Shown here: one piece after another, positions 1 through 34,992 of the stretch
How the letters are laid out: every line of letters begins with the position of its first letter
Numbering within the stretch: the first letter of the stretch is position 1
Source: a virus
Taxonomy: Duplodnaviria > Heunggongvirae > Uroviricota > Caudoviricetes
Virus record (IMG/VR): IMGVR_UViG_2663763256_000001
Length of the DNA stretch: 34,992 bases
Reading direction: 5' to 3' (one strand)
Program-made: the position numbers and the translations under genes
Notes under the pieces: model-generated
The model's input: only the letters and a program-made list of their open reading frames with translations
Databases searched by the model: none
Told to the model about the DNA's origin: nothing

Positions 1-369
1 ACTGTTTCCGTTGACGAAGTTCACCGCATCCAGAAAACGGGCGTAAACCTTACGCCGGACCACCGTTCCGCCGACCAGACTCTGCAGATCTTCCGCCATC
101 CCGGTGACCATACCGTGCAGGTTAGAAACCGTCAGTGTCGGACGGGCAGCACTGCCCTTGCCGTTCAGTTCAAATCCTGTCCCCTGAATGGGGTATGCCT
201 GATACTGCCGCCCCTGCCAGGTAACCGGCTCACCTTTTTCGTTCTGCTCATTACAGAAAAAATAACGTTCACCACCGACCTCTGTCAGATCGATTTCCCA
301 GAGCACCACCTGGGCTGACTGAGTGAGGCGTGTCGTCTCATGATGTGTTTCCTGTGGAATATCCTGCAT
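1..369 (-). CDS. L: minor tail protein L, N-terminal part only (gene runs off the window start)
   Basis: Reverse complement of 331-369 gives ATG CAG GAT ATT CCA CAG GAA ACA = MQDIPQET, matching the recalled lambda gpL N-terminus (MQDIRQET). Frame is open to position 1. Sits directly after M, as in lambda. Confidence 0.8.
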   Translation of the reverse strand, partial: MQDIPQETHHETTRLTQSAQVVLWEIDLTEVGGERYFFCNEQNEKGEPVTWQGRQYQAYPIQGTGFELNGKGSAARPTLTVSNLHGMVTGMAEDLQSLVGGTVVRRKVYARFLDAVNFVNGNS

Positions 370-378
370 CAGAGCCTC

Positions 379-708
379 CTATGCCACGACCTGTTCAAAA
401 TCTGCCGTTATGGTTACCCACAGCGCCCCCACGCTTGCCGACCATTTACGACAAACCACCCTGATCGGTTTCCAGTCATAAGGTGGCGTCCACTGAAATG
501 CACGGACGCCACCGTGCCGTTCCAGAAAGGCTTTTAAAGATGGGTGTTCACATTTACGAACACGTATCGTCACGCTGTAAGTCGACAACTGGTTATTCAG
601 TCCCGCCGCACGACGCTGTTCATAACCATCGCCCAGCTTCACTGTCACCACTTTCGGCTCTGATACCACATTCATATCCGGGCGCACTTTCCAGTGAAAC
701 GTCTCCAT
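379..708 (-). CDS. M: minor tail protein M
   Basis: 109-aa ORF, same length as lambda gpM with similarity along the whole protein (METFHWKV... ends FEQVVA). Lies between H and L. Confidence 0.85.
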   Translation of the reverse strand: METFHWKVRPDMNVVSEPKVVTVKLGDGYEQRRAAGLNNQLSTYSVTIRVRKCEHPSLKAFLERHGGVRAFQWTPPYDWKPIRVVCRKWSASVGALWVTITADFEQVVA

Positions 709-3700
709 TACCGATATGCTCCACTTAACCGACCACCATCACGGGCCTGCTGTTGCATAAAGTCCGCTGCCGCTTTTTTCCCGAGGTCATAAACCGCCTT
801 CAGGGCAGCCGGACCTATCTGCCCGTTCGTGCCATCGTTATTGATCTCGATGTTGTACTGCGGGGAAAACATCGCCATACCTGAACCCCCAATATCCGCC
901 ACAACCCCCAGCTTACCGTCAGCACCACGACGCAGTGGCAGAATGGCTTCAGGTCCCGCTTCCCCCATCACACCCGCGCCTTTTGCAAAAGCAAAAAACG
1001 TCGGACGGTTAACCACCGTGCCACTGTAACGACTCAAATCAGCAGACTGATAAATCCCCCCATTGGCATTCAGGGAAAGGCTGCTGAGATCAAATCCCAG
1101 TACACTGCCAATCCCTTTTATCGATTTCATCATGGTTGCCTGCGCCAGGATTTTCGCCATATCTGACAGCACAGAAGAGGTGAAGGATTTGAAATTGAGT
1201 TTGCCGGTAGTGACAAAAGTTGCCAGGCCATTTCCCATGTTGCTGAAGGCTGACGAGAACACCTGTTCTGCTGTTTCTGCCGTATTATCTGCATCCACGG
1301 TAAAATCCTGAAATGCACGCAGGACTCCGTTTTTCCAGTTACCCTGCACAACTTCAAGCTGTTGCCAGTAACGGCGATTCTCATTCAGTTGTCGGTTCAG
1401 GCTCTCCGTCAGCGCCTGCTCGGCCTTTCTGTAGTCATCCGTGTTATATGTCCCTTTCTGCTCACTATCCCGCCTCAACTGCTCCAGCTGTTGCTGGTAT
1501 TTCTGGCGAAGACTCAGTTGTACCTGATATCGCTGTCGCTGCTGATCACCCATACCCACCGTGGCGATATCCAGGTCATGTTGCTGACGCTGAGCGCGCT
1601 CTTCTTCAGCCAGTTGACTGGTCAGCTGAATTGTTTTTTTCTTCAGCTCGTTGAGTGCCGTCTGTTTCTGAAGCTCCTGCTGTTTTACATCCAGCAGCGT
1701 CAGTGCCTGAATCAGTTCATCTTTACGGGCCAGCACACTCTTTTCATCTGCCGTCAGTTTTTTCCCGTCCAGGTCGCTGATGCGCTGCTGCAGAGCCAGA
1801 AGCTGTTTATGCGCTTCTGTCATCCTTTCCGTGGCAATGCCTGCTGACTGTCTGGCAGCAGCAATCTGTCCTTCCACCTGTGCCTGTTGCTGACTGTACT
1901 GCAGCAATAACCGGGTGGCCTCATCATTACGGGTTTCGCGTGTTTTTTTCTTACCGGATGCCAGGGCTTTCTCGTAACGTTCATTTTCACGTTGTATCGC
2001 CGCATCCCTGACAGCCTGATCGGCGTACTGCATGGCATTAATACGCGCAATTTCACGCTGATGTCGTGCAGCTTCCGTTTCATTCATCCGGTTCAGTGCA
2101 GCATTTTCAGCATTACGGCGTTTCTGTTGCTCCTGATAATTCCGCTCTGCCTGCTCTTTTGCATCCTGCAAATCCTTCTGGCGTTTTTTCTCCTGAAGAT
2201 CGTTAAGACGCTGCTGATCGTATTCAACCTGAGAAGATGATGCCGTCCAGGGGAGTCTTTTCGCCCGCGACACTTTCTCCTGTAAAGCGGCAATCTGTTC
2301 ATCCAGCGAGTCTTCACGACCAATATTCATGGCCGCATCCCAGAAACGACTCCATAAATCAGACAGATACTTCAGCGTACTGCCCAGCGCATTGAGGTTA
2401 TTATCAATATCCGCAGTACGCCGACCGGTTTCCTCTGCCAGTGCAGACATGGCTATCCGTGCAGCATCACTGGACCGCCCCTGATCCCCAAGGACGCGTA
2501 TCTGCTCAAGCTGAGTGGCAGTAAGAAAATGCAGCTCATTGTCCAGAGCCTTCGCGGCATTTACAGGATCATCCTTCAGCCGCTTAAACTGATTTATGGT
2601 ATCGCTGACCGACTGGCCAACCGATCGCTCCATCTGTGCGGCAGCTCTCGCCACCATACCGATATCGTTTCCACGAAATGCACCACTCCCCACCACCTGA
2701 GCCAGCGCACCGGCTGCAGCATGTTGCGTGATACCATTCCCGGAAATAGCACGACTGAGCGTCCACAGCTGCCCGGCAGTGACTCCGGCATAATGCCCCG
2801 TCAGTGACAGCTGGCGGTTAAATTCTTCCCCCTCCTTCTGACCGTCATACCAGGCTTTACCCAGACCATAGACGGCCGCGGCAATACCGCCAATAACCCC
2901 GCCCAGCATCATGCCTTTCGGTGACATCAGTGTGTCTATCCATCCGGCACGGTTAGCCAGCGTTATCCCGGATCCCCTCAGCGCTCCTAAATTGCCACGG
3001 GCCAGTTCACCTATCAGAACGCCTATCTCCTGGCGGGCTGCTGCACTTTTCAGACCCAGCGAATGCGTGGCTTTTCCTGCCTGCTCCATTTTGCGGATAT
3101 ACACTTCTGCAGCACTGCTTACCCCCAGCTGGGCTGCCCTGGCACGAAGCAACTCAGAAGATGAAAGATTCTGGCGGGTTGCCTGCTCTTTAAGCTGACG
3201 GATAAACGCCACTTTCTGTCGGGTAGCCTCTTCCTCAGCCTGTGTAAGAACACGGGTTTTCGCCGTAACCTCAGAAATCAGCGCCAGATAATCCTGCTGA
3301 CCAATCCCGCCACTGTTTCTGGTCTGTCGGATCTGCTGCTGAATACGCTGTAATTCCTGCAGCCCCGCACTGGCCTGTTTCACACTGTCAATCTGACGAT
3401 AAAACGCAGCAGCCGCTTTATCCTGAGCCTCCGCCAGAGCCATGGCCTGCGCCTGTTCCTCACGCATTTTCTGGCTCAGTGCCTCCATGCGCTGGCGGGT
3501 TTTCTCCACCTCGCGGGCCATGCGTTCATGAGCCTGTGCGTTCTTCTCCACCGTCTGCGCATGGACGGATGCGGCTGTTGCAGCCGAAGAAGCCGCCTGC
3601 GTTGTCTGCCGGGCGGCCTGAGTCTGACGCTCCATAAAACGCTGCATACGGGCAGAAGACCGTTCTGCATCGCTGGCTGCACCATTCAGAAGGTTTTTGA

Positions 3701-3803
3701 TACGGGGAATTTCATTTTTAAACTCTGCCGCATCAATCCCCAAATCAATGACCAGGTTGGCTATCTGGTCCATAACGCACACCTCCGGAAATACCTTCCC
3801 CAA
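708..3803 (-). CDS. H: tail tape measure protein (H-like)
   Basis: 1031-aa ORF with a long Ala/Gln/Glu-rich coiled-coil centre. C-terminus NDGTNGQIGPAALKAVYD matches the recalled lambda gpH C-terminus. True start may be the internal MDQIANLVIDLG, about 3773. Confidence 0.9.
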   Translation of the reverse strand: MGKVFPEVCVMDQIANLVIDLGIDAAEFKNEIPRIKNLLNGAASDAERSSARMQRFMERQTQAARQTTQAASSAATAASVHAQTVEKNAQAHERMAREVEKTRQRMEALSQKMREEQAQAMALAEAQDKAAAAFYRQIDSVKQASAGLQELQRIQQQIRQTRNSGGIGQQDYLALISEVTAKTRVLTQAEEEATRQKVAFIRQLKEQATRQNLSSSELLRARAAQLGVSSAAEVYIRKMEQAGKATHSLGLKSAAARQEIGVLIGELARGNLGALRGSGITLANRAGWIDTLMSPKGMMLGGVIGGIAAAVYGLGKAWYDGQKEGEEFNRQLSLTGHYAGVTAGQLWTLSRAISGNGITQHAAAGALAQVVGSGAFRGNDIGMVARAAAQMERSVGQSVSDTINQFKRLKDDPVNAAKALDNELHFLTATQLEQIRVLGDQGRSSDAARIAMSALAEETGRRTADIDNNLNALGSTLKYLSDLWSRFWDAAMNIGREDSLDEQIAALQEKVSRAKRLPWTASSSQVEYDQQRLNDLQEKKRQKDLQDAKEQAERNYQEQQKRRNAENAALNRMNETEAARHQREIARINAMQYADQAVRDAAIQRENERYEKALASGKKKTRETRNDEATRLLLQYSQQQAQVEGQIAAARQSAGIATERMTEAHKQLLALQQRISDLDGKKLTADEKSVLARKDELIQALTLLDVKQQELQKQTALNELKKKTIQLTSQLAEEERAQRQQHDLDIATVGMGDQQRQRYQVQLSLRQKYQQQLEQLRRDSEQKGTYNTDDYRKAEQALTESLNRQLNENRRYWQQLEVVQGNWKNGVLRAFQDFTVDADNTAETAEQVFSSAFSNMGNGLATFVTTGKLNFKSFTSSVLSDMAKILAQATMMKSIKGIGSVLGFDLSSLSLNANGGIYQSADLSRYSGTVVNRPTFFAFAKGAGVMGEAGPEAILPLRRGADGKLGVVADIGGSGMAMFSPQYNIEINNDGTNGQIGPAALKAVYDLGKKAAADFMQQQARDGGRLSGAYR

Positions 3804-4472
3804 GATGCATCAGTTCTTCGTCCGTTCGCTCCGGTATCCCGTTCTCTTCCGGTAAAAGGCTGAAATCAGCCACCGCAGCATCACTGCTGCCGGACACCAT
3901 TCTCACGATCAATGCCTTCAGCGAGGCAAACTGCGCATCCATCCACACATCACTGAAGCTCTGCATCCGGAAATAATCGCCCCACTCACCAAGCTCAGTG
4001 GCCGACATTTCCGACAGCATCCGCCGCCAGTCTGCCCGCCGGAACTCCCGGGCAAGCCGCATGACAAACTGCATTTCCCGCGTCAGGACTTTTCCGGCGT
4101 CAGCACCTCATGCTCCAAATCCCCGGCATTCTCAATGACTCCCATACCGCTCAGCGACAGAACCATCTCCGCCCCCGCTCCCAGGGCATCATACGACCAT
4201 GTTGTAATAACGGATGCGCAAAGCGTCTCAACATCCTGAGACTGTTCCGCATTCCACAGTGAGCGGGAAACCAGCCAGGCATTGATATCCATCCCCATCC
4301 GCAGAAAAGCAATCTGTCGTTCAGCCTCCGGCAGTTCTCCCTCTTCGGCATCAAACTTTGCCGTTCGCTGCTGAACAAACGCCAGATATTCAATTCTCTG
4401 CAGCCCGGACAGCTCACTGAGCACCACGGACTGTTTTTCATAATTAAACGTGTCCTGTTTCAGAAACATCAT
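3745..4472 (-). CDS. T: tail assembly chaperone G-T fusion, predicted to be made by -1 programmed frameshift near 4086-4107
   Basis: ORF 3745-4074 (FRRADWRRMLSEMS...) resembles lambda gpT. It is in the -1 frame relative to G, and that frame is open upstream only to a stop at 4108-4110. The G frame ends with TGA at 4083-4085. The join position is inferred. Confidence 0.6.
4083..4472 (-). CDS. G: tail assembly chaperone G
   Basis: 129-aa ORF MMFLKQDTFNYEKQSVVLSELSGLQRIEYLAF, similar to the lambda gpG N-terminus (MFLKTESFEH...LSELSALQRIEHLAL). AGGTG Shine-Dalgarno about 8 nt upstream of the ATG ATG start. Confidence 0.8.
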   Translation of the reverse strand: MMFLKQDTFNYEKQSVVLSELSGLQRIEYLAFVQQRTAKFDAEEGELPEAERQIAFLRMGMDINAWLVSRSLWNAEQSQDVETLCASVITTWSYDALGAGAEMVLSLSGMGVIENAGDLEHEVLTPEKS

Positions 4473-4485
4473 GTTCTACACCTGC

Positions 4486-4509
4486 AAAAAAGCCCCGGAT
4501 AACCGGGGC
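4486..4509 (-). terminator. intrinsic terminator/attenuator between V and G
   Basis: On the - strand: GCCCCGG-TTAT-CCGGGGC, a perfect 7-bp stem, followed by TTTTTTG. Confidence 0.6.
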
Positions 4510-4529
4510 AAATGATGAGTATCATCCTG

Positions 4530-5279
4530 TTAACCTGCGGCGCTGACAGCCACCGTAGCCACTGCCACAAAATCGCTGTCAGAAGTCATGCCCACAATGC
4601 TGACACTGCCCTGCTTCACGCCTTTCACCGTGGCCACAAGCCCGTTCAGGGTCACCGTGGCAGTCTGTGGATCTGTCGAATGCACACTGATCGCTTTGTC
4701 ACTGGCTCCGTCAGGTTTTACTGTAAAGGTCAGCGTGGTGGTTGCTCCCACTTTTACACTGGCAGATGCCGGTGCCACCGTCAGCCCGGTAACGCCCACG
4801 GTTTCAGTGCCTTCCTCTGCCAGATACGGACGCCCCACACCGCTGATTTTCACTGTGCGGGTCATCACGTCTTTTGAGGCAATGGTTTTACCCAGTGAGC
4901 TCAGCCAGCCACGGAAAACATCAACAGTGCCGTTGGGATATTTGATACGAAACGCGCAGACTTCACCGGAGTCGAACAACTGAACCAGTTTTTTCTGCCC
5001 GCTGTCACCCGGACGCCAGGCCAGCGTCGCCGAAGTATCACCGACGGATTTCTGCCCCTGGGTTGTCGTTTTCCAGTCTGCATCTTCATCATCGAGATAA
5101 GTGTCATCTTCTGCATCAGCGGTCATTTCGCCAGGTTGCAGATCCTTCACCATCGCAAGACGCAGCCAGTCAGTGTCCGATAAAGGGTTCGCAAACGCAT
5201 CGCCCTTGCCGGTGTACATCCAGAACGTCGTTCCCGCACCTTTCGTTTTTGCCAGTGGATTTGGTGTGGTCATTGCCAC
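4530..5279 (-). CDS. V: major tail protein V with C-terminal Ig-like domain
   Basis: 249 aa with strong similarity to recalled lambda gpV (KGAGTTFWMY, LDDEDADW, NGTVDVFRGW). Confidence 0.9.
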   Translation of the reverse strand: MAMTTPNPLAKTKGAGTTFWMYTGKGDAFANPLSDTDWLRLAMVKDLQPGEMTADAEDDTYLDDEDADWKTTTQGQKSVGDTSATLAWRPGDSGQKKLVQLFDSGEVCAFRIKYPNGTVDVFRGWLSSLGKTIASKDVMTRTVKISGVGRPYLAEEGTETVGVTGLTVAPASASVKVGATTTLTFTVKPDGASDKAISVHSTDPQTATVTLNGLVATVKGVKQGSVSIVGMTSDSDFVAVATVAVSAAG

Positions 5280-5284
5280 CTCCT

Positions 5285-5698
5285 TTAATTCGTGTACGTG
5301 ATCTGGTACGTGATTTCCGCCATCGCCCAGGTGGCCATCTCATTATCACGTTGATAGTTAAAACCGAGAGGGATCAGGGTGTCGATGAGTCCGGAAAGTG
5401 CCGGTATATCATTCAGGGCCGGGAAAATGGTGCTCTCCATCCACATATCCAGCGCTGAATCCGGTGCCTGTTCCCGGATGAAGACAGCAATATGCAGAAC
5501 AGCCTGCCAGTCATCTTCATCCGTCATTTTTCCGGTGTACTGAGCATCACTCAGCCACACCGCCACGGCAGGCAGTTCCTGCGCATCAATAAATGCCGGA
5601 AGCCCGTCAAAAAACGTGGCGCTGTCTCCACACTGTTCCCGAAGGCGTGCCAGTACGGCCTGGCGGATTTGTGTATGTCGGTTCATCGGGTCAGCCAT
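5285..5698 (-). CDS. U: tail terminator protein U
   Basis: Similar to lambda gpU (ATFFDG, PAVAVWL, DIPALS motifs). Start may be the ATG at 5686, which overlaps the Z stop as ATGA. Confidence 0.8.
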   Translation of the reverse strand: MADPMNRHTQIRQAVLARLREQCGDSATFFDGLPAFIDAQELPAVAVWLSDAQYTGKMTDEDDWQAVLHIAVFIREQAPDSALDMWMESTIFPALNDIPALSGLIDTLIPLGFNYQRDNEMATWAMAEITYQITYTN

Positions 5699-6261
5699 AA
5701 CCTCAGTTGTTGTTTCAGTGCATACCCCAGCTGTTTCGGCATTTCCGCAGCAATAATGCGGTCGCGGGCATCTTCAAATGCCTGTGTCAGCGGTCCGGAC
5801 AGCGGGACTTTCACCACATCAATGGGGTAACGATTTTTGCCATCAATACGCCGCATCACATGCCAGCGACCATTCGCCAGTTGCTGAATAAACGCATCCC
5901 GGAAAAGATATTTACCCACCTTCAGCACACTGCCACGGTACTGCAGTTTTCCACCACGCCGGGCCAGTCTGACCCGGGCTGTCCCCAGCTTAATAGCGGG
6001 CAGATTGCCCCGGTTAACGCGGATCCTGGCCGTCATTTTTCCTGACGGACTGGCTTTAAACACCCGGACACGCTGACGTACCAGTTTCAGGGGGATCCCT
6101 TTCACCTGGTTATCTCCCGCAACGGTATTCCCGGCAACCTGCCGGGTGGCGACCGAGACCGCTTTCTGTGCCACACGGTTTATCGCCCATGCGCTGGCCT
6201 GTGGCACCATACGGGTATCAAGGCTGTTCAGATTACGGATGGCATTCTCAAGCCCCTTCAT
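5683..6261 (-). CDS. Z: tail completion protein Z
   Basis: 192 aa, the same length as lambda gpZ, with an MKGLE N-terminus, in the Z position upstream of U. Confidence 0.75.
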   Translation of the reverse strand: MKGLENAIRNLNSLDTRMVPQASAWAINRVAQKAVSVATRQVAGNTVAGDNQVKGIPLKLVRQRVRVFKASPSGKMTARIRVNRGNLPAIKLGTARVRLARRGGKLQYRGSVLKVGKYLFRDAFIQQLANGRWHVMRRIDGKNRYPIDVVKVPLSGPLTQAFEDARDRIIAAEMPKQLGYALKQQLRLWLTR

Positions 6262-6272
6262 CCCACACCTCT

Positions 6273-6548
6273 TTACTCAATAAAGATCATTGGCTTACCG
6301 CTAAAACGTTCATGCCGTGTGACCGTCCATTGTTGTCCGTCATAAACAACGCGATCCCCGCGCCGTGGGCGGTATCCCGAAGAAAACACCACCAGAGATA
6401 CCGCAGGTCCGGACAGAGCATTCAGCTCTGCCAGTGTTTCTCCCGGGATCACAGTCATATCGGCATCATTAATCGAGGCTGTCTTTCCCATCTTTCTGAC
6501 CGTGATCGCATCCATACGCGCTGCCAGCCGGGAAAAGGGATCAGACAT
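6273..6548 (-). CDS. small head-tail joining candidate (FII-position protein)
   Basis: 91-aa ORF between the head genes and Z, overlapping the stop of the upstream gene. Function assigned by position only. Confidence 0.4.
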   Translation of the reverse strand: MSDPFSRLAARMDAITVRKMGKTASINDADMTVIPGETLAELNALSGPAVSLVVFSSGYRPRRGDRVVYDGQQWTVTRHERFSGKPMIFIE

Positions 6549-6864
6549 TGAGTTTTACCGGCACTTCTTCTGCACTGGTTCCGGCATCTGCCCAGACAAC
6601 CCCGACCAGCGGATCAGAGCCGCTGTTAGTCAGCTGAACTTTTCCGGACTTCAGATAAACCTTCTTACCCGTTTTCATGTCATCCGTTTTCAGCTTAGGC
6701 AGCATAAACACACCTTCGGTCATGCCGTCGCCTGTTTCACCCTGTGGAATATCGGTCAGCGCCACCGCAAAAACATCACCCACCTGCACCAGATCTCCGC
6801 TGCTGATGGCTGCACTGGCAACAATCGCCACCGTTTTTCCTTCTTCTACAAAATTCTTTGCCAT
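6541..6864 (-). CDS. DUF2190-like small head protein (possible decoration/cement protein)
   Basis: 107 aa starting MAKNFVEEGKTVAIVASAAISSGDLVQVGDVFAVA, with GGAGA Shine-Dalgarno 10 nt upstream. The track ORF extends to 6909 without an RBS. Directly downstream of the capsid gene. Confidence 0.5.
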   Translation of the reverse strand: MAKNFVEEGKTVAIVASAAISSGDLVQVGDVFAVALTDIPQGETGDGMTEGVFMLPKLKTDDMKTGKKVYLKSGKVQLTNSGSDPLVGVVWADAGTSAEEVPVKLNV

Positions 6865-6907
6865 AACTGTCTCCGCACAGCCCCGTTCAGGGGCTGATTT
6901 CAGGTAC

Positions 6908-6926
6908 AAAAAAAGCCCTTACGGGC
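6908..6926 (-). terminator. weak terminator-like hairpin after the capsid gene
   Basis: On the - strand: GCCC-GTAA-GGGC followed by TTTTTTT. Short stem, so likely a partial terminator. Confidence 0.4.
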
Positions 6927-6950
6927 CATCAGAGTTGTTGTCTGCGACGT

Positions 6951-8909
6951 TTACGCCGTACATTTCACCAGACCGCGGTGATCAACTGGCGCGACACCGG
7001 CGTCAATACGCACTTTCGTTGTCACGCCATCCACACTGAAGCCCTCCATCTGATCAATATATGGCGTATCCACACCGTTGAGATAAGCCACTTCAATCGT
7101 ATCGGAGCCTTTTGACGCAGCCAGGTAGAAGGTGGTCTGGCTGTTATCATCAAGACGAGGCTCTGCAATAACGGTCGCAAAATCTTTCACCGGGTTAATA
7201 ATACCGGCGTTAATGTCAGCCCCCTTGACACTTGAGGAGCGAATGACCTGGTTAGCAACAGACTCCATCGCCGTCGGTACCAGTACGAACGCAGGACGAA
7301 TATTCAGATGACGCTCCCCCTCTTTCTGAACGCGCATCAACTGGCGGGCTTTATCCAGCGATGCCACGTCCATTGCAGCGCTCTCCAGTACGTTTGCATG
7401 TTTCGCTTTATCGAACAGACTTACATTATCTGTGGAGATTTTCGGGTTAGACGTCAGAATGGCATAAACCAGATCGGCAATAGTGGATTTCGCCGCACGG
7501 CCCAGCTTCATCGGGACATCGGTCAGCATATTCAGATCATCATTGATAATGGCCTGACGGGTGATACTGAACAGCTCGCCATAGGTCGCCAGTGCAATAG
7601 TGGCCTGTTTATCTCCGGTGGTGACGTATTTATATTCCGCCCCTTCACGCACCTGACGCAGAGCACTGAAGCCCCCCATACCCACACGATGGGCAATTTT
7701 AAAATCAGACAACTGACCTTTCCGCGTCCACTGTTCATAGGTTTCAGGGGCATCTTCCCAGCCCTGCAGAATGGCTTTGTTCGCAACATCCAGCAGAATA
7801 TTACCGAAGTCAGACGTACTGTGTGTGAACGCCGCACCGACCATCTGCATCGGGTTATAACTGGAAACCCCAATACCCCGTTCAGTCAGTGACATACGGG
7901 CATATTCACGCAGGGTCATCCCGTTGTAGACATTATCACGTTCGGTTTTTTCAAATCCGGCACGCGCCATCAGCGCCTGGCGGATCCCGTCCCCCACAAA
8001 ATTACCGTTACCGGCATAAATATGAGCCGGTGTATTTTTATTGGATGGCGTGGACTCGCGCCCCATCTCGTTCAACAGCTTTTCGCGGGCCTGCTCCAGC
8101 GAACATTCAGGATCGGCAAGACACTGAGCCTGCAGCGTCTGATAACGCCCGCCAAACATGGCAAACAGATCATTAATACCGTTTACACGCGCTTTTTGCT
8201 CTGCCAGTACCTGCGCACGGATACTGTTTTCATCCACCACGGGTGCTGCTGCCTGCACTGGCGTCCGGGAGGCTGCAGGTTCATCATCCTGTACGCGTGG
8301 AGCACTGTTGCGTGGCGGAGTAATCATGTTTCGAATGGATTCCGGCATCTTTTTAAATTCCTCTGTACGTTTTGACTGAATACATGCCATTGCCTTAACG
8401 GCTGGCGTCACCTGATCAGCAAATCCATGTGCCAGACATTCGGCACCGGACATCCAGGTCTCATCCGCCAGCATGGCAGCAATTTCATCGGTGGTTTTCC
8501 CGGTTTTCTGTGCATAAGCGGGTAACAGAACCGCCTCAACCTTATCGAGCAGGTCGGCATAGGTGCGCATGTCCTCCGCATCACCGCCCGTAAAGCCAAA
8601 TGGTTTATGAATCATCATGAAGGTGTTTTCCGGCATAATGACCGGGTTTCCCACCATCGCAATGACCGACGCCATTGACGCCGCCACACCGTCGACATAA
8701 ACGGTAATGGACGCACCATGTGTTTTCAGTGCATTAAAAATGGCGATGCCTTCAAAGACATCGCCACCCGGTGAATTGATATGGAGATTAATGTGGGTGA
8801 TATCGCCCAGTGCATTCAGATCACTGATAAACTGCTTCGCTGTAACACCCCAGAAACCAATCTCGTCATAAATATAAATATCCGCGTCACTCTGGTGACC
8901 AGCCTGCAT
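6951..8909 (-). CDS. prohead protease (ClpP/S49-like) fused to HK97-fold major capsid protein
   Basis: N-terminal part has ClpP-like motifs (INSPGGDVFEGIAIFNALK; MASVIAMVG). C-terminal ~300 aa resembles Phage_capsid family proteins. Start moved to the ATG at 8909 (MQAGHQSDADIYIYD), downstream of the portal stop; the track ORF runs to 9170. Confidence 0.75.
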   Translation of the reverse strand: MQAGHQSDADIYIYDEIGFWGVTAKQFISDLNALGDITHINLHINSPGGDVFEGIAIFNALKTHGASITVYVDGVAASMASVIAMVGNPVIMPENTFMMIHKPFGFTGGDAEDMRTYADLLDKVEAVLLPAYAQKTGKTTDEIAAMLADETWMSGAECLAHGFADQVTPAVKAMACIQSKRTEEFKKMPESIRNMITPPRNSAPRVQDDEPAASRTPVQAAAPVVDENSIRAQVLAEQKARVNGINDLFAMFGGRYQTLQAQCLADPECSLEQAREKLLNEMGRESTPSNKNTPAHIYAGNGNFVGDGIRQALMARAGFEKTERDNVYNGMTLREYARMSLTERGIGVSSYNPMQMVGAAFTHSTSDFGNILLDVANKAILQGWEDAPETYEQWTRKGQLSDFKIAHRVGMGGFSALRQVREGAEYKYVTTGDKQATIALATYGELFSITRQAIINDDLNMLTDVPMKLGRAAKSTIADLVYAILTSNPKISTDNVSLFDKAKHANVLESAAMDVASLDKARQLMRVQKEGERHLNIRPAFVLVPTAMESVANQVIRSSSVKGADINAGIINPVKDFATVIAEPRLDDNSQTTFYLAASKGSDTIEVAYLNGVDTPYIDQMEGFSVDGVTTKVRIDAGVAPVDHRGLVKCTA

Positions 8910-8955
8910 CCTGAACCAGGAATTATTCTTCGGACTGGTCGTCGGTGTGCTGCGG

Positions 8956-10431
8956 CTACTGTCGTTTCGTTGCGGCACTGCTGCCTCCTTTATCACTGGC
9001 CGGATCGGTATCAAATACCAGATCCAGCTTGCGGTTTTCATCAATTTCGGCCTTGCGCCGACGTTTGACATCATCCGGATTACGACCACCTGCACGTACC
9101 CAGTCTGATTCTGTCGCCGCTCCACCACGAATCTGAATTTTCCAGGCCTCAGCCTCCTTAACAGGGTCAATCCACGGCATCACCGGTCCGGAATACACCG
9201 CGGTATACAGTGAAGAACGGTCAAGATCGCGGGGTAGCCTGATAACACCGGATGCCACAGCCTGTTTCAGCCAGGCACGATACATCGGGCGGGTGACGGC
9301 ACCAATAAACCAGTCCTGCAGGATCAGGTAGCCATCAGTGGATTCAACCAGCTCCTGACGCTGGGCGCTGTAAGTGCCGTTATAGTTGCGTGCCGTACTG
9401 GAAAAACTCAGACGACTGCCCGCCGCCACGGCACGCAACTGACCATTACGAAAAGTTTCAAGGTTAGGATTGGGACGATCCGACTTCACCATTCCGATTT
9501 CTTCGCCGGGTTTCAGATCGTCGTAAATAATGCCTGGCTGAATGGTAAGCTCGCGTTCATTCTCCTTGCTGTCATTACCATCCGTTTCATAGCTCTGTCC
9601 GTCGCCTTTCCGGATGTACATCCCCAGAGCAGCGGCGATCCTTGCTGCAGTCAGCTCAGAATCTTCATACTCTTTCAGAGCACTGAGGCGGATCAGCACA
9701 CCGGACAATAAAGACGTCCCGCGCATCTGGTGCAGACGGCGAACAAATTTAAGATGCAGCATTCGCTCTGCATCCACTTCTTTGGTTTCCATCTGCCGTC
9801 CGGATACGGGACGGCTTTTATACACCAGATATTTTTCGGGACGCCCCCAGTCATCAACAAACACGCCCTGATTCAGCCTGTTGCTCTCATCACTGGTCAT
9901 GGGAATAAAGTCCGGCTCGAGCGCCTCCAGCCAGAAATGAACACCGGCAGAAGGCGTCAGGCTGTTTATGCGCCCGGAAACCATCTGGGCAAACACCTCA
10001 CCATCGCGCAGCCAGGTACGCAGCATCAGACGTTCCAGCATCGGACGGGTAAACTGCCCGGTGACTTCCGGACTGACAGACCATTCACTCCATCGGGTGC
10101 GTATCTCCGCTGCCAGATCACGGGCAATGGCCCCATTGCGTAATACCGGATGTGGCTCGACAATAATCCCGTTTTTCCCCACCACCCGTTCTTCCAGCTT
10201 GTCAAATACACCAATAACCAGATCGTGGTTGTTATCAAGGTAACGGGCCTGCTCACGTAACGACACGGCCCCGTACTGGCTTAACTGGTCGGCAGTTCGG
10301 TTTTCCCGCCGGGCTTTGTGTGTCCGTGTCGTTTTTACGGCCTCATAAGCCTGGATCACCGCACGGGAACGCAGCCTTGCCGCTTTCCATCCTGGTGAAA
10401 AAACGCCAATCACATCATCAAGAATTGCCAT
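8956..10431 (-). CDS. portal protein
   Basis: ~491 aa between the W-like gene and the protease-capsid gene. Start taken as MAILDD at 10431, overlapping the W-like stop (TGATG). Called by size and position. Confidence 0.75.
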   Translation of the reverse strand: MAILDDVIGVFSPGWKAARLRSRAVIQAYEAVKTTRTHKARRENRTADQLSQYGAVSLREQARYLDNNHDLVIGVFDKLEERVVGKNGIIVEPHPVLRNGAIARDLAAEIRTRWSEWSVSPEVTGQFTRPMLERLMLRTWLRDGEVFAQMVSGRINSLTPSAGVHFWLEALEPDFIPMTSDESNRLNQGVFVDDWGRPEKYLVYKSRPVSGRQMETKEVDAERMLHLKFVRRLHQMRGTSLLSGVLIRLSALKEYEDSELTAARIAAALGMYIRKGDGQSYETDGNDSKENERELTIQPGIIYDDLKPGEEIGMVKSDRPNPNLETFRNGQLRAVAAGSRLSFSSTARNYNGTYSAQRQELVESTDGYLILQDWFIGAVTRPMYRAWLKQAVASGVIRLPRDLDRSSLYTAVYSGPVMPWIDPVKEAEAWKIQIRGGAATESDWVRAGGRNPDDVKRRRKAEIDENRKLDLVFDTDPASDKGGSSAATKRQ

Positions 10432-10649
10432 CAGAACCTCGCCAGCCGGTACCCGGGATGCCCCCGTCGTCGTGTAATCAGAGCCGCAAGGCGGCGCTCC
10501 CACTCCTGCCGTCCCTGCCGGATCTCAGATAAGTTTTCCATGGTCATCTGCTGACCATTAAAGGTGACGGATTTTCCGTCCAGCACCGCCATTTCAGCTT
10601 CCGTATAACGCTGAATCATGGCTTCAATATCATTCTGATTCATAACCAT
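10431..10649 (-). CDS. W: head completion/DNA stabilization protein (gpW-like)
   Basis: 72 aa with C-terminus ITRRRGHPGYRLARF resembling the lambda gpW C-terminus. Located between terminase large subunit and portal, as in lambda. Confidence 0.7.
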   Translation of the reverse strand: MVMNQNDIEAMIQRYTEAEMAVLDGKSVTFNGQQMTMENLSEIRQGRQEWERRLAALITRRRGHPGYRLARF

Positions 10650-12739
10650 CCTCCGGAAGTCAGCCAGGGGTTAACATCGTCAGTTACTGTTTTCTTCCGT
10701 TTTTGTTTTTTAACAGGCGTGGATACCGGCTCCGGTGAGGGTGACGGTTCGGTACTGTCCGGGACACACTCCAGCCAGGTTTCCCGGCTCGCCCACTCCG
10801 GTGCATCCGGCCAGCGGATCTTTTCGTATCCATGCAGAATGACCAGCGCCTCGGCATACACCATCAGGTCAAAAGCTTCGTTGGCACCGCGACCCGGCTT
10901 ACTCCATTTCCCGTCACTGCTCCGCTCTTCATACGTCAGTTCGTCGTAAAACCAGCTCCCCAGCCAGTCAGGGAAATGCACATAGCCTGGACCTGGCGAG
11001 TCACGCCATAACGCGTTATTCACCCGGTCTTTCAGGGCATCCGTCTGAAGAAGCCAGAGCGGCACATCACCTGCGGCCTGCGCCCGGCGGCCCGTTCGTC
11101 CGGTGTTATCAGGGAATGTACGGCTGATCAGTTTTGCGCGCCGGATGCTGTCGCCCTTAAACAGGTAAATACGTTTACCAAGGCCATCACGACGGCAACG
11201 ACGCCAGAATTTATAGGCATTATCAGTGACCCCGTCTTCACCGCCGGAATCCACCGCCATTGCCATCAGTCGCATTTGTTGAGAAGGATCGGAGGCCAGC
11301 GGCCAGCTTTTATGAAAAACATCCGTCAGCAGGACATCCCAGTCTTCCGGATAGCTGGCCGGATCAATTCGCTGGCTCTCCCCGTCGCAGTCACTGCGCA
11401 ATGACTGCGTGATGTTGTAACGATCAATAATCCAGCGTTCGCCACGGCTGCCATAGCCCGTTACCTGAACCACAAAACGGCGATGACGTCCCGCCTGCAC
11501 ATCCACTGTCGCCACAAGGAAATTAACGCCATCCGGAACACTGCGGGAAGGAACTGGCTCTGCCCGCTGCTCAAGCAGTTCACTTTTTCGTTGCTCCATG
11601 CTGGCACGAGGAAGATAAGGCAATCCCCAGTCGGTGTTGATAACCGCCCTGAGTGTTTCTTCGCTTCCTGTCGCTTCATACTCCTGTTCTGCAGTCAGTA
11701 ATTTGTAAACCAGTTGCGCCCAGGTCTGATACGCAGCAGCTGGCCCTTCCATCCAGAAACTGGCGATACGGGAGCGGCGCGGTTCACCGGAAACGTTGCC
11801 GTTACGATCAATGACCTGACCTTCACGTAACCAGACTCCTGCACTATTGAGCTCACGCTTTTTCTCCGCAGTGATAATGCCGCTGCAGTGCGGGCAAAGT
11901 AGATACGCCGCCTCACTGGCTTTAAAGGGATCCGGTTCATTACGGTAGCCGGTCATGGCATCCATAGCTGGCTGAAAATATTCACCGCAGTGCGGACATG
12001 GCCAGTACCAGCGGCGGCGGTCACCACGATTGTAAAGGGAAAGAATACCAGTCGTCGGTGGCGCTTCATGAGGCGACTTACGTCGCCATTTGCTGTCGCA
12101 GATGTCACGTCCCGGCGAGCTCTCCACCAGAGTCATCCCGGCGGACATAAATGTGGTGGTACGTTTTGAGGCCAGGGAAAAACCATCACCCTCGCTGTCG
12201 ATATTCTCCGGAAAACGGTCGTAATCGGTTAAGGCGACAAACCGGTAATCCGACGACGACATAATGTTGACCGAGGGCCAACCAATTTTAAGGAACGAGC
12301 CATCCCTGAACGTCTTATCATGGACATTATTGTCGTTACGACGTGGACTCATTCTTTTCTTTACCGCCGCACTGCTTCTGAACGTTCTGTCGAGGCGCTT
12401 TTTAGAATGCTCGCGGGCCTTATCTTCGGTCATCTGCACAACGAGCATGTCCGAAGGATCGCAAACGATGGTATAGACAATCCATCCATCGATCAGACCA
12501 ATGGTCTTCCCTGTTCGCGCAGGACCAACAAAAATCACCGCATCGTATTCACGCGATGCCAGGCAGTTCATGGGCTCAATGATGTAGGGTGTCAGTTCAG
12601 GATCCCATGGCACCGAGTTACCAGCCCCCTTGGGAACACGCATGAATTTTTTAACAGCCTCCGAAATCGGCATGCGACGTGGTGGGGAAAATCCTGCCGA
12701 TATGTCCCTTCCCAAATTTCGGGCTGATGAAAAACCCAT
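10640..12739 (-). CDS. terminase large subunit (lambda A-like)
   Basis: 699 aa with perfect AGGAGG Shine-Dalgarno 5 nt upstream of the ATG. Walker A-like GPARTGKT. Position follows the small subunit. Confidence 0.85.
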   Translation of the reverse strand: MGFSSARNLGRDISAGFSPPRRMPISEAVKKFMRVPKGAGNSVPWDPELTPYIIEPMNCLASREYDAVIFVGPARTGKTIGLIDGWIVYTIVCDPSDMLVVQMTEDKAREHSKKRLDRTFRSSAAVKKRMSPRRNDNNVHDKTFRDGSFLKIGWPSVNIMSSSDYRFVALTDYDRFPENIDSEGDGFSLASKRTTTFMSAGMTLVESSPGRDICDSKWRRKSPHEAPPTTGILSLYNRGDRRRWYWPCPHCGEYFQPAMDAMTGYRNEPDPFKASEAAYLLCPHCSGIITAEKKRELNSAGVWLREGQVIDRNGNVSGEPRRSRIASFWMEGPAAAYQTWAQLVYKLLTAEQEYEATGSEETLRAVINTDWGLPYLPRASMEQRKSELLEQRAEPVPSRSVPDGVNFLVATVDVQAGRHRRFVVQVTGYGSRGERWIIDRYNITQSLRSDCDGESQRIDPASYPEDWDVLLTDVFHKSWPLASDPSQQMRLMAMAVDSGGEDGVTDNAYKFWRRCRRDGLGKRIYLFKGDSIRRAKLISRTFPDNTGRTGRRAQAAGDVPLWLLQTDALKDRVNNALWRDSPGPGYVHFPDWLGSWFYDELTYEERSSDGKWSKPGRGANEAFDLMVYAEALVILHGYEKIRWPDAPEWASRETWLECVPDSTEPSPSPEPVSTPVKKQKRKKTVTDDVNPWLTSGGWL

Positions 12740-12747
12740 TATTCCTC

Positions 12748-13275
12748 CTAGAGACTCTCTCCTTCCTCATCAGGAATTAATTCAGCAGCACAAGCCTCGT
12801 AGGATTTTTCCTGAAGAGTGTATCGCAGGTCATCAATGGCCTGCTGTACAACGCCGACGGCCTGAGGAGTCAGGGCGCAATCGCGTTCAAGAACATCCGG
12901 AATTGTCTCCAGAACCTGGACGACAGCCTTTCTCATGGACGAATAGACGATGACTACTTCATCAACTGGGATGAGTTTCCGCTGCTCCTTTTCCAGCTTG
13001 ATCCTTTCATTTTCAGACTGGTACCAGTCTTTTCTCTCTTTCGGCTCCATACGGGATGGATCATGAACAGAGTCTGCTGCCTCATGCTTCACACTAAACA
13101 GGGCGGGCCCGACATGCTGCAGGGCGTAAACGGGGTTCCCCCTGACAGTCGCAGCCACAGGAGTGTTGGCCGCGAGGAGCCGTTTTTTTACTGTGTCCCG
13201 GTGAAGCCCAAAGGCCTCGGCGATTTTAAAAACACTCCAGTAATAAGCATCACCGATCCCGCTCACATTTGACAT
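12748..13275 (-). CDS. terminase small subunit (Nu1-like)
   Basis: N-terminal HTH-like segment (WSVFKIAEAFGLHRDTVKKRL). GGAG Shine-Dalgarno before the second ATG, at 13275. Immediately upstream of the large subunit. Confidence 0.75.
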   Translation of the reverse strand: MSNVSGIGDAYYWSVFKIAEAFGLHRDTVKKRLLAANTPVAATVRGNPVYALQHVGPALFSVKHEAADSVHDPSRMEPKERKDWYQSENERIKLEKEQRKLIPVDEVVIVYSSMRKAVVQVLETIPDVLERDCALTPQAVGVVQQAIDDLRYTLQEKSYEACAAELIPDEEGESL

Positions 13276-13458
13276 AAGCAACTCCATCTGGCAGGTGAAA
13301 ATCAGGTTTATTTATATATTTCAATTAATTGCAAACTGGTCTAATGACAGGGAGAAAAAATATTGTACAGGTGAAAAGAGAAATAACTTCTAATTATCAA
13401 TAAATTACCAAACATGCTGCCGCCGCCATGGAAATGCAAAAACTAGTCTTTTTCCGCG

Positions 13459-13470
13459 ACGCTCCCGCCC
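13459..13470 (-). other. candidate cosN cohesive-end site
   Basis: The - strand reads ACGGGGCGGGAGCGTCGCGG about 190 bp upstream of the Nu1-like start, against recalled lambda cosN ACGGGGCGGCGACCTCGCGG. Same spacing from Nu1 as in lambda. Confidence 0.5.
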
Positions 13471-13835
13471 CGTGGCAGGGCCCCCACTGGGAGGACCCGA
13501 CAGCCTGACAACCGTGACGAGCATCTGTAACAGAGCTTTACATAATGGCATGGGGATAATTCAGAAGGACATCACAGCATGCCCACACAAATTAGTGTGA
13601 GTGTCCTGTCTCTTACTACGCGCAGGACTGACGAGCATGAGGGGAAAATACGAGAACCGAAATGCCTTATCTTCAGAAATGCAGCCGGCATCCGAACTGG
13701 ACGATATTGTAAATTCACCTAAATACGAGGCATTGCTGTAGTTGAATTGCATTGCTGTATTAGCCTGACAGTGACAGAATACGATATTGACTCTGTCACT
13801 TGTGAAATGGTCAGAATGGTTAGCAGTTATGGTGA

Positions 13836-14042
13836 TCAGTCAACCACCAGGGAATAATCCTTCGTATTCTTATCGTGCTTTACTAACGCGGCCTCAATTG
13901 CCCTGAATGCTTCCAGAGACACTTGATGTTCTATACATGCAATTACAACATCCGGGTAACCCATCGAAATGGTGCTATTAAGCATAGTTTTTACACGAAC
14001 CTGCTCCTGGGAGGGGGCATCAGTGTATTGATCTTTATGCAT
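13836..14042 (-). CDS. hypothetical small protein
   Basis: 68-aa track ORF in the AT-rich block between cos and gnsB. No recognizable similarity. Confidence 0.3.
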
Positions 14043-14337
14043 TTTGTCGCTCCATGCGTTTGCTCTTCACTTACGGCTAAAAATATAACGTCAAATCACT
14101 CAGCATGAAAGAGTGAAAGATTCAGCGCGTTTCCCTTACATAATCTGTCGTTTGTATTCTCTTCAGGCATACCGAAAAGACTAGGTATTGTCACACAACC
14201 AATACCATCGACAATCGAGATTTATACCTATTCGGTAATGTTTAAATATAACAAAACCCCGTAAAAACGAGGTTTATGGGTAATTTGTATTGTTGAATAG
14301 CATCTGATGAGAAATTGATGCTAATGCTATAAACAGA

Positions 14338-14511
14338 CTAGATTAAATCAATCTTGATATCATAGCTTTCAAGACCAGTCATTTTTTCCCGTGCAGTAAA
14401 CTGGATACTGGTAACTTCTTTCCCGGTCTTTTTCTTAAGCTCAATGATTTTTTTTGTTATATATTCAGAAATATCTGCTTCTGTTTTTGTTTTTAACTCT
14501 TCAATGTTCAT
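14338..14511 (-). CDS. gnsB: GnsA/GnsB family protein
   Basis: 57-aa product MNIEELKTKTEADISEYITKKIIELKKKTGKEVTSIQFTAREKMTGLESYDIKIDLI closely matches recalled GnsB. The track ORF has a non-conserved N-terminal extension. Confidence 0.8.
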   Translation of the reverse strand: MNIEELKTKTEADISEYITKKIIELKKKTGKEVTSIQFTAREKMTGLESYDIKIDLI

Positions 14512-14683
14512 CATTTCCTCTTTTAGTCTGTTATGACTTTCCTGGTACACAGTAGTGTCAATTATATGGAGCAAACGTATAAAAGATAAGATGAAACATC
14601 GCAATAATCAACATACGACGGTCTAAATTTCACACAAACAGATAAAGATGATTATCATTTATTATCAATGCATTAGAATCAAA

Positions 14684-14914
14684 TCAATTCAAGAGTCTCA
14701 TTGCTGCTTCCAGAATTTCTTCTGAAGTTACATGCCGATCCGCTGCTACATAAATGACTTTATGATCTCCGGTCAGAGATGGAAACCCTGCAGCCATTAC
14801 AGTGAGGTGTGTTGTTTCGCCATTTGGATATTCACGTATGATGGTGTTAACTCCGGTCATCACTGGCACTACCATTGCTGGTTCAGAGTTAAAAAAAACT
14901 ATTATTTTTTTCAT
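14684..14914 (-). CDS. ynfN: YnfN-like small protein
   Basis: ORF (MKKIIVFFNSEPAMVV...) between the gnsB and cspI homologs, the same synteny as gnsB-ynfN-cspI in K-12 Qin. Start chosen at the internal ATG at 14914. Confidence 0.5.
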   Translation of the reverse strand: MKKIIVFFNSEPAMVVPVMTGVNTIIREYPNGETTHLTVMAAGFPSLTGDHKVIYVAADRHVTSEEILEAAMRLLN

Positions 14915-15185
14915 AATGTTACCGTAATATGTGAGTATCCATCGACTAGACACTAAGCAAAAAAGCTCCCGAAGGAGCCTTCATTTTCACTTTCTTAAAT
15001 CTAACGACAGACGGCTAACATTTAAGTATTGTGAAATATTATCAAATGTAATCATCATTGATTTACAAAAGATACATTTTGCCCCGAAAGGATTCCTGTC
15101 AGAAACATCAAAAGATGATGTTCTATACTGAGAACCATGGCAACACGGGCATCTAAAGTGAATATGGTTTGTAATATTTTCTACC

Positions 15186-15398
15186 TCAAAGTGCCACAAC
15201 ATGAACAGCCGCGGGGCCTTTAGGTCCGTTCTCAATACCAAATTCGACTTCCTGATTCTCAGTTAACGTTTTGAAATCGTTGCTCTGAATAGCTGAGAAA
15301 TGGACAAACACATCTTTGCTACCATCTTTCGGCGTGATGAAACCAAAACCTTTTTCAGGGTTAAACCATTTCACTAAACCAGTCATTTTGTTAGACAT
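15186..15398 (-). CDS. cspI: cold-shock protein, CspA family (CspI-like)
   Basis: [38 protein letters not shown] carries the cold-shock domain RNP motifs. AAGG Shine-Dalgarno; long AT-rich 5' region upstream, typical of csp genes. Confidence 0.85.
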
Positions 15399-15761
15399 CA
15401 TTATTACCTTTTGAAGAAGTTAGCCCTTGGGCAGAATGGTCCGAAAAAAAATATCAGAGAGAAAAACCAACAAGGAAATCTCAAGAGGTACAAATAATAA
15501 AATTATAACAATGACTGCTTCAGATAATTTTGTAACAAACCAGAACACCATTAACGCATGATTAACCAACCATAGCAAGGATTACTTTTGTAAAGAAAAA
15601 CACACGAATGAAACAATAGCTTTATTTATTAATAAAACGTGTCATTCTGTCTAATGACCTTTTATCTTACCCTTAAGATTTCAAGGATTTTGACTCATGG
15701 AAGAGTCCTTTTTATTTAAATTTCACATTCAGCGCTAAAAATAATCCGATTTAATATTAAT

Positions 15762-16789
<1,028 letters not shown>

Positions 16790-16916
16790 GGATATTTATC
16801 AGGATTTATCAGTTTCTAATCTCTAGATATGTTAAGCACTCAGCCCGTCAGTGGTGGATACTGGCGTGTGTAATAAAGGGGGGATGGCTGATTACCTCTG
16901 ATAAGGGAATGTAACT

Positions 16917-17213
16917 ATGAACGGTATAGATCCATTCAAACCAATCAGTAAGCAACTTGATGTGGTATTACCACAACTGACAAAACACAACGACCTTCTG
17001 GATAAAGTGTTGCCTTTTTATATTGCTGTTACCGCAAAATTATCAGGTAAAACTCGAGAAGAGGTTCTCAAATATAACATGCTGGCTTTAGAAACAATTT
17101 TTGGCTCAGAAAAAGCGGGAAAATCACCCAAAGAGCTGGCAGAATCTCAATTTGCTTATATGACAAATATAAGAGTATCCGAAATCTTTGATAAGCTACC
17201 AGACATTGAATAA
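16917..17213 (+). CDS. hypothetical protein encoded antisense to the lysis cassette
   Basis: 98-aa ORF with AGGGA Shine-Dalgarno about 9 nt upstream and its own intrinsic terminator immediately downstream. No recognizable domain. Confidence 0.55.
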   Translation: MNGIDPFKPISKQLDVVLPQLTKHNDLLDKVLPFYIAVTAKLSGKTREEVLKYNMLALETIFGSEKAGKSPKELAESQFAYMTNIRVSEIFDKLPDIE

Positions 17214-17218
17214 TTTCT

Positions 17219-17248
17219 AAGCGGCAGTAATGCCGCTTTATATTTTTT
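17219..17248 (+). terminator. intrinsic terminator of the + strand gene
   Basis: AAGCGGCA-GTAA-TGCCGCTT hairpin followed by TATATTTTTT. Confidence 0.65.
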
Positions 17249-17456
17249 CAGCCAAATCTCTCAAGAACTGTTTGGCATGTTTTACCGCAGTAACTTCATA
17301 ATAATCCAAACCAGCTCCTTCAAGTCGCTCAAGGTTGATGTTCAGATCAAAAATTTCACCGGCAAAACGTTCTTTGTCCTGTAACGTTAAGATTACCGTA
17401 ACTTTATTCTCAAAATTGCGGGTCCCTTTCACAATCAGTTCATATTTTTGAGTCAT
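17238..17456 (-). CDS. hypothetical protein between holin and endolysin
   Basis: 72-aa ORF whose ATG lies 4 nt after the holin stop (TAATTCAATG), with a GGAG-type RBS inside the holin 3' end. No recognizable similarity. Confidence 0.5.
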   Translation of the reverse strand: MTQKYELIVKGTRNFENKVTVILTLQDKERFAGEIFDLNINLERLEGAGLDYYEVTAVKHAKQFLRDLAEKI

Positions 17457-17460
17457 TGAA

Positions 17461-17676
17461 TTACTCTCCCCGTGCAGCCTTACGACGGTCCTCTCTGATT
17501 TTGAAATACAGGTTAGTCAGATATGTCAGCAGCCCAAACAGCAGACTCCCCAGCACGCCTATTGCCGCCCACTGAGACGGGGAAACCCTGTCCAGCAACT
17601 GCAGGAACCAGTAGCCCGTTCCCACCGCTGACGTGGTGTATGACACACCTGTTGTGATTTTTTCCATCTGGTCCAT
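17461..17676 (-). CDS. holin, phage 21 S-type pinholin
   Basis: C-terminal part ([50 protein letters not shown]) matches recalled S21 almost exactly. Dual-start motif MDQM. GGGAGA RBS. The track ORF extends upstream to 17781. Confidence 0.85.
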
Positions 17677-17983
17677 ACCCCGTCTCCCGTTATCCGGAAG
17701 CTGACAACAATAAAAAAGCCACCAGTTAACTACTGATGGCTCTGATAACTCATGCAAGCGTCTCAGACGACCCACTGACACTACCGGTGAGTTTAACGAT
17801 ACCTTCCATTTGACTGGCTCACTTTTTATGATGATGCCGGTGCATTTATCTCCAGCACCAGACTTTCTATCTCAACGCCATACGTTGCATTTTTGGTAAT
17901 ATCCGTCAGCGTCAGTGCATTTAGTCCCACTGCCAGACTGTCTTTTATGGCCTGGAATGCCGGGCCAGTACGATGACGTAGTA

Positions 17984-18172
17984 TCACTCCGGCTCAGTTG
18001 CACCACTGACCACCACATCACCTTCTGCTGCAATCGCCTGCATCAGGGTATAAGGGGTTATGGCCACCGGACTACCAAACGGCTGCCAGCCCTCTTTCAG
18101 TTTATGTGTCAGCTTTTCCGCAAGATCTGACGGCGGCGCCGCCCTGACAACAGCATAGTATTTAAATGCCAT
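17984..18172 (-). CDS. DUF1737-like small protein
   Basis: MAFKYYAVVRAAPPSDLAEKLTHKLKEGWQPFGSPVAI, a small conserved prophage protein usually found between Q and the holin. Confidence 0.6.
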   Translation of the reverse strand: MAFKYYAVVRAAPPSDLAEKLTHKLKEGWQPFGSPVAITPYTLMQAIAAEGDVVVSGATEPE

Positions 18173-18432
18173 GGTTCTTTCCACCATCTGGAAAATAATT
18201 CTTTAAAATACCAGACATGTAACACAGAAAAAACACAAAACCATACCTTAAATAGAAACCTGATCATCAAGCAGATATGCATGGATAAACTACAAGACGA
18301 GATATAAACCACCCTGCATTTAAATAAACAATAAACAACATCAGAAAAATAATTCTGCTCTATGGTTTATATTCAAAAATATCATTTATACTTTTCAGAA
18401 CATCACCAGCAAGGCATAAACAAGGAAACTAA

Positions 18433-18768
18433 ATGAAGTGGATTGTGATTGATACAGTTATCCAGCCATCATGCGGAATATCTTTTTCAGTCATATGGAG
18501 TAAAGTAAAATTAATAATCTGGTATCAATCGGATGCTTTCTTACCTCCTGAAAGTATATTTACACTGACTCACACAGGTATCATGCTCAATAACAAAGTG
18601 CTACCTGTAACCATTTACAACGTAGTACCATTCAATAAAACATTCTGGAATTTAATCAAAAACAGCCAGGAATGCCCTACAAATACAGATAACGTATTGA
18701 ATGAATGCTTTAATAACCGTTGCACTCTGCAAATATGTCCTTATGGACTAAAACAACAAAGTCCATAA
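18433..18768 (+). CDS. hypothetical AT-rich moron protein
   Basis: 111-aa ORF on the opposite strand to the late operon. AAGGAA Shine-Dalgarno 5 nt before the ATG. Cys-containing C-terminal half. No recognizable domain. Confidence 0.5.
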
Positions 18769-18789
18769 GGAGTTTACTCACATCTGACA

Positions 18790-18824
18790 AAATCAATATA
18801 AACAGCCCCTCCGGAGAGGGGCTG
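18790..18824 (-). terminator. strong intrinsic terminator
   Basis: Perfect 9-bp stem CAGCCCCTC-(CGGA)-GAGGGGCTG. T-rich tract (TTTATATTGATTTT) follows on the - strand. Confidence 0.6.
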
Positions 18825-19215
18825 GAGAGTGGCGCTATGTGCCATTGCATGGTGCCGGGTGCCTCCCGGTGAATTCAGTACCAGCACCTGAATCCGCGAT
18901 TATCCCATATACCTACTCGCTGATTGCCCCTCCGCACAGGGGGATTCACCATGCCAGTTTCTTTTAACAAACCCCCCGCAAACCAGACAACAGTCAACCG
19001 CCTGAATTGTGAAGTATTTAAAAATTTCTCCCGCTAACTGATACCCGGCTAACAGTCTGGTGTTTTCTTTTTCAGCAACGGGAAAGCAACAACCACCACA
19101 CTCGCCACCAGCACACCGTCAGCCAGCACTGACATTATCCGGCTGCTGCAATGCCATTCACAAAAACAGTAAGCAATCACTTTTTACCGTAACAGGTGAT
19201 AATCCAGATATGTAT

Positions 19216-19569
19216 CTACCCCAGATGAGTAATCCGAAGTTCATCCATACCACAGGTCCTGGCTATTCTGTTGTACTCCTGAACAAGAGCAAATAATTCT
19301 GAATTAGCAACCATGAACTCATCGCAAACTCTCTGTATAGCATCACTATTCAGAATAATAACGTCTCTTCCCGAAAGACGATCAGGAGTACAGAACAAAA
19401 CTGTCAAACGGCTGAAGGCCTTTGCTCGTGCTGCATTGACTATATCAATACGCTGCCTAAGGATGAAACACCCCGACGCCTCATCAATATTCACTCTACC
19501 CACACCATATGAATGATAAATATTTAATGCTGAAAAAACCATTAGACCGTATAACAAACACTCAATCAA
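19216..19569 (-). CDS. doubtful hypothetical ORF in the post-tRNA moron slot
   Basis: 117-aa track ORF starting at a TTG codon, with no convincing RBS. Overlapping + strand ORFs are equally unconvincing. Confidence 0.25.
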   Translation of the reverse strand: MIECLLYGLMVFSALNIYHSYGVGRVNIDEASGCFILRQRIDIVNAARAKAFSRLTVLFCTPDRLSGRDVIILNSDAIQRVCDEFMVANSELFALVQEYNRIARTCGMDELRITHLG

Positions 19570-19679
19570 TACTTAACAGAACTTTTATTTTTGACAAACA
19601 TATAATATTTTCAACAATATCCTGAGCCAGGTATATTCCAGTATAAGGCTCTGCCGGAAGGAATCTGGAAGAATGAATA

Positions 19680-19756
19680 TGGCGCGCTGTACTGGATTCG
19701 AACCAGTGACCGATTGCTTAGAAGGCAATTGCTCTGTCCGGCTGAGCTAACAACGC
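19680..19756 (-). tRNA. tRNA-Arg (anticodon UCU)
   Basis: The - strand reads GCGTTGT-TA-GCTC..GAGC-A-ATTGC-CTTCTAA-GCAAT-..-ACTGG-TTCGAAT-CCAGT-ACAGCGC-G-CCA. Cloverleaf with 7-bp acceptor stem, GTTCGAATC T-loop and encoded CCA. Confidence 0.85.
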
Positions 19757-19786
19757 TGAATACCGATAATGGACCGCCATCGGGGA

Positions 19787-19799
19787 CCCCCCCCCCCCC
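19787..19799. repeat. 13-nt homopolymeric C tract (G13 on the - strand)
   Basis: GGGGA followed by 13 C, in the spacer between the two tRNA genes. Confidence 0.9.
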
Positions 19800-19860
19800 G
19801 CACCAACAACCCTGTTATCGTGTCGTCTGCTCTTCCTGATAAGCTCATGGCGGTTTGTGA

Positions 19861-19936
19861 TGGTGGCCCTTGCTGGATTTGAACCAGCGACCTGGCGATT
19901 ATGAGTCGCTCGCTCTCACCACTGAGCTAAAGGACC
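19861..19936 (-). tRNA. tRNA with CAU anticodon (Ile2-lysidine type or Met; ileZ-like position)
   Basis: The - strand reads GGTCCTT-TA-GCTCAGTGGTGAGAGC-G-AGCGA-CTCATAA-TCGCC-AGGTC-GCTGG-TTCAAAT-CCAGC-AAGGGCC-A-CCA. Good cloverleaf. Confidence 0.8.
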
Positions 19937-19971
19937 GGGAGCAGAATAATAACGGTCCGTAATTAATTCCG

Positions 19972-19999
19972 CAATAAAAAACCCGCTCGGTGGCGGGTT
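19972..19999 (-). terminator. tR'-like intrinsic terminator downstream of the Q gene
   Basis: On the - strand: AACCCGC-CACCGA-GCGGGT followed by TTTTTATT, about 80 nt downstream of the Q stop. Confidence 0.65.
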
Positions 20000-20004
20000 G
20001 TAGA

Positions 20005-20075
20005 AACTCTTCTAACGTCAGGTATAAAAAGCCCATCGTTATGACGAATTTACCACAGATTCGGGAAAAATCAAC
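20005..20075 (-). promoter_or_regulatory. candidate late promoter pR' and Q-utilization region
   Basis: On the - strand between the Q stop and the terminator: TTGATT, a 16-17 nt spacer, then TAAATT. Position as in lambda and phage 82. Confidence 0.35.
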
Positions 20076-20079
20076 AACA

Positions 20080-20901
20080 CTATCGCGTTACCCTCTTTAA
20101 CTGCCGCTCCGCCCATGCCTCTTCAATGTCAAACCGAACCACCAACGTATCGTAAAAGCGTTTCACTGATTTTTTCCACGTATCAAGCGTGATAGCACTC
20201 GTCACTTTGCATATGGCATTAAATGCCTCCGTTGATGGCAGCCTTTCACAGCCACGACCACCACAACGCTGGCAATCTCTGATAACAGGCATACCACGTT
20301 TTACCGACTCTTCACGATGAATGGCGACACCACGCCCACGGCAATCCTTACAGGCGGTGGAAACCTCACCCTTTCCGCCACACTCCGGACAGGCAACTTT
20401 TACCACCTCCCTGACTTTTTTCCATTCTTCCCAGTAAGACGGATACACACCTTTCGTACACTTTGCCCATACCGGCGGCTTACCATCCGGATACTGGACC
20501 TTGTTTGTAAAAACTACGCTTTCAATAAATTTTTCCCCATAGCAACAAGGGCACTGCTTTTTACTCGCTGCGCTGCGGGCATAATCCTCAAAAGCGTACG
20601 AAGCCATAATGCGCATCACTAACGGTTTTATTTCTGCCGGAAGTTTTCTCAACGCCGCCACACGATCGCACCGACTGAGTGCATAATCTGCCAGTAATTC
20701 TGTTGCCCGCGCCCTGTCATTCATACTGATGCCCATCTTCCCCAGGAACGCAGAAAACCCCATCTCAGCCCGATTCTGTGTCATGCCCTGCGCGGCCATC
20801 ACATCAGTGATACTCAGCGCATCTTTTGACGTTGAGGCCGATGCATCGGTCAGGCAAGGGGATTTTGGGGAGTAGTATTTCGGTAAATCTTCCAGTTTCA
20901 T
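20080..20901 (-). CDS. late antiterminator Q (phage 82/QuuQ-type)
   Basis: 273 aa with paired CxxC zinc-binding motifs (CPCCYG; CPECGG; CKDCRG; CQRCGG). Directly upstream of the pR'/tR' and tRNA block, downstream of rusA. Confidence 0.7.
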   Translation of the reverse strand: MKLEDLPKYYSPKSPCLTDASASTSKDALSITDVMAAQGMTQNRAEMGFSAFLGKMGISMNDRARATELLADYALSRCDRVAALRKLPAEIKPLVMRIMASYAFEDYARSAASKKQCPCCYGEKFIESVVFTNKVQYPDGKPPVWAKCTKGVYPSYWEEWKKVREVVKVACPECGGKGEVSTACKDCRGRGVAIHREESVKRGMPVIRDCQRCGGRGCERLPSTEAFNAICKVTSAITLDTWKKSVKRFYDTLVVRFDIEEAWAERQLKRVTR

Positions 20902-21272
20902 TTTTTGACCTGCTCTTCATGCATTATGGGGTAAATCTTCACCCCCAGACGTCCACCAGATACTGGCTGACCACGAACGATATTGATTTCATCAAACTGC
21001 TCATCGTCCATTAACACTCCCGCATGCGTCAGCGCATCCAGCGGTGCTTTCAGGATATTGTCCAGGTCGCGACGACGCTTATCCGGTGGCTCTGCAATCA
21101 CCTTTATCGCCAGCCTTCCGGACAGGCTTAATTTCAGCCGCTGCTGGCGAACAATAAGCGCCACAGCACGGCGATAACGCTTTCCCTCCTCCGAGATAAA
21201 ATATGTGCTGCCACGGCGTCGCCAGTAAGTGTTCACCGTCGGCGGGTAAGGTAAAACCAAATCTATGAGCAT
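20898..21272 (-). CDS. rusA: Holliday junction resolvase RusA
   Basis: 124 aa with PPDKRRRDLDNILKAPLDALTHAGVLMDD, matching the recalled RusA core PDRRRRDLDNLQKAAFDAL. Stop overlaps the Q start. Confidence 0.85.
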   Translation of the reverse strand: MLIDLVLPYPPTVNTYWRRRGSTYFISEEGKRYRRAVALIVRQQRLKLSLSGRLAIKVIAEPPDKRRRDLDNILKAPLDALTHAGVLMDDEQFDEINIVRGQPVSGGRLGVKIYPIMHEEQVKK

Positions 21273-21284
21273 CAGTCACCTCTT

Positions 21285-22334
21285 TTACCCAAGCACGCCA
21301 GTTGCAAAGGCGTGATCAAGAAAACGAAAAATTAAATCAACCTGAGAACCATGCTTTTCTTCGAACGCCAGCGGATCCGCATGAAGCTCGTTGTGATGCT
21401 CCCGACACAGCGGTAGCGTGAAAATATCGTGAGATTTTGTCCCCATTCCGCCCTGACCATGACCAATCAGGTGATGGGGATCGTCGGCTGGCTTACCACA
21501 ACACGCACACGGCTGTGTCTTCACCCAGCGTGTGTATTTCTCGTTAACCCAGCGGCGACGTTTAGGTCGTTTCATGAAAGATTCCGGAGACTCAGGATCA
21601 ACGGCAATGCTGACCACCGTCTTTTCCTGTGGTGGGTTCTGTTGCTGGTGGGCGTGAGGCAGCGGCGCAAGATTTTTTGTGCGCTGTTTCAGTATGCTGG
21701 TGGCGGTCTGCTCTCCCGGTACGATGTCGCTTTCACGGTACATTGAGCGGATTTTTTCCGCACGCAACCCCAGCGAACGACGTAATACCGCTTCCGGTAG
21801 CGCGTCCGCCACCTGATTGCGGACCGCCCACCAGGATAATTCAGCCAGAGATAATTCACGCTCCTGCGTACCGCTTATTGCGTGACCGATGACGTCAATC
21901 ATCCATGCTGACAGGTTTTGATGAGCAAGTTGCTCGAGTGATTCGGATGTCTGGTCACGCAGCTGGTTGTCGCAGTGCCAGCACAACACCATTGCGCCGG
22001 TACCATAACGGTGAATGACGGTTTCGCTGTGATGATAATCGCCGTGTGGCCACTGGCAGGATTTAATATGGCGCAACAGCCAGTCAGACAATGCACCAGC
22101 ACCACCAGCAGCACGAATCACCCGTGCGTTACTGAAAAACGGCAGCAATGTTTTGTCTTCCACCAGCGGCTGGCGAGCGGCAGGAACGACCCCGGACGGC
22201 AGATTACGCATGCTTTTCGGTTCCGGCTCCACCAGTAACCGGGTATTGTGGAATACCGGCATGGATTCACGGCCCGGCTTAACGATCACCAGCCCGAGTT
22301 CCGGTACCAGAACAGGTCGAAGTAATACCCGCAC
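21285..22334 (-). CDS. DUF968 family protein (YdfU-like; Ref/HNH-like motif at C-terminus)
   Basis: 349 aa. C-terminal CACCGKPADDPHHLIGHGQGGMGTKSHD...CREHHNELH resembles HNH/Ref-type metal-binding motifs. nin-region position upstream of rusA. Confidence 0.6.
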   Translation of the reverse strand: MRVLLRPVLVPELGLVIVKPGRESMPVFHNTRLLVEPEPKSMRNLPSGVVPAARQPLVEDKTLLPFFSNARVIRAAGGAGALSDWLLRHIKSCQWPHGDYHHSETVIHRYGTGAMVLCWHCDNQLRDQTSESLEQLAHQNLSAWMIDVIGHAISGTQERELSLAELSWWAVRNQVADALPEAVLRRSLGLRAEKIRSMYRESDIVPGEQTATSILKQRTKNLAPLPHAHQQQNPPQEKTVVSIAVDPESPESFMKRPKRRRWVNEKYTRWVKTQPCACCGKPADDPHHLIGHGQGGMGTKSHDIFTLPLCREHHNELHADPLAFEEKHGSQVDLIFRFLDHAFATGVLG

Positions 22335-22335
22335 G

Positions 22336-22614
22336 TTACCTCCAGATGCGTTGCTGGAATGTGTGGGACGGACGCGGCGGGCGTTCGGAGTAAGGCAATC
22401 TGACTGAGATTATCCAGTGACGGTAGTCGAGGCTAAGGGCTTTTTTAACCTCGTATCCGCGCCTGCGGTAACACTGAATTATCCATTCAGCCTGCTCTTC
22501 AGTGCATGGTGGATGCTGGAACCAGTCCGATTTGAATGCATGAAAACGCCGTCCGCACCTGCTGGCAAAGACGGCAGAATCATCAGAATTGTGTAATTTG
22601 GTATCGTGCGCCAT
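22336..22614 (-). CDS. hypothetical nin-region protein
   Basis: ORF starting MAHDTKLHNSDDSAV. Stop abuts the DUF968 start. The track ORF extends to 22725 without support. Confidence 0.4.
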   Translation of the reverse strand: MAHDTKLHNSDDSAVFASRCGRRFHAFKSDWFQHPPCTEEQAEWIIQCYRRRGYEVKKALSLDYRHWIISVRLPYSERPPRPSHTFQQRIWR

Positions 22615-22879
22615 CGGTTGTCTCTGCTGGCGCAGCAGGTGCCAGTTGTTCAGGCTGGCGTATAAAGTATAAATAAACTGGTTCCAGTGTAAAGCCCCTA
22701 CATTAATGGAATAAAAGTCAAACAACAGATTGTTGGGATAAACACAACACTTATTATTAAAAGCGATTAGATAAATTAAATTTTAATGTTATGCAATTTT
22801 ACCAGATCACCATAACATCTCGTTTGAAACCACCGAAACAACAACCATATCAATATTGATTATGTTAAAGTGAGTAAAT

Positions 22880-22966
22880 ATGGAAAACAACAAATCTGCA
22901 CATTACGCTCCTTTTTTATCTGTGATACTTTTTGTTTTATGCTGTGTGTGGGCATTATTTTTATAA
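22880..22966 (+). CDS. candidate small hydrophobic peptide (28 aa)
   Basis: ATG...TAA ORF encoding MENNKSAHYAPFLSVILFVLCCVWALFL, a single predicted TM helix. Convergent with hok. Weak RBS. Confidence 0.25.
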   Translation: MENNKSAHYAPFLSVILFVLCCVWALFL

Positions 22967-22980
22967 AAATATTTACAGAT

Positions 22981-23002
22981 AAAATAAACCCGCCGAAGCG
23001 GG
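22981..23002 (-). terminator. intrinsic terminator of the hok transcript
   Basis: On the - strand: CCCGC-TTCG-GCGGG followed by TTTATTTT. Confidence 0.6.
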
Positions 23003-23072
23003 TTAAGTGCGGGTGCATTGAGGATGCCTGACACATCAGAGGTGGCGAGGGATTTCTCCCTCGCCAAGTCTC

Positions 23073-23228
23073 TTACTCCTCAGGTTCGTAGACTGTGAAG
23101 ACAGCGACCTCCGTCTGGCCGGTTCGGATTCGTACCTCGCAGAGGTCTTTCCTCGTTACCAGTGCCGTCACTATGACGGTTAAACAGATGACGATCAGGG
23201 CGATTAACATCGCCTTTTGCTGCTTCAT
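23073..23228 (-). CDS. hokD: Hok-family type I toxin
   Basis: Hand translation gives MKQQKAMLIALIVICLTVIVTALVTRKDLCEVRIRTGQTEVAVFTVYEPEE (51 aa), an almost exact match to recalled Hok/HokD. AAGGAGAAG RBS. Below the 60-aa cutoff of the ORF track. Confidence 0.85.
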   Translation of the reverse strand: MKQQKAMLIALIVICLTVIVTALVTRKDLCEVRIRTGQTEVAVFTVYEPEE

Positions 23229-23485
23229 AGCCTGCTTCTCCTTGACCTTTCGGTCCGTAAGAGGCTAATCTCTATGTGTCGCATAGATATGGCCTCAGAT
23301 TAATGTTAAACGTCTTGCAGGACGCGTAATGTTACCTGGGGCTTTTCTCTATCTGCCGTTGGTGTTCATGCCCGAGGCAGATAGCCTCAAGCACCCGCAG
23401 TCATTCTACTTAACTAAGATTTCCCCGCAAACCGTTTTTGTCCAGCACAATAAATATCCAACTAAACCAATGGAGTTCGCTGTAT

Positions 23486-23665
23486 TTACCGCCAGTATTC
23501 AATGCACATGACCGCCATGAACACCCCTAAAAAAAGGGCATTTATATATCCAAATATTAATATCAAAACATCAACTTTTTCCATATACCTTGCTGTGAAG
23601 ATGATGGGCATACATGATACGAACAACCAGAACGCAACAAACAAAAACTGCAATGCGTTTTTCAT
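23486..23665 (-). CDS. small two-helix membrane protein, function unknown
   Basis: 59 aa (MKNALQFLFVAFWLFVSCMPIIF...LILIFGYINALFLGVFMAV) with strong AGGAGG Shine-Dalgarno 5 nt upstream. AT-rich. Confidence 0.55.
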   Translation of the reverse strand: MKNALQFLFVAFWLFVSCMPIIFTARYMEKVDVLILIFGYINALFLGVFMAVMCIEYWR

Positions 23666-24096
23666 TATTCCTCCTACAATCAATGTGCAATTACATTTAA
23701 ACACACCTCAATTTGGCCGGACATATAAATATCTAAACTAGAAAAAATCACTTACATAGCGTTACAAACTCTTTAGTCTAAAGGTTCATCGTAAAACACT
23801 CCCCATACTTATCAGTCCGTTCCGCGCCAGGTAGCTTATTGCCTTATCTGGCAACCTATAATCAGGTTTCCGCTTTTTCAGTTGGCTGGTCGTTTAACCG
23901 ACATAGTTAACCCATTAATCTAGTTGCCGGATGTTGGTGGATTTTCGCGTTTTAGTTGTTCATAAAAGTGCACAGCTTTAACCAGTTCTTCTGATGTAAC
24001 CAGGGCTGGTGAGGCAGTGAATAAGGCCTGAATTTGATAGTTCGGCCTGTCGTTACAATCCTCTTTTTTCGGTACATATTTCCAGTCAACAGACCA

Positions 24097-24207
24097 CTAC
24101 TTCTCCTGAAAGTCCGTAACGCCTTTTTTCACGTAGCGATATCGCCATGCCACTGGTTTTGCTTGCTCCGCCGTTTCATACCCTTCCTGATAATTAATCT
24201 CGCTCAT
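24097..24207 (-). CDS. small protein (36 aa), coupled to the upstream gene
   Basis: ATG overlaps the upstream stop (ATGA). MSEINYQEGYETAEQAKPVAWRYRYVKKGVTDFQEK. Not in the ORF track. Confidence 0.35.
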   Translation of the reverse strand: MSEINYQEGYETAEQAKPVAWRYRYVKKGVTDFQEK

Positions 24208-24380
24208 TCATCGCCCCACTCATCACAATATGCTTCGACCGGATTTTTTCCTGCTTCATAATCATCACGCCATGCTTCAGCATCAGCAGCACTGCCACCA
24301 CGTAACTCTGCATAGTCCATTAACAGTTCATGCCATTTTTCAAAACTGACGTTGTATTTAGTTGAACCAAAATCAGCCAT
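24204..24380 (-). CDS. small acidic protein (58 aa)
   Basis: MADFGSTKYNVSFEKWHELLMDYAELRGGSAADAEAWRDDYEAGKNPVEAYCDEWGDE. Start lies 2 nt after the upstream stop. Not in the ORF track. Confidence 0.45.
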   Translation of the reverse strand: MADFGSTKYNVSFEKWHELLMDYAELRGGSAADAEAWRDDYEAGKNPVEAYCDEWGDE

Positions 24381-24555
24381 TTTGCTCTTCCTCTTCGTCT
24401 TTTATTTCGTGATATGAGTAATTGCAGTAGTTAAAGAAAATATCTTTTGCTTCGTCATGTATTTCATCAGGCGTCGCATCAGCATCCACTTCGAATTCAT
24501 CCTCGAAATCTCCACCAGCCATTCCCGTTTCAATAATTATTTTGAACTTTCGCAT
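24373..24555 (-). CDS. small highly acidic protein (60 aa)
   Basis: Track ORF ...GGDFEDEFEVDADATPDEIHDEAKD...EIKDEEEEQNG. First gene of a three-gene coupled cluster. Confidence 0.45.
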   Translation of the reverse strand: MRKFKIIIETGMAGGDFEDEFEVDADATPDEIHDEAKDIFFNYCNYSYHEIKDEEEEQNG

Positions 24556-24648
24556 TTCACTACCGCCCTTTCGGGTGGCCTCCTGCTGTTCTGAGGGTGC
24601 AGAAATCCCTCCGGTTAAGGATTAAATTTTTAACAGTGCTAAATTTAA

Positions 24649-24981
24649 TTATTCAGTTTTGGATTTTGTCACCCTGCGTATCCACGCTTTCCCGTTACGC
24701 TCAATCTGAATTAGCTTTTCTATATTTTTTCGCCTTTCCCGTTCCTCCTGGCGCAAGAGCCTTACATCATCTGCCAGTCTGGTTTCTCTTTTCGCCACAG
24801 AGAGCATCCAGTCAAATGGCTCCACAACTGCACCGCAGATTTTACAGCGGACCTGACGCTCTTTTTCGTCAACCCGGACAGAAGCGTGATGGCAATATGG
24901 TCTTTCCGATGGCTCATAAAGAAAATTAACCTGATTACGAGGGTCATCCTCTTTTATCGGAAATAAAACGATATTGCTTAA
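24649..24981 (-). pseudogene. 3' fragment of a nin-region gene disrupted by IS5; its 5' remnant with RBS and ATG is at 26181-26204
   Basis: The reading frame continues unbroken into the IS5 left end. After removing IS5 and one TTAA copy, the gene reads AAAGGAGAGGAGC-ATG GAA ATA AAA CCA GAG GAT TAG TTA AGC AAT ATC... = MEIKPED-amber-LSNIVLFPIKEDD... Contains C-x-H...C-x-x-C motifs. Confidence 0.6.
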
Positions 24982-26176
<1,195 letters not shown>

Positions 26177-26261
26177 TTAACTAATCCTCTGGTTTTATTT
26201 CCATGCTCCTCTCCTTTGATGCGAATGCCAGCGGCAATTGAAGCCTGATAGCTAATTTCAC

Positions 26262-26684
26262 TCACAGTACCGCCTCCTGAAAATTACCCTGATAGAAAGC
26301 CAGTACACGCTGCATAGCTTCGCTCTTCCGGCACTCGCGACAGATTATATTCAGGCGCCTGTCGTAGCGGCGTATTTCTCCGTCTGGTAATGACCAGATT
26401 AGGTCCGGATCAACCGCAGATGGTTTCTTCGGCTTTGCCCTTGAGAGCTTTTTACGGGCATTTTGCCAGTCCTTACGCGCCTGTTCAGACGGGAATAACC
26501 CGTAACCAGAGTTGTATACATCGCCACTGGCAACCAGCTCTCTGGCCAGAACGCTCATCAGATATCTTGTTGCCCCAGTTTTAGTTTCCAGTTGTCGTAA
26601 CGTCTCGCGCCCACTTTGGCGTACGAGTTCAACAACCTGCCCTTTAATTTTTTCCCGCTCTTCTTGTGTAAAAACTTTTGCCAC
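26262..26684 (-). CDS. hypothetical protein downstream of the replication initiator
   Basis: 140-aa ORF in the position of a second replication gene. Not recognizably lambda P-like or DnaC-like. Confidence 0.45.
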   Translation of the reverse strand: MAKVFTQEEREKIKGQVVELVRQSGRETLRQLETKTGATRYLMSVLARELVASGDVYNSGYGLFPSEQARKDWQNARKKLSRAKPKKPSAVDPDLIWSLPDGEIRRYDRRLNIICRECRKSEAMQRVLAFYQGNFQEAVL

Positions 26685-26724
26685 AAGCCCTCCTGAAAAT
26701 TACCTCATGACCAGAAATTAACAC

Positions 26725-27801
26725 TTACCCCCTGAAGCCCGGCGGAATTTCGTTATCCGGTTCAGAAATATGATTCACACAACGCTGGTTGTTCGTGCCG
26801 CTTACCGGGAGCAACCAGGGGTTCTCAAAATTCCGGTCCGGTCCAAAAAACGTCGTCGCTCGCTGAACAAATTCCGTTCCCGTTTTCCCGGTAGCCGCCA
26901 AGTATCTTGCGTAACGCCTCACGCCATCCAGCATGGCCTCTGGTGGCACCCCCTCGCGTAATCTGGCCTTCCAGGCACTGAAAGCGGATTTCTTCGGGTT
27001 TGCTCCGGCACGCAACGGGTACTCCCGCCAGACCTGTTCGAACACATCCGGATAATCCACTCGTCCCACAGACTGCCCGGTGTTTTCCGGGACTACCCGA
27101 TCGGCTTCCCGCTGAATGGCGGAATCGGCTTCGGGCTGCTGCAGTTGGTGTGATTGCTCCGGCCTTGCGGTCATCACCTGCTGCACAGCGCCCGAATCGG
27201 CTTTCAGCGCATACGCTGAATCGGCTTCCGGTGTCGTGCCTGCTGGCTGACCAAGATTGACGGTCTGAACATCCCCTGCCTGGTTCGTGGCGTTTTTTAC
27301 GCCATGGACCATAGTGTTTTGATCTTCTTGATCTGTATCTTTATCTGTATCTTTATCTGTCGTGACTCGTCGTGACATATGCGTGACATTTCGTGACGCG
27401 CCGTGACAATCGCCATTTTGTTCCCGCTTTCTTTCCCTCTCTCGCTGCGCCCTCTTGCGCTCTGCAGGAGATTTTGCGGTTTGCGAAATATTGCCGTTGT
27501 CCTCTTTAAGCACCTGGCGTTTTTCCCATCCAGTGATTAAATCACCATCAAGTACCCGCCCCTGCATCGTCTGCAAAATTGAATCAATTACCTCTTCTGT
27601 CACGTCGAGCGCACTTGCCAAATCTTCTGTCGTGACCTCAATGTGACCTCGCGTGACATTTCGTGACGCGCTCACCAGGAGGTGGATATACACTGCCATC
27701 ACTGTTGCAATTGGCTGCCCTGACACCCTGGCAATTGTTCGCCACTTAGGGTCATTTGGCATGTCATGCCATAATCTGAGCCAGGCGTTAGCCATACTCA
27801 C
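26725..27801 (-). CDS. replication initiator (O-like/YdaU-like) carrying the origin iterons
   Basis: 358 aa. Two CGTGAC iteron clusters lie inside the gene, giving the repetitive peptide DKDTDKDTD. Positioned after the cro-like and YdaT-like genes. Confidence 0.55.
   Translation of the reverse strand: MSMANAWLRLWHDMPNDPKWRTIARVSGQPIATVMAVYIHLLVSASRNVTRGHIEVTTEDLASALDVTEEVIDSILQTMQGRVLDGDLITGWEKRQVLKEDNGNISQTAKSPAERKRAQRERERKREQNGDCHGASRNVTHMSRRVTTDKDTDKDTDQEDQNTMVHGVKNATNQAGDVQTVNLGQPAGTTPEADSAYALKADSGAVQQVMTARPEQSHQLQQPEADSAIQREADRVVPENTGQSVGRVDYPDVFEQVWREYPLRAGANPKKSAFSAWKARLREGVPPEAMLDGVRRYARYLAATGKTGTEFVQRATTFFGPDRNFENPWLLPVSGTNNQRCVNHISEPDNEIPPGFRG
27361..27407. repeat. iteron cluster A: five direct CGTGAC repeats at 10-11 bp phasing
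   Basis: CGTGAC begins at 27361, 27371, 27382, 27392 and 27402. Preceded by alternating ATCTGT/ATCTTT hexamer repeats at 27332-27360. Confidence 0.8.
27631..27667. repeat. iteron cluster B: four (C/T)GTGAC repeats at 10-11 bp phasing
   Basis: Repeats begin at 27631, 27642 (TGTGAC variant), 27652 and 27662, plus an inverted GTCACG at 27599-27604. The 21-mer GCGTGACATTTCGTGACGCGC is shared with cluster A. Confidence 0.75.
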
Positions 27802-27866
27802 CTCTTTTGATACCGAATCTTTTTACTCACAAATTGCCGGAAGCGATCCGGTATGAATATTGCGAG

Positions 27867-28292
27867 TCAATGCACAGCCACAATATTTCCTGCAGGGCCA
27901 CCACGATTCATCTGGTTGAAACCAGCGATCGCCACTGCGACAAAATCATCAGCGTCTCTCACCAGTCGTTCCCGCGTCTCCACTAGTTCCCGAAAATAGG
28001 CTGAGCTATGACTGCGCATTCGGGCCACCAGCAGAGGTGGCATTGCTTTTTCGATAGCTGGTAACAACGCCTGAATTTTTTTAACCGCATCAGGGGTGTC
28101 TTTCTCCACCCAGCGGAAAATTTTCTGAGTATTGCGAGCCAGGGCTTCCGGATGGCTGTCGTCATACAGTTCCGGGAACGTCATTCCCAGCTCGAAATAC
28201 GCTTTGGTAATTTTCGCAGCCGGTACTTTTTCGCCGTCCGGATGCGCCCAGGCATTCATCGCCATGCGGATGTGTTCATGCTTGATTTTCAT
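27867..28292 (-). CDS. YdaT-like protein (cII-position)
   Basis: 141 aa starting MKIKHEHI, matching the recalled YdaT N-terminus of the Rac prophage. Lies between the cro-like gene and the replication initiator. Confidence 0.5.
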   Translation of the reverse strand: MKIKHEHIRMAMNAWAHPDGEKVPAAKITKAYFELGMTFPELYDDSHPEALARNTQKIFRWVEKDTPDAVKKIQALLPAIEKAMPPLLVARMRSHSSAYFRELVETRERLVRDADDFVAVAIAGFNQMNRGGPAGNIVAVH

Positions 28293-28543
28293 GAATCAAC
28301 TCCCATCAGCTTTTTCGTAGTAGTTTTATTCCTGCCAATAGTTAAAATTGCATCGGCAGAAAATAATCCGTTTGATGCAAGAGCGATTTTTTCAGCGTAA
28401 TTTGTTTCGCCGGTATATTCTGTGCGAGGCAATTTTCCGTTATCCATCCATTTATAGATTGCTCTTTGGCTGACACCACAAACGTCGGCCACAACAGCAA
28501 CGCGAACAGTTTTGATTACATCTTCAAGTGTTTTCTGGTTCAT
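28289..28543 (-). CDS. Cro-like HTH regulator
   Basis: 84 aa from MNQKTLEDV with HTH segment (VADVCGVSQRAIYKWMDNGKLP). GAGG RBS. Divergent from the repressor gene. Confidence 0.6.
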   Translation of the reverse strand: MNQKTLEDVIKTVRVAVVADVCGVSQRAIYKWMDNGKLPRTEYTGETNYAEKIALASNGLFSADAILTIGRNKTTTKKLMGVDS

Positions 28544-28622
28544 ATCACCCTCACAATGTGAACTTTGAGTACATGCTATAACAGAACTGACAGTACATTC
28601 AAGAGCGAATATCATTGAACTT
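28544..28622. promoter_or_regulatory. divergent promoter/operator region of the immunity switch
   Basis: 79-bp intergenic region between divergent HTH genes. AGTACAT occurs twice (28567-28573 and 28592-28598). Confidence 0.4.
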
Positions 28623-29042
28623 ATGGTTCATGAAGATAAAGCGCGTAAAGAGTTCGCCAGTAGGCTTGCGCTAGCCTGTGAAAACGCTGGTTATGAACAA
28701 CATGGAAGGCAGGCAGAAATTGCCCGTCGAATGAAATTAACACCAAAAGCGGTTAGCAAATGGTTTAATGGCGAAACAATTCCTCGCCGGGAGAAATTAA
28801 GGGAATTAGCAACACTAATAGGAACAACACCAACCTATCTTTTGGGAGAGGATACAGAAGAAAGTGGACAGGTACGTTTCTATCAGGAGTTAAATCCAAG
28901 ACAAAAAATCATCATTGACCTTCTGGACGAGCTCCCTGACAGTGAGACAGATGAACTTTTAAAAACTCTTGAAGAGAAAAAACAGAAGTACAATGCAATT
29001 TACGAAGAGTTAGCACGAAAGAAAAAACAAAAAGCCTCTTAA
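28623..29042 (+). CDS. DicA/RacR-like XRE-family repressor
   Basis: 139 aa with N-terminal HTH (GRQAEIARRMKLTPKAVSKWFNGETIP) and C-terminal segment IIIDLLDELPDSETDELLK resembling DicA LELLELFNALPESEQ. Confidence 0.65.
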   Translation: MVHEDKARKEFASRLALACENAGYEQHGRQAEIARRMKLTPKAVSKWFNGETIPRREKLRELATLIGTTPTYLLGEDTEESGQVRFYQELNPRQKIIIDLLDELPDSETDELLKTLEEKKQKYNAIYEELARKKKQKAS

Positions 29043-29339
29043 ACCAGCATAAATCCGGTAGCGCCTTCCTCCGGGTTTGTGCTTCACTTTATCCCATCTC
29101 ATTTTTTTACACACAAAATGTACTAAATGTACTTTACAACAATGAACACAAAGTACATTATATACCTGCCACCCACCCCGCCCCACAGAATGCAGGGCAA
29201 TACTTCGAGTTACCAGGCAGTGGTCAGGGGTTAAGTAGCCAGCCCGAGGCGTAAGAACATGACGGCAGGGTTCAACTTTAATAACTATGCAGCAGGTTTT
29301 TGTTCCGCTACCCCGGCGTTAAGGGGAAATGAGGTCAGC

Positions 29340-29495
29340 ATGGATACTATCGATCTTGGCAACAGCGAATCTCTGGTATGTGGCGTGTTCCCCAACCAGG
29401 ACGGTACGTTCACCGCGATGACGTATACCAAAAGCAAAACGTTTAAAACCGAAAATGGTGCCCGTCGCTGGCTGGAAAGAAACTCAGGTGAGTGA
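29340..29495 (+). CDS. ydfA: YdfA-like small protein (51 aa)
   Basis: MDTIDLGNSESLVCGVFPNQDGTFTAMTYTKSKTFKTENGARRWLERNSGE. GAGG RBS. Matches the length and synteny of Qin ydfA. Confidence 0.6.
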   Translation: MDTIDLGNSESLVCGVFPNQDGTFTAMTYTKSKTFKTENGARRWLERNSGE

Positions 29496-29496
29496 T

Positions 29497-29625
29497 ATGG
29501 ATTTCGACACAATCATGGAAAAGGCTTACGAAGAATACTTCGAAGGTCTTGCCGAAGGCGAAGAAGCTCTCAGCTTCAACGAATTTAAACAGGCGCTTTC
29601 CAGTTCGGCAAAATCTAACGGCTGA
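29497..29625 (+). CDS. ydfB: YdfB-like small protein (42 aa)
   Basis: Hand-translated MDFDTIMEKAYEEYFEGLAEGEEALSFNEFKQALSSSAKSNG. Start is 1 nt after the ydfA stop. Not in the ORF track. Confidence 0.5.
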   Translation: MDFDTIMEKAYEEYFEGLAEGEEALSFNEFKQALSSSAKSNG

Positions 29626-29654
29626 TAAGCGAAACAGCACCGCGAGGAATCAGT

Positions 29655-29873
29655 ATGCAGAAACGAGAACCCGTCATCATCGCGCCAGACTATACCGATG
29701 ATGAACTTTATGAGTGGATGTACCAGAAAATTAATGCAGCGCAGGATCTGAAATGGGCCAATGAAGCCAGGGCTAAGCAGGCTGAAAATCTGTCCGCTCT
29801 GGAGCAGGATATCACTAATCTGGAAAAAGCAGCGGCATTAAGCATTGCCAGAATGATTACATACCCGCGTTAA
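29655..29873 (+). CDS. ydfC: YdfC-like small protein (72 aa)
   Basis: 72-aa ORF matching the length and position of Qin ydfC. Confidence 0.5.
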   Translation: MQKREPVIIAPDYTDDELYEWMYQKINAAQDLKWANEARAKQAENLSALEQDITNLEKAAALSIARMITYPR

Positions 29874-30185
29874 TAGCTAACCAACGAAGCTAAGGTTGGT
29901 AAGTAAGGAGTTCTCCACGGGTGAGCATCCGGCACAGACAGTTTACTGAAAGGATATTTCCCTGCAAAGTCAGACCATAACGCGAAAGCGCACGGCGAGG
30001 TAGCTGGTTCATAGATAGCCTGTCGTTAAATTTTCGTCGACCGTGCGCTTCCGGTTGTGGCAATCCGCGAAATGGTGCGGCGGTAAGTATGGCGGGGTTA
30101 TTCCTTCCCCCGTTGAGGACACCGGGTTGTCAGGTTGACCATACGCTTAAGTGACAACCCCGCTGCAACGCCCTCTGTTATCAAT

Positions 30186-30243
30186 TTTCTGGTGACGTTT
30201 GGCGGTATCAGTTTTACTCCGTGACTGCTCTGCCGCCCTTTTT
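30186..30243 (+). ncRNA. dicF: DicF small RNA
   Basis: TTTCTGGTGACGTTTGGCGGTATCAGTTTTACTCCGTGACTGCTCTGCCGCCC followed by TTTTT matches the recalled 53-nt DicF sequence. Lies between the ydfC and dicB homologs, as in Qin. Confidence 0.75.
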
Positions 30244-30412
30244 AAAGTGAATTTTGTGATGCGGTGAATGCGGCTGAGCGCACGCGGAACAGTTAAAACC
30301 AAAAACAGTGTTATGGGTGGATTCTCTGTATCCGGCGTTAATTGTTAACTGGTTAACGTCACCTGGAGGCACCAGGCACCGCATCACAAAATTCATTGTT
30401 GAGGACGCGATA

Positions 30413-30601
30413 ATGGAAACGTTATTACCAAACGTTAATACGTCTGAAGGTTGTTTTGAAATTGGTGTCACTATCAGTAACCCTGTATTTACTGAAGATG
30501 CCATTAACAAGAGAAAACACGAACGGAAGCTATTAAATAAAATATGCATTCTTTCAATGTTGGCCCGTTTACGTCCGATACAAAAAGGATGCTGGCAATG
30601 A
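30413..30601 (+). CDS. dicB: cell division inhibitor DicB
   Basis: 62 aa, METLLPNVNTSEGCFEIGVTISNPVFTEDAINKRKHERKLLNKICILSMLARL, near-identical to recalled DicB. Confidence 0.85.
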   Translation: METLLPNVNTSEGCFEIGVTISNPVFTEDAINKRKHERKLLNKICILSMLARLRPIQKGCWQ

Positions 30602-30789
30602 ATACAGCATTTGCACTTGTTCTGACAGTTTTTCTTGTTTCCGGAGAGCCAGTTGATATTGCAGTCAGTGTTCACAGGACAATGCAGGAGTGTGTGACTG
30701 CAGCAACCGAACAGAAAATTCCCGGTAACTGTTACCCGGTCGATAAAGTTATTCACCAGGATAATAACGAAATCCCGGCAGGTCTTTAA
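30598..30789 (+). CDS. ydfD: YdfD (Qin-type lysis-associated small membrane protein)
   Basis: 63 aa, MNTAFALVLTVFLVSGEPVDIAVSVHRTMQEC...NCYPVDKVIHQDNNEIPAGL, matching recalled YdfD. ATG overlaps the dicB stop (ATGA). Confidence 0.8.
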   Translation: MNTAFALVLTVFLVSGEPVDIAVSVHRTMQECVTAATEQKIPGNCYPVDKVIHQDNNEIPAGL

Positions 30790-30881
30790 AACAGTTCCGT
30801 AATAAACATCCGATTTCATTCTTATATGCCAGCAATGGCAGGGATTTGTTCACCCTTAAATCTGTAATGAGGTAAAACAAA

Positions 30882-33353
30882 ATGAGTAAAGTCTTTATTT
30901 GCGCCGCCATTCCGGACGAACAGGCAATAAAGGAAGAAGGTGCCGTCGCTGTAGCCACTGCCATTGAAGCCGGTGATGAACGTCGCGCCCGCGCAAAATT
31001 TCACTGGCAATTCCTGGAACATTATCCGGCTGCTCAGGACTGCGCTTATAAATTTCTTGTTTGCGAGGATAAACCCGGTATACCCCGCCCTGCCCTCGAT
31101 TCCTGGGATGCTGAATATATGCAGGAAAACCGCTGGGATGAGGCGTCTGCTTCCTTTGTCCCGGTCGAGACTGAATCCGATCCGATGAACGTCACTTTTG
31201 ACAACCTAGCCCCTGAAGTACAGAACGCTGTCATGGTTAAGTTCGACACATGTGAAAACATCACTGTTGATATGGTGATTAGCGCACAGGAATTGTTGCA
31301 GGAAGACATGGCAACATTCGACGGCCATATCGTTGAAGCGTTGATGAAAATGCCAGAAGTTAACGCTATGTATCCGGAGCTTAAGCTGCATGCCATCGGG
31401 TGGGTTAAGCATAAATGTAAGCCTGGTGCCAAATGGCCCGAAATTCAGGCAGAGATGCGCATCTGGAAAAAACGTCGCGAAGGTGAACGCAAGGAAGCCG
31501 GAAAATACACGTCTGTTGTTGATCTCGCCCGCGCCAGAGCCAATCAACAGCACACTGAAAATTCAACAGGAAAAATCAACCCGGTCATTGCTGCCATTCA
31601 TCGCGAATACAAGCAGACATGGAAAACACTGGATGACGAACTGGCCTACGCTCTCTGGCCTGGTGATGTGGATGCCGGAAACATTGACGGCAGCATCCAT
31701 CGCTGGGCAAAAAATGAAGTTATCGACAACGACCGCGAAGACTGGAAGCGTATCTCGGCATCAATGCGCAAACAGCCTGATGCCCTTCGCTACGACCGCC
31801 AGACTATTTTTGGCCTTGTCCGTGAACGTCCGATCGACATTCACAAAGCCCCTGTGGCACTGAACAAATACATTACTGAATACCTGACTACAAAGGGCGT
31901 GTTTGAAGATGAAGGAACAAATCAGAGCGCAACTGATACTCTCTCGTCGCCAGTACCAGAAACTGATGCAGTGGAAACGGCAATTCCAGACAACGAAAAA
32001 ACCGAATGCAAAGTGGAAGTCGAACCATCTGTAGAACGTGAGGGGCCGTTCTACTTCCTCTTCACCGACAAGGATGGCGAAAAATACGGTCGCGCAAATA
32101 AACTTTCTGGTCTGGATAAGGCGCTGTCTGCTGGGGCTACTGAAATCACGAAAGAAGAATATTTCGCCCGCAAAAACGGTACATACTCAGGTTCACAACA
32201 AAATACTGGTGCATCTGACACGACCGCACAACCAGGGTCAGTAAAAGTTACCGCTGACGAAGTAAACAAAATTATGCAGGCAGCCAATATCAGCCAGCCT
32301 GACGCCGATAAGTTGCTTGCTGCATCACGTGGTGAATTTGTTGAAGGGATTAGTGACCCGAATGATCCGAAATGGGTTAAGGGGATCCAGACCCGCGATT
32401 CTGTGAACCAGAACCAGCATGAATCGGAACGGAACTACCAAAAAGCGGAACAAAACAGCACAAATGCGTTACAAAACGAGCCAGAAACGAAACAGCCTGA
32501 ACCAGTGGCGCAACAGGAAGTGGAAAAAGTCTGCACCGCCTGCGGTCAGACCGGCGGCGGCAACTGCCCTGATTGTGGCGCGGTGATGGGCGACGCAACA
32601 TACCAGGAAACATTCGATGAAGAGTATCAGGTTGAAGTTCAGGAAGATGATCCGGAGGAAATGGAAGGCGCTGAACATCCACACAAGGAGAACACTGGCG
32701 GCAATCAGCATCACAATAGCGATAATGAAACTGGCGAGACGGCAGATCACTCAATTAAGGTGAACGGTCATCACGAAATCACATCCACCAGCAGGACGTG
32801 TGACCATCTAATGATCGACCTTGAAACCATGGGAAAAAATCCTGATGCCCCGATCATCTCAATAGGTGCAATATTTTTCGATCCGCAAACCGGAGATATG
32901 GGACCGGAATTTAGTAAGACTATCGATCTGGAAACTGCTGGCGGAGTCATTGATCGGGACACCATTAAATGGTGGCTTAAGCAATCACGCGAAGCGCAAT
33001 CTGCCATTATGACCGATGAAATCCCGTTAGATGATGCACTGTTACAATTACGGGAATTTATCGACGAAAACTCCGGTGAATTTTTTGTTCAGGTTTGGGG
33101 AAATGGAGCCAACTTCGACAACACGATTTTGCGCCGTTCATACGAACGGCAGGGGATCCCCTGCCCGTGGCGTTACTACAACGATCGCGATGTACGCACA
33201 ATCGTTGAGCTGGGGAAAGCCATAGACTTCGATGCCAGAACGGCTATTCCATTCGAAGGTGAGCGCCATAATGCACTTGATGACGCCCGTTACCAGGCAA
33301 AATACGTTTCAGTTATCTGGCAAAAACTGATCCCGAGTCAGGCTGATTCTTAA
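30882..33353 (+). CDS. ydfE: large YdfE-like protein: acidic N-terminal region, Cys4 zinc ribbon, C-terminal DEDDh 3'-5' exonuclease domain
   Basis: 823 aa. N-terminus MSKVFICAAIPDEQAIKEEG resembles the K-12 ydfE fragment. CTACGQTGGGNCPDCG zinc ribbon. C-terminal motifs MIDLETMG, VWGNGANFDNTIL and HNALDDARYQA fit the DnaQ-like Exo I/II/III pattern. Confidence 0.7.
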   Translation: MSKVFICAAIPDEQAIKEEGAVAVATAIEAGDERRARAKFHWQFLEHYPAAQDCAYKFLVCEDKPGIPRPALDSWDAEYMQENRWDEASASFVPVETESDPMNVTFDNLAPEVQNAVMVKFDTCENITVDMVISAQELLQEDMATFDGHIVEALMKMPEVNAMYPELKLHAIGWVKHKCKPGAKWPEIQAEMRIWKKRREGERKEAGKYTSVVDLARARANQQHTENSTGKINPVIAAIHREYKQTWKTLDDELAYALWPGDVDAGNIDGSIHRWAKNEVIDNDREDWKRISASMRKQPDALRYDRQTIFGLVRERPIDIHKAPVALNKYITEYLTTKGVFEDEGTNQSATDTLSSPVPETDAVETAIPDNEKTECKVEVEPSVEREGPFYFLFTDKDGEKYGRANKLSGLDKALSAGATEITKEEYFARKNGTYSGSQQNTGASDTTAQPGSVKVTADEVNKIMQAANISQPDADKLLAASRGEFVEGISDPNDPKWVKGIQTRDSVNQNQHESERNYQKAEQNSTNALQNEPETKQPEPVAQQEVEKVCTACGQTGGGNCPDCGAVMGDATYQETFDEEYQVEVQEDDPEEMEGAEHPHKENTGGNQHHNSDNETGETADHSIKVNGHHEITSTSRTCDHLMIDLETMGKNPDAPIISIGAIFFDPQTGDMGPEFSKTIDLETAGGVIDRDTIKWWLKQSREAQSAIMTDEIPLDDALLQLREFIDENSGEFFVQVWGNGANFDNTILRRSYERQGIPCPWRYYNDRDVRTIVELGKAIDFDARTAIPFEGERHNALDDARYQAKYVSVIWQKLIPSQADS

Positions 33354-33425
33354 TGTTCAACTGTCGCCGGTTGTGACTGGTATTCTGCAACCGGCGCTCG
33401 TCTGATGTAAGAGATAAAGAAATCG

Positions 33426-33677
33426 ATGAGCGAAGTAATCATGATTGTCTCTCCCGGCAAATGGGTATCCGAAGAGCAGTTAATTGCGCTGAAAGGAATA
33501 AAAAAAGGTACGTTAAAAAAGGCCCGGGAAAAATCGTTTATGGAAGGAAGGGAATATAAGCATGTCGCTCATGACGGTATGCCATGGGATAACAGTCCAT
33601 GCTTTTACAACCTGGAAGAAATTGATCGCTGGATTGAGCGCCAGGCATCAGCAAGACCAAGACGTCATCTTACTTGA
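33426..33677 (+). CDS. xis: excisionase-like protein (DUF1233 type)
   Basis: 83-aa ORF immediately upstream of the integrase, in the same orientation. Confidence 0.6.
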   Translation: MSEVIMIVSPGKWVSEEQLIALKGIKKGTLKKAREKSFMEGREYKHVAHDGMPWDNSPCFYNLEEIDRWIERQASARPRRHLT

Positions 33678-33711
33678 CTAAAAGCCACACTAACTAATGA
33701 GAGAAGTTGAA

Positions 33712-34992
33712 ATGAAATATCCGACAGGCGTGGAAAACCATGGAGGGAAATTACGTATCTGGTTTGTTTATAAAGGCGTAAGAGTCAGGGAAAACCTGGG
33801 GGTTCCTGACACAGCAAAAAACAGGCGCGTTGCAGGTGAGCTACGCGCCTCTGTTTGTTACGCAATAAAAACTGGTGTTTTCGACTATGCAAAACAGTTT
33901 CCCTCCTCACGCAATCTGGAAAAATTTGGTGAGGCCCGACAAGATTTAACCATAAAAGAACTGGCTGAAAAATTTCTGGCACTGAAAGAAACTGAAGTCG
34001 CAAAAACATCACTCAACACATACCGTGCCGTCATCAAAAATATCCTGAGCATAATCGGTGAAAAAAATCTTGCCTCATCGATTAATAAAGAAAAATTACT
34101 GGAGGTTCGTAAAGAGCTACTGACTGGATACCAGATCCCCAAAAGTAACTATATTGTTACACAACCAGGGAGATCGGCTGTAACTGTAAATAATTACATG
34201 ACAAATCTTAACGCCGTGTTCCAGTTTGGTGTTGATAACGGTTACCTGGTAGATAACCCGTTTAAGGGGATCTCGCCATTAAAGGAATCAAGAACCATTC
34301 CGGATCCTCTTTCGCGGGAGGAATTCATCCGTCTTATCGATGCGTGCAGAAATCAGCAAGCCAAAAATTTATGGTGTGTTTCTGTTTATACTGGCGTTCG
34401 CCCTGGTGAGCTGTGTGCACTTGGATGGGAGGACATAGATCTGAAAAATGGAACAATGATGATCAGGAGAAATTTAGCAAAAGACCGTTTCACGGTACCA
34501 AAAACACAGGCGGGAACCAATCGGGTCATTCATCTTATTAAGCCAGCAATCGACGCTCTCCGGAGTCAGATGACATTAACGAGACTGAGCAAAGAGCATA
34601 TCATTGATGTTCACCTCAGAGAGTATGGCAGAACAGAAAAACAAAAATGCACCTTTATTTTTCAACCTGAAGTGTCAGCGAGAGTAAAAAATTATGGTGA
34701 CCATTTTACCGTTGACTCAATAAGGCAGATGTGGGACGCAGCGATAAAACGTGCCGGACTCCGCCATCGAAAATCATATCAGTCGAGACATACTTATGCC
34801 TGCTGGTCGCTGACAGCTGGTGCTAACCCGGCATTTATAGCAAACCAGATGGGCCATGCAGATGCGCAAATGGTATTTCAGGTATACGGAAAATGGATGT
34901 CTGAAAACAATAATGCACAGGTAGCTTTGTTAAATACACAGTTAAGCGAGTTTGCCCCAACCATGCCCCATAACGAAGCAATGAAAAATTAA
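33712..34992 (+). CDS. int: tyrosine integrase
   Basis: About 426 aa. N-terminal arm-binding-type segment (GKLRIWFVYKGVRVRENLG). C-terminal catalytic region with R...HxxR...Y arrangement (SRHTYACWSL...QVYGKW). Complete; TAA stop at the window end. Confidence 0.85.
   Translation: MKYPTGVENHGGKLRIWFVYKGVRVRENLGVPDTAKNRRVAGELRASVCYAIKTGVFDYAKQFPSSRNLEKFGEARQDLTIKELAEKFLALKETEVAKTSLNTYRAVIKNILSIIGEKNLASSINKEKLLEVRKELLTGYQIPKSNYIVTQPGRSAVTVNNYMTNLNAVFQFGVDNGYLVDNPFKGISPLKESRTIPDPLSREEFIRLIDACRNQQAKNLWCVSVYTGVRPGELCALGWEDIDLKNGTMMIRRNLAKDRFTVPKTQAGTNRVIHLIKPAIDALRSQMTLTRLSKEHIIDVHLREYGRTEKQKCTFIFQPEVSARVKNYGDHFTVDSIRQMWDAAIKRAGLRHRKSYQSRHTYACWSLTAGANPAFIANQMGHADAQMVFQVYGKWMSENNNAQVALLNTQLSEFAPTMPHNEAMKN

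Follow-up and report, generated by a model that had tools for sequence, protein, structure and literature searches.

We analysed the lysis region of a window of 34,992 nucleotides, the window being the whole stretch of DNA considered here. Its minus strand carries the lysis genes of a Qin-type E. coli prophage: an S21-type holin, a 72-aa gene, a SAR-like lysozyme, and Rz/Rz1. A 98-aa gene on the plus strand stands between the 72-aa gene and the lysozyme gene. An initial annotation had described a lysis cassette split by these two small genes, and all the features that it described were found in place, including the ribosome-binding site and terminator that it assigned to the 98-aa gene. The features of the locus, in window positions, are as follows.

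15762-16259, minus strand: Rz-type spanin gene, rzpQ-like (Pfam DUF2514, E 3.6e-38; RefSeq annotation of the identical locus and of K-12)
About 15812-16066, minus strand: Rz1/rzoQ-like lipoprotein ORF, embedded in the Rz gene (ORF list, annotation)
16256-16789, minus strand: endolysin gene, rrrQ-like T4-type lysozyme with a SAR-like N-terminus (PF00959, E 2e-23)
16794-16833, plus strand: predicted promoter region of the antisense gene (conserved ATTTATCAGGAT block, -35-like TTATCA, -10 TATGTT)
16839-16916, plus strand: conserved structured 5' leader (covariance model, 75.3 bits, E 2e-16)
16917-17213, plus strand: 98-aa cargo gene (phrog_25324, WP_001013163.1; homologs, PHROG match with E 7e-61, dN/dS)
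17219-17249, plus strand: intrinsic terminator of the 98-aa gene (terminator scan; stem 17219-17238 with 8 pairs, 5 of them G-C, and T-tract 17239-17249)
17238-17456, minus strand: 72-aa gene, short form of DUF1327/YdfR (Pfam DUF1327, PF07041, E 1e-26)
17461-17676, minus strand: class II holin gene, S21-type (PF04971, 'phage P21 holin S', E 9e-33, residues 5-67)
17715-17743, minus (late) strand: terminator-like hairpin upstream of the holin gene (terminator scan; 12-pair stem and T-run)

The Pfam family matched by the holin is the one based on S21 of phage 21. The N-terminus of the holin is a dual-start motif, MDQM (Met1 and Met4), analogous to the MKSM of S21. Sequence family and dual start place it in class II, with the phage 21 S type, and from homology it is predicted to form pinholes and depolarise the membrane without releasing the endolysin. 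The 72-aa gene starts 4 nt past the holin stop codon and has the Shine-Dalgarno sequence GGAGAG. As for the endolysin, its N-terminus is weakly hydrophobic and Gly/Ala/Ser-rich, and an E-x8-D-x5-T motif is present. With a lysozyme domain and a SAR-like N-terminal segment, it is a putative SAR endolysin, and the Gly/Ala-rich hydrophobic N-terminal segment resembles that of R21 from phage 21. Phage 21 is not known to have a gene between S and R. The endolysin gene has no Shine-Dalgarno sequence and, unlike K-12 rrrQ, starts without overlapping the stop codon of the upstream gene. The hairpin upstream of the holin gene presumably corresponds in position to tR' of lambdoid late operons.

Comparison with the Qin prophage of K-12

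The gene order in K-12 Qin is essQ-ydfR (103 aa)-rrrQ-rzpQ/rzoQ, and the ydfR stop codon overlaps the rrrQ start. Gene order and families are identical in the window, and rrrQ, rzpQ, and the downstream cspI/gnsB are common to both. They differ in that the 3' end of ydfR is swapped here for the antisense unit, giving the 72-aa form and an uncoupled rrrQ. Alignment with K-12 Qin, a comparison proposed in the initial annotation, showed that about 440 bp (roughly 16800-17240), which K-12 Qin lacks at this site, stand in place of the last ~95 nt of full-length ydfR. The 98-aa unit is thus extra DNA relative to the conserved gene order and carries its own terminator, two features by which morons are recognised. 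GC content is 0.34-0.42 across 16775-17300 versus 0.50-0.57 in rrrQ and the holin gene, and the native part of ydfR is also at about 0.38. Of 5426 complete E. coli genomes, 62 have the 451-bp segment, with 98-100% identity, and phage Evi, a deposited 40-kb phage genome, has the identical arrangement.

The 98-aa protein and its terminator

Homologs of the 98-aa protein fall into 16 clusters with 59-99% identity and 27 invariant residues, and the dN/dS of the gene relative to its Cronobacter ortholog is 0.08. Judged from these sequences, the ORF is a real protein gene rather than a chance ORF, and it belongs to a tiny Enterobacterales family. AlphaFold2 predicts a soluble four-helix protein (mean pLDDT 85). 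No match to the protein was found among the Pfam, NCBIfam, and PADLOC(-DB) profiles, and a profile of the family searched against 1.84 billion representative proteins gave 6 matches, none of them informative. A plant protein with FF-like repeats (E 5.6e-5) was considered as a relative; it has only an LPxYLAV motif in common with the 98-aa protein, and we treated the match as chance. Foldseek of the model against viral models gave no match at E values up to 0.001, and a PDB sequence search gave nothing informative (best E 0.056).

These remote homology and structure searches, which the initial annotation had suggested, bear on its statement that both small genes are uncharacterized. The description suits the 98-aa gene, for which neither fold nor sequence provided an informative homolog. 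It was overstated for the 72-aa gene, which belongs to DUF1327/YdfR, because this named family is the standard occupant of the position in Qin.

The terminator is shared physically with the convergent gene: its last stem base and the T-tract also serve as the end of the 72-aa reading frame, from the codons for EKI to the stop. Hairpin and T-tract are 100% identical in Cronobacter prophages.

The 72-aa gene is a short form of ydfR

The 72-aa protein scored 93.3 bits against PF07041, the Pfam gathering cut-off being 25, and aligned with positions 1-72 of the 93 in the profile. It does not have the full-length DUF1327 architecture, which comprises the core and a C-terminal extension and is 84-118 aa long in most members. 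Its PHROG relatives have residues 1-70 in common and diverge beyond, and lengths in the DUF1327 family run from 72 to 118 aa. The gene itself is a mosaic. Codons 1-47 are like E. coli ydfR, while codons 48-72 are unlike K-12-type ydfR and lie within the segment absent from K-12 Qin; nucleotide identity to K-12 ydfR is 82% in the 5' two-thirds versus 54% in the 3' segment. Nevertheless, the gene has a dN/dS of 0.18, the length of 72 aa is maintained in lineages that are only 31-36% identical, and the structure model gives a complete beta-beta-beta-alpha fold (mean pLDDT 77). The only experimental data for this family come from K-12 YdfR, whose residues 1-72 suffice for the two-hybrid interaction with the catalytic half of RNase E (PMC13232886). 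At the level of sequence, the 72-aa gene is a conserved short isoform under purifying selection, not a pseudogene, and it matches the RNase E-binding part of K-12 YdfR. Searched against the PADLOC-DB profiles of anti-phage defence, the protein gave only one match, of 13 bits, which is at chance level.

A predicted promoter and a structured leader upstream of the 98-aa gene

The region 16794-16916 contains a widely shared promoter and leader, the most notable feature of the locus, which the initial annotation had overlooked. The -35-like TTATCA (16806-16811) and the -10 TATGTT (16828-16833) are separated by a spacer of 16 nt. Across 78 distinct upstream regions, the -10 was found at a fixed distance from the leader, with T-12 in 70, A-11 in 75, and T-7 in 70 of them. 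The promoter in the window matches the consensus at only 8 of 12 positions and for this reason was not called by a consensus scan. We regard the conserved site as a predicted sigma-70-type promoter, its activity being deduced from this conservation. The promoter region is conserved in DNA as strongly as the leader. This conservation of the whole promoter region at the DNA level could reflect in part recent spread or a role as recombination anchor.

The leader contains an invariant UCAGCC (16840-16845), followed by hairpin P2, in which 16846-16853 pair with 16859-16866, and by P3, whose 5' arm (16878-16882) and 3' arm CCUCU (16895-16899) enclose the invariant GAUGGCUGAUUA (16883-16894). The Shine-Dalgarno sequence of the 98-aa gene, AAGGGA (16903-16908), lies in the 3' part of the leader. 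According to the covariance model, this is the sole copy in the window, and the leader is kept in all 11 distinct 98-aa loci. At least 120 stretches of viral contigs match the leader sequence pattern, their lengths clustering at 53-55 nt. Searches with the covariance model yielded 94 matches (80 distinct) and then 62 further ones, the latter coming from loci fetched by a second pattern and from a few earlier window-type loci.

Support for the structure was found by comparison. Compensatory changes occur in 6 of the 8 pairs of P2, which is paired in 96% of cases, and in 3 of the 6 pairs of P3. With an alignment for pair counting that had been fitted to P2 and P3, all whole-structure measures were above the slid-partner controls and 4 of 5 were above all 500 shuffles. 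At one position of P2, U.G is the commonest pair (38 of 80), which fits the sense strand only. Folded as a single sequence, the leader does not exceed shuffled controls in stability (z = -0.42), and the evidence for its structure is therefore purely comparative. A candidate pairing P1, of UCAGCC with GGCUGA, hardly varies and is not backed by compensatory changes; the second search pattern, which left P1 free, yielded none either, only variants that were wobble-compatible or had a terminal mismatch. Since the P1 pairing crosses P3, the leader could be pseudoknotted or bistable.

Several known or simple explanations of the leader were tried. Rfam 15, searched on both strands of 16500-17800 at E values up to 1, gave no leader match. 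Similarity to the put-type RNA of HK022 was tested indirectly: the leader model, run unfiltered on the whole HK022 genome in place of a put model, found only the copy at gp23, and the next best hit had 10 bits. A mini-ORF in the leader (AUG GCU GAU UAC CUC UGA) was discarded because neither frame nor stop codon is conserved among copies. For a sequestration of the Shine-Dalgarno sequence by CCUCU, the predicted pairing is weak (3-5 bp) and differs from copy to copy. A host or phage factor, for example RNase E/RppH, CsrA, or the ribosome, might recognise the leader.

A cassette shared by unrelated cargo genes

The promoter and leader form a cassette that recurs in temperate siphophages of Enterobacterales. 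It precedes 68 unique cargo proteins, which BLAST groups into 20 families; the cassette thus serves at least 20 unrelated cargo families, mostly of 60-100 aa. It nearly always faces against the late operon around it: both long neighbouring ORFs are on the opposite strand in 60 of 92 contexts, and any same-strand neighbour is found in only 6. The insertion sites are M|L, I|J, TMP|M, the position before terL, and lysis cassettes. In other genera, the 98-aa cargo with the same leader is itself found within tail operons (I|J) and ahead of the terminase genes. DUF1327-like genes of 72-76 aa also lie beside the cassette in tail operons and before terminase genes, which argues against a lysis-specific role of the 72-aa gene. 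The proposal of the initial annotation that it could modulate lysis timing is not supported.

The cassette also precedes gp23 of HK022 (80.6 bits), annotated as 'moron gene product' in GenBank NC_002166. This gene ('srb'), located between tail genes I and J, has been described as a moron (Juhala et al. 2000, as summarised in PMC3594210). It resembles the 98-aa gene in being a small addition to a late operon, with a terminator and a promoter (predicted for the 98-aa gene) of its own, in having the same cassette, and in being antisense and convergent with a small late-strand gene. However, its cargo is unrelated (73 aa versus 98 aa here) and it is located in a tail operon instead of a lysis cassette. 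We searched the literature for the motif sequence, HK022 srb/gp23, and a conserved moron leader, and found no description of a shared leader. What is new here is the shared promoter-leader cassette; a moron and a YdfR-family gene in a lysis cassette are in themselves unremarkable.

Two other systems can be compared. The promoter-early stem-loop (PeSL) of T4-like phages is a conserved block that flanks unrelated small ORFs and serves as recombination points (PMC2839356, PMC4122927). With one cassette for 20 interchangeable cargo families, the arrangement found here works like PeSL, and copies of the cassette in tail operons have a terminator hairpin directly upstream of the promoter. It differs in its long transcribed leader, covarying hairpins, invariant loop sequence, and antisense orientation. 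The cassette is not itself a PeSL, being unrelated in sequence and belonging to another phage group, temperate siphophages. In the tha/ith noncontiguous operon of S. aureus phage 80-alpha, a nested antisense gene has its own promoter, and lysogenic and lytic expression are mutually exclusive (PMC11087260). An antisense gene is nested within a phage operon in both systems. In contrast, the proteins are unrelated, and the nested gene of 80-alpha is an inhibitor within the cI operon, while the arrangement here, deduced from sequence, concerns the late operon.

A mobile antisense moron as the probable explanation

We think it likely that a mobile antisense moron recombined into a lysis cassette of the Qin/phage-21 type, that its cargo is a prophage accessory protein, and that the leader regulates the cargo mRNA. 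The gene identities, the replacement relative to K-12, the conservation, the purifying selection, the covariation of the leader, and the antisense orientation are observed; from this arrangement we infer an active promoter, a cargo expressed in the lysogen and shut off by late transcription, and whatever biochemical function is proposed. The inserted segment would bring a sigma-70-type promoter, the ~75-nt structured leader with the Shine-Dalgarno sequence, the 98-aa cargo, and the intrinsic terminator, whose T-tract would end the ydfR frame at 72 aa by providing its last codons and stop. In the lysogen, where the late operon would be silent, the cassette promoter would transcribe the cargo, and the leader hairpins, acting on the sense RNA, would determine how stable the mRNA is and/or how well it is translated. 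Once the prophage is induced, late transcription antiterminated by Q would run head-on through the unit and shut it off, as in 'noncontiguous operons'. A cargo that is on in the lysogen and off after induction would count as an accessory protein of the prophage rather than a lysis protein. The late transcript would provide the 72-aa protein, which is an intact core domain of DUF1327. Independent, moron-like transcription of the plus-strand gene, as proposed in the initial annotation, is favoured in silico by the extra DNA relative to Qin, the conserved -10, the leader, the terminator, and the presence of the same cassette at the annotated moron gp23 of HK022.

Part of the evidence could also be read as a functional pair, in which a prophage-expressed effector (e.g., of exclusion or defence) would be matched by a late-expressed DUF1327-like partner or antidote. 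Four diverged lineages (the window, Cronobacter, L027/L028, and L029/L031) each have a cargo of the 98-100-aa family facing a DUF1327-like gene of 71-72 aa in convergent orientation, and cargo (58-85% identical) and partner (31-66%) have both diverged substantially among them; terminator and partner stop codon overlap physically, and a nested antisense gene has a precedent (PMC11087260). We nevertheless consider such a pair unlikely. The partner in Serratia, Escherichia sp. ESNIH1, Buttiauxella, and Yersinia L011 is an unrelated family of ~94 aa (hhalign probability of 0.1-0.15% against DUF1327, that is, no relationship), and DUF1327-like partners also accompany a different cargo family. Moreover, DUF1327 occurs in the K-12 Qin lysis cassette without the cargo, and when E. 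coli genomes were searched with a 1-kb query, only 57 of 3253 matching records covered at least 80% of it. It is very unlikely that the antisense unit is a lysis regulator, lowering or delaying endolysin relative to holin through its transcript, or through RNA polymerase collision caused by its promoter, while the 72-aa protein tunes timing. The cargo protein is subject to strong purifying selection, so the cargo is more than an antisense RNA; cargo and leader occur together in tail operons (I|J) and before terminase genes of other genera, DUF1327-like genes are also found outside lysis cassettes, and the deposited phage genome Evi has the same arrangement. All this stands against the position of the unit exactly between the holin-ydfR pair and the endolysin gene, the complementarity of its transcript to about 410 nt of the late mRNA, and the loss by insertion of the ydfR-rrrQ translational coupling of K-12. 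With the endolysin gene uncoupled and lacking an obvious Shine-Dalgarno sequence, the insertion may still affect lysis to some extent.

It is most improbable that the 72-aa ORF is a dead remnant of ydfR and that the conserved block upstream of the 98-aa gene is a DNA recombination anchor without RNA function. In several records PGAP marks the ORF as 'incomplete; missing C-terminus', and the Pfam match ends at profile position 72 of 93, but other RefSeq records give the same ORF as an intact CDS. Its dN/dS of 0.18, its constant length between proteins only 31-36% identical, a fold that is predicted to be complete, and the interaction mapped to residues 1-72 of K-12 YdfR (PMC13232886) are not those of a remnant. 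An anchor would agree with DNA conservation of the promoter region equal to that of the leader and with the PeSL cassettes that serve as recombination points in T4-like phages (PMC2839356, PMC4122927); yet a pure DNA anchor does not predict the compensatory changes and strand-specific U.G pairs of the leader. The antisense moron thus remains our preferred reading.

Implications for Enterobacterales phages

For annotation, the 72-aa form of YdfR is to be corrected to a conserved short isoform instead of a pseudogene. The shared cassette provides a handle on the expression and shut-off of morons, which have so far mostly been assumed, and suggests a way of moving genes between sites, by exchange between conserved flanks. 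It is also a sequence tag for small proteins expressed by prophages, among which factors of exclusion, defence, anti-defence, or host modulation may be sought. We tentatively propose, as a possibility short of a probable one, that the ~75-nt leader, with UCAGCC, P2, and P3 presenting the invariant loop sequence, is a new class of cis-regulatory RNA controlling prophage accessory genes. If true, the leader would mark small proteins that Enterobacterales phages express in the lysogen, a large repertoire so far overlooked, and the 98-aa protein and its DUF1327-like neighbour could be a functional pair within it.

The lysis locus and its counterpart in K-12 Qin

We looked at the organization of the lysis region on both strands. 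As the initial annotation had described, the lysis cassette is split by a 72-aa gene on the late strand and a 98-aa gene on the opposite strand, the latter with its own ribosome-binding site and terminator.

Features of the lysis region and its surroundings
Minus strand: Rz gene with embedded Rz1 ORF (DUF2514)
16256-16789, minus strand: lysozyme (endolysin) gene, 177 aa, PF00959, with a hydrophobic, Gly/Ala-rich N-terminus
16806-16811, plus strand: -35-like TTATCA
16828-16833, plus strand: -10 hexamer TATGTT, after a 16-nt spacer
16917-17213, plus strand: 98-aa ORF, with the Shine-Dalgarno sequence AAGGGA in front
17219-17238, plus strand: terminator of the 98-aa ORF (terminator scan), an 8-pair hairpin beginning 5 nt past the ORF, then a T-tract
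17238-17456, minus strand: 72-aa ORF, start codon 4 nt past the holin stop
17461-17676, minus strand: holin gene, 71 aa, N-terminus MDQM, Pfam "phage P21 holin S" (E 9e-33)
17743-17715, minus (late) strand: strong terminator-like hairpin upstream of the holin gene (terminator scan)
17984-18187 (minus strand) and about 17826-17966: remnants of two ORFs, one a DUF1737 gene, between the Q region and the holin gene (RefSeq: incomplete pseudogenes)
18433-18768, plus strand, opposite to Q and the lysis genes: 111-aa ORF, anti-adapter protein IraM (RefSeq, identical prophage)
About 19680-19936, minus strand: tRNA-Arg and tRNA-Ile genes, downstream of the gene for the Q antiterminator (RefSeq, identical prophage)

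On the late strand, the scan found no terminator from the holin to the endolysin gene. The 1-kb region was 100% identical to chromosomal prophages in several E. coli strains, in which RefSeq labels its genes as class II holin, DUF1327 protein, hypothetical protein and rrrQ lysozyme. This prophage is Qin-like and also carries cspI, gnsB, hokD, Q, RusA, two tRNA genes and IraM. In Qin, the cryptic prophage of K-12, the order is essQ, ydfR (103 aa), rrrQ and rzpQ/rzoQ, with the rrrQ start overlapping the ydfR stop. When the two were aligned, about 440 bp of the window (roughly 16800-17240) stood in place of the last ~95 nt of ydfR. The replacing segment was carried, at 98-100% identity, by 62 of 5426 complete E. 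coli genomes, and the 40-kb genome deposited for Escherichia phage Evi has its genes arranged alike (S, 72 aa, antisense 98 aa, R, Rz). From these sequence comparisons, we read the locus as a Qin-type lysis cassette with an antisense moron, an autonomous accessory transcription unit, gained by recombination inside ydfR and immediately ahead of rrrQ.

The overlap in K-12 allows translational coupling of rrrQ to ydfR, and the endolysin gene of the window is without that coupling. It also has no recognisable Shine-Dalgarno sequence (upstream region 16790-16815) and is preceded by about 450 nt of untranslated antisense sequence. With neither coupling nor a Shine-Dalgarno sequence, a side effect of the insertion on lysis is possible. 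The deposited Evi genome has the same endolysin arrangement.

Among the neighbouring genes, the IraM ORF lies in a very AT-rich stretch (GC 0.29-0.33) and is probably another autonomous accessory gene, from which the leader cassette described below is absent. The DUF1737 and second ORF remnants suggest decay or rearrangement around the late promoter.

The 72-aa gene is a short member of the DUF1327 family

Both genes between holin and endolysin had been taken as uncharacterized; the 72-aa gene belongs to a known family, DUF1327 (Pfam E 1e-26, profile positions 1-72 of 93). PGAP treats the identical ORF inconsistently: some genomes carry it as a pseudogene ("missing C-terminus"), others as an intact CDS (NZ_CP147105 versus NZ_CP019271). 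In PHROG, five families have the first ~70 residues in common and then diverge in length, from 105 to 296 profile positions, and members in a large protein database (72, 84, 103-104 and 114-118 aa) likewise diverge past about residue 70. What the family conserves is therefore its N-terminal ~70 residues. In K-12, a two-hybrid screen yielded exactly ydfR codons 1-72, a fragment for which interaction with RNase E was shown, at the enzyme's N-terminal, catalytic half; both Rne1-598 and RNA co-purified with Strep-YdfR, and residues 73-103 form a predicted helix directed away from the domain (Göpel et al. 2026, PMC13232886). Comparison with the Cronobacter ortholog gave a dN/dS of 0.18, and 72-aa proteins of 31-36% identity with equal start and end occupy the same convergent position in other phage lineages. 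The AlphaFold2 model has a complete three-strand sheet and a C-terminal helix (mean pLDDT 77). Given the dN/dS, the length-conserved relatives, the complete fold model and the binding of RNase E by K-12 codons 1-72, we conclude that the 72-aa gene is functional and intact rather than a pseudogene. The suggestion that it modulates lysis timing found no support. A 99-aa variant from short assembly contigs (P0018) has ...EKI and the stop replaced by ...EKYKAALL... and runs 28 codons further, crossing the terminator and continuing antisense to the 98-aa gene; either natural mutation or a sequencing error could account for it.

The 98-aa gene belongs to a small family found at several sites

Homologs of the 98-aa protein formed 16 clusters (59-99% identity) in E. 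coli, Cronobacter, Serratia and another Escherichia species, and Buttiauxella and Yersinia genomes added further loci. The ORF is a real gene: the family alignment has 27 invariant residues and the dN/dS against Cronobacter was 0.08. It corresponds to phrog_25324, a PHROG family without assigned function. The family is tiny, a profile search of 1.84 billion representative proteins returning just six matches. The AlphaFold2 model shows four helices (mean pLDDT 85) without a long hydrophobic segment; fold and sequence searches gave no informative match, and PADLOC gave none.

In Cronobacter prophages, the 98-aa gene is convergent with a 71-72-aa DUF1327 gene between the lysis and terminase genes, and the terminator of this pair is identical to that of the window. 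The homologs of Serratia, Escherichia sp. ESNIH1, Buttiauxella and Yersinia sit antisense within the tail operon, adjoining a J-like gene, and their convergent partner on the late strand is an unrelated gene of ~94 aa. Lysis cassettes are therefore not the only setting of the 98-aa gene.

A conserved putative promoter and a leader precede the 98-aa gene and many unrelated genes

When regions upstream of the 98-aa homologs were aligned, a conserved block with apparent covariation was detected. From 5' to 3', this leader consists of UCAGCC, hairpin P2, a variable linker, a Shine-Dalgarno-like GGAGG, the invariant GAUGGCUGAUUA, CCUCU, the real Shine-Dalgarno sequence and AUG. A pattern built from its two invariant parts was run on viral contigs, and at least 120 stretches fitted, with lengths clustering at 53-55 nt as in the window; among the matches listed, most downstream ORFs had no relation to the 98-aa family. 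A covariance model derived from the 11 distinct 98-aa loci then found 94 copies (80 distinct) in the fetched loci, and 62 more in loci from a second, independent pattern and a few earlier window-type loci. The window holds exactly one copy (75 bits), as does HK022 (80.6 bits). The leader had no match in Rfam 15, and the motif was not printed in any paper of the literature searched.

In an alignment that had been fitted to P2 and P3, 96% of P2 cells were paired, with compensatory changes in six of eight pairs, and 83% of P3 cells, with such changes in three of six. All whole-structure measures were above slid-partner controls. Four of the five were also above every one of the 500 shuffles; the remaining measure, pairs changed on both sides, was reached in 10 of them. 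The commonest pair at one P2 position was U.G (38/80), which would be a C.A mismatch on the other strand, so that selection acts on the sense RNA. Taken alone, the window leader was no more stable than shuffled sequence (z = -0.42). A candidate long-range pairing P1, between UCAGCC and GGCUGA, would either compete with P3 or form a pseudoknot across it; P1 hardly varies and had no compensatory support, even in a data set collected with P1 unconstrained. At 16878-16899, the 3' arm of P3 and its flank (GAUUACCUCU; GAUCACCUCU in some copies) resemble the 16S rRNA 3' end (GAUCACCUCC), the 5' arm is Shine-Dalgarno-like (GGAGG), and GGAUG stands at the hairpin top. These elements could point to the involvement of the ribosome or CsrA.

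Across 78 distinct upstream regions, UCAGCC has a TAnnnT hexamer 6 nt ahead of it (T-12 in 70, A-11 in 75 and T-7 in 70), with a TTGCT block resembling a -35 element and two short inverted repeats further upstream. The putative promoter of the window agrees with the consensus at 8 of 12 positions, and a consensus scan missed it for that reason. Transcription is predicted to start at about 16839-16841, in which case UCAGCC would form the RNA 5' end. The left edge of this leader cassette abuts the rrrQ start codon (16787-16789). Most tail-operon copies (e.g. HK022, at 2925-2950 of its fetched locus L157) have a G+C-rich hairpin after an A-run directly upstream of the promoter, which reads as a late-strand intrinsic terminator just ahead of gene J or L; late transcription would presumably need to pass it by Q antitermination. 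The window copy is without this A-run and hairpin.

Cargo, orientation and insertion sites

The genes behind the leader cassette (cargo) encode at least 68 unique proteins in at least 20 BLAST families, mostly of 63-100 aa and without a Pfam match; DUF1883, a DUF6602/NucC-like nuclease, an aspartyl-protease-like protein and a zinc-ribbon/Lar-like protein depart from this pattern. HK022 gp23 ("srb"), a member of the largest family, is recorded in GenBank as a moron gene product and located antisense between tail genes I and J, convergent with gp22. Long opposite-strand ORFs flanked the unit on both sides in 60 of 92 distinct contexts, and any same-strand neighbour was seen in only six. Sites were M|L, I|J, TMP|M, before terL and within lysis cassettes. 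The leader cassette was detected in 127 of 5426 complete E. coli genomes and also in HK022, mEp043, mEp213, HK633, ES18, SPN3UB, Oslo and FSL SP-016.

The convergent late-strand partner is most often a gp22-like 58-aa coiled-coil protein, combining freely with many cargo families. Its ORF (beginning MTLEERIEALEKDVSALKKQ; partner cluster 0, in loci L038, L044, L062 and many others) overlaps the 3' ends of many different cargo genes and may supply the exchangeable unit with its second conserved flank. Partners of DUF1327 type occur with the 98-aa family in four lineages and with one other cargo family.

That the 98-aa gene is a moron, as first proposed, gains comparative evidence, from its own conserved putative promoter element and leader, its terminator and the cassette that it shares with HK022 gp23. 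The almost universal antisense placement suggests a switch-like unit: the cargo would be expressed as long as the late operon stays silent, and after induction late transcription would overrun it. A nested antisense gene of S. aureus phage 80-alpha was shown by experiment to switch in this way (PMC11087260). Exchangeable cargo with conserved flanks is also a feature of the PeSL cassettes in T4-like phages (PMC2839356, PMC4122927), which are unrelated to the cassette of the window. In itself, a moron in a known lysis cassette beside a gene of known family is ordinary. What is noteworthy is that the promoter and leader cassette is widely shared and apparently undescribed, and also that its cargo is recurrently paired with a short DUF1327 gene.

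Follow-up and report, generated by a model that had tools for sequence, protein, structure and literature searches.

The question raised by this locus is what is encoded by the short open reading frame (ORF) that runs against the late genes of a lambdoid prophage, between the antiterminator gene Q and the holin gene, and whether this gene serves the lysogen. The window (the whole 34,992-nucleotide stretch of viral DNA that we analysed, IMG/VR record IMGVR_UViG_2663763256_000001) had been read once before, by sight. This first-pass annotation had pointed to a 111-aa ORF with an AAGGAA ribosome-binding site, encoded opposite to the late operon in markedly AT-rich DNA and carrying cysteines in its C-terminal half. 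All these features were recovered. The ORF and its Shine-Dalgarno sequence are present on the + strand (Table 1), and Q, the tRNAs, the DUF1737 gene, the holin gene and the lysozyme gene all lie on the - strand. The GC content is 34.5% in the coding sequence and 32.4% in the block 18188-18802, versus 50-51% in the neighbouring genes and 48.9% in the window. The protein has four cysteines in its C-terminal part, C81, C92, C97 and C102, plus C14.

Table 1. Features of the Q-holin region and of the genes next to it, in window coordinates
Feature	Position	Strand	Basis or remark
Phage lysozyme gene	16256-16789	-	
P21-type holin gene	17461-17676	-	E 3.7e-32
DUF1737 late gene	17984-18187	-	
Divergent AT-rich intergenic DNA, DUF1737 gene (-) to iraL (+)	18188-18432	.	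Holds the iraL promoter; 29.8% GC
Inferred -35, TTTATA	18366-18371	+	Placed from the mapped start; 15-nt spacer to the -10
Inferred -10, TATACT	18387-18392	+	7 nt 5' of the start; identical in CFT073
iraL 5' UTR, predicted start A18400	18400-18432	+	By homology to the CFT073 5'RACE end
Shine-Dalgarno sequence, AAGGAA	18422-18427	+	5 nt 5' of the ATG
iraL coding sequence (predicted), 111 aa and stop codon	18433-18768	+	ATG at 18433, stop at 18766-18768
PmrD-like beta-barrel core (predicted), residues 1-78	18433-18666	+	Match to 8TWD chain A; RssB-binding part in the IraM structure
Cys4 motif, C81-P82 ... C92 ... C97 ... C102-P103	18673-18741	+	Residues 81-103 of IraL
STnc100-family prophage sRNA gene (predicted), convergent with iraL	18794-18983	-	Rfam RF02076
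GC-rich hairpin and U-tract, STnc100 intrinsic terminator (predicted)	18803-18824	-	Terminator scan; Rfam terminal stem
tRNA-Arg(UCU)	19680-19756	-	Follows the Met(CAT)/Ile tRNA
tRNA, Met(CAT) by ARAGORN, tRNA-Ile in RefSeq	19861-19936	-	
tR'-like hairpin and T-run, AACCCGCCACCGAGCGGGTT TTTTATTG	19980-19999	-	About 80 nt 3' of Q
Q-type antiterminator gene	20080-20901	-	Pfam Antiterm, E 1.6e-51

Comparison with databases points to iraL, a prophage-borne gene whose product belongs to the RssB anti-adaptors of the IraM/IraL/RssC family, and we put the probability of this reading at roughly 0.93. The predicted protein is identical to IraL of E. coli CFT073 at 110 of 111 residues; the sole change, V25I, adjoins the contact residue K26. 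The coding sequences are 99.4% identical at the nucleotide level. Identity to K-12 IraM (b1160) is 59.5%, without gaps over 107 aa. In the NCBIfam collection the protein scores 161.4 bits against the IraM model NF007393, whose curated cutoff is 121, and its residues 1-110 cover positions 1-113 of the 114 in the model. The sole significant match among PDB sequences is chain A of 8TWD, which is IraM 1-78 in complex with RssB (E 8.4e-32). When positions 18200-18900 were compared by megablast with complete E. coli genomes, four records were 100% identical, and on identical DNA RefSeq carries the label "anti-adapter protein IraM". The Pfam results are at odds: with the supplied Pfam-A copy, hmmscan assigned no family to the ORF, to K-12 IraM or to the Stx2c-phage paralogue at thresholds up to E 10, unlike the precomputed labels of the protein database, which give PF11183 for all the IraM/IraL relatives. 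Given this discrepancy, the family assignment rests on NCBIfam and the PDB. Thus the statement of the first-pass annotation that the ORF resembles nothing recognisable did not hold, and the database search that it had proposed as a check found IraL/IraM relatives (NF007393, 8TWD, CFT073).

In the literature, a gene counts as iraL if its whole coding sequence is at least 95% identical to that of CFT073 iraL at the nucleotide level, and promoter regions are at least 96% identical across iraL-positive strains (PMC4045071). Besides the 99.4% identity of its coding sequence, the window gene shares about 97% of the 245 bp upstream with CFT073 (7 substitutions). CFT073 iraL (formerly ycgW; Hryckowian et al. 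2014, mBio, PMC4045071) has the same 111-aa length, leader and Shine-Dalgarno sequence as the window gene. It also lies on the opposite strand between Q and holin of a lambdoid prophage, the potB prophage, which differs in having an IS200 and three tRNAs 3' of Q, whereas the window prophage has two tRNAs and no IS200. The gene is therefore already known: iraL was described in 2014 (PMC4045071), and RefSeq annotates the exact sequence as IraM. As the identification of a characterised prophage-borne gene, this finding is ordinary and adds no new knowledge.

We then consider what the protein would do. IraL is the fourth RssB anti-adaptor and raises RpoS in growing uropathogenic E. coli (Hryckowian 2014, PMC4045071). 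Two-hybrid, co-purification and half-life assays have shown that the CFT073 protein binds RssB and increases the RpoS half-life, and that it binds only the N-terminal domain (NTD) of RssB (PMC4045071). In the crystal structure of the relative, IraM 1-78 is a PmrD-like beta-barrel that docks against three parts of RssB: the alpha4-beta5-alpha5 face of its receiver domain, the linker and the C-terminal domain (CTD) (Brugger et al. 2023, PMC10844676). This docking blocks sigma-S binding (PMC10844676). A structural model of the window protein (AF2, 16 homologues) has seven strands and a helix (69-76) within residues 1-76. Confidence in the model is moderate, with a mean pLDDT of 59, values of 64-81 in the core and values below 50 in the tail, residues 76-111. 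Its best Foldseek match was 8TWD_A (E 4.8e-7), followed by the PmrD entries 2JSO and 4HN7. PmrD is induced by PhoP and protects phospho-PmrA (4HN7, 2JSO); it is the same small beta-barrel and also binds the receiver domain of a response regulator. However, it is only about 14% identical to the window protein, lacks the cysteine-rich tail and targets PmrA instead of RssB, and by sequence it does not belong to the family.

The residues that contact RssB are largely kept. Fifteen were named for IraM (PMC10844676); 11 are identical in the window protein, and the other four are conservative substitutions. Cluster I (I4, I6, W22, K26, I42), the set in contact with the RssB NTD, is kept at 5/5 positions, cluster II is identical at 3/5 and cluster III at 2/4, and Pro66 is kept. 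The four changes, T13S, L75I, H63N and I64V, all fall in clusters II and III, at the contacts with the RssB CTD or linker. This pattern is consistent with an IraL that binds the RssB NTD only. For growing lysogens one can thus propose a pathway that, for the window allele, would be carried over from CFT073 in its expression, RssB binding and RpoS effect. iraL would be transcribed from its own sigma-70-type promoter, as shown for the gene in CFT073, and the product would bind RssB, the ClpXP adaptor, at its N-terminal receiver domain, as CFT073 IraL does. By homology to the IraM-RssB structure, the beta-barrel core 1-78 would dock on the alpha4-beta5-alpha5 face, the sigma-S site. The blocked RssB would not deliver sigma-S (RpoS) to ClpXP, and RpoS would be stabilised in logarithmic growth, as with CFT073 IraL. 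iraL is a clear case of a prophage moron rewiring a core host stress pathway.

The CFT073 gene has its own sigma-70-like -10/-35 promoter, with a 5'RACE start obtained from log-phase lysogen cells (PMC4045071). The mRNA end found there, ACATCACCAGCAAGGCATAAACAAGGAAACCA, matches the window at 31 of 32 bases (18400-18431), and this match places the predicted start of the window transcript. The promoter and leader differ from those of CFT073 at three positions: C to T in the -35, G to A at -1 and C to T at +31. Our consensus promoter scan missed this promoter because its spacer is 15 nt. By homology to the mapped start, the promoter is predicted to be active in the lysogen, which is one of the marks of a moron.

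The RssB contacts and the upstream DNA bear on another reading, in which the window protein behaves like K-12 IraM, that is, it is induced by PhoP upon Mg2+ starvation or acid and contacts both RssB domains, instead of being constitutive in log phase. The two proteins do belong to the same family and have the same fold, and they share the RssB-NTD contact cluster and the four tail cysteines. A direct repeat resembling a PhoP box, TGTTTATTGTTTATTTA, lies at 18321-18337 (-), 63-79 bp 5' of the transcript start, and the Stx2c-phage paralogue has a similar repeat in the corresponding position. However, this site was rejected as a PhoP box: there is one site with one mismatch, but 43 of 100 shuffled sequences gave at least one, so it does not rise above chance. 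The same search found no such match in the K-12 iraM locus, which is PhoP-dependent. The protein is 99% identical to IraL versus 59.5% to IraM, the upstream DNA is of the IraL type with no meaningful alignment to the iraM promoter, and the substitutions fall on residues that contact the CTD and linker. We therefore consider IraM-like behaviour improbable and retain the IraL reading. K-12 IraM also differs in being four residues shorter and in its promoter and regulation (PhoP, Mg2+ starvation), and it contacts both RssB domains. Its gene lies outside any intact prophage, beside e14, and has no adjacent STnc100 match in the 10 kb scanned. In the K-12 locus we observed that iraM sits just outside the e14 end and adjoins ycgX. 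This neighbour encodes a DUF1398 protein, as does ydfO in the Qin and CFT073 prophages, which suggests that K-12 iraM is also the leftover of an older lambdoid prophage. Two other E. coli anti-adaptors, IraD and IraP, have the same function, inhibition of RssB with stabilisation of RpoS, but they are unrelated to IraL in sequence and engage RssB differently (PMC4045071, PMC10844676).

The surroundings of the gene show how it is carried. The tRNA pair 3' of Q is the usual rare-codon pair, and its first member is probably an Ile2 tRNA with a lysidine modification, comparable to ileZ in Stx phages. The hairpin between Q and this tRNA probably plays the part of tR' for the late promoter. The CFT073 potB prophage and phage vB_EcoS-640R1 have the same arrangement as the window, namely Q, tRNAs, DUF3927, STnc100, iraL (on the opposite strand), DUF1737, holin. 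In strain KKa014 the order is Q, tRNAs, DUF3927, iraL (opposite strand), DUF1737, holin, lysozyme, as in the window, CFT073 and 640R1. In the Qin prophage of K-12, the Q-holin slot holds cspB, cspF, ynfS and ynfU instead of iraL. The iraL coding sequence was found in 1446 of 5426 complete E. coli genomes, in nearly all at 95% identity or more, and the longer query of 701 bp, with the flanks, had matches in 2771 genomes versus 1446 for the coding sequence alone. Since the Qin slot differs and the flanks match more genomes than the coding sequence does, iraL can be regarded as a swappable moron. Base composition (32% GC versus 50% in the flanks) and presence or absence in related prophages both agree with this. 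These observations support the view of iraL as horizontally acquired, independently transcribed, lysogen-expressed cargo of the lambdoid Q-holin slot; judged from its anatomy, it would have inserted against the direction of the late operon, within AT-rich DNA. The first-pass annotation had suggested such a lysogen-expressed moron, and the conserved CFT073 promoter and 5'RACE start, together with the different cargo in relatives, speak for it. The comparison across related prophages that it had recommended came out in the same direction, as iraL is kept in CFT073 and 640R1 and replaced by other cargo in Qin. A factor-independent terminator of its own, a further mark of a moron, is lacking: the terminator scan of 18100-19100 found no intrinsic terminator on the + strand after iraL.

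A strong hairpin does lie just past the ORF, as had been noted at first sight, and this part of the earlier description stands; its assignment to iraL does not. The hairpin has 9 bp, seven of them GC pairs, and begins 34 nt past the iraL stop. The terminator scan called it on the - strand only (CAGCCCCTCTCCGGAGGGGCTG then TTTATATTGA). The T-run beside the hairpin, TTTATATTGATTTT, is on the - strand, and the + strand has GAGAGTGG after the stem. In the alignment to the Rfam model of STnc100, the hairpin corresponds to the terminal stem. Because of the U-tract on the - strand and this terminal stem, we assign it to STnc100 and not to iraL. A bidirectional terminator cannot be claimed from the sequence, since the + strand lacks a canonical one.

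The STnc100 gene is predicted by the covariance model RF02076, which matched the - strand from 18983 to 18794 over positions 1-206 of its 206 with 131.7 bits against a gathering score of 47. Its 3' end is 25 nt from the iraL stop codon. STnc100 is a known prophage sRNA family and is found just 3' of stx2B in Stx2 phages (PMC12370729, PMC12711010, and a 2026 Storz-lab preprint). STnc100 was the only RNA family found in 18100-19700 when Rfam was searched permissively, with E up to 1. We sought a promoter for the sRNA by eye and by aligning four copies; a conserved TCACAATTC lies upstream, with no convincing -35/-10 pair. The convergent pairing of an ira gene with STnc100 recurs in CFT073, in phage 2851 and in phage 640R1, which has two STnc100 copies. 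In the lysogen, the STnc100 terminator would shield iraL from - strand transcription that arrives from the side of Q and the tRNAs, and the tR'-like terminator (19999-19980) just past Q would help to keep this transcription out of iraL. After induction, polymerase modified by Q would read through the STnc100 terminator and cross iraL antisense. The convergent pair may couple late transcription of the prophage to iraL expression by antisense interference.

The same arrangement could also mean that the phage, and not the host, is the main beneficiary, with the protein tuning ClpXP/RpoS so as to bias lysogen maintenance or induction, either by occupying RssB or through its Cys-rich tail, and with STnc100 as part of the same module. 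In four independent lambdoid or Stx phages, an ira gene and an adjacent STnc100 gene point towards each other, and Ira paralogues occur on phage records, at least some of them of isolated phages, including Stx2 phages that carry them next to stx2. However, the known phenotype is stabilisation of host RpoS (PMC4045071), and the 10-kb K-12 locus scanned has no STnc100 match beside iraM. We judge a role mainly for the phage to be, if anything, even less probable than IraM-like behaviour, and prefer that of an anti-adaptor acting on the host.

It could also be argued that iraL is intact but effectively silent, sitting with a weakened -35 in AT-rich DNA prone to H-NS binding, in a decaying prophage remnant that contributes nothing to RpoS control. 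The -35 is TTTATA both in the window and in strain KKa014, and the TTTACA of CFT073 is closer to the consensus; this allele difference could change promoter strength and iraL expression. The 15-nt spacer is poor, the region has 30-35% GC, and in identical sequence RefSeq calls the neighbouring late genes DUF1737 and DUF1327 pseudogenes. On the other hand, the ORF, the Shine-Dalgarno sequence, the -10 and the context of the transcript start are all intact. The 701-bp query with its TTTATA variant has exact (100% identical) copies in at least four further complete genomes, and the published conservation of promoter regions across iraL-positive strains also speaks against silence. Moreover, purifying selection acts on the family: dN/dS between iraL and its paralogues is about 0.10-0.17, with dS saturated. 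A silent gene therefore appears very improbable, and an expressed iraL remains our reading. We rejected a chance ORF or a mis-stranded gene on the grounds of this dN/dS, of the published experiments and of the probability of an open frame of 111 codons, about 2e-4 per start at the local base composition.

Three points go beyond the papers searched, although none is a major surprise: the place of iraL in a defined, swappable lambdoid slot, antisense to the late operon and convergent with STnc100; the conservation of the Cys4 tail; and a Stx2c/Stx2a-phage paralogue beside stx2B. The tail was dropped from the IraM crystal construct and described as less conserved and flexible (PMC10844676). Across 17 Escherichia sequences, C81, P82, C92, C97, C102 and P103 do not vary. 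When 1.84 billion cluster representatives were searched with a profile, 93 matched, and we aligned 43 of these that are near full length and less than 50% identical to each other. C81 and C97 are present in all 43 representatives, and C92 and C102 in 42. The spacing C-x10-C-x5-C-x4-C is found in 37 of the 43, and the Escherichia group has x10, x4, x4. The lowest-entropy columns of the family are the four cysteines, the two prolines and W72, while identity over the remaining tail positions is only 17%. Named members come from Salmonella, Citrobacter, Enterobacter, Kosakonia, Intestinirhabdus and Dryocola, and a Salmonella-phage fragment keeps the Cys4 motif at 35% identity.

This motif is a signature found here, outside the published definition of the family, and in the IraM/IraL papers checked we found no discussion of the tail cysteines. 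The most conserved feature of the family is missing from the crystal structure. The structural model, with its low pLDDT for residues 76-111, is uninformative on whether the four cysteines cluster. Judging by the conservation pattern, we tentatively suggest that the tail, rather than being a flexible appendix that the protein can do without, might be a module that binds metal (Zn or Fe-S) or senses redox state and so controls how stable or active IraL/IraM-type anti-adaptors are, although we regard this as doubtful. If it is true, the Cys4 tail would give RpoS stabilisation a post-translational input that has so far been missed.

Finally, we looked at phage genomes with tblastn. iraL itself is present in four E. 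coli phage records; two of them are about 18 kb, and 640R1 is deposited as a partial genome. A paralogue that is about 71-73% identical occurs in 41 records, almost all of them Stx2c- or Stx2a-converting phages or fragments of such phages, and it is mostly unannotated there. It has 107 aa and is 65% identical to IraM. In phage 2851 (FM180578.1, 24233-24562) it lies directly 3' of stx2cB, on the opposite strand and convergent with STnc100. The Stx2c/Stx2a-phage paralogue resembles the window iraL in its Cys4 tail, its opposite-strand place in the late region and its convergent STnc100, but unlike the window gene it adjoins stx2B. We found no study of this paralogue in the literature searched. 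Its place beside stx2B could mean that, in EHEC, toxin phages are connected with the control of RpoS.

Several smaller features of the window were also recorded. Inside the lysis cassette there is a second ORF on the opposite strand (98 aa, 16917-17213, +, 36-39% GC), flanked by the lysozyme gene and a truncated DUF1327/ydfR gene. It matches phrog_25324, of unknown function (E 7e-61), and had no Pfam match on scan; it may be another moron. A 117-aa ORF at 19216-19569 (-) matches phrog_2873 (E 3.7e-70) and is unannotated in the RefSeq record that is identical over 701 bases, where by coordinate offset it would lie at 7017-7370. Other Rfam matches in the window are a cspA-type thermoregulator leader before cspI (15140-15556, -), the Sok antitoxin RNA of hok/sok (23226-23396, -) and DicF (30187-30238, +).

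What the first reader, a model, noticed from the sequence alone, without database searches (positions are those of the whole stretch)
18830..20079. Stx-phage-like Q-pR'-tR'-tRNA architecture with an apparently empty cargo slot
Downstream of Q there is a candidate pR', a tR' terminator, then a CAU-anticodon tRNA and a tRNA-Arg(UCU), as recalled for Shiga-toxin phages, where the toxin genes follow the tRNAs. Here the following ~850 bp (18830-19680) contains only poorly supported ORFs, then a strong terminator. The slot may hold decayed cargo, a non-coding element, or an unusual gene with a non-canonical start.
Basis: partly seen in the sequence, partly recalled or inferred. Interest (0 to 1): 0.55.

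Follow-up and report, generated by a model that had tools for sequence, protein, structure and literature searches.

The report
Filled, partly decayed Stx-type prophage cargo slot
The stretch is the late-gene control region of a common non-toxigenic E. coli prophage, and the place where Shiga-toxin phages carry their toxin genes is not empty: it holds a small conserved but usually unannotated gene, the remains of a tciA/tciB module, and a known small RNA, so it is ordinary.

Summary
All features lie on the minus strand. The architecture is real:
- Q (PF03589).
- A pR' whose -10 element and sigma-70 pause element are identical to lambda's.
- A tR' terminator.
- A tRNA-Ile2-type CAU tRNA, 75/76 identical to ileZ.
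- A decayed argN.
- tRNA-Arg(UCU).

Homology with an Stx2 phage breaks at 19671/19672 and resumes at 19012. Window 19013-19671 is therefore allelic to stx2AB.

The slot is not empty. It contains:
- ORF-X (19216-19494, GTG start, 92 aa, phrog_2873). It is intact, with dN/dS 0.21-0.32. Its DNA is in 1312 of 5426 complete E. coli genomes and is almost never annotated.
- A ~25-nt relic of tciA.
- An N-terminally remodelled tciB/DUF3927 ORF (19049-19180).

The Rfam sRNA STnc100 follows (18794-18983, 131.7 bits). The same element follows stx2B.

More distant relatives carry ORF-X, tciA and tciB, in that order, just upstream of the holin. The window therefore holds a partly decayed tci-type cargo cassette.

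Its three alternatives (decayed cargo, non-coding element, non-canonical start) are each partly right. The arrangement is widespread and built from known parts, so interest is low. The function of ORF-X remains unknown.

The parts
20080..20901 (-). Antiterminator Q (273 aa, PF03589 type)
   Evidence: Pfam Antiterm E 1.6e-51. phrog_127 E 6.9e-110. PGAP calls it 'antitermination protein'.
20032..20074 (-). Late promoter pR': -35 TTGATT (20069-20074), 16-nt spacer, -10 TAAATT (20047-20052), then the sigma-70 pause element AACGATGGG (20032-20040). Predicted +1 is at about 20040.
   Evidence: TAAATT-N6-AACGATGGG is identical to lambda pR' (L016 776-796). One match in the window against 0.01 expected. 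The generic promoter scan missed it because it scores 8 of 12.
19973..19999 (-). tR' intrinsic terminator. Together with pR' it would give a short RNA of about 67 nt.
   Evidence: Stem AACCCGC...GCGGGTT followed by TTTTTAT. The hairpin appears in the MFE fold.
19861..19936 (-). tRNA with CAU anticodon, ileZ-type (tRNA-Ile2, reads AUA after lysidine modification)
   Evidence: ARAGORN. Rfam 69.4 bits. 75/76 identical to ileZ of an Stx2a phage, and similar to P1 trnI. PGAP calls it tRNA-Ile.
19757..19860 (-). Relic of argN (tRNA-Arg UCG): both ends are retained and the anticodon arm is replaced. It contains a G13 run at 19787-19799.
   Evidence: Collinear alignment with ileZ-argN-argO of the Stx2a phage. 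Neither ARAGORN nor Rfam calls a tRNA here. The G-run length varies between relatives.
19680..19756 (-). tRNA-Arg (UCU), argO-type
   Evidence: ARAGORN. Rfam 68 bits. One mismatch to argO.
19216..19494 (-). ORF-X: 92 aa from GTG 19494 (108 aa if read from ATG 19542). phrog_2873, predicted two-helix hairpin, function unknown.
   Evidence: phrog_2873 E 3.8e-70 over the full length. Distant homologues are 91-95 aa and start at the GTG position. dN/dS 0.21-0.32, with no stops or indels at 67-75% nt identity. AF2 pLDDT 84. Present in 1312/5426 E. coli genomes and unannotated in 29/30 sampled rows.
19181..19208 (-). Relic of the 3' end of tciA (TerB-like) and of the tciA/tciB junction
   Evidence: 86-89% identical to the last bases of tciA in phages JLK-2012 and Evi. 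About 600 bp are missing relative to L020, which carries ORF-X, tciA and tciB. tblastn with four TciA proteins finds nothing in the window.
19049..19180 (-). tciB-like DUF3927 ORF: 43 aa, GTG start, first hydrophobic segment lost
   Evidence: PF13064 E 9.3e-27. phrog_1470 'TciB-like' E 2.6e-12, matching residues 12-40 only. Indels at the 5' end relative to full-length tciB.
18794..18983 (-). STnc100-family sRNA gene. The same element lies just downstream of stx2B in Stx2 phages.
   Evidence: RF02076, 131.7 bits against a gathering score of 47, model positions 1-206 of 206. Homologous copies follow stx2B, tciB and TolA-like genes in other phages.
18803..18824 (-). It faces the 3' end of iraM.
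   Evidence: 9-bp stem with 7 GC pairs, followed by TTTATATT. It forms the 3' helix of the Rfam model.
18433..18768 (+). iraM homologue (anti-adaptor): a neighbouring opposite-strand cargo gene (moron), outside the slot
   Evidence: NF007393, 161.4 bits against a cutoff of 121. PGAP calls it 'anti-adapter protein IraM'. GC 0.35.
17826..18187 (-). Relic of the nanS-p/yjhS esterase gene (aa 1-74 and 572-617 of 617)
   Evidence: tblastn with JLK-2012 YjhS. PGAP flags both pieces as incomplete. phrog_143 matches both ends only.
17461..17676 (-). Class II holin, first lysis gene downstream of the slot
   Evidence: PF04971 E 3.7e-32. PGAP gene of 216 nt.

Best explanation
This is the late-operon leader and cargo (moron) slot of a Qin-like, non-Stx lambdoid prophage, read on the minus strand.

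Mechanism (inferred from the lambda and Stx-phage paradigm):
- pR' fires constitutively.
- Without Q, RNA polymerase stops at tR' after about 67 nt.
- After induction, Q loads onto the polymerase paused at the AACGATGGG element.
- The modified polymerase then reads through tR', the tRNA genes, the cargo, the STnc100 terminator, the antisense strand of iraM and the nanS-p relic, into the holin and lysozyme genes.

The two tRNAs supply AUA and AGA/AGG decoding.

The cargo position that carries stx2AB in Stx2 phages is window 19013-19671. Here it holds a partly decayed tci-type cassette:
- an intact 92-aa helical-hairpin protein, ORF-X (phrog_2873);
- the last ~25 nt of a deleted tciA;
- an N-terminally remodelled tciB/DUF3927 ORF.

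The cassette is closed by the STnc100 sRNA gene, whose terminator is the 'strong terminator'. The conserved tRNA block upstream and the STnc100 block downstream act as homologous flanks. Recombination between them lets alternative cargo be exchanged between phages: stx2AB, tciAB, ORF-X plus tciB', TolA-like and AraC-like genes.

Shown here: the anatomy, the homologies, the cassette boundaries, the coding status of ORF-X and the deletion of tciA.

Inferred: Q-dependent read-through, expression of ORF-X and tciB', sRNA activity of STnc100, and cassette exchange by recombination.
For: Control region:
- Q, tRNAs and terminators.
- pR' -10 and pause element identical to lambda's.

Cassette boundaries:
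- Homology with the Stx2a phage breaks at 19671/19672 and resumes at 19012, flanking stx2AB in that phage.
- The 19012 breakpoint recurs in phage 640R1.

ORF-X:
- phrog_2873 full length.
- dN/dS 0.21-0.32 in three pairwise comparisons, with no stops or indels.
- pLDDT 84.
- Relatives of 91-95 aa.
- The order ORF-X, tciA, tciB, holin in L009-L011 and L020-L021.

tci module:
- tciA 3' relic and a gap of about 600 bp.
- JLK-2012 has the order Q, tRNAs, tciA, tciB, yjhS, S, with tciB-to-STnc100 homology to the window; P1 links tciAB to tRNAs.

STnc100:
- 131.7 bits.
- Copies close different cassettes in L002, L004 and L005.
- It lies 75 nt after stx2 and overlaps the Hfq-bound sRNA EcOnc27 (PMC12370729, PMC12711010).

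Codon usage and distribution:
- ORF-X has 8.7% AUA+AGA+AGG codons; stx2A has 7.2% and Q 2.9%.
- The arrangement is widespread: 1183 genomes hold at least 80% of 18780-19700.
Against: - There are no expression data.
- Neither ORF has a good Shine-Dalgarno sequence, and both use GTG.
- PGAP and RAST do not call ORF-X.
- The tciB-like ORF lacks the first hydrophobic segment. Its group-2 counterpart is frame-broken, so it may be dead.
- No convincing sigma-70 promoter was found for ORF-X or STnc100, so expression in the lysogen is unresolved.
- The nine STnc100 copies show almost no covariation. The pairs are mostly invariant, so the structure rests on the Rfam model.
- Q here is PF03589 type while the pause element is lambda-like. 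Whether this Q uses that pause was not tested.
Confidence: 0.82

Rival explanations
1. The slot is functionally empty. ORF-X and the DUF3927 ORF are both dead relics, and only the terminator matters.
For: Both ORFs have weak ribosome-binding sites and GTG starts. ORF-X is not called by PGAP or RAST. Decay is plain nearby, in the argN, tciA and nanS-p relics. DUF3927 ORFs in E. coli have many truncated lengths, from 23 to 64 aa.
Against: ORF-X stays open over 92 codons at 67-75% nt identity, with dN/dS 0.21-0.32 and an excess of third-position changes (25/23/43). It matches its PHROG profile end to end. It gives a confident fold.
Confidence: 0.08
2. ORF-X plus the 43-aa DUF3927 ORF is an intact, selected two-gene module, not a decayed three-gene module. 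The short TciB variant would be functional.
For: The Pfam DUF3927 profile aligns to residues 2-43. The odd N-terminus CFCEWHC recurs as CFCDWWC in the 72%-identical group-2 cassette. The ORF is intact and PGAP-annotated in more than a thousand genomes.
Against: Bases derived from the tciA 3' end sit between the two ORFs. The native start and first hydrophobic segment are lost. The group-2 copy is frame-broken right after CFCDWWC. Nearly all copies are at least 95% identical, so selection on them cannot be measured.
Confidence: 0.25
3. The STnc100 element works here only as a transcription terminator and recombination linker, not as a trans-acting Hfq-dependent sRNA.
For: No clear promoter lies upstream. 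It sits at the boundary of every alternative cassette examined. Several relatives keep the core but swap the terminator hairpin.
Against: The core blocks (GCAUGGUGAAUCCCCCUGUGCGGAGGGGC and UCACCGGGAGGCACCCGGCACCAUGC) are almost invariant, while the flanks are 60-70% identical. The O157 homologue region is Hfq-bound and has overexpression phenotypes (PMC12711010). It was also detected in outer-membrane vesicles (PMC12370729).
Confidence: 0.3
4. The ORF-X region is a non-coding regulatory RNA or an antisense gene. Plus-strand ORFs 19313-19516 or 19509-19625 are sometimes called by pipelines.
For: RAST calls a short plus-strand ORF here in mEp460_ev081. The antisense frame rc1 also shows a low dN/dS (0.23), as expected from codon-phase symmetry.
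Against: The antisense frames contain 2-10 stops in both copies. The plus-strand ORFs have no Pfam or PHROG match. Rfam finds nothing in 18984-19679 at E up to 1.
Confidence: 0.03

Closest known systems
Stx2-converting lambdoid phages (933W/Sp5 type; here Stx2a_WGPS8, NC_049944)
   Same: The order is the same: Q, pR'/tR', ileZ, argN, argO, cargo, STnc100 (EcOnc27 region), nanS-p, holin. The tRNA block is 86% identical, and the STnc100 block onwards about 70% identical.
   Different: There are no stx genes; 659 bp of ORF-X, tciA relic and tciB' replace 1369 bp. Q and pR'-tR' are of a different type, with no homology upstream of 19976. argN and nanS-p are decayed. iraM is inserted.
Escherichia phage JLK-2012 (O55:H7) and phage Evi: Q, tRNAs, tciA, tciB, STnc100, yjhS, S
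   Same: The tciB 3' part and STnc100 are 92.6% identical to JLK-2012 (window 19148-18838). The tciA/tciB junction is recognisable. Evi shares the same Q type and the exact pR' pattern.
   Different: Those phages keep an intact tciA (143 aa) and a full-length tciB (54-55 aa), and they lack ORF-X. JLK-2012 carries different tRNAs (Asn, Thr, Gly).
Bacteriophage P1 tciA-tciB-tciC cluster with adjacent tRNA genes
   Same: A TerB-like tciA plus a DUF3927 tciB linked to phage tRNAs, including tRNA-Ile2. The PHROG name of the window ORF comes from P1 TciB.
   Different: In P1 the genes belong to an early, C1-controlled operon, not a Q-dependent late operon. The function is assigned 'by homology' only. 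P1 has no ORF-X and no STnc100.
Lambda pR' - 6S RNA - tR' late control unit; StxS of Stx phages (PMC7547250)
   Same: Identical -10 (TAAATT), spacing and AACGATGGG pause element. A terminator follows shortly after, giving a short constitutive RNA.
   Different: Q belongs to another family (PF03589). The predicted short RNA is about 67 nt, against 194 nt for lambda 6S. It has no sequence homology to the Stx2-phage leader. Its fold is not unusually stable (z -1.1).
Rfam STnc100 (RF02076) / EcOnc27 / PasD family of prophage sRNAs
   Same: Full-length covariance-model match. The position is the same: downstream of post-Q cargo and near a PF03589-type Q, as reported for PasD (bioRxiv 10.64898/2026.05.13.724894).
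   Different: Expression, 5' end, Hfq binding and targets of this copy are untested. The variable central loop is shorter than in the Stx2 copy.

Membership tests
Lambdoid Q-dependent late transcription unit | Q antiterminator gene immediately upstream of the late promoter | tested here: met
   PF03589 E 1.6e-51. The Q stop codon lies 5 nt before the -35 element.
Lambdoid Q-dependent late transcription unit | Sigma-70 promoter with a promoter-proximal -10-like pause element | tested here: met
   TAAATT-N6-AACGATGGG is identical to lambda. One match against 0.01 expected.
Lambdoid Q-dependent late transcription unit | Intrinsic terminator tR' shortly downstream of pR' | tested here: met
   Stem 19980-19999 plus a T run.
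Lambdoid Q-dependent late transcription unit | Q-dependent read-through of tR' into the lysis genes | not testable with these tools
   Needs transcription data or a reporter assay.
tRNA (RF00005) | Covariance-model score above the gathering threshold and a cloverleaf with an anticodon | tested here: met
   69.4 and 68 bits against a threshold of 29. ARAGORN reports anticodons CAT and TCT.
tRNA-Ile2 (ileX/ileZ type) | CAU anticodon with a body like known lysidine-modified tRNA-Ile2 | tested here: met
   75/76 identical to ileZ and similar to P1 trnI. PGAP names it tRNA-Ile. The lysidine modification itself is not testable here.
Shiga toxin operon | stxA and stxB genes between the tRNAs and STnc100 | tested here: not met
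   No homology to L004 3087-4455, which carries stx2AB. The slot ORFs match phrog_2873 and DUF3927 instead.
STnc100 sRNA (RF02076) | Score at or above the Rfam gathering score over the whole model | tested here: met
   131.7 bits against 47, model positions 1-206 of 206.
STnc100 sRNA (RF02076) | Expressed as a discrete, Hfq-associated RNA | not testable with these tools
   Known only for O157 homologues (PMC12711010).
TciB / DUF3927 (PF13064) | Profile score above the Pfam gathering score | tested here: met
   93.2 bits against 25.
TciB / DUF3927 (PF13064) | Full-length protein of about 50-55 aa with two hydrophobic segments, its start overlapping the tciA stop | tested here: not met
   43 aa. 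The first segment is replaced by IAYCFCEWHC, the native start is lost and tciA is absent.
TciA / TerB-like (phrog_632) | A TerB-like ORF of about 141 aa upstream of tciB | tested here: not met
   tblastn with four TciA proteins finds nothing in the window. Only about 25 nt of the 3' end remain.
phrog_2873 (ORF-X family) | Full-length profile match and a conserved open frame | tested here: met
   E 3.8e-70 over profile positions 1-108. dN/dS 0.21-0.32.
Known anti-phage defence proteins (PADLOC) | Match to any PADLOC model | tested here: not met
   No hit for ORF-X, tciB', IraM or a TciA relative.

The most novel reading that the evidence does not exclude
ORF-X would be a genuine lysogenic-conversion or phage-host interaction factor. 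It is a 92-aa two-helix protein family with only about 20 clusters among 1.84 billion representative proteins. It is almost never annotated in RefSeq, yet its DNA is present in about 24% of complete E. coli genomes. It would be expressed, like Stx, from the Q-dependent late transcript with help from the adjacent rare-codon tRNAs. It would work together with the TerB-like TciA/TciB membrane module, next to which it is found in distant relatives.
Probability: 0.25. Interest if true: 0.45.

Novelty: already known. Interest (0 to 1): 0.2.

Why it matters
- **Comparative use.** In a very common non-toxigenic prophage, the exact position that carries stx2AB in Stx phages is occupied by a different small cassette. 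That cassette is bounded by the same tRNA and STnc100 flanks. This helps in reading how toxin and other cargo cassettes are swapped between lambdoid phages.
- **Annotation gaps.** A conserved small ORF is missing from RefSeq annotation in more than a thousand genomes. A spurious ORF is called antisense to STnc100.

No new kind of system is involved.

Tried and rejected
ORF-X function:
- Pfam, NCBIfam and PADLOC give no hit.
- A PDB sequence-profile search gives only E > 0.3.
- Foldseek against PDB and BFVD gives only generic helical hairpins, E > 0.1.
- tblastn against 50,697 phage records finds one unannotated copy.

Literature:
- A search for TciA/TciB returned only Trypanosoma cruzi genotype papers.
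- A search for DUF3927 returned one irrelevant paper.
- A search for ileZ/argN/argO found none.

Promoters:
- The generic scan found no more sites than in shuffles (7 against 7.1).
- It found none convincing for ORF-X or STnc100.
- The conserved TCACAATTCAG and TTGAC(A/T) motifs upstream of STnc100 could not be assigned to a promoter.

RNA structure:
- The pR'-tR' RNA fold is not unusual (z -1.1).
- The sub-threshold Trp_leader and Plastid-ycf2 Rfam hits were dismissed as the terminator and a tRNA antisense strand.
- A terminator-like site inside ORF-X (19362-19380, 3 GC pairs) was treated as chance.
- Covariation in STnc100 is uninformative because the pairs are nearly invariant.

Remote ORF-X relatives P0029 (near a fimbrial operon) and P0033 (in a Mu-like tail region) do not share the genomic context and were not used.
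Full report
**Orientation and context.**
All relevant genes lie on the minus strand. The finding interval and its flanks (window 17000-21500) are 100% identical to the chromosome of E. coli KKa014; the window as a whole corresponds to the same region but is not identical throughout. There it forms a Qin-like lambdoid prophage next to rspB. That prophage carries an integrase, dicB, hokD/sok, a DUF968 gene, rusA, Q, lysis genes, cspI, terminase and tail genes. Rfam also finds DicF, sok and the cspA thermoregulator elsewhere in the window.

**Check of the observation.**
- Q is 20080-20901 (PF03589, E 1.6e-51).
- Five bases after its stop codon lies TTGATT (20069-20074). A 16-nt spacer follows, then TAAATT (20047-20052), six bases, then AACGATGGG (20032-20040).
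- TAAATT-N6-AACGATGGG is exactly the -10 element and sigma-70 pause element of lambda pR'. It occurs once in the window, against 0.01 expected. It is also present in phage Evi, which has the same Q type.
- The tR' hairpin is 19980-19999, followed by a T run. This predicts a short RNA of about 67 nt. That RNA would be analogous to lambda 6S RNA and StxS (PMC7547250), but it is not homologous to the Stx2-phage leader.
- ARAGORN and Rfam confirm a CAU tRNA (19861-19936, 69.4 bits) and tRNA-Arg UCU (19680-19756, 68 bits).
- The CAU tRNA is 75/76 identical to ileZ of an Stx2a phage and resembles P1 tRNA-Ile2.
- The 104 nt between the two tRNAs align collinearly with argN. The anticodon arm has been replaced, and the segment carries a G13 run. 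It is a dead third tRNA.
- The strong terminator is 18803-18824.

**Boundaries of the cargo position.**
The comparison is with Stx2a_WGPS8.
- Homology covers window 19672-19976 (the tRNAs, 86%).
- It resumes at 19012 and runs to 18015 (70%).
- The intervening 1369 bp of the Stx2 phage carry stx2A and stx2B.
- The allelic segment in the window is therefore 19013-19671 (659 bp).
- The 19012 breakpoint recurs in phage vB_EcoS-640R1.

**Contents of the slot: ORF-X.**
- The ORF listed as 19216-19569 matches phrog_2873 from its residue 10 to its end, covering profile positions 1-108 (E 3.8e-70).
- Only 23 clusters match in the 5.8-billion-protein collection, and only 20 in an exhaustive HMMER search of 1.84 billion representatives.
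- The more distant members are 91-95 aa and begin at the position of GTG 19494. The likely product is therefore 92 aa.
- dN/dS is 0.21-0.32 in three pairwise comparisons among copies at 67-75% nt identity (window, L005 and L020). There are no stops or indels. Changes by codon position are 25/23/43. All other frames contain stops. This is a real coding gene.
- AlphaFold gives a two-helix hairpin (pLDDT 84). It has no specific structural or sequence relative and no PADLOC match.
- Its DNA is in 1312 of 5426 complete E. coli genomes. Nothing is annotated under it in 29 of 30 evenly sampled records.
- Eight of its 92 codons are AUA, AGA or AGG, the codons served by the adjacent tRNAs. That is 8.7%, against 7.2% for stx2A and 2.9% for Q.

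**Contents of the slot: the tci remains.**
- In more distant relatives, ORF-X is followed by a TerB-like gene (phrog_632, P1 TciA-like). A DUF3927 gene (TciB-like) comes next, then the holin (L009-L011 and L020-L021).
- Phages JLK-2012 and Evi carry tciA-tciB directly after Q and the tRNAs. P1 links tciABC to tRNA genes.
- In the window, bases 19181-19208 are 86-89% identical to the last bases of tciA and the tciA/tciB junction.
- About 600 bp are missing relative to L020. No TciA-like coding sequence remains.
- The following ORF (19049-19180, GTG start, 43 aa) scores 93 bits on Pfam DUF3927. It has lost the native start and the first hydrophobic segment through small indels.
- Its counterpart in the group-2 cassette is frame-broken. 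DUF3927 ORFs in E. coli come in many truncated lengths.
- I regard it as probably a relic. The shared CFC(E/D)W(H/W)C N-terminus leaves room for a functional short variant.

**The non-coding element.**
- 18794-18983 is a full-length match to Rfam STnc100 (131.7 bits against a gathering score of 47).
- Its last helix is the strong terminator.
- The same element follows stx2B in the Stx2 phage, tciB in JLK-2012 and Evi, and a TolA-like gene in L005. It occurs twice in L002 and in L005, each time closing a cassette.
- Two core blocks are nearly invariant while the surroundings are 60-70% identical. Covariation is therefore uninformative.
- Published work places STnc100 75 nt after stx2 and reports it in outer-membrane vesicles (PMC12370729). 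Other work shows it overlaps the Hfq-bound sRNA EcOnc27/sRNA103 (PMC12711010). A preprint relates it to PasD, which is associated with PF03589-type Q genes (bioRxiv 10.64898/2026.05.13.724894).
- I could not assign a promoter to it.

**Downstream of the slot.**
- A convergent iraM homologue lies at 18433-18768 (NF007393, 161 bits).
- A nanS-p/yjhS esterase relic follows, retaining residues 1-74 and 572-617 of 617.
- The class II holin comes next.
- The whole interval from Q to the holin is thus an Stx-phage-type late region with several decayed parts.

**Mechanism (inferred).**
- The late promoter is constitutive, and tR' stops transcription in the lysogen.
- After induction, Q engages the paused polymerase. 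It reads through tR', the tRNAs, ORF-X/tciB' and STnc100 into the lysis genes.
- The cargo is therefore co-expressed with lysis, as stx2 is.
- The tRNA block and the STnc100 block serve as conserved flanks for cassette exchange.

**Verdict.**
- The architecture is confirmed.
- "Empty" is refuted.
- The arrangement is widespread and made of known parts: 1183 genomes hold at least 80% of 18780-19700.
- The only loose end of some interest is the unannotated ORF-X family and its link to tciA-tciB.

Noticed in passing
window 19757-19860 (-), G run 19787-19799: A decayed argN (tRNA-Arg UCG) lies between the two intact tRNAs. Both ends are retained and the anticodon arm is replaced. It carries a G13 homopolymer that reads GGGGGCGGG in phages mEp460_ev081 and 640R1.
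   Followed up: partly
window 17826-18187 (-): Relic of the nanS-p/yjhS sialate esterase gene, which follows stx in Stx phages. Only residues 1-74 and 572-617 of 617 remain, implying an internal deletion of about 1.5 kb. PGAP flags both pieces as incomplete.
   Followed up: yes
window 18433-18768 (+): An AT-rich (GC 0.35) iraM anti-adaptor homologue lies on the opposite strand, between STnc100 and the nanS-p relic. It is convergent with the late operon, so late transcription would run antisense through it.
   Followed up: partly
window 18839-18964 (+): PGAP and a phage annotation call a 'hypothetical protein' ORF here. It lies antisense to the STnc100 RNA and is almost certainly spurious.
   Followed up: partly
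window 19216-19542; E. coli genome collection: ORF-X DNA is present in 1312 of 5426 complete E. coli genomes. No feature is annotated under it in 29 of 30 evenly sampled RefSeq records, which is a systematic annotation gap. Only one of 50,697 phage records carries it.
   Followed up: yes
L002 3495-3683 and 3959-4152; L005 1344-1556 and 4650-4839: Related phages and prophages carry two STnc100 copies in the post-Q region, each at the 3' end of a different cargo cassette (TolA-like; AraC-like plus IS plus ORF-X). This suggests the element marks cassette boundaries.
   Followed up: partly
window 18985-19012 (-) and homologues (alignment A7): The motifs TCACAATTCAG and GTTGAC(A/T)GTTG just upstream of the Rfam 5' end of STnc100 are conserved across otherwise diverged copies. 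Their role (promoter, processing site or part of the RNA) is unresolved.
   Followed up: no
L005 1933-3990; L020 2142-2870: In two lineages an AraC-type regulator gene (HTH_18, about 241 aa) sits directly upstream of ORF-X. In L005 an IS3-family element is inserted between them and alters the ORF-X N-terminus.
   Followed up: no
window 15140-15556 (-), 23226-23396 (-), 30187-30238 (+): Rfam hits above the gathering score elsewhere in the window: cspA thermoregulator (cspI leader), sok antitoxin RNA (hokD locus) and DicF. These are consistent with a Qin-like prophage.
   Followed up: no

Follow-up and report, generated by a model that had tools for sequence, protein, structure and literature searches.

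The 34,992-nucleotide stretch of DNA analysed here (hereafter the window) is, judged by its sequence, a Qin-like lambdoid prophage of Escherichia coli. Our results make it highly probable that the nin region of this prophage holds two independent neighbouring units: (i) a hok/sok cassette, which is complete, self-contained and of an ordinary, already annotated kind; and (ii) a mosaic module with a 28-codon gene, which is recorded by no gene caller or database examined and is the only new element here. The hok/sok cassette and the 28-codon gene are neighbours, not partners. Conservation and substitution patterns suggest that the 28-codon ORF is very probably a real gene, whose product would have a polar head of 11 residues and a hydrophobic tail of 17.

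Prophage setting

The 1,021 bases around hok and the 28-codon ORF are 100% identical to those of E. coli strain KKa014. In the PGAP annotation of that strain, the minus strand carries, in order, replication-region genes, hokD, a gene for a 92-aa hypothetical protein, DUF968, RusA, antiterminator Q, two tRNAs and the lysis genes, and the opposite side of the locus carries dicA-like repressors, ydfABC, DicF and dicB. The sole difference between the window and KKa014 is an IS5 insertion at about 24982–26176; a seeming misplacement of DicF relative to dicB is an artefact of this insertion, which shifts the coordinates. Enrichment of hok in prophages has been published (bioRxiv 10.1101/2025.08.07.668861).

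A mosaic module at the border of a cargo slot

The first-pass annotation of this DNA had described the 28-codon ORF alongside a hok toxin module, as a possible second membrane toxin. Our comparisons separate the two, and the ORF belongs to a 337-bp mosaic unit of its own that is also found without hok, beside other cargo. The features of this unit are as follows.

22631–22967, no strand: separate 337-bp mosaic unit carrying the 28-codon gene, with the same boundaries against loci that have different left and right neighbours
22666–22693, minus strand: promoter-like TTTACA-N16-TATACT facing the nin/Q genes (10/12 match; putative function)
22745–22800, no strand: conserved non-coding block that may hold a promoter or regulatory region of the small gene (89% identity to the most distant clade; neighbouring DNA 47–53%)
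22786–22818, plus strand: inverted repeat ATGTTATG-N17-CATAACAT (arms kept, loop diverges; weak)
22859–22886, minus strand: promoter-like TTTCCA-N16-CATAAT, antisense to the 5' end of the small gene (9/12 match)
22867–22874, plus strand: Shine-Dalgarno-like AAAGUGAG (AAGGUGAG or AAGGUGGU in other clades), 5–7 nt before the ATG, from clade comparison
22880–22966, plus strand: 28-codon gene for a small hydrophobic peptide (MENNKSAHYAPFLSVILFVLCCVWALFL), with an intact and conserved frame

The left edge of the module is where homology to K-12 breaks, at 22631, and on the right, similarity to the most distant clade runs out at 22967, one base beyond the stop codon of the ORF. With only the flank of the ORF as query, 1177 of 5426 complete E. 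coli genomes (about 22%) were found to carry the module, at identities from 100% to about 74%, and among the matches listed for this search none has an annotated feature at the position of the 28-codon ORF. Of 185,579 species representatives, only those of Escherichia and Shigella have the ORF, which is also present on at least 194 viral contigs.

The neighbours of the module vary on both sides. To its left are nin genes of the DUF968 type or the DUF1367 type. The cargo to its right differs among prophages: hok/sok, an IS421-disrupted hok, the S8 anti-phage peptidase IteS, a nuclease with a methyltransferase (which replace the hok leader) or a DUF1971 gene. As judged from these comparisons, the module borders a variable cargo slot, and hok/sok is the cargo that occupies it in the window.

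Two parts of the module are conserved outside the ORF. The promoter-like TTTACA-N16-TATACT lies within a conserved island (22632–22697), and its hexamers and spacing are identical in all 73 distinct module sequences. The block at 22745–22800 likewise contains stretches that are invariant in the 73 distinct sequences. No convincing consensus promoter was found within this block, and none can be assigned because the AT-rich DNA offers several 8-of-12 options. In the inverted repeat at 22786–22818, the sole change in the arms is from G-C to G-U when read on the plus strand.

Coding evidence for the 28-codon gene

The plus-strand ORF for a 28-aa peptide at 22880–22966 is present as first described, and its C-terminal 17 residues are hydrophobic (mean Kyte-Doolittle value +2.9, against -1.4 for the N-terminal 11 residues). 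It had been left open in the first-pass annotation whether this is a chance ORF; its conservation, its excess of synonymous changes and the lack of any stop or indel in 210 copies contradict that option. All 210 readable copies (a set in which some contigs are represented twice), among them copies with flanks of only 36–53% identity, are intact, always with an ATG and 28 codons; they fall into 15 nucleotide alleles that encode 13 variants of the peptide. On a minimum spanning tree, these alleles are separated by 37 changes, which fall 5, 13 and 19 times on the first, second and third codon positions (p 0.018); 17 of the 37 (46%) are synonymous against 20% expected (p 4e-4), with these statistics resting on only 37 substitutions in a 15-allele tree. 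None of the changes creates a stop, against about 6.6% expected of random single changes, and the frame of the ORF is the only one of six that is open across the 15 alleles. Compared with the most distant clade, the ORF is 80% identical and gapless, whereas identity falls to 53% in the leader directly before it and to 36% in the DNA past the stop, both with gaps. The ATG and its spacing from the Shine-Dalgarno sequence are kept in all clades; the Shine-Dalgarno sequence itself is AAGGUG, weakened to AAAGUG in the clade of the window.

The gene is conserved and constrained at the protein level, and we infer that it is expressed, membrane-located and functional. The likeliest product is a prophage-encoded small protein of the inner membrane with a single C-terminal hydrophobic helix, as far as the composition of the peptide indicates. 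Searches with the peptide gave no match in Pfam, a best E-value of 0.11 in PHROGs and a best E-value of 0.031 in NCBIfam, far under the cut-off, and an Rfam search of 22600–23500 gave no match for the region of the gene. An exact look-up in about 15 billion public protein entries did not return the peptide. A literature search by peptide sequence string returned no paper with the 28-aa sequence, and one for a lambdoid defence hotspot or a small gene of the nin region returned nothing specific. Two further comparisons were rejected: the ORF is not a truncated remnant of a longer gene, as the stop and the length are identical in all three clades and in every cargo context; and ylcH of the K-12 prophage DLP12 (upstream of ybcN) is not an analogue, being co-directional and unrelated.

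The 28-aa peptide resembles the small hydrophobic type I toxins and small membrane proteins of E. coli (Ibs, ShoB, TisB, DinQ, ZorO and YohP-type proteins) in its size class, its one hydrophobic helix, its stand-alone gene with a long leader and in being overlooked by annotation. It has no sequence similarity to any of them (Pfam, PHROGs, NCBIfam), and it differs from them in that its helix reaches the very C-terminus and a polar tail is absent.

Alternative readings of the module

A bolder proposal, which we put forward tentatively, is that the module encodes an unrecognised 28-aa prophage membrane protein that may be a toxin or a modulator of the host membrane, possibly under antisense control, and that this gene together with the invariant leftward promoter would mark the conserved border of a slot for cargo and defence genes in lambdoid prophages, in which hok/sok is one interchangeable cargo.

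It is unlikely that the ORF is untranslated, with its open frame incidental and its conservation due to a function of the nucleic acid itself, for instance as a boundary for recombination that exchanges cargo, as transcription signals or as an RNA element. Such a function would fit with the coincidence of the right module edge and the ORF stop, next to a slot of exchangeable cargo, with the two further islands of the module that are conserved without coding, with the degenerate Shine-Dalgarno sequence in the clade of the window and with the absence of the peptide from the databases and literature searched. However, it would not predict the concentration of changes at third codon positions, the synonymous excess or the lack of stops, nor that the ORF is free of indels between two flanks that have them, that a single frame of six is open in the 15 alleles and that the ATG and Shine-Dalgarno spacing are kept in all clades. 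The coding reading is thus preferred, and part of the conservation of the ORF could also serve a role at the DNA or RNA level.

Rather improbable, in our view, is that the 28-aa peptide is a type I toxin repressed by an antisense RNA from 22886–22859 (minus strand), which would form a second toxin-antitoxin pair back to back with hok/sok. The peptide shares with type I toxins that it is small and hydrophobic, with a hydrophobic C-terminal helix and a predicted membrane location, and that it comes from a conserved ORF; its gene has never been annotated and has a long leader (about 90–130 nt). The sole hint of a type I style antitoxin is the antisense promoter-like TTTCCA-N16-CATAAT, in which a -10-like hexamer is retained in every clade (CATAAT, TATGAT, TATTCT, AATAAT) within the least conserved part of the module. 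However, conservation of the -35 of this site is little informative because it overlaps codons 1–3, which constrain it anyway, and promoter-like sites are no more numerous in the region than in shuffles. A possible 7-bp anti-Shine-Dalgarno helix (22819–22825 with 22869–22876) has only pair-preserving changes in two clades but is broken in a third. The search for an antisense RNA revealed no conserved structure and no terminator, and consensus folds of the leader of the small gene were weak on both strands (-4 to -12 kcal/mol), with few compensatory pairs, mostly in a variable loop; with no solid RNA structure on either strand, a toxin is therefore a minority hypothesis. No similarity to known toxin families was detected in Pfam, NCBIfam, PHROGs or Rfam. 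Furthermore, the copies in which the ORF is invariably intact include clearly decayed prophages, so a harmless or useful peptide fits at least as well as a toxin.

Elements of the hok/sok cassette

The features of the cassette that lies to the right of the module in the window are listed below.

22977–23004, minus strand: hok intrinsic terminator, a 7-bp stem (5 G-C pairs) with a 4-nt loop, then TATTTTATCT (terminator scan)
22980–23396, minus strand: predicted full-length hok mRNA, about 417–419 nt (5' end from the Rfam match, 3' end from the terminator)
23011–23023, minus strand: fbi element (CCUCAAUGCACCC), complement of tac (in the minimum free energy fold the two form 12 bp around one bulge)
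23043–23064, minus strand: stable 3' UTR hairpin (GGCGAGGGAGAAAUCCCUCGCC) in the predicted folds
23073–23228, minus strand: hok coding sequence, 51 aa (PGAP name HokD; PF01848 match)
23225–23284, minus strand: mok-like leader ORF of 19 codons (MRHIEISLLRTERSRRSRL) plus a UGA overlapping the hok AUG (AUGA), from ORF reading
23242–23271, plus strand: Sok promoter, -35 TTGACC (23242–23247), 18-nt spacer, -10 TAATCT (23266–23271), from sequence and at a position equivalent to the region upstream of 933W sokW
23261–23265, minus strand: dcb (GCCUC), predicted to pair with the mok Shine-Dalgarno sequence in the shortened mRNA
23278–23347, plus strand: predicted Sok antisense RNA, about 70 nt (homology to the annotated sokW misc_RNA of 933W; ends predicted)
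23293–23296, minus strand: mok Shine-Dalgarno sequence (GAGG), 8 nt before the mok ATG and inside the Sok-complementary region
23338–23344, minus strand: ucb or anti-Shine-Dalgarno box (AAGCCCC), whose predicted partner is the mok Shine-Dalgarno region at full length and tac after shortening
23385–23396, minus strand: tac element (5' GGGUGCUUGAGG), whose predicted partner is fbi at full length and ucb after 3' shortening
23403–23430, minus strand: hok promoter, -35 TTGCGG (23430–23425), 16-nt spacer, -10 TAGAAT (23408–23403), +1 at about 23396, read from sequence

The first-pass annotation had placed a 51-aa Hok toxin gene with a ribosome-binding site at 23073–23228 (minus strand), and these coordinates are exact. 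The translation, MKQQKAMLIALIVICLTVIVTALVTRKDLCEVRIRTGQTEVAVFTVYEPEE, matches PF01848 (E 2.6e-22, 78.6 bits; cut-off 22) which places the toxin among the Hok/Gef peptides (about 50 aa with an N-terminal membrane helix); its matches to the Hok models of NCBIfam fall under the curated cut-offs. The exact protein sequence, named HokD, occurs on at least 1000 public contigs. The Shine-Dalgarno sequence AAGGAG is located at 23243–23238, 8 nt upstream of the hok start.

The same annotation had described a terminator belonging to hok, an absence of relBE-like genes upstream and, as a likelihood, a separate promoter. The terminator is found at 23004–22977 (stem 23004–22987), and relBE genes are absent upstream of hok in the PGAP annotation of the identical KKa014 region. 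As to the promoter, we infer it to be TTGCGG-N16-TAGAAT; this site scores under the threshold of a simple promoter scanner, as does the Sok promoter. Its -10 sits 6 nt upstream of the first base of the RF01794 match described below, and homology to hokW of phage 933W begins at about 23441, so that the promoter is included in the homologous stretch.

The complete cassette extends over about 22980–23441, and the segment common to unrelated contexts (about 22986–23441) corresponds exactly to promoter through terminator. Some part of the 1,021-nt query is matched by 4741 of the 5426 complete E. coli genomes and by 103 phage records; the cassette is also found on P1-like and IncY plasmids.

Predicted folds of the hok mRNA and Sok

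A covariance-model search, which had been proposed as a check on the hok mRNA and Sok, returned a match of the whole hok leader to Rfam family RF01794 (100.8 bits, gathering score 59; model positions 1–157 of 157). The match covers 23396–23226 on the hok strand end to end and stops at the hok AUG; the family bears the name 'sok' yet models the hok-strand leader. Matches to Phe_leader and rsmX at permissive E-values within 22600–23500 (about 21–22 bits, E 0.07–0.7) are attributed to chance, and only that to RF01794 is real.

The full-length hok mRNA has a minimum free energy of -174.9 kcal/mol (z = -10.6 against shuffles), with its 5' end paired with its 3' end. Removal of fbi from the 3' end is predicted to switch the fold to a tac/ucb stem (23344–23338) and a stem between the mok Shine-Dalgarno sequence and dcb (23265–23261). 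A locked tac/fbi fold at full length and an alternative tac/ucb fold after 3' shortening are thus both predicted, and a switch between full-length and truncated folds has been described for the hok mRNA of R1 (PMC9841398). The fbi element is kept in 121 of 147 cassettes, with variation confined to the bulged base. No compensatory changes between tac and fbi were found in the hokD-type set of 147 cassettes because both segments are invariant, and support for the pairing is therefore thermodynamic and by analogy; the plasmid relatives within blastn reach are of the same hokD type.

A Sok-type antisense RNA, which the first-pass annotation expected and could not delimit, can now be placed at about 23278–23347 (plus strand) by homology to 933W sokW and by its fold, which is predicted to be a single extended hairpin followed by a U-rich tail (-26.1 kcal/mol, z = -3.9). 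The predicted RNA is complementary to the Shine-Dalgarno sequence and start codon of mok. Its promoter has the form TTGACC-N18-TAATCT in 36 of the 147 cassettes and TTGCCT-N17-TAACCT in 107. All features of such a regulator are present at the predicted locus (i.e. its own promoter, complementarity to the mok initiation region, and a hairpin with a U tail).

In brief, the family membership, all elements and the predicted folds of hok/sok are established by sequence. By analogy with the R1 paradigm, a hok mRNA of about 417 nt would be made from the weak promoter and would at first be translationally silent, with its 5' tac paired with the 3' fbi and the mok Shine-Dalgarno sequence held by ucb. 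Slow 3' trimming would remove fbi, so that tac pairs with ucb and the mok start becomes accessible. Ribosomes on the 19-codon mok would then halt at the UGA that overlaps the hok AUG, and hok translation would be opened or re-initiated, after which Hok would harm the inner membrane. Sok, about 70 nt long and made from the opposite strand by a stronger promoter, would pair with the mok Shine-Dalgarno sequence and start codon, block translation of mok and hence of hok, and mark the duplex for RNase III. Processing, coupling and toxicity, as well as any role in prophage maintenance or phage defence, would follow from the same paradigm.

A recurrent short mok allele

The mok start unit is GAGG-N8-ATG at 23296–23282; mok thus has its own Shine-Dalgarno sequence and an ORF that reaches the hok initiation region. 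Its 19-codon form is a minority one, present in 34 of the 147 cassettes with full flanks, whereas 102 of the 147 encode an in-frame 70-aa Mok-Hok; relative to this majority form, small indels in the window shift the mok ATG (23284) into another frame. The short allele always occurs with the TTGACC-type Sok promoter and therefore represents a lineage rather than an isolated lesion. R1 likewise has 19 mok codons ahead of hok, and mok translation there need not extend past the hok initiation region (PMC9841398). By this rule and with the same number of codons upstream, the short mok should still be coupled to hok, probably by termination-reinitiation as judged by analogy with R1.

We think it improbable that the cassette is decayed, with the frameshift in mok breaking the coupling to hok and the locus resembling the inactive chromosomal hok loci of K-12: small indels have indeed altered the mok frame relative to the majority, relatives are often disrupted by IS elements and, at least as cited in bioRxiv 10.1101/2025.08.07.668861, chromosomal hok loci assayed earlier showed no post-segregational killing, but the allele recurs with hok, the mok ATG and the mok Shine-Dalgarno sequence all intact and with a near-consensus Sok -35 to match, its mok stops exactly at the hok AUG, R1 requires no longer mok translation than this, and every structural element is intact.

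Comparison of the cassette with known systems

The closest annotated counterpart is hokW/mokW/sokW of the Shiga-toxin phage 933W (AF125520), with about 91% nucleotide identity over 444 nt from the promoter to fbi; its sokW is annotated as misc_RNA (L002, 1777–1847), and its Hok is the same 51-aa protein, differing only at the C-terminal end. The tac, ucb, fbi and Sok hairpin elements are as in the window both in 933W and in the hokD-type loci of E. coli prophages and of P1-like and IncY plasmids. Differences from the window are that (i) mokW is in frame with 70 aa, whereas mok of the window is out of frame and ends after 19 codons at the hok AUG; (ii) the Sok promoter of 933W is of the TTGCCT-N17-TAACCT type and that of the window of the TTGACC-N18-TAATCT type; and (iii) the cassette of 933W is at a different location in the phage genome.

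The hokD (relF) gene of the K-12 Qin prophage lies in a prophage of the same family and has the same surroundings, with ydfU/DUF968 on its left and dicF/dicB farther away. Its coding region and 3' UTR are 97% identical to window 22986–23242, but the similarity ends 14 nt before the hok ATG (window 23242), where relBE stands instead. As relBE has replaced the upstream part, K-12 is without the hok promoter, tac, ucb, mok and sok, and its Qin prophage is also without the small-ORF module. The window thus contains the complete form of a cassette that K-12 keeps only as a truncated hokD.

The hok/sok locus of plasmid R1 has the same architecture and the same predicted switch, from tac/fbi and mok Shine-Dalgarno/ucb pairing to tac/ucb and mok Shine-Dalgarno/dcb pairing (PMC9841398). 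Both loci have 19 mok codons before hok and a Sok that overlaps the mok initiation region, although the sequences have diverged beyond the reach of blastn. In R1, mok continues through hok in another frame (70 aa), whereas mok of the window stops at the hok AUG. R1 is plasmid-borne and its post-segregational killing is proven, whereas for the prophage locus of the window such killing is putative.

Implications

The hok/sok part of the window is nothing new in kind, being already annotated in 933W and named by PGAP. Its recurrent short mok allele provides a natural test of the rule that mok translation need only reach hok. The 28-codon gene, by contrast with this named cassette, is apparently protein-coding, present in about one in five E. 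coli genomes and missed by annotation pipelines. The slot beside it holds anti-phage genes in related prophages, and the gene can be used as a landmark for cargo in lambdoid prophages. If expressed, it would add a member to the poorly charted small membrane proteins of prophages.

Variable cargo beside the small-ORF module

The slot to the right of window position 22967, adjoining the 337-bp small-ORF module, differs in cargo among lambdoid prophages (loci L003, L006, L007, L008/L012 and L009–L011 of the relatives compared): hok/sok, IS421-disrupted hok, the S8 anti-phage peptidase IteS, a NACHT protein located beyond hok, an ATP-dependent nuclease with a cytosine methyltransferase, and a DUF1971 gene. 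With the replication genes on one side and the nin/Q genes on the other, this position has the look of a slot for variable cargo or defence genes.

Outside the shared hok/sok cassette, directly upstream of the hok promoter, the window has a further ORF:
23486–23665, minus strand: 59-aa ORF with two hydrophobic helices (MKNALQFLFVAFWLFVSC...)
This ORF has no family match; some genomes have a hypothetical protein annotated within matches that take in the stretch.

Hok variants

The Tyr47 codon of hok lies in a UACG context (window 23088–23091, minus strand). In hokB this motif is a target of TadA editing, which changes Tyr to Cys, and hokC, hokD and hokE reportedly behave similarly (bioRxiv 10.1101/2025.08.07.668861); for the window, the match to the motif is one of sequence. 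In BroCaecum-55 (L006, 1849–2004) ATA replaces the hok ATG but the mok ATG, which is in frame with hok, is unaltered, and therefore the 70-aa Mok-Hok fusion could be the only route to Hok in this relative, although a 51-aa hokD is nevertheless annotated by PGAP. Several chromosomal and plasmid relatives carry IS421 inserted in the hok 3′ UTR, resembling the IS-disrupted hok loci of K-12:
L007, 1889–3001: IS421
L216, 815–1160: IS421
L218, 781–1226: IS421

Other elements of the prophage

A prophage gene in the window is split by IS5:
24982–26176: IS5 copy (transposase ORF and terminal inverted repeats)
25116–26108, minus strand: InsH-type transposase ORF of IS5, 330 aa
24973–24997 and 26161–26185: IS5 terminal inverted repeats
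The prophage of E. coli strain KKa014 lacks this copy and is otherwise identical.

Rfam also matches other RNA elements in the prophage:
15140–15556, minus strand: cspA-type thermoregulator 5′ UTR (109.8 bits)
18794–18983, minus strand: STnc100 sRNA, adjoining iraM (131.7 bits)
19683–19936, minus strand: two tRNAs (tRNA-Arg and tRNA-Ile according to PGAP in the identical KKa014 region)
30187–30238, plus strand: DicF (76.7 bits)

A conserved promoter-like site in the module

The small-ORF module also contains a leftward site recognized from its sequence:
22666–22693, minus strand: promoter-like site TTTACA-N16-TATACT
It is unchanged in all distinct module sequences (73 of 73) and is directed into the nin/Q genes, regardless of which gene set comes next. 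If this site acts constitutively, it would represent an unexpected promoter upstream of Q in a prophage.

Follow-up and report, generated by a model that had tools for sequence, protein, structure and literature searches.

The cluster at positions 24097-24555 on the minus strand of a 34,992-nucleotide stretch of phage DNA (IMG/VR record IMGVR_UViG_2663763256_000001, class Caudoviricetes; the whole stretch is referred to here as the window) contains two real genes and one pseudogene. The two genes, ORF1 and ORF2, encode small acidic proteins which, judging from the pattern of variation between their copies, are almost certainly under strong purifying selection. Together with the leader in front of ORF1 they make up what is almost certainly a mobile cassette of two genes found in lambdoid E. 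coli prophages. The main outcome of the analysis is this corrected annotation, accompanied by a testable hypothesis on function: ORF1 and ORF2 may be autonomous acidic binders or inhibitors of a basic surface on a host protein or on a protein of a rival element. We give this reading a probability of roughly 45%.

Prophage context and layout of the cluster

The window was found to be a Qin/Rac-type lambdoid prophage of E. coli. The region recurs unchanged in strain 2014EL-1343-2 and at 96% identity in phage vB_EcoS-640R1 (640R1). In these, the minus strand carries a cro/DicC-like gene, a YdaT/cII-like gene, an O-like replication gene, DUF977 and a zinc-ribbon gene upstream of the cluster; ORF1, ORF2 and the third gene are then followed by hokD/sok, a rem-like gene, DUF968/YdfU, rusA, Q and tRNAs. 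This order, which runs from the replication genes through the cluster to hokD, rusA and Q, places the cluster in the nin-like, delayed-early stretch of the rightward operon. A search of the minus strand for sigma-70-like promoters and intrinsic terminators gave none inside or just upstream of the cluster, and a search of the whole window against Rfam gave sok as the sole match in or beside it.

The leader 5′ of ORF1 (24556-24648, minus strand) travels with the cassette. It contains the motif AGGAGG (24579-24584) and a 6-bp hairpin with a GAAA loop (24563-24578), which is separated from the ORF1 ATG by 7 nt. Across 19 variants the hairpin is about 90% paired and includes one compensatory change from G-C to A-U; covariation within this set of 19 was without statistical support.

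The zinc-ribbon gene upstream of the leader (24649-24981, minus strand; phrog_1621, E 4.3e-50) is cut at its 5′ end. It is followed on its upstream side by a complete IS5 of 1195 bp (24982-26176, minus strand) with a TTAA target duplication, which was delimited by comparison with an uninterrupted, IS-free sister copy (L001) and carries the 330-aa transposase frame (25116-26108, minus strand). Since IS5 lies directly upstream of the zinc-ribbon gene, the 140-aa frame listed at 24649-25071 is a chimera of that gene with the IS5 end. The comparison with L001 also places IS5 between the cluster on one side and the replication genes and early-right promoter on the other. In L001 itself, an in-frame TAA of the zinc-ribbon gene is already present at the TTAA that became the IS5 target, where phage 640R1 has GAA. 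With IS5 upstream and damage in the neighbouring genes, the region seems to be decaying, which makes expression of the cluster in the present prophage uncertain; the element probably impairs expression from the early promoter.

Two acidic proteins and the remnant of a third gene

ORF1 (24373-24555, minus strand) encodes 60 aa, of which 19 are D/E and 5 K/R, with a net charge of −14, a pI of 4.06 and 8 aromatic residues. ORF2 (24204-24380, minus strand) encodes 58 aa with 15 D/E against 5 K/R, a net charge of −10, a pI of 4.17 and 9 aromatic residues. The original prediction had described two of the frames as dominated by Asp and Glu with aromatic residues, and this description is borne out. 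ORF3 has a net charge of 0 and is not acidic.

ORF1 matched Pfam PF23768 with an E of 4.8e-14 (52.6 bits against a cutoff of 24.4), its residues 2-53 aligning with positions 1-60 of the 60-position profile; by this match it is a full-length member of DUF7167. It also matched phrog_1997 (E 1.3e-29), and the identical protein is present in RefSeq as WP_001224679.1 under the name ‘DUF7167 family protein’. Nothing sets ORF1 apart from its family, for which a search of a literature library returned no paper naming DUF7167. The AlphaFold (AF2) model of ORF1, based on an alignment of 43 distant relatives, has a pLDDT of 84.8 and predicts β-strands at residues 2-8 and 17-23 and a helix at 29-43, followed by a less confident C-terminal tail that is first aromatic and then acidic. 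The family pattern reads M+K..V.IETG..G....E.EV.DDAT.EEIEE.A....FN...W. In two relatives (P0207 and P0208) the domain is present twice in tandem within one chain, which suggests that single-domain DUF7167 proteins act as dimers; ORF1 probably does so as well. Two long matches to several stretches of ORF1 (P0203 and P0249) were considered as domain fusions and rejected as repeat or wrong-frame junk.

ORF2 matched phrog_519 with an E of 5.1e-22, and a family alignment that includes Vi01-like and other homologues confirmed its membership; no Pfam family was matched. Because ORF2 spans only positions 76-137 of the 143 in the profile, some members must have an extra N-terminal part. The family, which occurs in Kuttervirus (Vi01-like) phages, for example as Vi01_151c, and in enterobacterial prophages, is uncharacterised. 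The Vi01-like proteins are 50-57% identical to ORF2 and share with it the motif GGSAADA-AW-DY-GKTP-AW-DEWG. They differ in context: ORF2 of E. coli is coupled to a DUF7167 gene, whereas elsewhere the phrog_519 gene stands alone. The AF2 model of ORF2 (pLDDT 89.1, 53-sequence alignment) predicts a disordered N-terminus and helices at residues 13-26, 34-42 and 47-55. The models of ORF1 and ORF2 are both confident and depict small, compact domains. W37 is invariant in the family, and T7, F13, W16, L20, A24, D40, Y41, G44 and W55 are near-invariant. Two leads concerning ORF2 were discarded. An apparent fusion of DUF1187 with ORF2 (P0124) seems to stem from read-through of an ORF lying upstream, and the mention of phrog_519 in a virion proteome paper on phage W70 is a prefix artefact (phrog_5197), the whole-word match being zero.

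The stop and start codons of the three frames overlap as predicted: the end of ORF1 shares 8 nt (ATGGCTGA) with the start of ORF2, whose own end shares 4 nt (ATGA) with the start of ORF3. We infer that ORF2 is translated through coupling to ORF1. The codons of the acidic ORF1 tail, GAA GAG GAA GAG, likely form the Shine-Dalgarno sequence of ORF2, and some of the charge of this tail may therefore reflect a constraint at the RNA level.

The cluster had originally been described as three consecutive minus-strand genes. Frames of 60, 58 and 36 aa do exist on this strand, but the shortest, ORF3 (24097-24207), is the N-terminal stub of a broken 171-aa gene and was rejected as a gene in its own right. 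It ends at an in-frame TAG at codon 37, a position that encodes P, Q, M, L or S in intact copies. The rest of the decayed gene, which belongs to the phrog_660 family, was traced by read-through and by alignment with an intact 171-aa copy (L017) to 23786-24096 on the minus strand. Read-through past the TAG gives a 95-aa frame that matches phrog_660 with an E of 5.7e-25, as against 3e-06 for the stub alone, and RefSeq annotates the identical ORF3 sequence as a pseudogene with an internal stop. Four lesions separate the gene in the window from the intact copy. Two are nonsense codons, the TAG at codon 37 and another TAG at 23920-23922; the others are an in-frame loss of 90 nt between AATCCNCCA repeats and a 4-nt deletion that causes a frameshift. 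The original stop codon lies at 23786-23788, and a C-terminal remnant ORF is left at 23786-23854. Against the PADLOC models the read-through gave a match at noise level only (E 0.011).

Conservation and mobility of the cassette

The module was compared in 81 distinct versions, drawn from 160 IMG/VR loci and two annotated records (L001 and L002). ORF1 is 60 aa long in 77 of the 81 and ORF2 58 aa long in 78, and the 8-nt overlap between them is retained in 77. The pN/pS ratio is 0.095 for ORF1 and 0.091 for ORF2 (27 distinct nucleotide versions per gene), with most of the variation at third codon positions, and both values are unchanged when the overlap codons are left out. Lack of conservation in related prophages had been named beforehand as an outcome that would count against the cluster. 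The opposite was found for ORF1 and ORF2, while in 30 of the 81 modules frameshifts or nonsense codons have cut the third gene down to at most 85 aa.

The remaining versions of the third gene are diverse. A 171-aa form was found in 27 modules, a 119-aa form in 11, a 104-aa form in 3 and an Ead/Ea22-like protein of 196-270 aa (PF13935) in 6. By gene content, the third position is a variable ‘Ea22 slot’, which holds either a phrog_660 protein (171 or 119 aa) or an Ead/Ea22-like protein. In nearly all 81 modules the ATG of the third gene overlaps the ORF2 stop codon, whichever gene fills the slot. The Ead/Ea22-like proteins resemble the third gene of the window in slot position, in their first seven or so residues (MSEI[N/D]YQ) and in their ATGA coupling to ORF2; they differ from it in family, the copy in the window being a pseudogene of phrog_660, which has no Pfam assignment, rather than a member of PF13935. 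The ATGA junction and these first codons are common to the versions, which points to a mosaic recombination joint just inside the third gene. The DNA identity between the window and phage ArgO145 stops at about position 24186.

DNA matching positions 23900-24700 of the window was found in 2316 of 5426 complete E. coli genomes (43%), and the occurrences of the module include Stx2a-converting phages. The exact ORF1 and ORF2 proteins are each present in at least 1000 contigs, where they are always named hypothetical, prophage protein or DUF7167. The cluster is in this sense an ordinary accessory module made up of common, already catalogued hypothetical prophage genes.

Within E. coli-type loci the two genes are nearly always found together: ORF2 was present in all 80 loci seeded with ORF1, and ORF1 in 79 of the 80 seeded with ORF2. 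At its upstream end the cassette is joined to the surrounding DNA in at least three different ways. Stx2a phages, ArgO145 among them, have it in the early-left exo-xis-type region, where gp15 and gp14 are followed by an Ead/Ea22-like gene.

Outside this cassette each family was found on its own. ORF2 homologues without DUF7167 are present in Enterobacter lambdoid prophages, where they follow Ead/Ea22 genes in the exo-xis region, near xis and int; in Proteus prophages, after RecT and AlpA; in P2-like Salmonella prophages, overlapping the end of gpA at a variable hotspot; in a Mu-like Aquitalea prophage; and in Vi01-like Ackermannviridae, after the major capsid gene. DUF7167 homologues without ORF2 are found in Klebsiella Guernseyvirinae, overlapping and directly upstream of a PD-(D/E)XK/DUF2800 exonuclease gene, in other temperate Gammaproteobacteria phages as small early genes near recombination genes, and in a phage with Firmicutes-type neighbours (YopX, DUF1642). 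Structural relatives of DUF7167 were moreover found in phAPEC8, a Streptomyces phage and Lactococcus phage 949. When loci were scanned locally with HMMs, DUF7167 was detected in none of 22 non-E. coli ORF2 loci and the ORF2 family in none of 8 DUF7167 loci. A scan of genome contigs returned just 8 loci, so that taxonomic breadth is under-sampled. As no co-occurrence of the families was seen beyond the E. coli cassette, an obligate functional pairing of ORF1 and ORF2 was rejected as a general rule, although the two proteins may still form a complex within E. coli phages. They almost certainly belong to two evolutionarily independent families, each of which occurs alone in many temperate and virulent phages. 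Gram-positive hosts are among those whose phages carry DUF7167, and members of the ORF2 family extend to large virulent phages of Salmonella and Klebsiella with actual or proposed therapeutic use.

Possible roles of the two proteins

The median net charge is −11 in DUF7167 and −9.5 in the ORF2 family, and every member of both is negative. Since strong negative charge has been kept across both families, it is probably functional, and this conserved acidity fits binding to a basic protein surface. Its degree is not exceptional among small lambdoid early proteins: charge per residue is −0.23 for ORF1 and −0.17 for ORF2, and the small early proteins of lambda range from −0.43 to +0.22, with NinF at −0.18.

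Comparison with known proteins gave little further guidance. A phmmer search of PDB sequences returned nothing significant for either protein, NCBIfam gave no meaningful match, and the PADLOC models of anti-phage defence systems and candidates matched neither. Overall, ORF1 and ORF2 have no sequence, profile or fold likeness to a characterised inhibitor, DNA mimic, anti-CRISPR (Acr) or defence-related protein. When both family profiles were compared with all small early (exo-xis and nin) proteins of lambda, tblastn and hmmsearch were negative and hhalign probabilities stayed below 20%; no sequence or profile homology to these proteins was found. Two neighbouring genes of homologues gave sub-threshold matches to counter-defence domains. 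The gene overlapping the start of one DUF7167 homologue matched the Lar restriction-alleviation family (E 7e-5, 23.4 bits against a cutoff of 28.6), and the gene after the Aquitalea ORF2 homologue matched the Acb2/Tad1 hairpin domain (E 8.8e-4).

In the reading we prefer, ORF1 and ORF2 would be non-essential accessory proteins, expressed in the delayed-early phase from a single polycistronic mRNA; translation would start at a dedicated ribosome-binding site for ORF1 and be coupled to ORF1 for ORF2. Each protein would work independently as a small, stoichiometric binder or inhibitor, its acidic surface occupying a basic, probably nucleic-acid-binding, surface of a conserved protein of the host or of a rival element. 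Such an action would serve host takeover or counter-defence. The Lar-like and Acb2/Tad1-like neighbours, together with an in-silico Acr prediction discussed below, are weak hints in this direction, the neighbours lying under the Pfam thresholds. Several observations sit less easily with binding to a basic surface, namely the position of the Vi01-like ORF2 homologue after the capsid gene, which is not obviously early, the missing likeness to characterised inhibitors, an acidity that is not unusual in degree, and a tail charge that may in part be set by the Shine-Dalgarno sequence.

The original prediction had pointed to DNA mimicry or anti-defence factors, which would have the carboxylate arrays of ORF1, ORF2 or both imitate the phosphate backbone in the manner of Ocr, ArdA and Arn, with type I restriction-modification, BREX or other DNA-binding defence enzymes as targets. 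The acidity it was based on is indeed strong and conserved across each family, and the early accessory location also agrees with it; no relation to known mimics or defence-related proteins was found in sequence, fold or PADLOC comparisons. The two proteins resemble T7 Ocr, ArdA and T4 Arn in their dense Asp/Glu content, their early expression context and, for ORF1, likely oligomerisation, but as monomers they are about half the size of these mimics. A likely ORF1 dimer, as suggested by the tandem-duplicated forms, would have about 120 aa and a charge of about −28, and known DNA mimics are similar in size and charge. The cross-phylum spread would fit a generic target, and one DUF7167 homologue has the Lar-like gene directly upstream. 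Acidity is not a specific feature, however, lambda NinF having a similar charge density. Nothing found shows that ORF1 or ORF2 imitates DNA, and mimicry stays a reasonable hypothesis, if a rather improbable one. A narrower proposal within counter-defence is that ORF2-family proteins are anti-CRISPRs, as AcrHub/PaCRISPR predicted for phrog_519 in 5 of 6 Kuttervirus genomes (PMC9409062). Many Acrs are small and acidic like ORF2, but the predictors favour any small acidic phage protein, and the prediction is in-silico only. No Aca-type HTH gene is adjacent to ORF2 in the window or in the homologue contexts examined, and comparison of the ORF2 fold with solved Acr structures gave nothing above noise. 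We regard this proposal as very unlikely.

Other readings start from gene position rather than from charge. The proteins could modulate lysis-lysogeny or prophage induction through host regulators, by analogy and not homology with orf60a, orf61, orf63 and ea8.5 of lambda and Stx phages. The layout is lambda-like, since orf60a, orf63 and orf61 are likewise overlapping frames of 60-63 aa directly upstream of an ea22-type gene; the exo-xis region is early, non-essential and accessory like the setting of the cassette, and the cassette in ArgO145 and the ORF2 homologue in Enterobacter prophages lie in this region itself, beside Ead/Ea22, xis and int. Published work describes an influence of the small exo-xis ORFs of lambda (orf60a, orf63 and orf61) on lysogenisation and induction (PMC6213356, PMC5575149, PMC3824215). 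The proteins themselves differ, in that the lambda exo-xis families are DUF1317 (Orf60a) and DUF1382 (Orf63), as against DUF7167 for ORF1 and no Pfam family for ORF2, and in that Orf60a and Orf61 are basic whereas ORF1 and ORF2 are strongly acidic. Unlike the lambda ORFs, moreover, DUF7167 and phrog_519 are represented in phages of strictly virulent lifestyle (Vi01-like, phAPEC8, Lactococcus 949), for which no lysogeny decision arises, and a role as lysogeny modulators is accordingly judged unlikely. Similar reasoning from position would give the proteins an accessory part in replicating or recombining phage DNA, for instance by modulating a nuclease of phage or host, an SSB or an annealing protein. 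DUF7167 homologues repeatedly lie beside recombination genes and often overlap them: in Klebsiella Guernseyvirinae the homologue directly precedes the PD-(D/E)XK/DUF2800 exonuclease and a Gp2.5-like SSB, and RecT-like, Erf-type and SSB genes are found nearby in other loci. Homologues of ORF2 come after RecT in Proteus prophages and after gpA in P2-like ones, and the cluster in the window is downstream of replication genes. The neighbour varies among phages, though, with no single partner gene conserved, and proximity is weak evidence because early operons mix replication, recombination and accessory genes anyway; this role too appears quite unlikely. The last reading to be weighed, that the frames are chance or decaying sequences without function, draws on the decay of the region (the upstream IS5, the nonsense codon of the upstream gene and the broken third gene) and is correct for ORF3. 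For ORF1 and ORF2 it is refuted at the family level by the pN/pS of about 0.09, and third-position variation, length retention of about 95%, homologues across phyla and confident folds also stand against it, which leaves it hardly credible for these two genes.

The putative DUF7167 dimer, the predicted three-helix phrog_519 protein or both might found new families of very small acidic phage inhibitors, a prospect we hold to be unlikely. These families would then span temperate and virulent phages from several bacterial phyla and persist in a large fraction of E. coli genomes. Such inhibitors could block a conserved nucleic-acid-binding host or defence protein, either as nucleic-acid mimics or as other counter-defence or host-takeover factors. 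A protein of this kind that inhibited a host or defence protein would be a very small and easily synthesised tool, and its action would explain a common prophage module.

Leader of ORF1

ORF1, which encodes the 60-aa acidic DUF7167 protein, is preceded by a perfect AGGAGG. This motif lies 24-29 nt from the ATG (leader features span window 24563-24584, - strand), a spacing too great for a normal Shine-Dalgarno (SD) sequence. Immediately after AGGAGG is a hairpin whose GC-rich 6-bp stem is capped by a GNRA loop (GAAA, with GGCA found in variants), and a further 7 nt lead to the ORF1 ATG. The hairpin could place AGGAGG at a working distance from the start codon. A comparison case is gene 38 of phage T4, where a hairpin is reported to bring the SD to working distance. 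At each of the three types of upstream junction, the ORF1 leader hairpin is conserved. Its copy in the window contains an A.C mismatch, and an A-U pair is restored in some copies; in the variant alignment, covariation was without statistical support.

DUF7167 duplications and homologous loci

In some metagenomic sequences, DUF7167 is tandemly duplicated within one polypeptide (P0207, 105 aa; P0208, 129 aa). This single-chain arrangement suggests that the usual DUF7167 proteins of ~57 aa work as dimers. Two separate DUF7167-like genes, ~600 nt apart, were found in one phage contig (L187, 2998-3174 and 3775-3975), the second of which is divergent (E 8e-6) and carries an insertion. The E. coli-type cassette (leader, ORF1 and ORF2) is also present in a 3-kb contig titled Collinsella sp. 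MAG (L192), where ORF2 shows 93% identity. A binning error or contamination is the probable source of this contig, not genuine presence in an actinobacterium.

Two genes that neighbour homologues bear anti-defence signatures below threshold. At L190:2729-3001, a gene for a zinc-ribbon protein with a sub-threshold match to Lar restriction-alleviation protein (E 7e-5) overlaps the start of the DUF7167 homologue. In a Mu-like Aquitalea prophage, the ORF2 homologue is immediately followed by a gene for a 66-aa protein (L177:3159-3359) with a sub-threshold Acb2/Tad1 hairpin match (E 8.8e-4). In Salmonella P2-like prophages (L180-L182), an ORF2-family gene sits at the border of the variable hotspot of P2 and overlaps the end of the replication gene gpA. 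The hotspot of L181 includes an nSTAND/AAA_16 gene that probably has a defence function.

IS5 insertion and other prophage features

Upstream of ORF1, the zinc-ribbon gene carries at its 5' end a complete IS5 insertion (1195 bp, window 24982-26176), which has a TTAA target duplication and a transposase gene oriented like the operon. This IS5 lies between the cluster on one side and the replication genes and early promoter on the other. TAA was already present at the insertion site in the IS-free sister copy.

A short way downstream of the decayed gene 3 are a hokD-type toxin ORF (51 aa, window 23073-23228, - strand) and a sok antitoxin RNA (23226-23396, - strand; RF01794 match, 100.8 bits). 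Other features of the prophage are the sRNAs DicF (30187-30238, + strand) and STnc100 (18794-18983, - strand), and a cspA-type thermoregulator leader (15140-15556, - strand). Two tRNA genes are found downstream of Q (19680-19936, - strand), one for Arg-UCU and one with a CAU anticodon. The latter was assigned to Met by ARAGORN, whereas RefSeq annotates it as Ile in the sister copy.

Follow-up and report, generated by a model that had tools for sequence, protein, structure and literature searches.

A probable iteron-type replication origin built into the initiator gene of an Escherichia coli lambdoid prophage

Introduction

The iterons of bacteriophage lambda are inverted repeats of 19 bp. Together with an AT-rich tract, they make up the origin, ori, in the middle of the initiator gene O (PMC7466680). 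In Bacillus phage SPP1, the origin oriL likewise consists of repeats and a DNA-unwinding element (DUE) inside gene 38, where they are bound by the replisome organizer G38P, and in vitro a fragment of 356 bp is enough (PMC6316719, PMC5737612). A 2025 survey described O-only replication modules in phage LLS and in 34 of 314 lambdoid phages; the replication of these phages "is not yet understood", and no origin is described there (PMC12315714).

Here we analyse a locus within an E. coli lambdoid prophage. The whole stretch of DNA examined, of 34,992 nucleotides (35 kb), is referred to below as the window. An initial annotation, made from the sequence, had likened the locus to the lambda arrangement of ori inside O. 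The layout stands, since an array within the part of the initiator gene that codes for an inter-domain linker is followed in gene sense by an AT-rich tract, as in lambda (PMC7466680), but the protein is no homologue of O and Pfam gives no match to the whole initiator at E<=0.01. Other likenesses are to the variants of lambda and Stx phages, in which iteron copy number also varies between relatives, adding residues to the protein, and the N-domain and C-domain also recombine as modules. Unlike the large, dimer-bound inverted-repeat iterons of lambda, the sites are direct cores of 6-7 bp that recur every 10-11 bp, which agrees with the earlier description of them as shorter and different. A second array, also unlike lambda, lies inside the coding sequence of a folded DNA-binding domain, and in place of a P gene the downstream gene is of the DUF977 type.

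Set against the published descriptions of SPP1, the locus is similar in that direct repeats and a presumed AT-rich DUE lie inside the gene of the organizer itself. The initiator is, like G38P, a non-AAA+ protein; the NCBI name for the cluster of this 358-aa protein is identical ('phage replisome organizer'), and there is a weak collinear match to PF09681, although the sequence similarity falls under the Pfam threshold. SPP1 has its own loader (G39P), its own helicase (G40P) and a second, distant origin (oriR), whereas here both arrays lie within one gene and the ORFs scanned encode neither loader nor helicase. The single replication gene and the lack of a helicase or loader recall the O-only modules, a likeness of gene content alone (PMC12315714). 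The two tandem winged-helix domains acting on 17-22-bp iterons that mark plasmid iteron Rep proteins of the RepA/pi type were not found at this locus.

Different from lambda and SPP1 are the protein family, the very short sites spaced at one helical turn, the second array in the coding sequence of a folded domain, and the one-gene module. We found no paper describing these repeats. The locus would place the logic of lambda and SPP1 in an unstudied, widespread family without a helicase-loader gene. Locating a probable origin, its site motif, an unwinding tract and a DnaT-like tail opens O-only replication to experiment, and the family may yield compact one-gene replicons as tools.

Results and discussion

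The prophage and its initiator gene

The gene content of the prophage includes an integrase, a 3'-5' exonuclease, an immunity region, a Q antiterminator, lysis genes, terminase, portal and capsid genes. Positions 26200-28700 are 100% identical to several complete genomes, for example that of O25:H16 F5505-C1. The initiator gene in the ORF list (26725..27801, minus strand) encodes 358 aa from a GTG start; in relatives the start is an ATG two codons further in than the GTG of the window. The encoded protein consists of an N-terminal winged helix, a disordered linker, a helical C-domain and a DnaT-like tail, and it matches phrog_3729, 'replication initiation protein', at 2e-257. A cI-like repressor, a cro-like gene and a YdaT/cII-like gene are its upstream neighbours. 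On the downstream side lies a DUF977/LygF/Ren-like gene (26262..26684, minus strand; PF06163 at 1.6e-29; phrog_142), followed by an IS5 element. The DUF977/LygF/Ren-like neighbour also stands beside the initiator gene in phages Tritos and Evi. Within 26200-28700, a scan for promoters and terminators returned counts at chance level.

The initiator module is present in at least 1540 of 5426 complete E. coli genomes at a coverage cut-off of 80% or more. There is a median of two matching places per genome and a maximum of 11. Very many database entries for the initiator are labelled 'partial' and are 160-200 aa long; assemblies seem to break inside the gene, probably because several prophages of a genome have the C-terminal half in common.

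Two phased arrays and an adjacent AT-rich tract

Two clusters of CGTGAC repeats had been described inside the initiator coding sequence at a phasing of 10-11 bp, and both lie within the ORF at 26725-27801. Cluster A (27361..27407, minus strand) comprises five GTCACG iterons in the linker-coding part of the gene, codons 132-147. All five copies are exact and start, as CGTGAC on the plus strand, at 27361, 27371, 27382, 27392 and 27402, with spacings of 10, 11, 10 and 10 (nt 395, 405, 415, 426 and 436 in gene sense). Cluster B (27631..27667, minus strand) codes for aa 45-57, which form the end of helix 31-47 together with the loop that leads to the helix-turn-helix (HTH). Three of the four copies reported here are exact (CGTGAC on the plus strand at 27631, 27652 and 27662), but the one at 27642 is a TGTGAC variant, and the spacings are 11, 10 and 10. 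Read in gene sense, cluster B is GTCACG, GTCACG, GTCACA and GTCACG at nt 135, 145, 155 and 166. The one inverted copy that had been noted is present at 27599..27604 (GTCACG on the plus strand, CGTGAC on the minus strand; gene nt 198) and codes for D-V-T, where the presumed recognition helix begins. Clusters A and B are 270 bp apart and, as annotated, have a 21-bp block in common, GCGTGACATTTCGTGACGCGC, present without mismatch at 27381-27401 and 27651-27671. An 11-bp block, TCTGTCGTGAC, also occurs in both, at 27356 and 27626.

Cluster A abuts, on its downstream side in gene sense, a tract (27310..27360, minus strand) that is AT-rich, purine-rich on the sense strand and hexamer-periodic, and that is presumed to be the DNA-unwinding element. 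The tract is made up of three copies of GATAAAGATACA followed by GATCAAGAAGATC, and its GC content of 0.25-0.30 is the minimum of the gene. The hexamer repeats reported beside cluster A are indeed there, as three 12-nt units TCTT(G/T)ATCTGT(A/C) at 27326-27361, but the gene is on the minus strand and they therefore lie downstream of the cluster in gene sense, not upstream. The full order in gene sense is cluster B, the inverted copy, cluster A and the AT-rich hexamer tract. Two GATC (Dam) sites occur inside the AT tract at 27321-27324 and 27330-27333 and are invariant in six close relatives.

These two same-sense arrays of 6-7-bp sites, phased at one helical turn and followed by a purine-skewed AT tract, are part of the grounds on which we propose that the region is probably the iteron-type replication origin of the prophage, with its unwinding element, built into the initiator gene. 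Cluster A is presumed to be the core initiator-binding array of this origin. We hypothesize that the N-terminal DnaD-like winged helix binds as monomers, arranged head-to-tail on a single face of each array, and that the two arrays are then bridged or wrapped into an O-some-like complex which strains, and then melts, the adjacent AT tract. Cluster A and the AT tract probably constitute the core origin and cluster B an auxiliary array, because a few relatives are without a recognisable cluster B. The origin may be activated, as in lambda, by transcription through the gene from an early rightward-type promoter.

The arrays could instead bind the initiator mainly for control, with the real origin elsewhere. 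Control might take the form of autorepression, a transcription or translation roadblock of the initiator's own gene, copy-number handcuffing or exclusion of related phages. We regard this as unlikely. It would suit cluster B, which lies in a structured coding part, 270 bp from the AT tract, and is dispensable in some relatives, and it is generally known that plasmid iteron systems use additional arrays for control. However, the window offers no other array of the motif. CGTGAC occurs 18 times in the 35 kb against 14 expected, which overall is no excess over chance; nine of these 18 copies fall in 27361-27667, the remaining ones are isolated, and no second array of the motif, analogous to oriR, was found elsewhere in the window. 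Moreover, cluster A almost always abuts an AT-rich tract, the classic signature of an origin, and the proven origins of lambda and SPP1 share the layout (PMC7466680, PMC5737612).

Two further elements near the arrays were considered and set aside. An imperfect palindrome of 13 pairs (27281..27311) lies directly beyond the AT tract and is reminiscent of the inverted repeat that borders lambda ori on the right. It was rejected as a family feature (hairpins at this position score 4.8 versus 3.6 for shuffles in 108 relatives), and it is probably not part of the conserved design. A candidate DnaA box before cluster B, ATATCCACC in gene sense, has two mismatches to the consensus, is absent in a Pseudomonas relative and was dropped.

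Conservation of the arrays and switching of their motif

A first scan of viral contigs recovered near-identical E. coli prophages only and was redone with a distant query. The relatives then assembled were divergent sequences homologous to the N-terminal 125 aa, drawn from bacterial genomes, phage records, viral contigs and metagenomes. Arrays were scored by the hexamer repeated most often in the first ~520-560 nt that follow the DPKWR codon, both clusters being counted when each zone held two or more copies of it. An absence of the repeats from functional relatives had been named in the initial annotation as one observation that would count against it. What we found is that both clusters are kept in 56 of 64 distinct viral and metagenome loci and in 42 of 59 bacterial-genome loci. 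Clusters occupy corresponding gene positions in about 100 divergent relatives from Proteobacteria and phages, and the distance between successive copies is 10 nt in 210 cases, 11 nt in 26 and 21 nt in 13. Under this strict test, cluster B is lacking or degenerate in a minority of relatives (for example L133, L134, L147, L183 and L231) and is therefore possibly not essential. In 58 of 63 relatives, cluster A is followed by a tract rich in AT and, on the sense strand, in purines (mean GC of 0.38 versus 0.55); AGATAAAGATA words often recur in this tract irrespective of the iteron class. The N-domain family as a whole is spread through Proteobacteria and their phages; its profile matched 3,557 cluster representatives at 50% identity (E<=1e-3).

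Inside each genome both clusters use one motif, which varies between lineages around a common part, NNNACG(C). GTCACG is the motif of Escherichia, Shigella, Serratia, Erwinia, Pseudomonas, Bordetella, Aeromonas phage pAEv1818 and others. CGAACGC is found in Janthinobacterium, Methylibium, Rhodoferax and most metagenome contigs, GTAACGC in Pantoea, Enterobacter and Marinobacter, and GCAACGC in Ralstonia phage Firinga, at 37% identity; GTGACGC and GGAACGC were each seen at single loci. The inverted copy is kept within the GTCAC class, and in the CGAACGC class it is not replaced by the cognate motif. A joint switch of motif in two arrays that overlie differently constrained coding sequence is what would be predicted of a binding site and its binder. 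The series GTCACG, CGAACGC, GTAACGC and GCAACGC would represent natural specificity switches, suited to the study of initiator-origin co-evolution under coding constraint.

The same comparison bears on whether another protein, such as a cII/YdaT-like regulator, a repressor or a host factor, binds the repeats in regulating the early operon. The initiator gene does come immediately after the immunity region and the YdaT-like gene, as such a role would have it. Yet the arrays accompany the N-domain coding sequence in genomes where the neighbouring regulators are unrelated, being of the P22-Cro/CII type in Pseudomonas, while none is recognisable in Ralstonia phage Firinga and HNH genes take their place in metagenome contigs. 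The motif class, moreover, tracks the N-domain lineage, and we consider a different binder very improbable.

In some metagenome relatives (P0038, P0058, P0059 and P0070; L088 3508-4008), the N-domain is fused to, or lies just after, an HNH endonuclease domain.

Selection on the repeats as DNA

The eight same-strand copies of one 6-mer within 320 bp are the maximum for the window, and 200 Markov shuffles never gave more than five. The nine copies are spread over reading frames 0, 1 and 2 and are read as SR, VT, GH and CH. When the gene was recoded synonymously 2000 times, keeping the same protein and the local codon usage, the mean number of GTCACG copies was 0.73 and the maximum four, versus eight observed.

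To assess variation among close relatives, we compared 42 distinct alleles carried by prophages and phages of E. coli and Shigella. Only 3 of 45 sites are variable in the GTCAC cores, versus 13 of 39 in the spacers inside the clusters (Fisher p=0.002); the remaining 5' part of the gene has 67 variable sites out of 354 among the same alleles. Length variants correspond to whole units, with 21 bp amounting to two iterons in cluster B, an insertion that keeps the reading frame, and 12 bp to one unit of the AT tract. The copy number of cluster A ranges from five to six among close relatives. These patterns indicate purifying selection on the GTCAC cores and repeats that are selected as DNA rather than arising as a by-product of the protein.

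That the repeats simply mirror a recurring peptide motif or low-complexity protein (SRNVT... / DKDTDKD), with no role as DNA, a reading invited by the double occurrence of ASRNVT in the protein and by DKDT repeats that resemble a low-complexity linker, is scarcely credible, because the copies occur in all three frames (VT, SR, CH, GH) and the recoding control does not reproduce them, the spacing of 10 or 11 nt is no multiple of three, the cores are conserved while flanking codons drift, and the motif switches jointly in both clusters.

A 374-aa allele from E. coli GCA_049255455.1 (L174 2501-3625) carries six and six GTCAC copies, versus four and five in the window. Its extra cluster B copies come from a 21-bp in-frame insertion, which adds TCHGVSR-type residues to the folded domain.

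The initiator protein

The N-terminal winged-helix domain, about aa 1-95 (27517..27801, minus strand), is presumed to be the origin-binding module. Its best fold matches are DnaD-NTD and generic winged-helix domains. PF09681 (Phage_rep_org_N) matches it below threshold (E 0.042, 14.3 bits versus a cut-off of 23.3) and does so collinearly, with aa 7-94 aligned to profile positions 1-88 of 121; of 28 relatives, only 3 match. The initiator is best described as a DnaD-like winged-helix replisome organizer that is 'O-like' in role only. DnaD itself, a Firmicute protein of replication initiation and restart, is a host protein recruited by DnaA and is not known to bind iterons sequence-specifically at sites within the gene that encodes it.

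In the structure model, the part of the N-domain coded by cluster B is confidently folded. Cluster A falls in the linker between two folded domains. Confidence of the model is low at aa 98-109 and aa 200-245, and the model excludes the cluster A stretch, aa 132-147. The HTH core with its recognition helix, AMQGRVL, is constant across motif classes. The only parts of the winged helix that differ systematically between classes are aa 46-57 and 66-68, which are the translation of cluster B and of the inverted copy; the residues are SRNVTRGH..VT / DVT with GTCACG and SNATERGRTQ with CGAACGC. Binding sites and their reader might thus be encoded by the same nucleotides, with these residues helping to read the three variable bases, although we think this improbable. 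If true, a change of iteron would alter the site and its reader in one step, which would explain the joint specificity switch of both arrays and the protein.

At about aa 246-334 (26800..27066, minus strand) follows a folded helical C-domain, which is presumed to recruit the helicase and to be exchangeable between phages. The C-terminal tail that follows, GTNNQRCVNHISEPDNEIPPGFRG (26728..26799, minus strand), resembles the flexible C-terminal tail of the host protein DnaT (primosomal protein I). Its 24 residues, the last of the initiator, are identical to 6aep_A at 16 of 24 positions and also align to the last residues of 9zbt_D and 2ru8_A; in a sequence search of solved structures with the initiator, the tail was the sole part to match. 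NCBIfam likewise recognises only this segment (NF002770, aa 335-358), which fits the DnaT tail pattern ...SEPDxxIPPGFRG. Unlike DnaT, the initiator has no similarity to the DnaT N-domain, and the model of the DnaT C-terminal three-helix ssDNA-binding domain (PF17948) does not match the C-domain of the window. A DnaT-like tail is also present on the initiator of phage 75/02 Stx, and a PPGF version on that of Aeromonas phage pAEv1818. The resemblance suggests mimicry of some DnaT interaction. A review describes the DnaT tail as a highly flexible segment of 20 residues (PMC5778457), and a paper on the preprimosome names no partner for it (PMC13377028).

Proposed helicase recruitment and modularity

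The initial annotation saw no P-like or DnaC-like loader downstream of the initiator gene, and our results agree. The gene at 26262-26684 is the DUF977/LygF/Ren-like gene, and the other large ORFs scanned in the prophage gave no match to a helicase or loader domain. Nor is there a helicase or loader gene in Tritos and Evi, viable phages that carry the same initiator gene and neighbours. With no helicase or loader gene of phage origin, we infer that the C-domain and DnaT-like tail would bring in the host DnaB-DnaC or primosome machinery.

Combinations of domains in relatives are varied. The N-domain and both arrays occur with the C-domain and tail, and with no loader, in the window, in phages Tritos, Evi and vB_Eco-606R7, and in others. 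In Aeromonas phage pAEv1818, the N-domain is joined to a DnaT-CTD-like domain and a DnaC-like loader is present, and in Ralstonia phage Firinga it is found with another C-domain and a DnaB-like helicase. In Pseudomonas aeruginosa CP065865 (L090 4001-6725), the N-domain and both arrays form a stand-alone gene of 160 aa, followed by a 135-aa ORF and then a 609-aa Toprim-DnaB primase-helicase. This gene order implies that the origin-binding module works with quite different helicase systems. The converse arrangement is seen in phage 75/02 Stx, where the C-domain and tail of the window's type stand behind an unrelated N-domain and a DnaC-like loader is present. Tail and loader thus occur together, and the tail alone cannot explain the loader-less state. 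The combinations fit recombination, within the linker, between an origin-binding N-module and a helicase-recruiting C-module.

Other features of the prophage

The IS5 element lies at 25116-26108, just past the DUF977/LygF gene, and contains a transposase ORF of 330 aa. Phages Tritos and Evi have no IS5 at the corresponding place, and the prophage may therefore be damaged downstream of its replication module. On the other side of the initiator gene, positions 30882-33353 encode an 823-aa protein whose sole recognised domain is a C-terminal Rv2179c-like 3'-5' exonuclease. The protein, with its long uncharacterised N-terminal part, is named exonuclease VIII in related phages.
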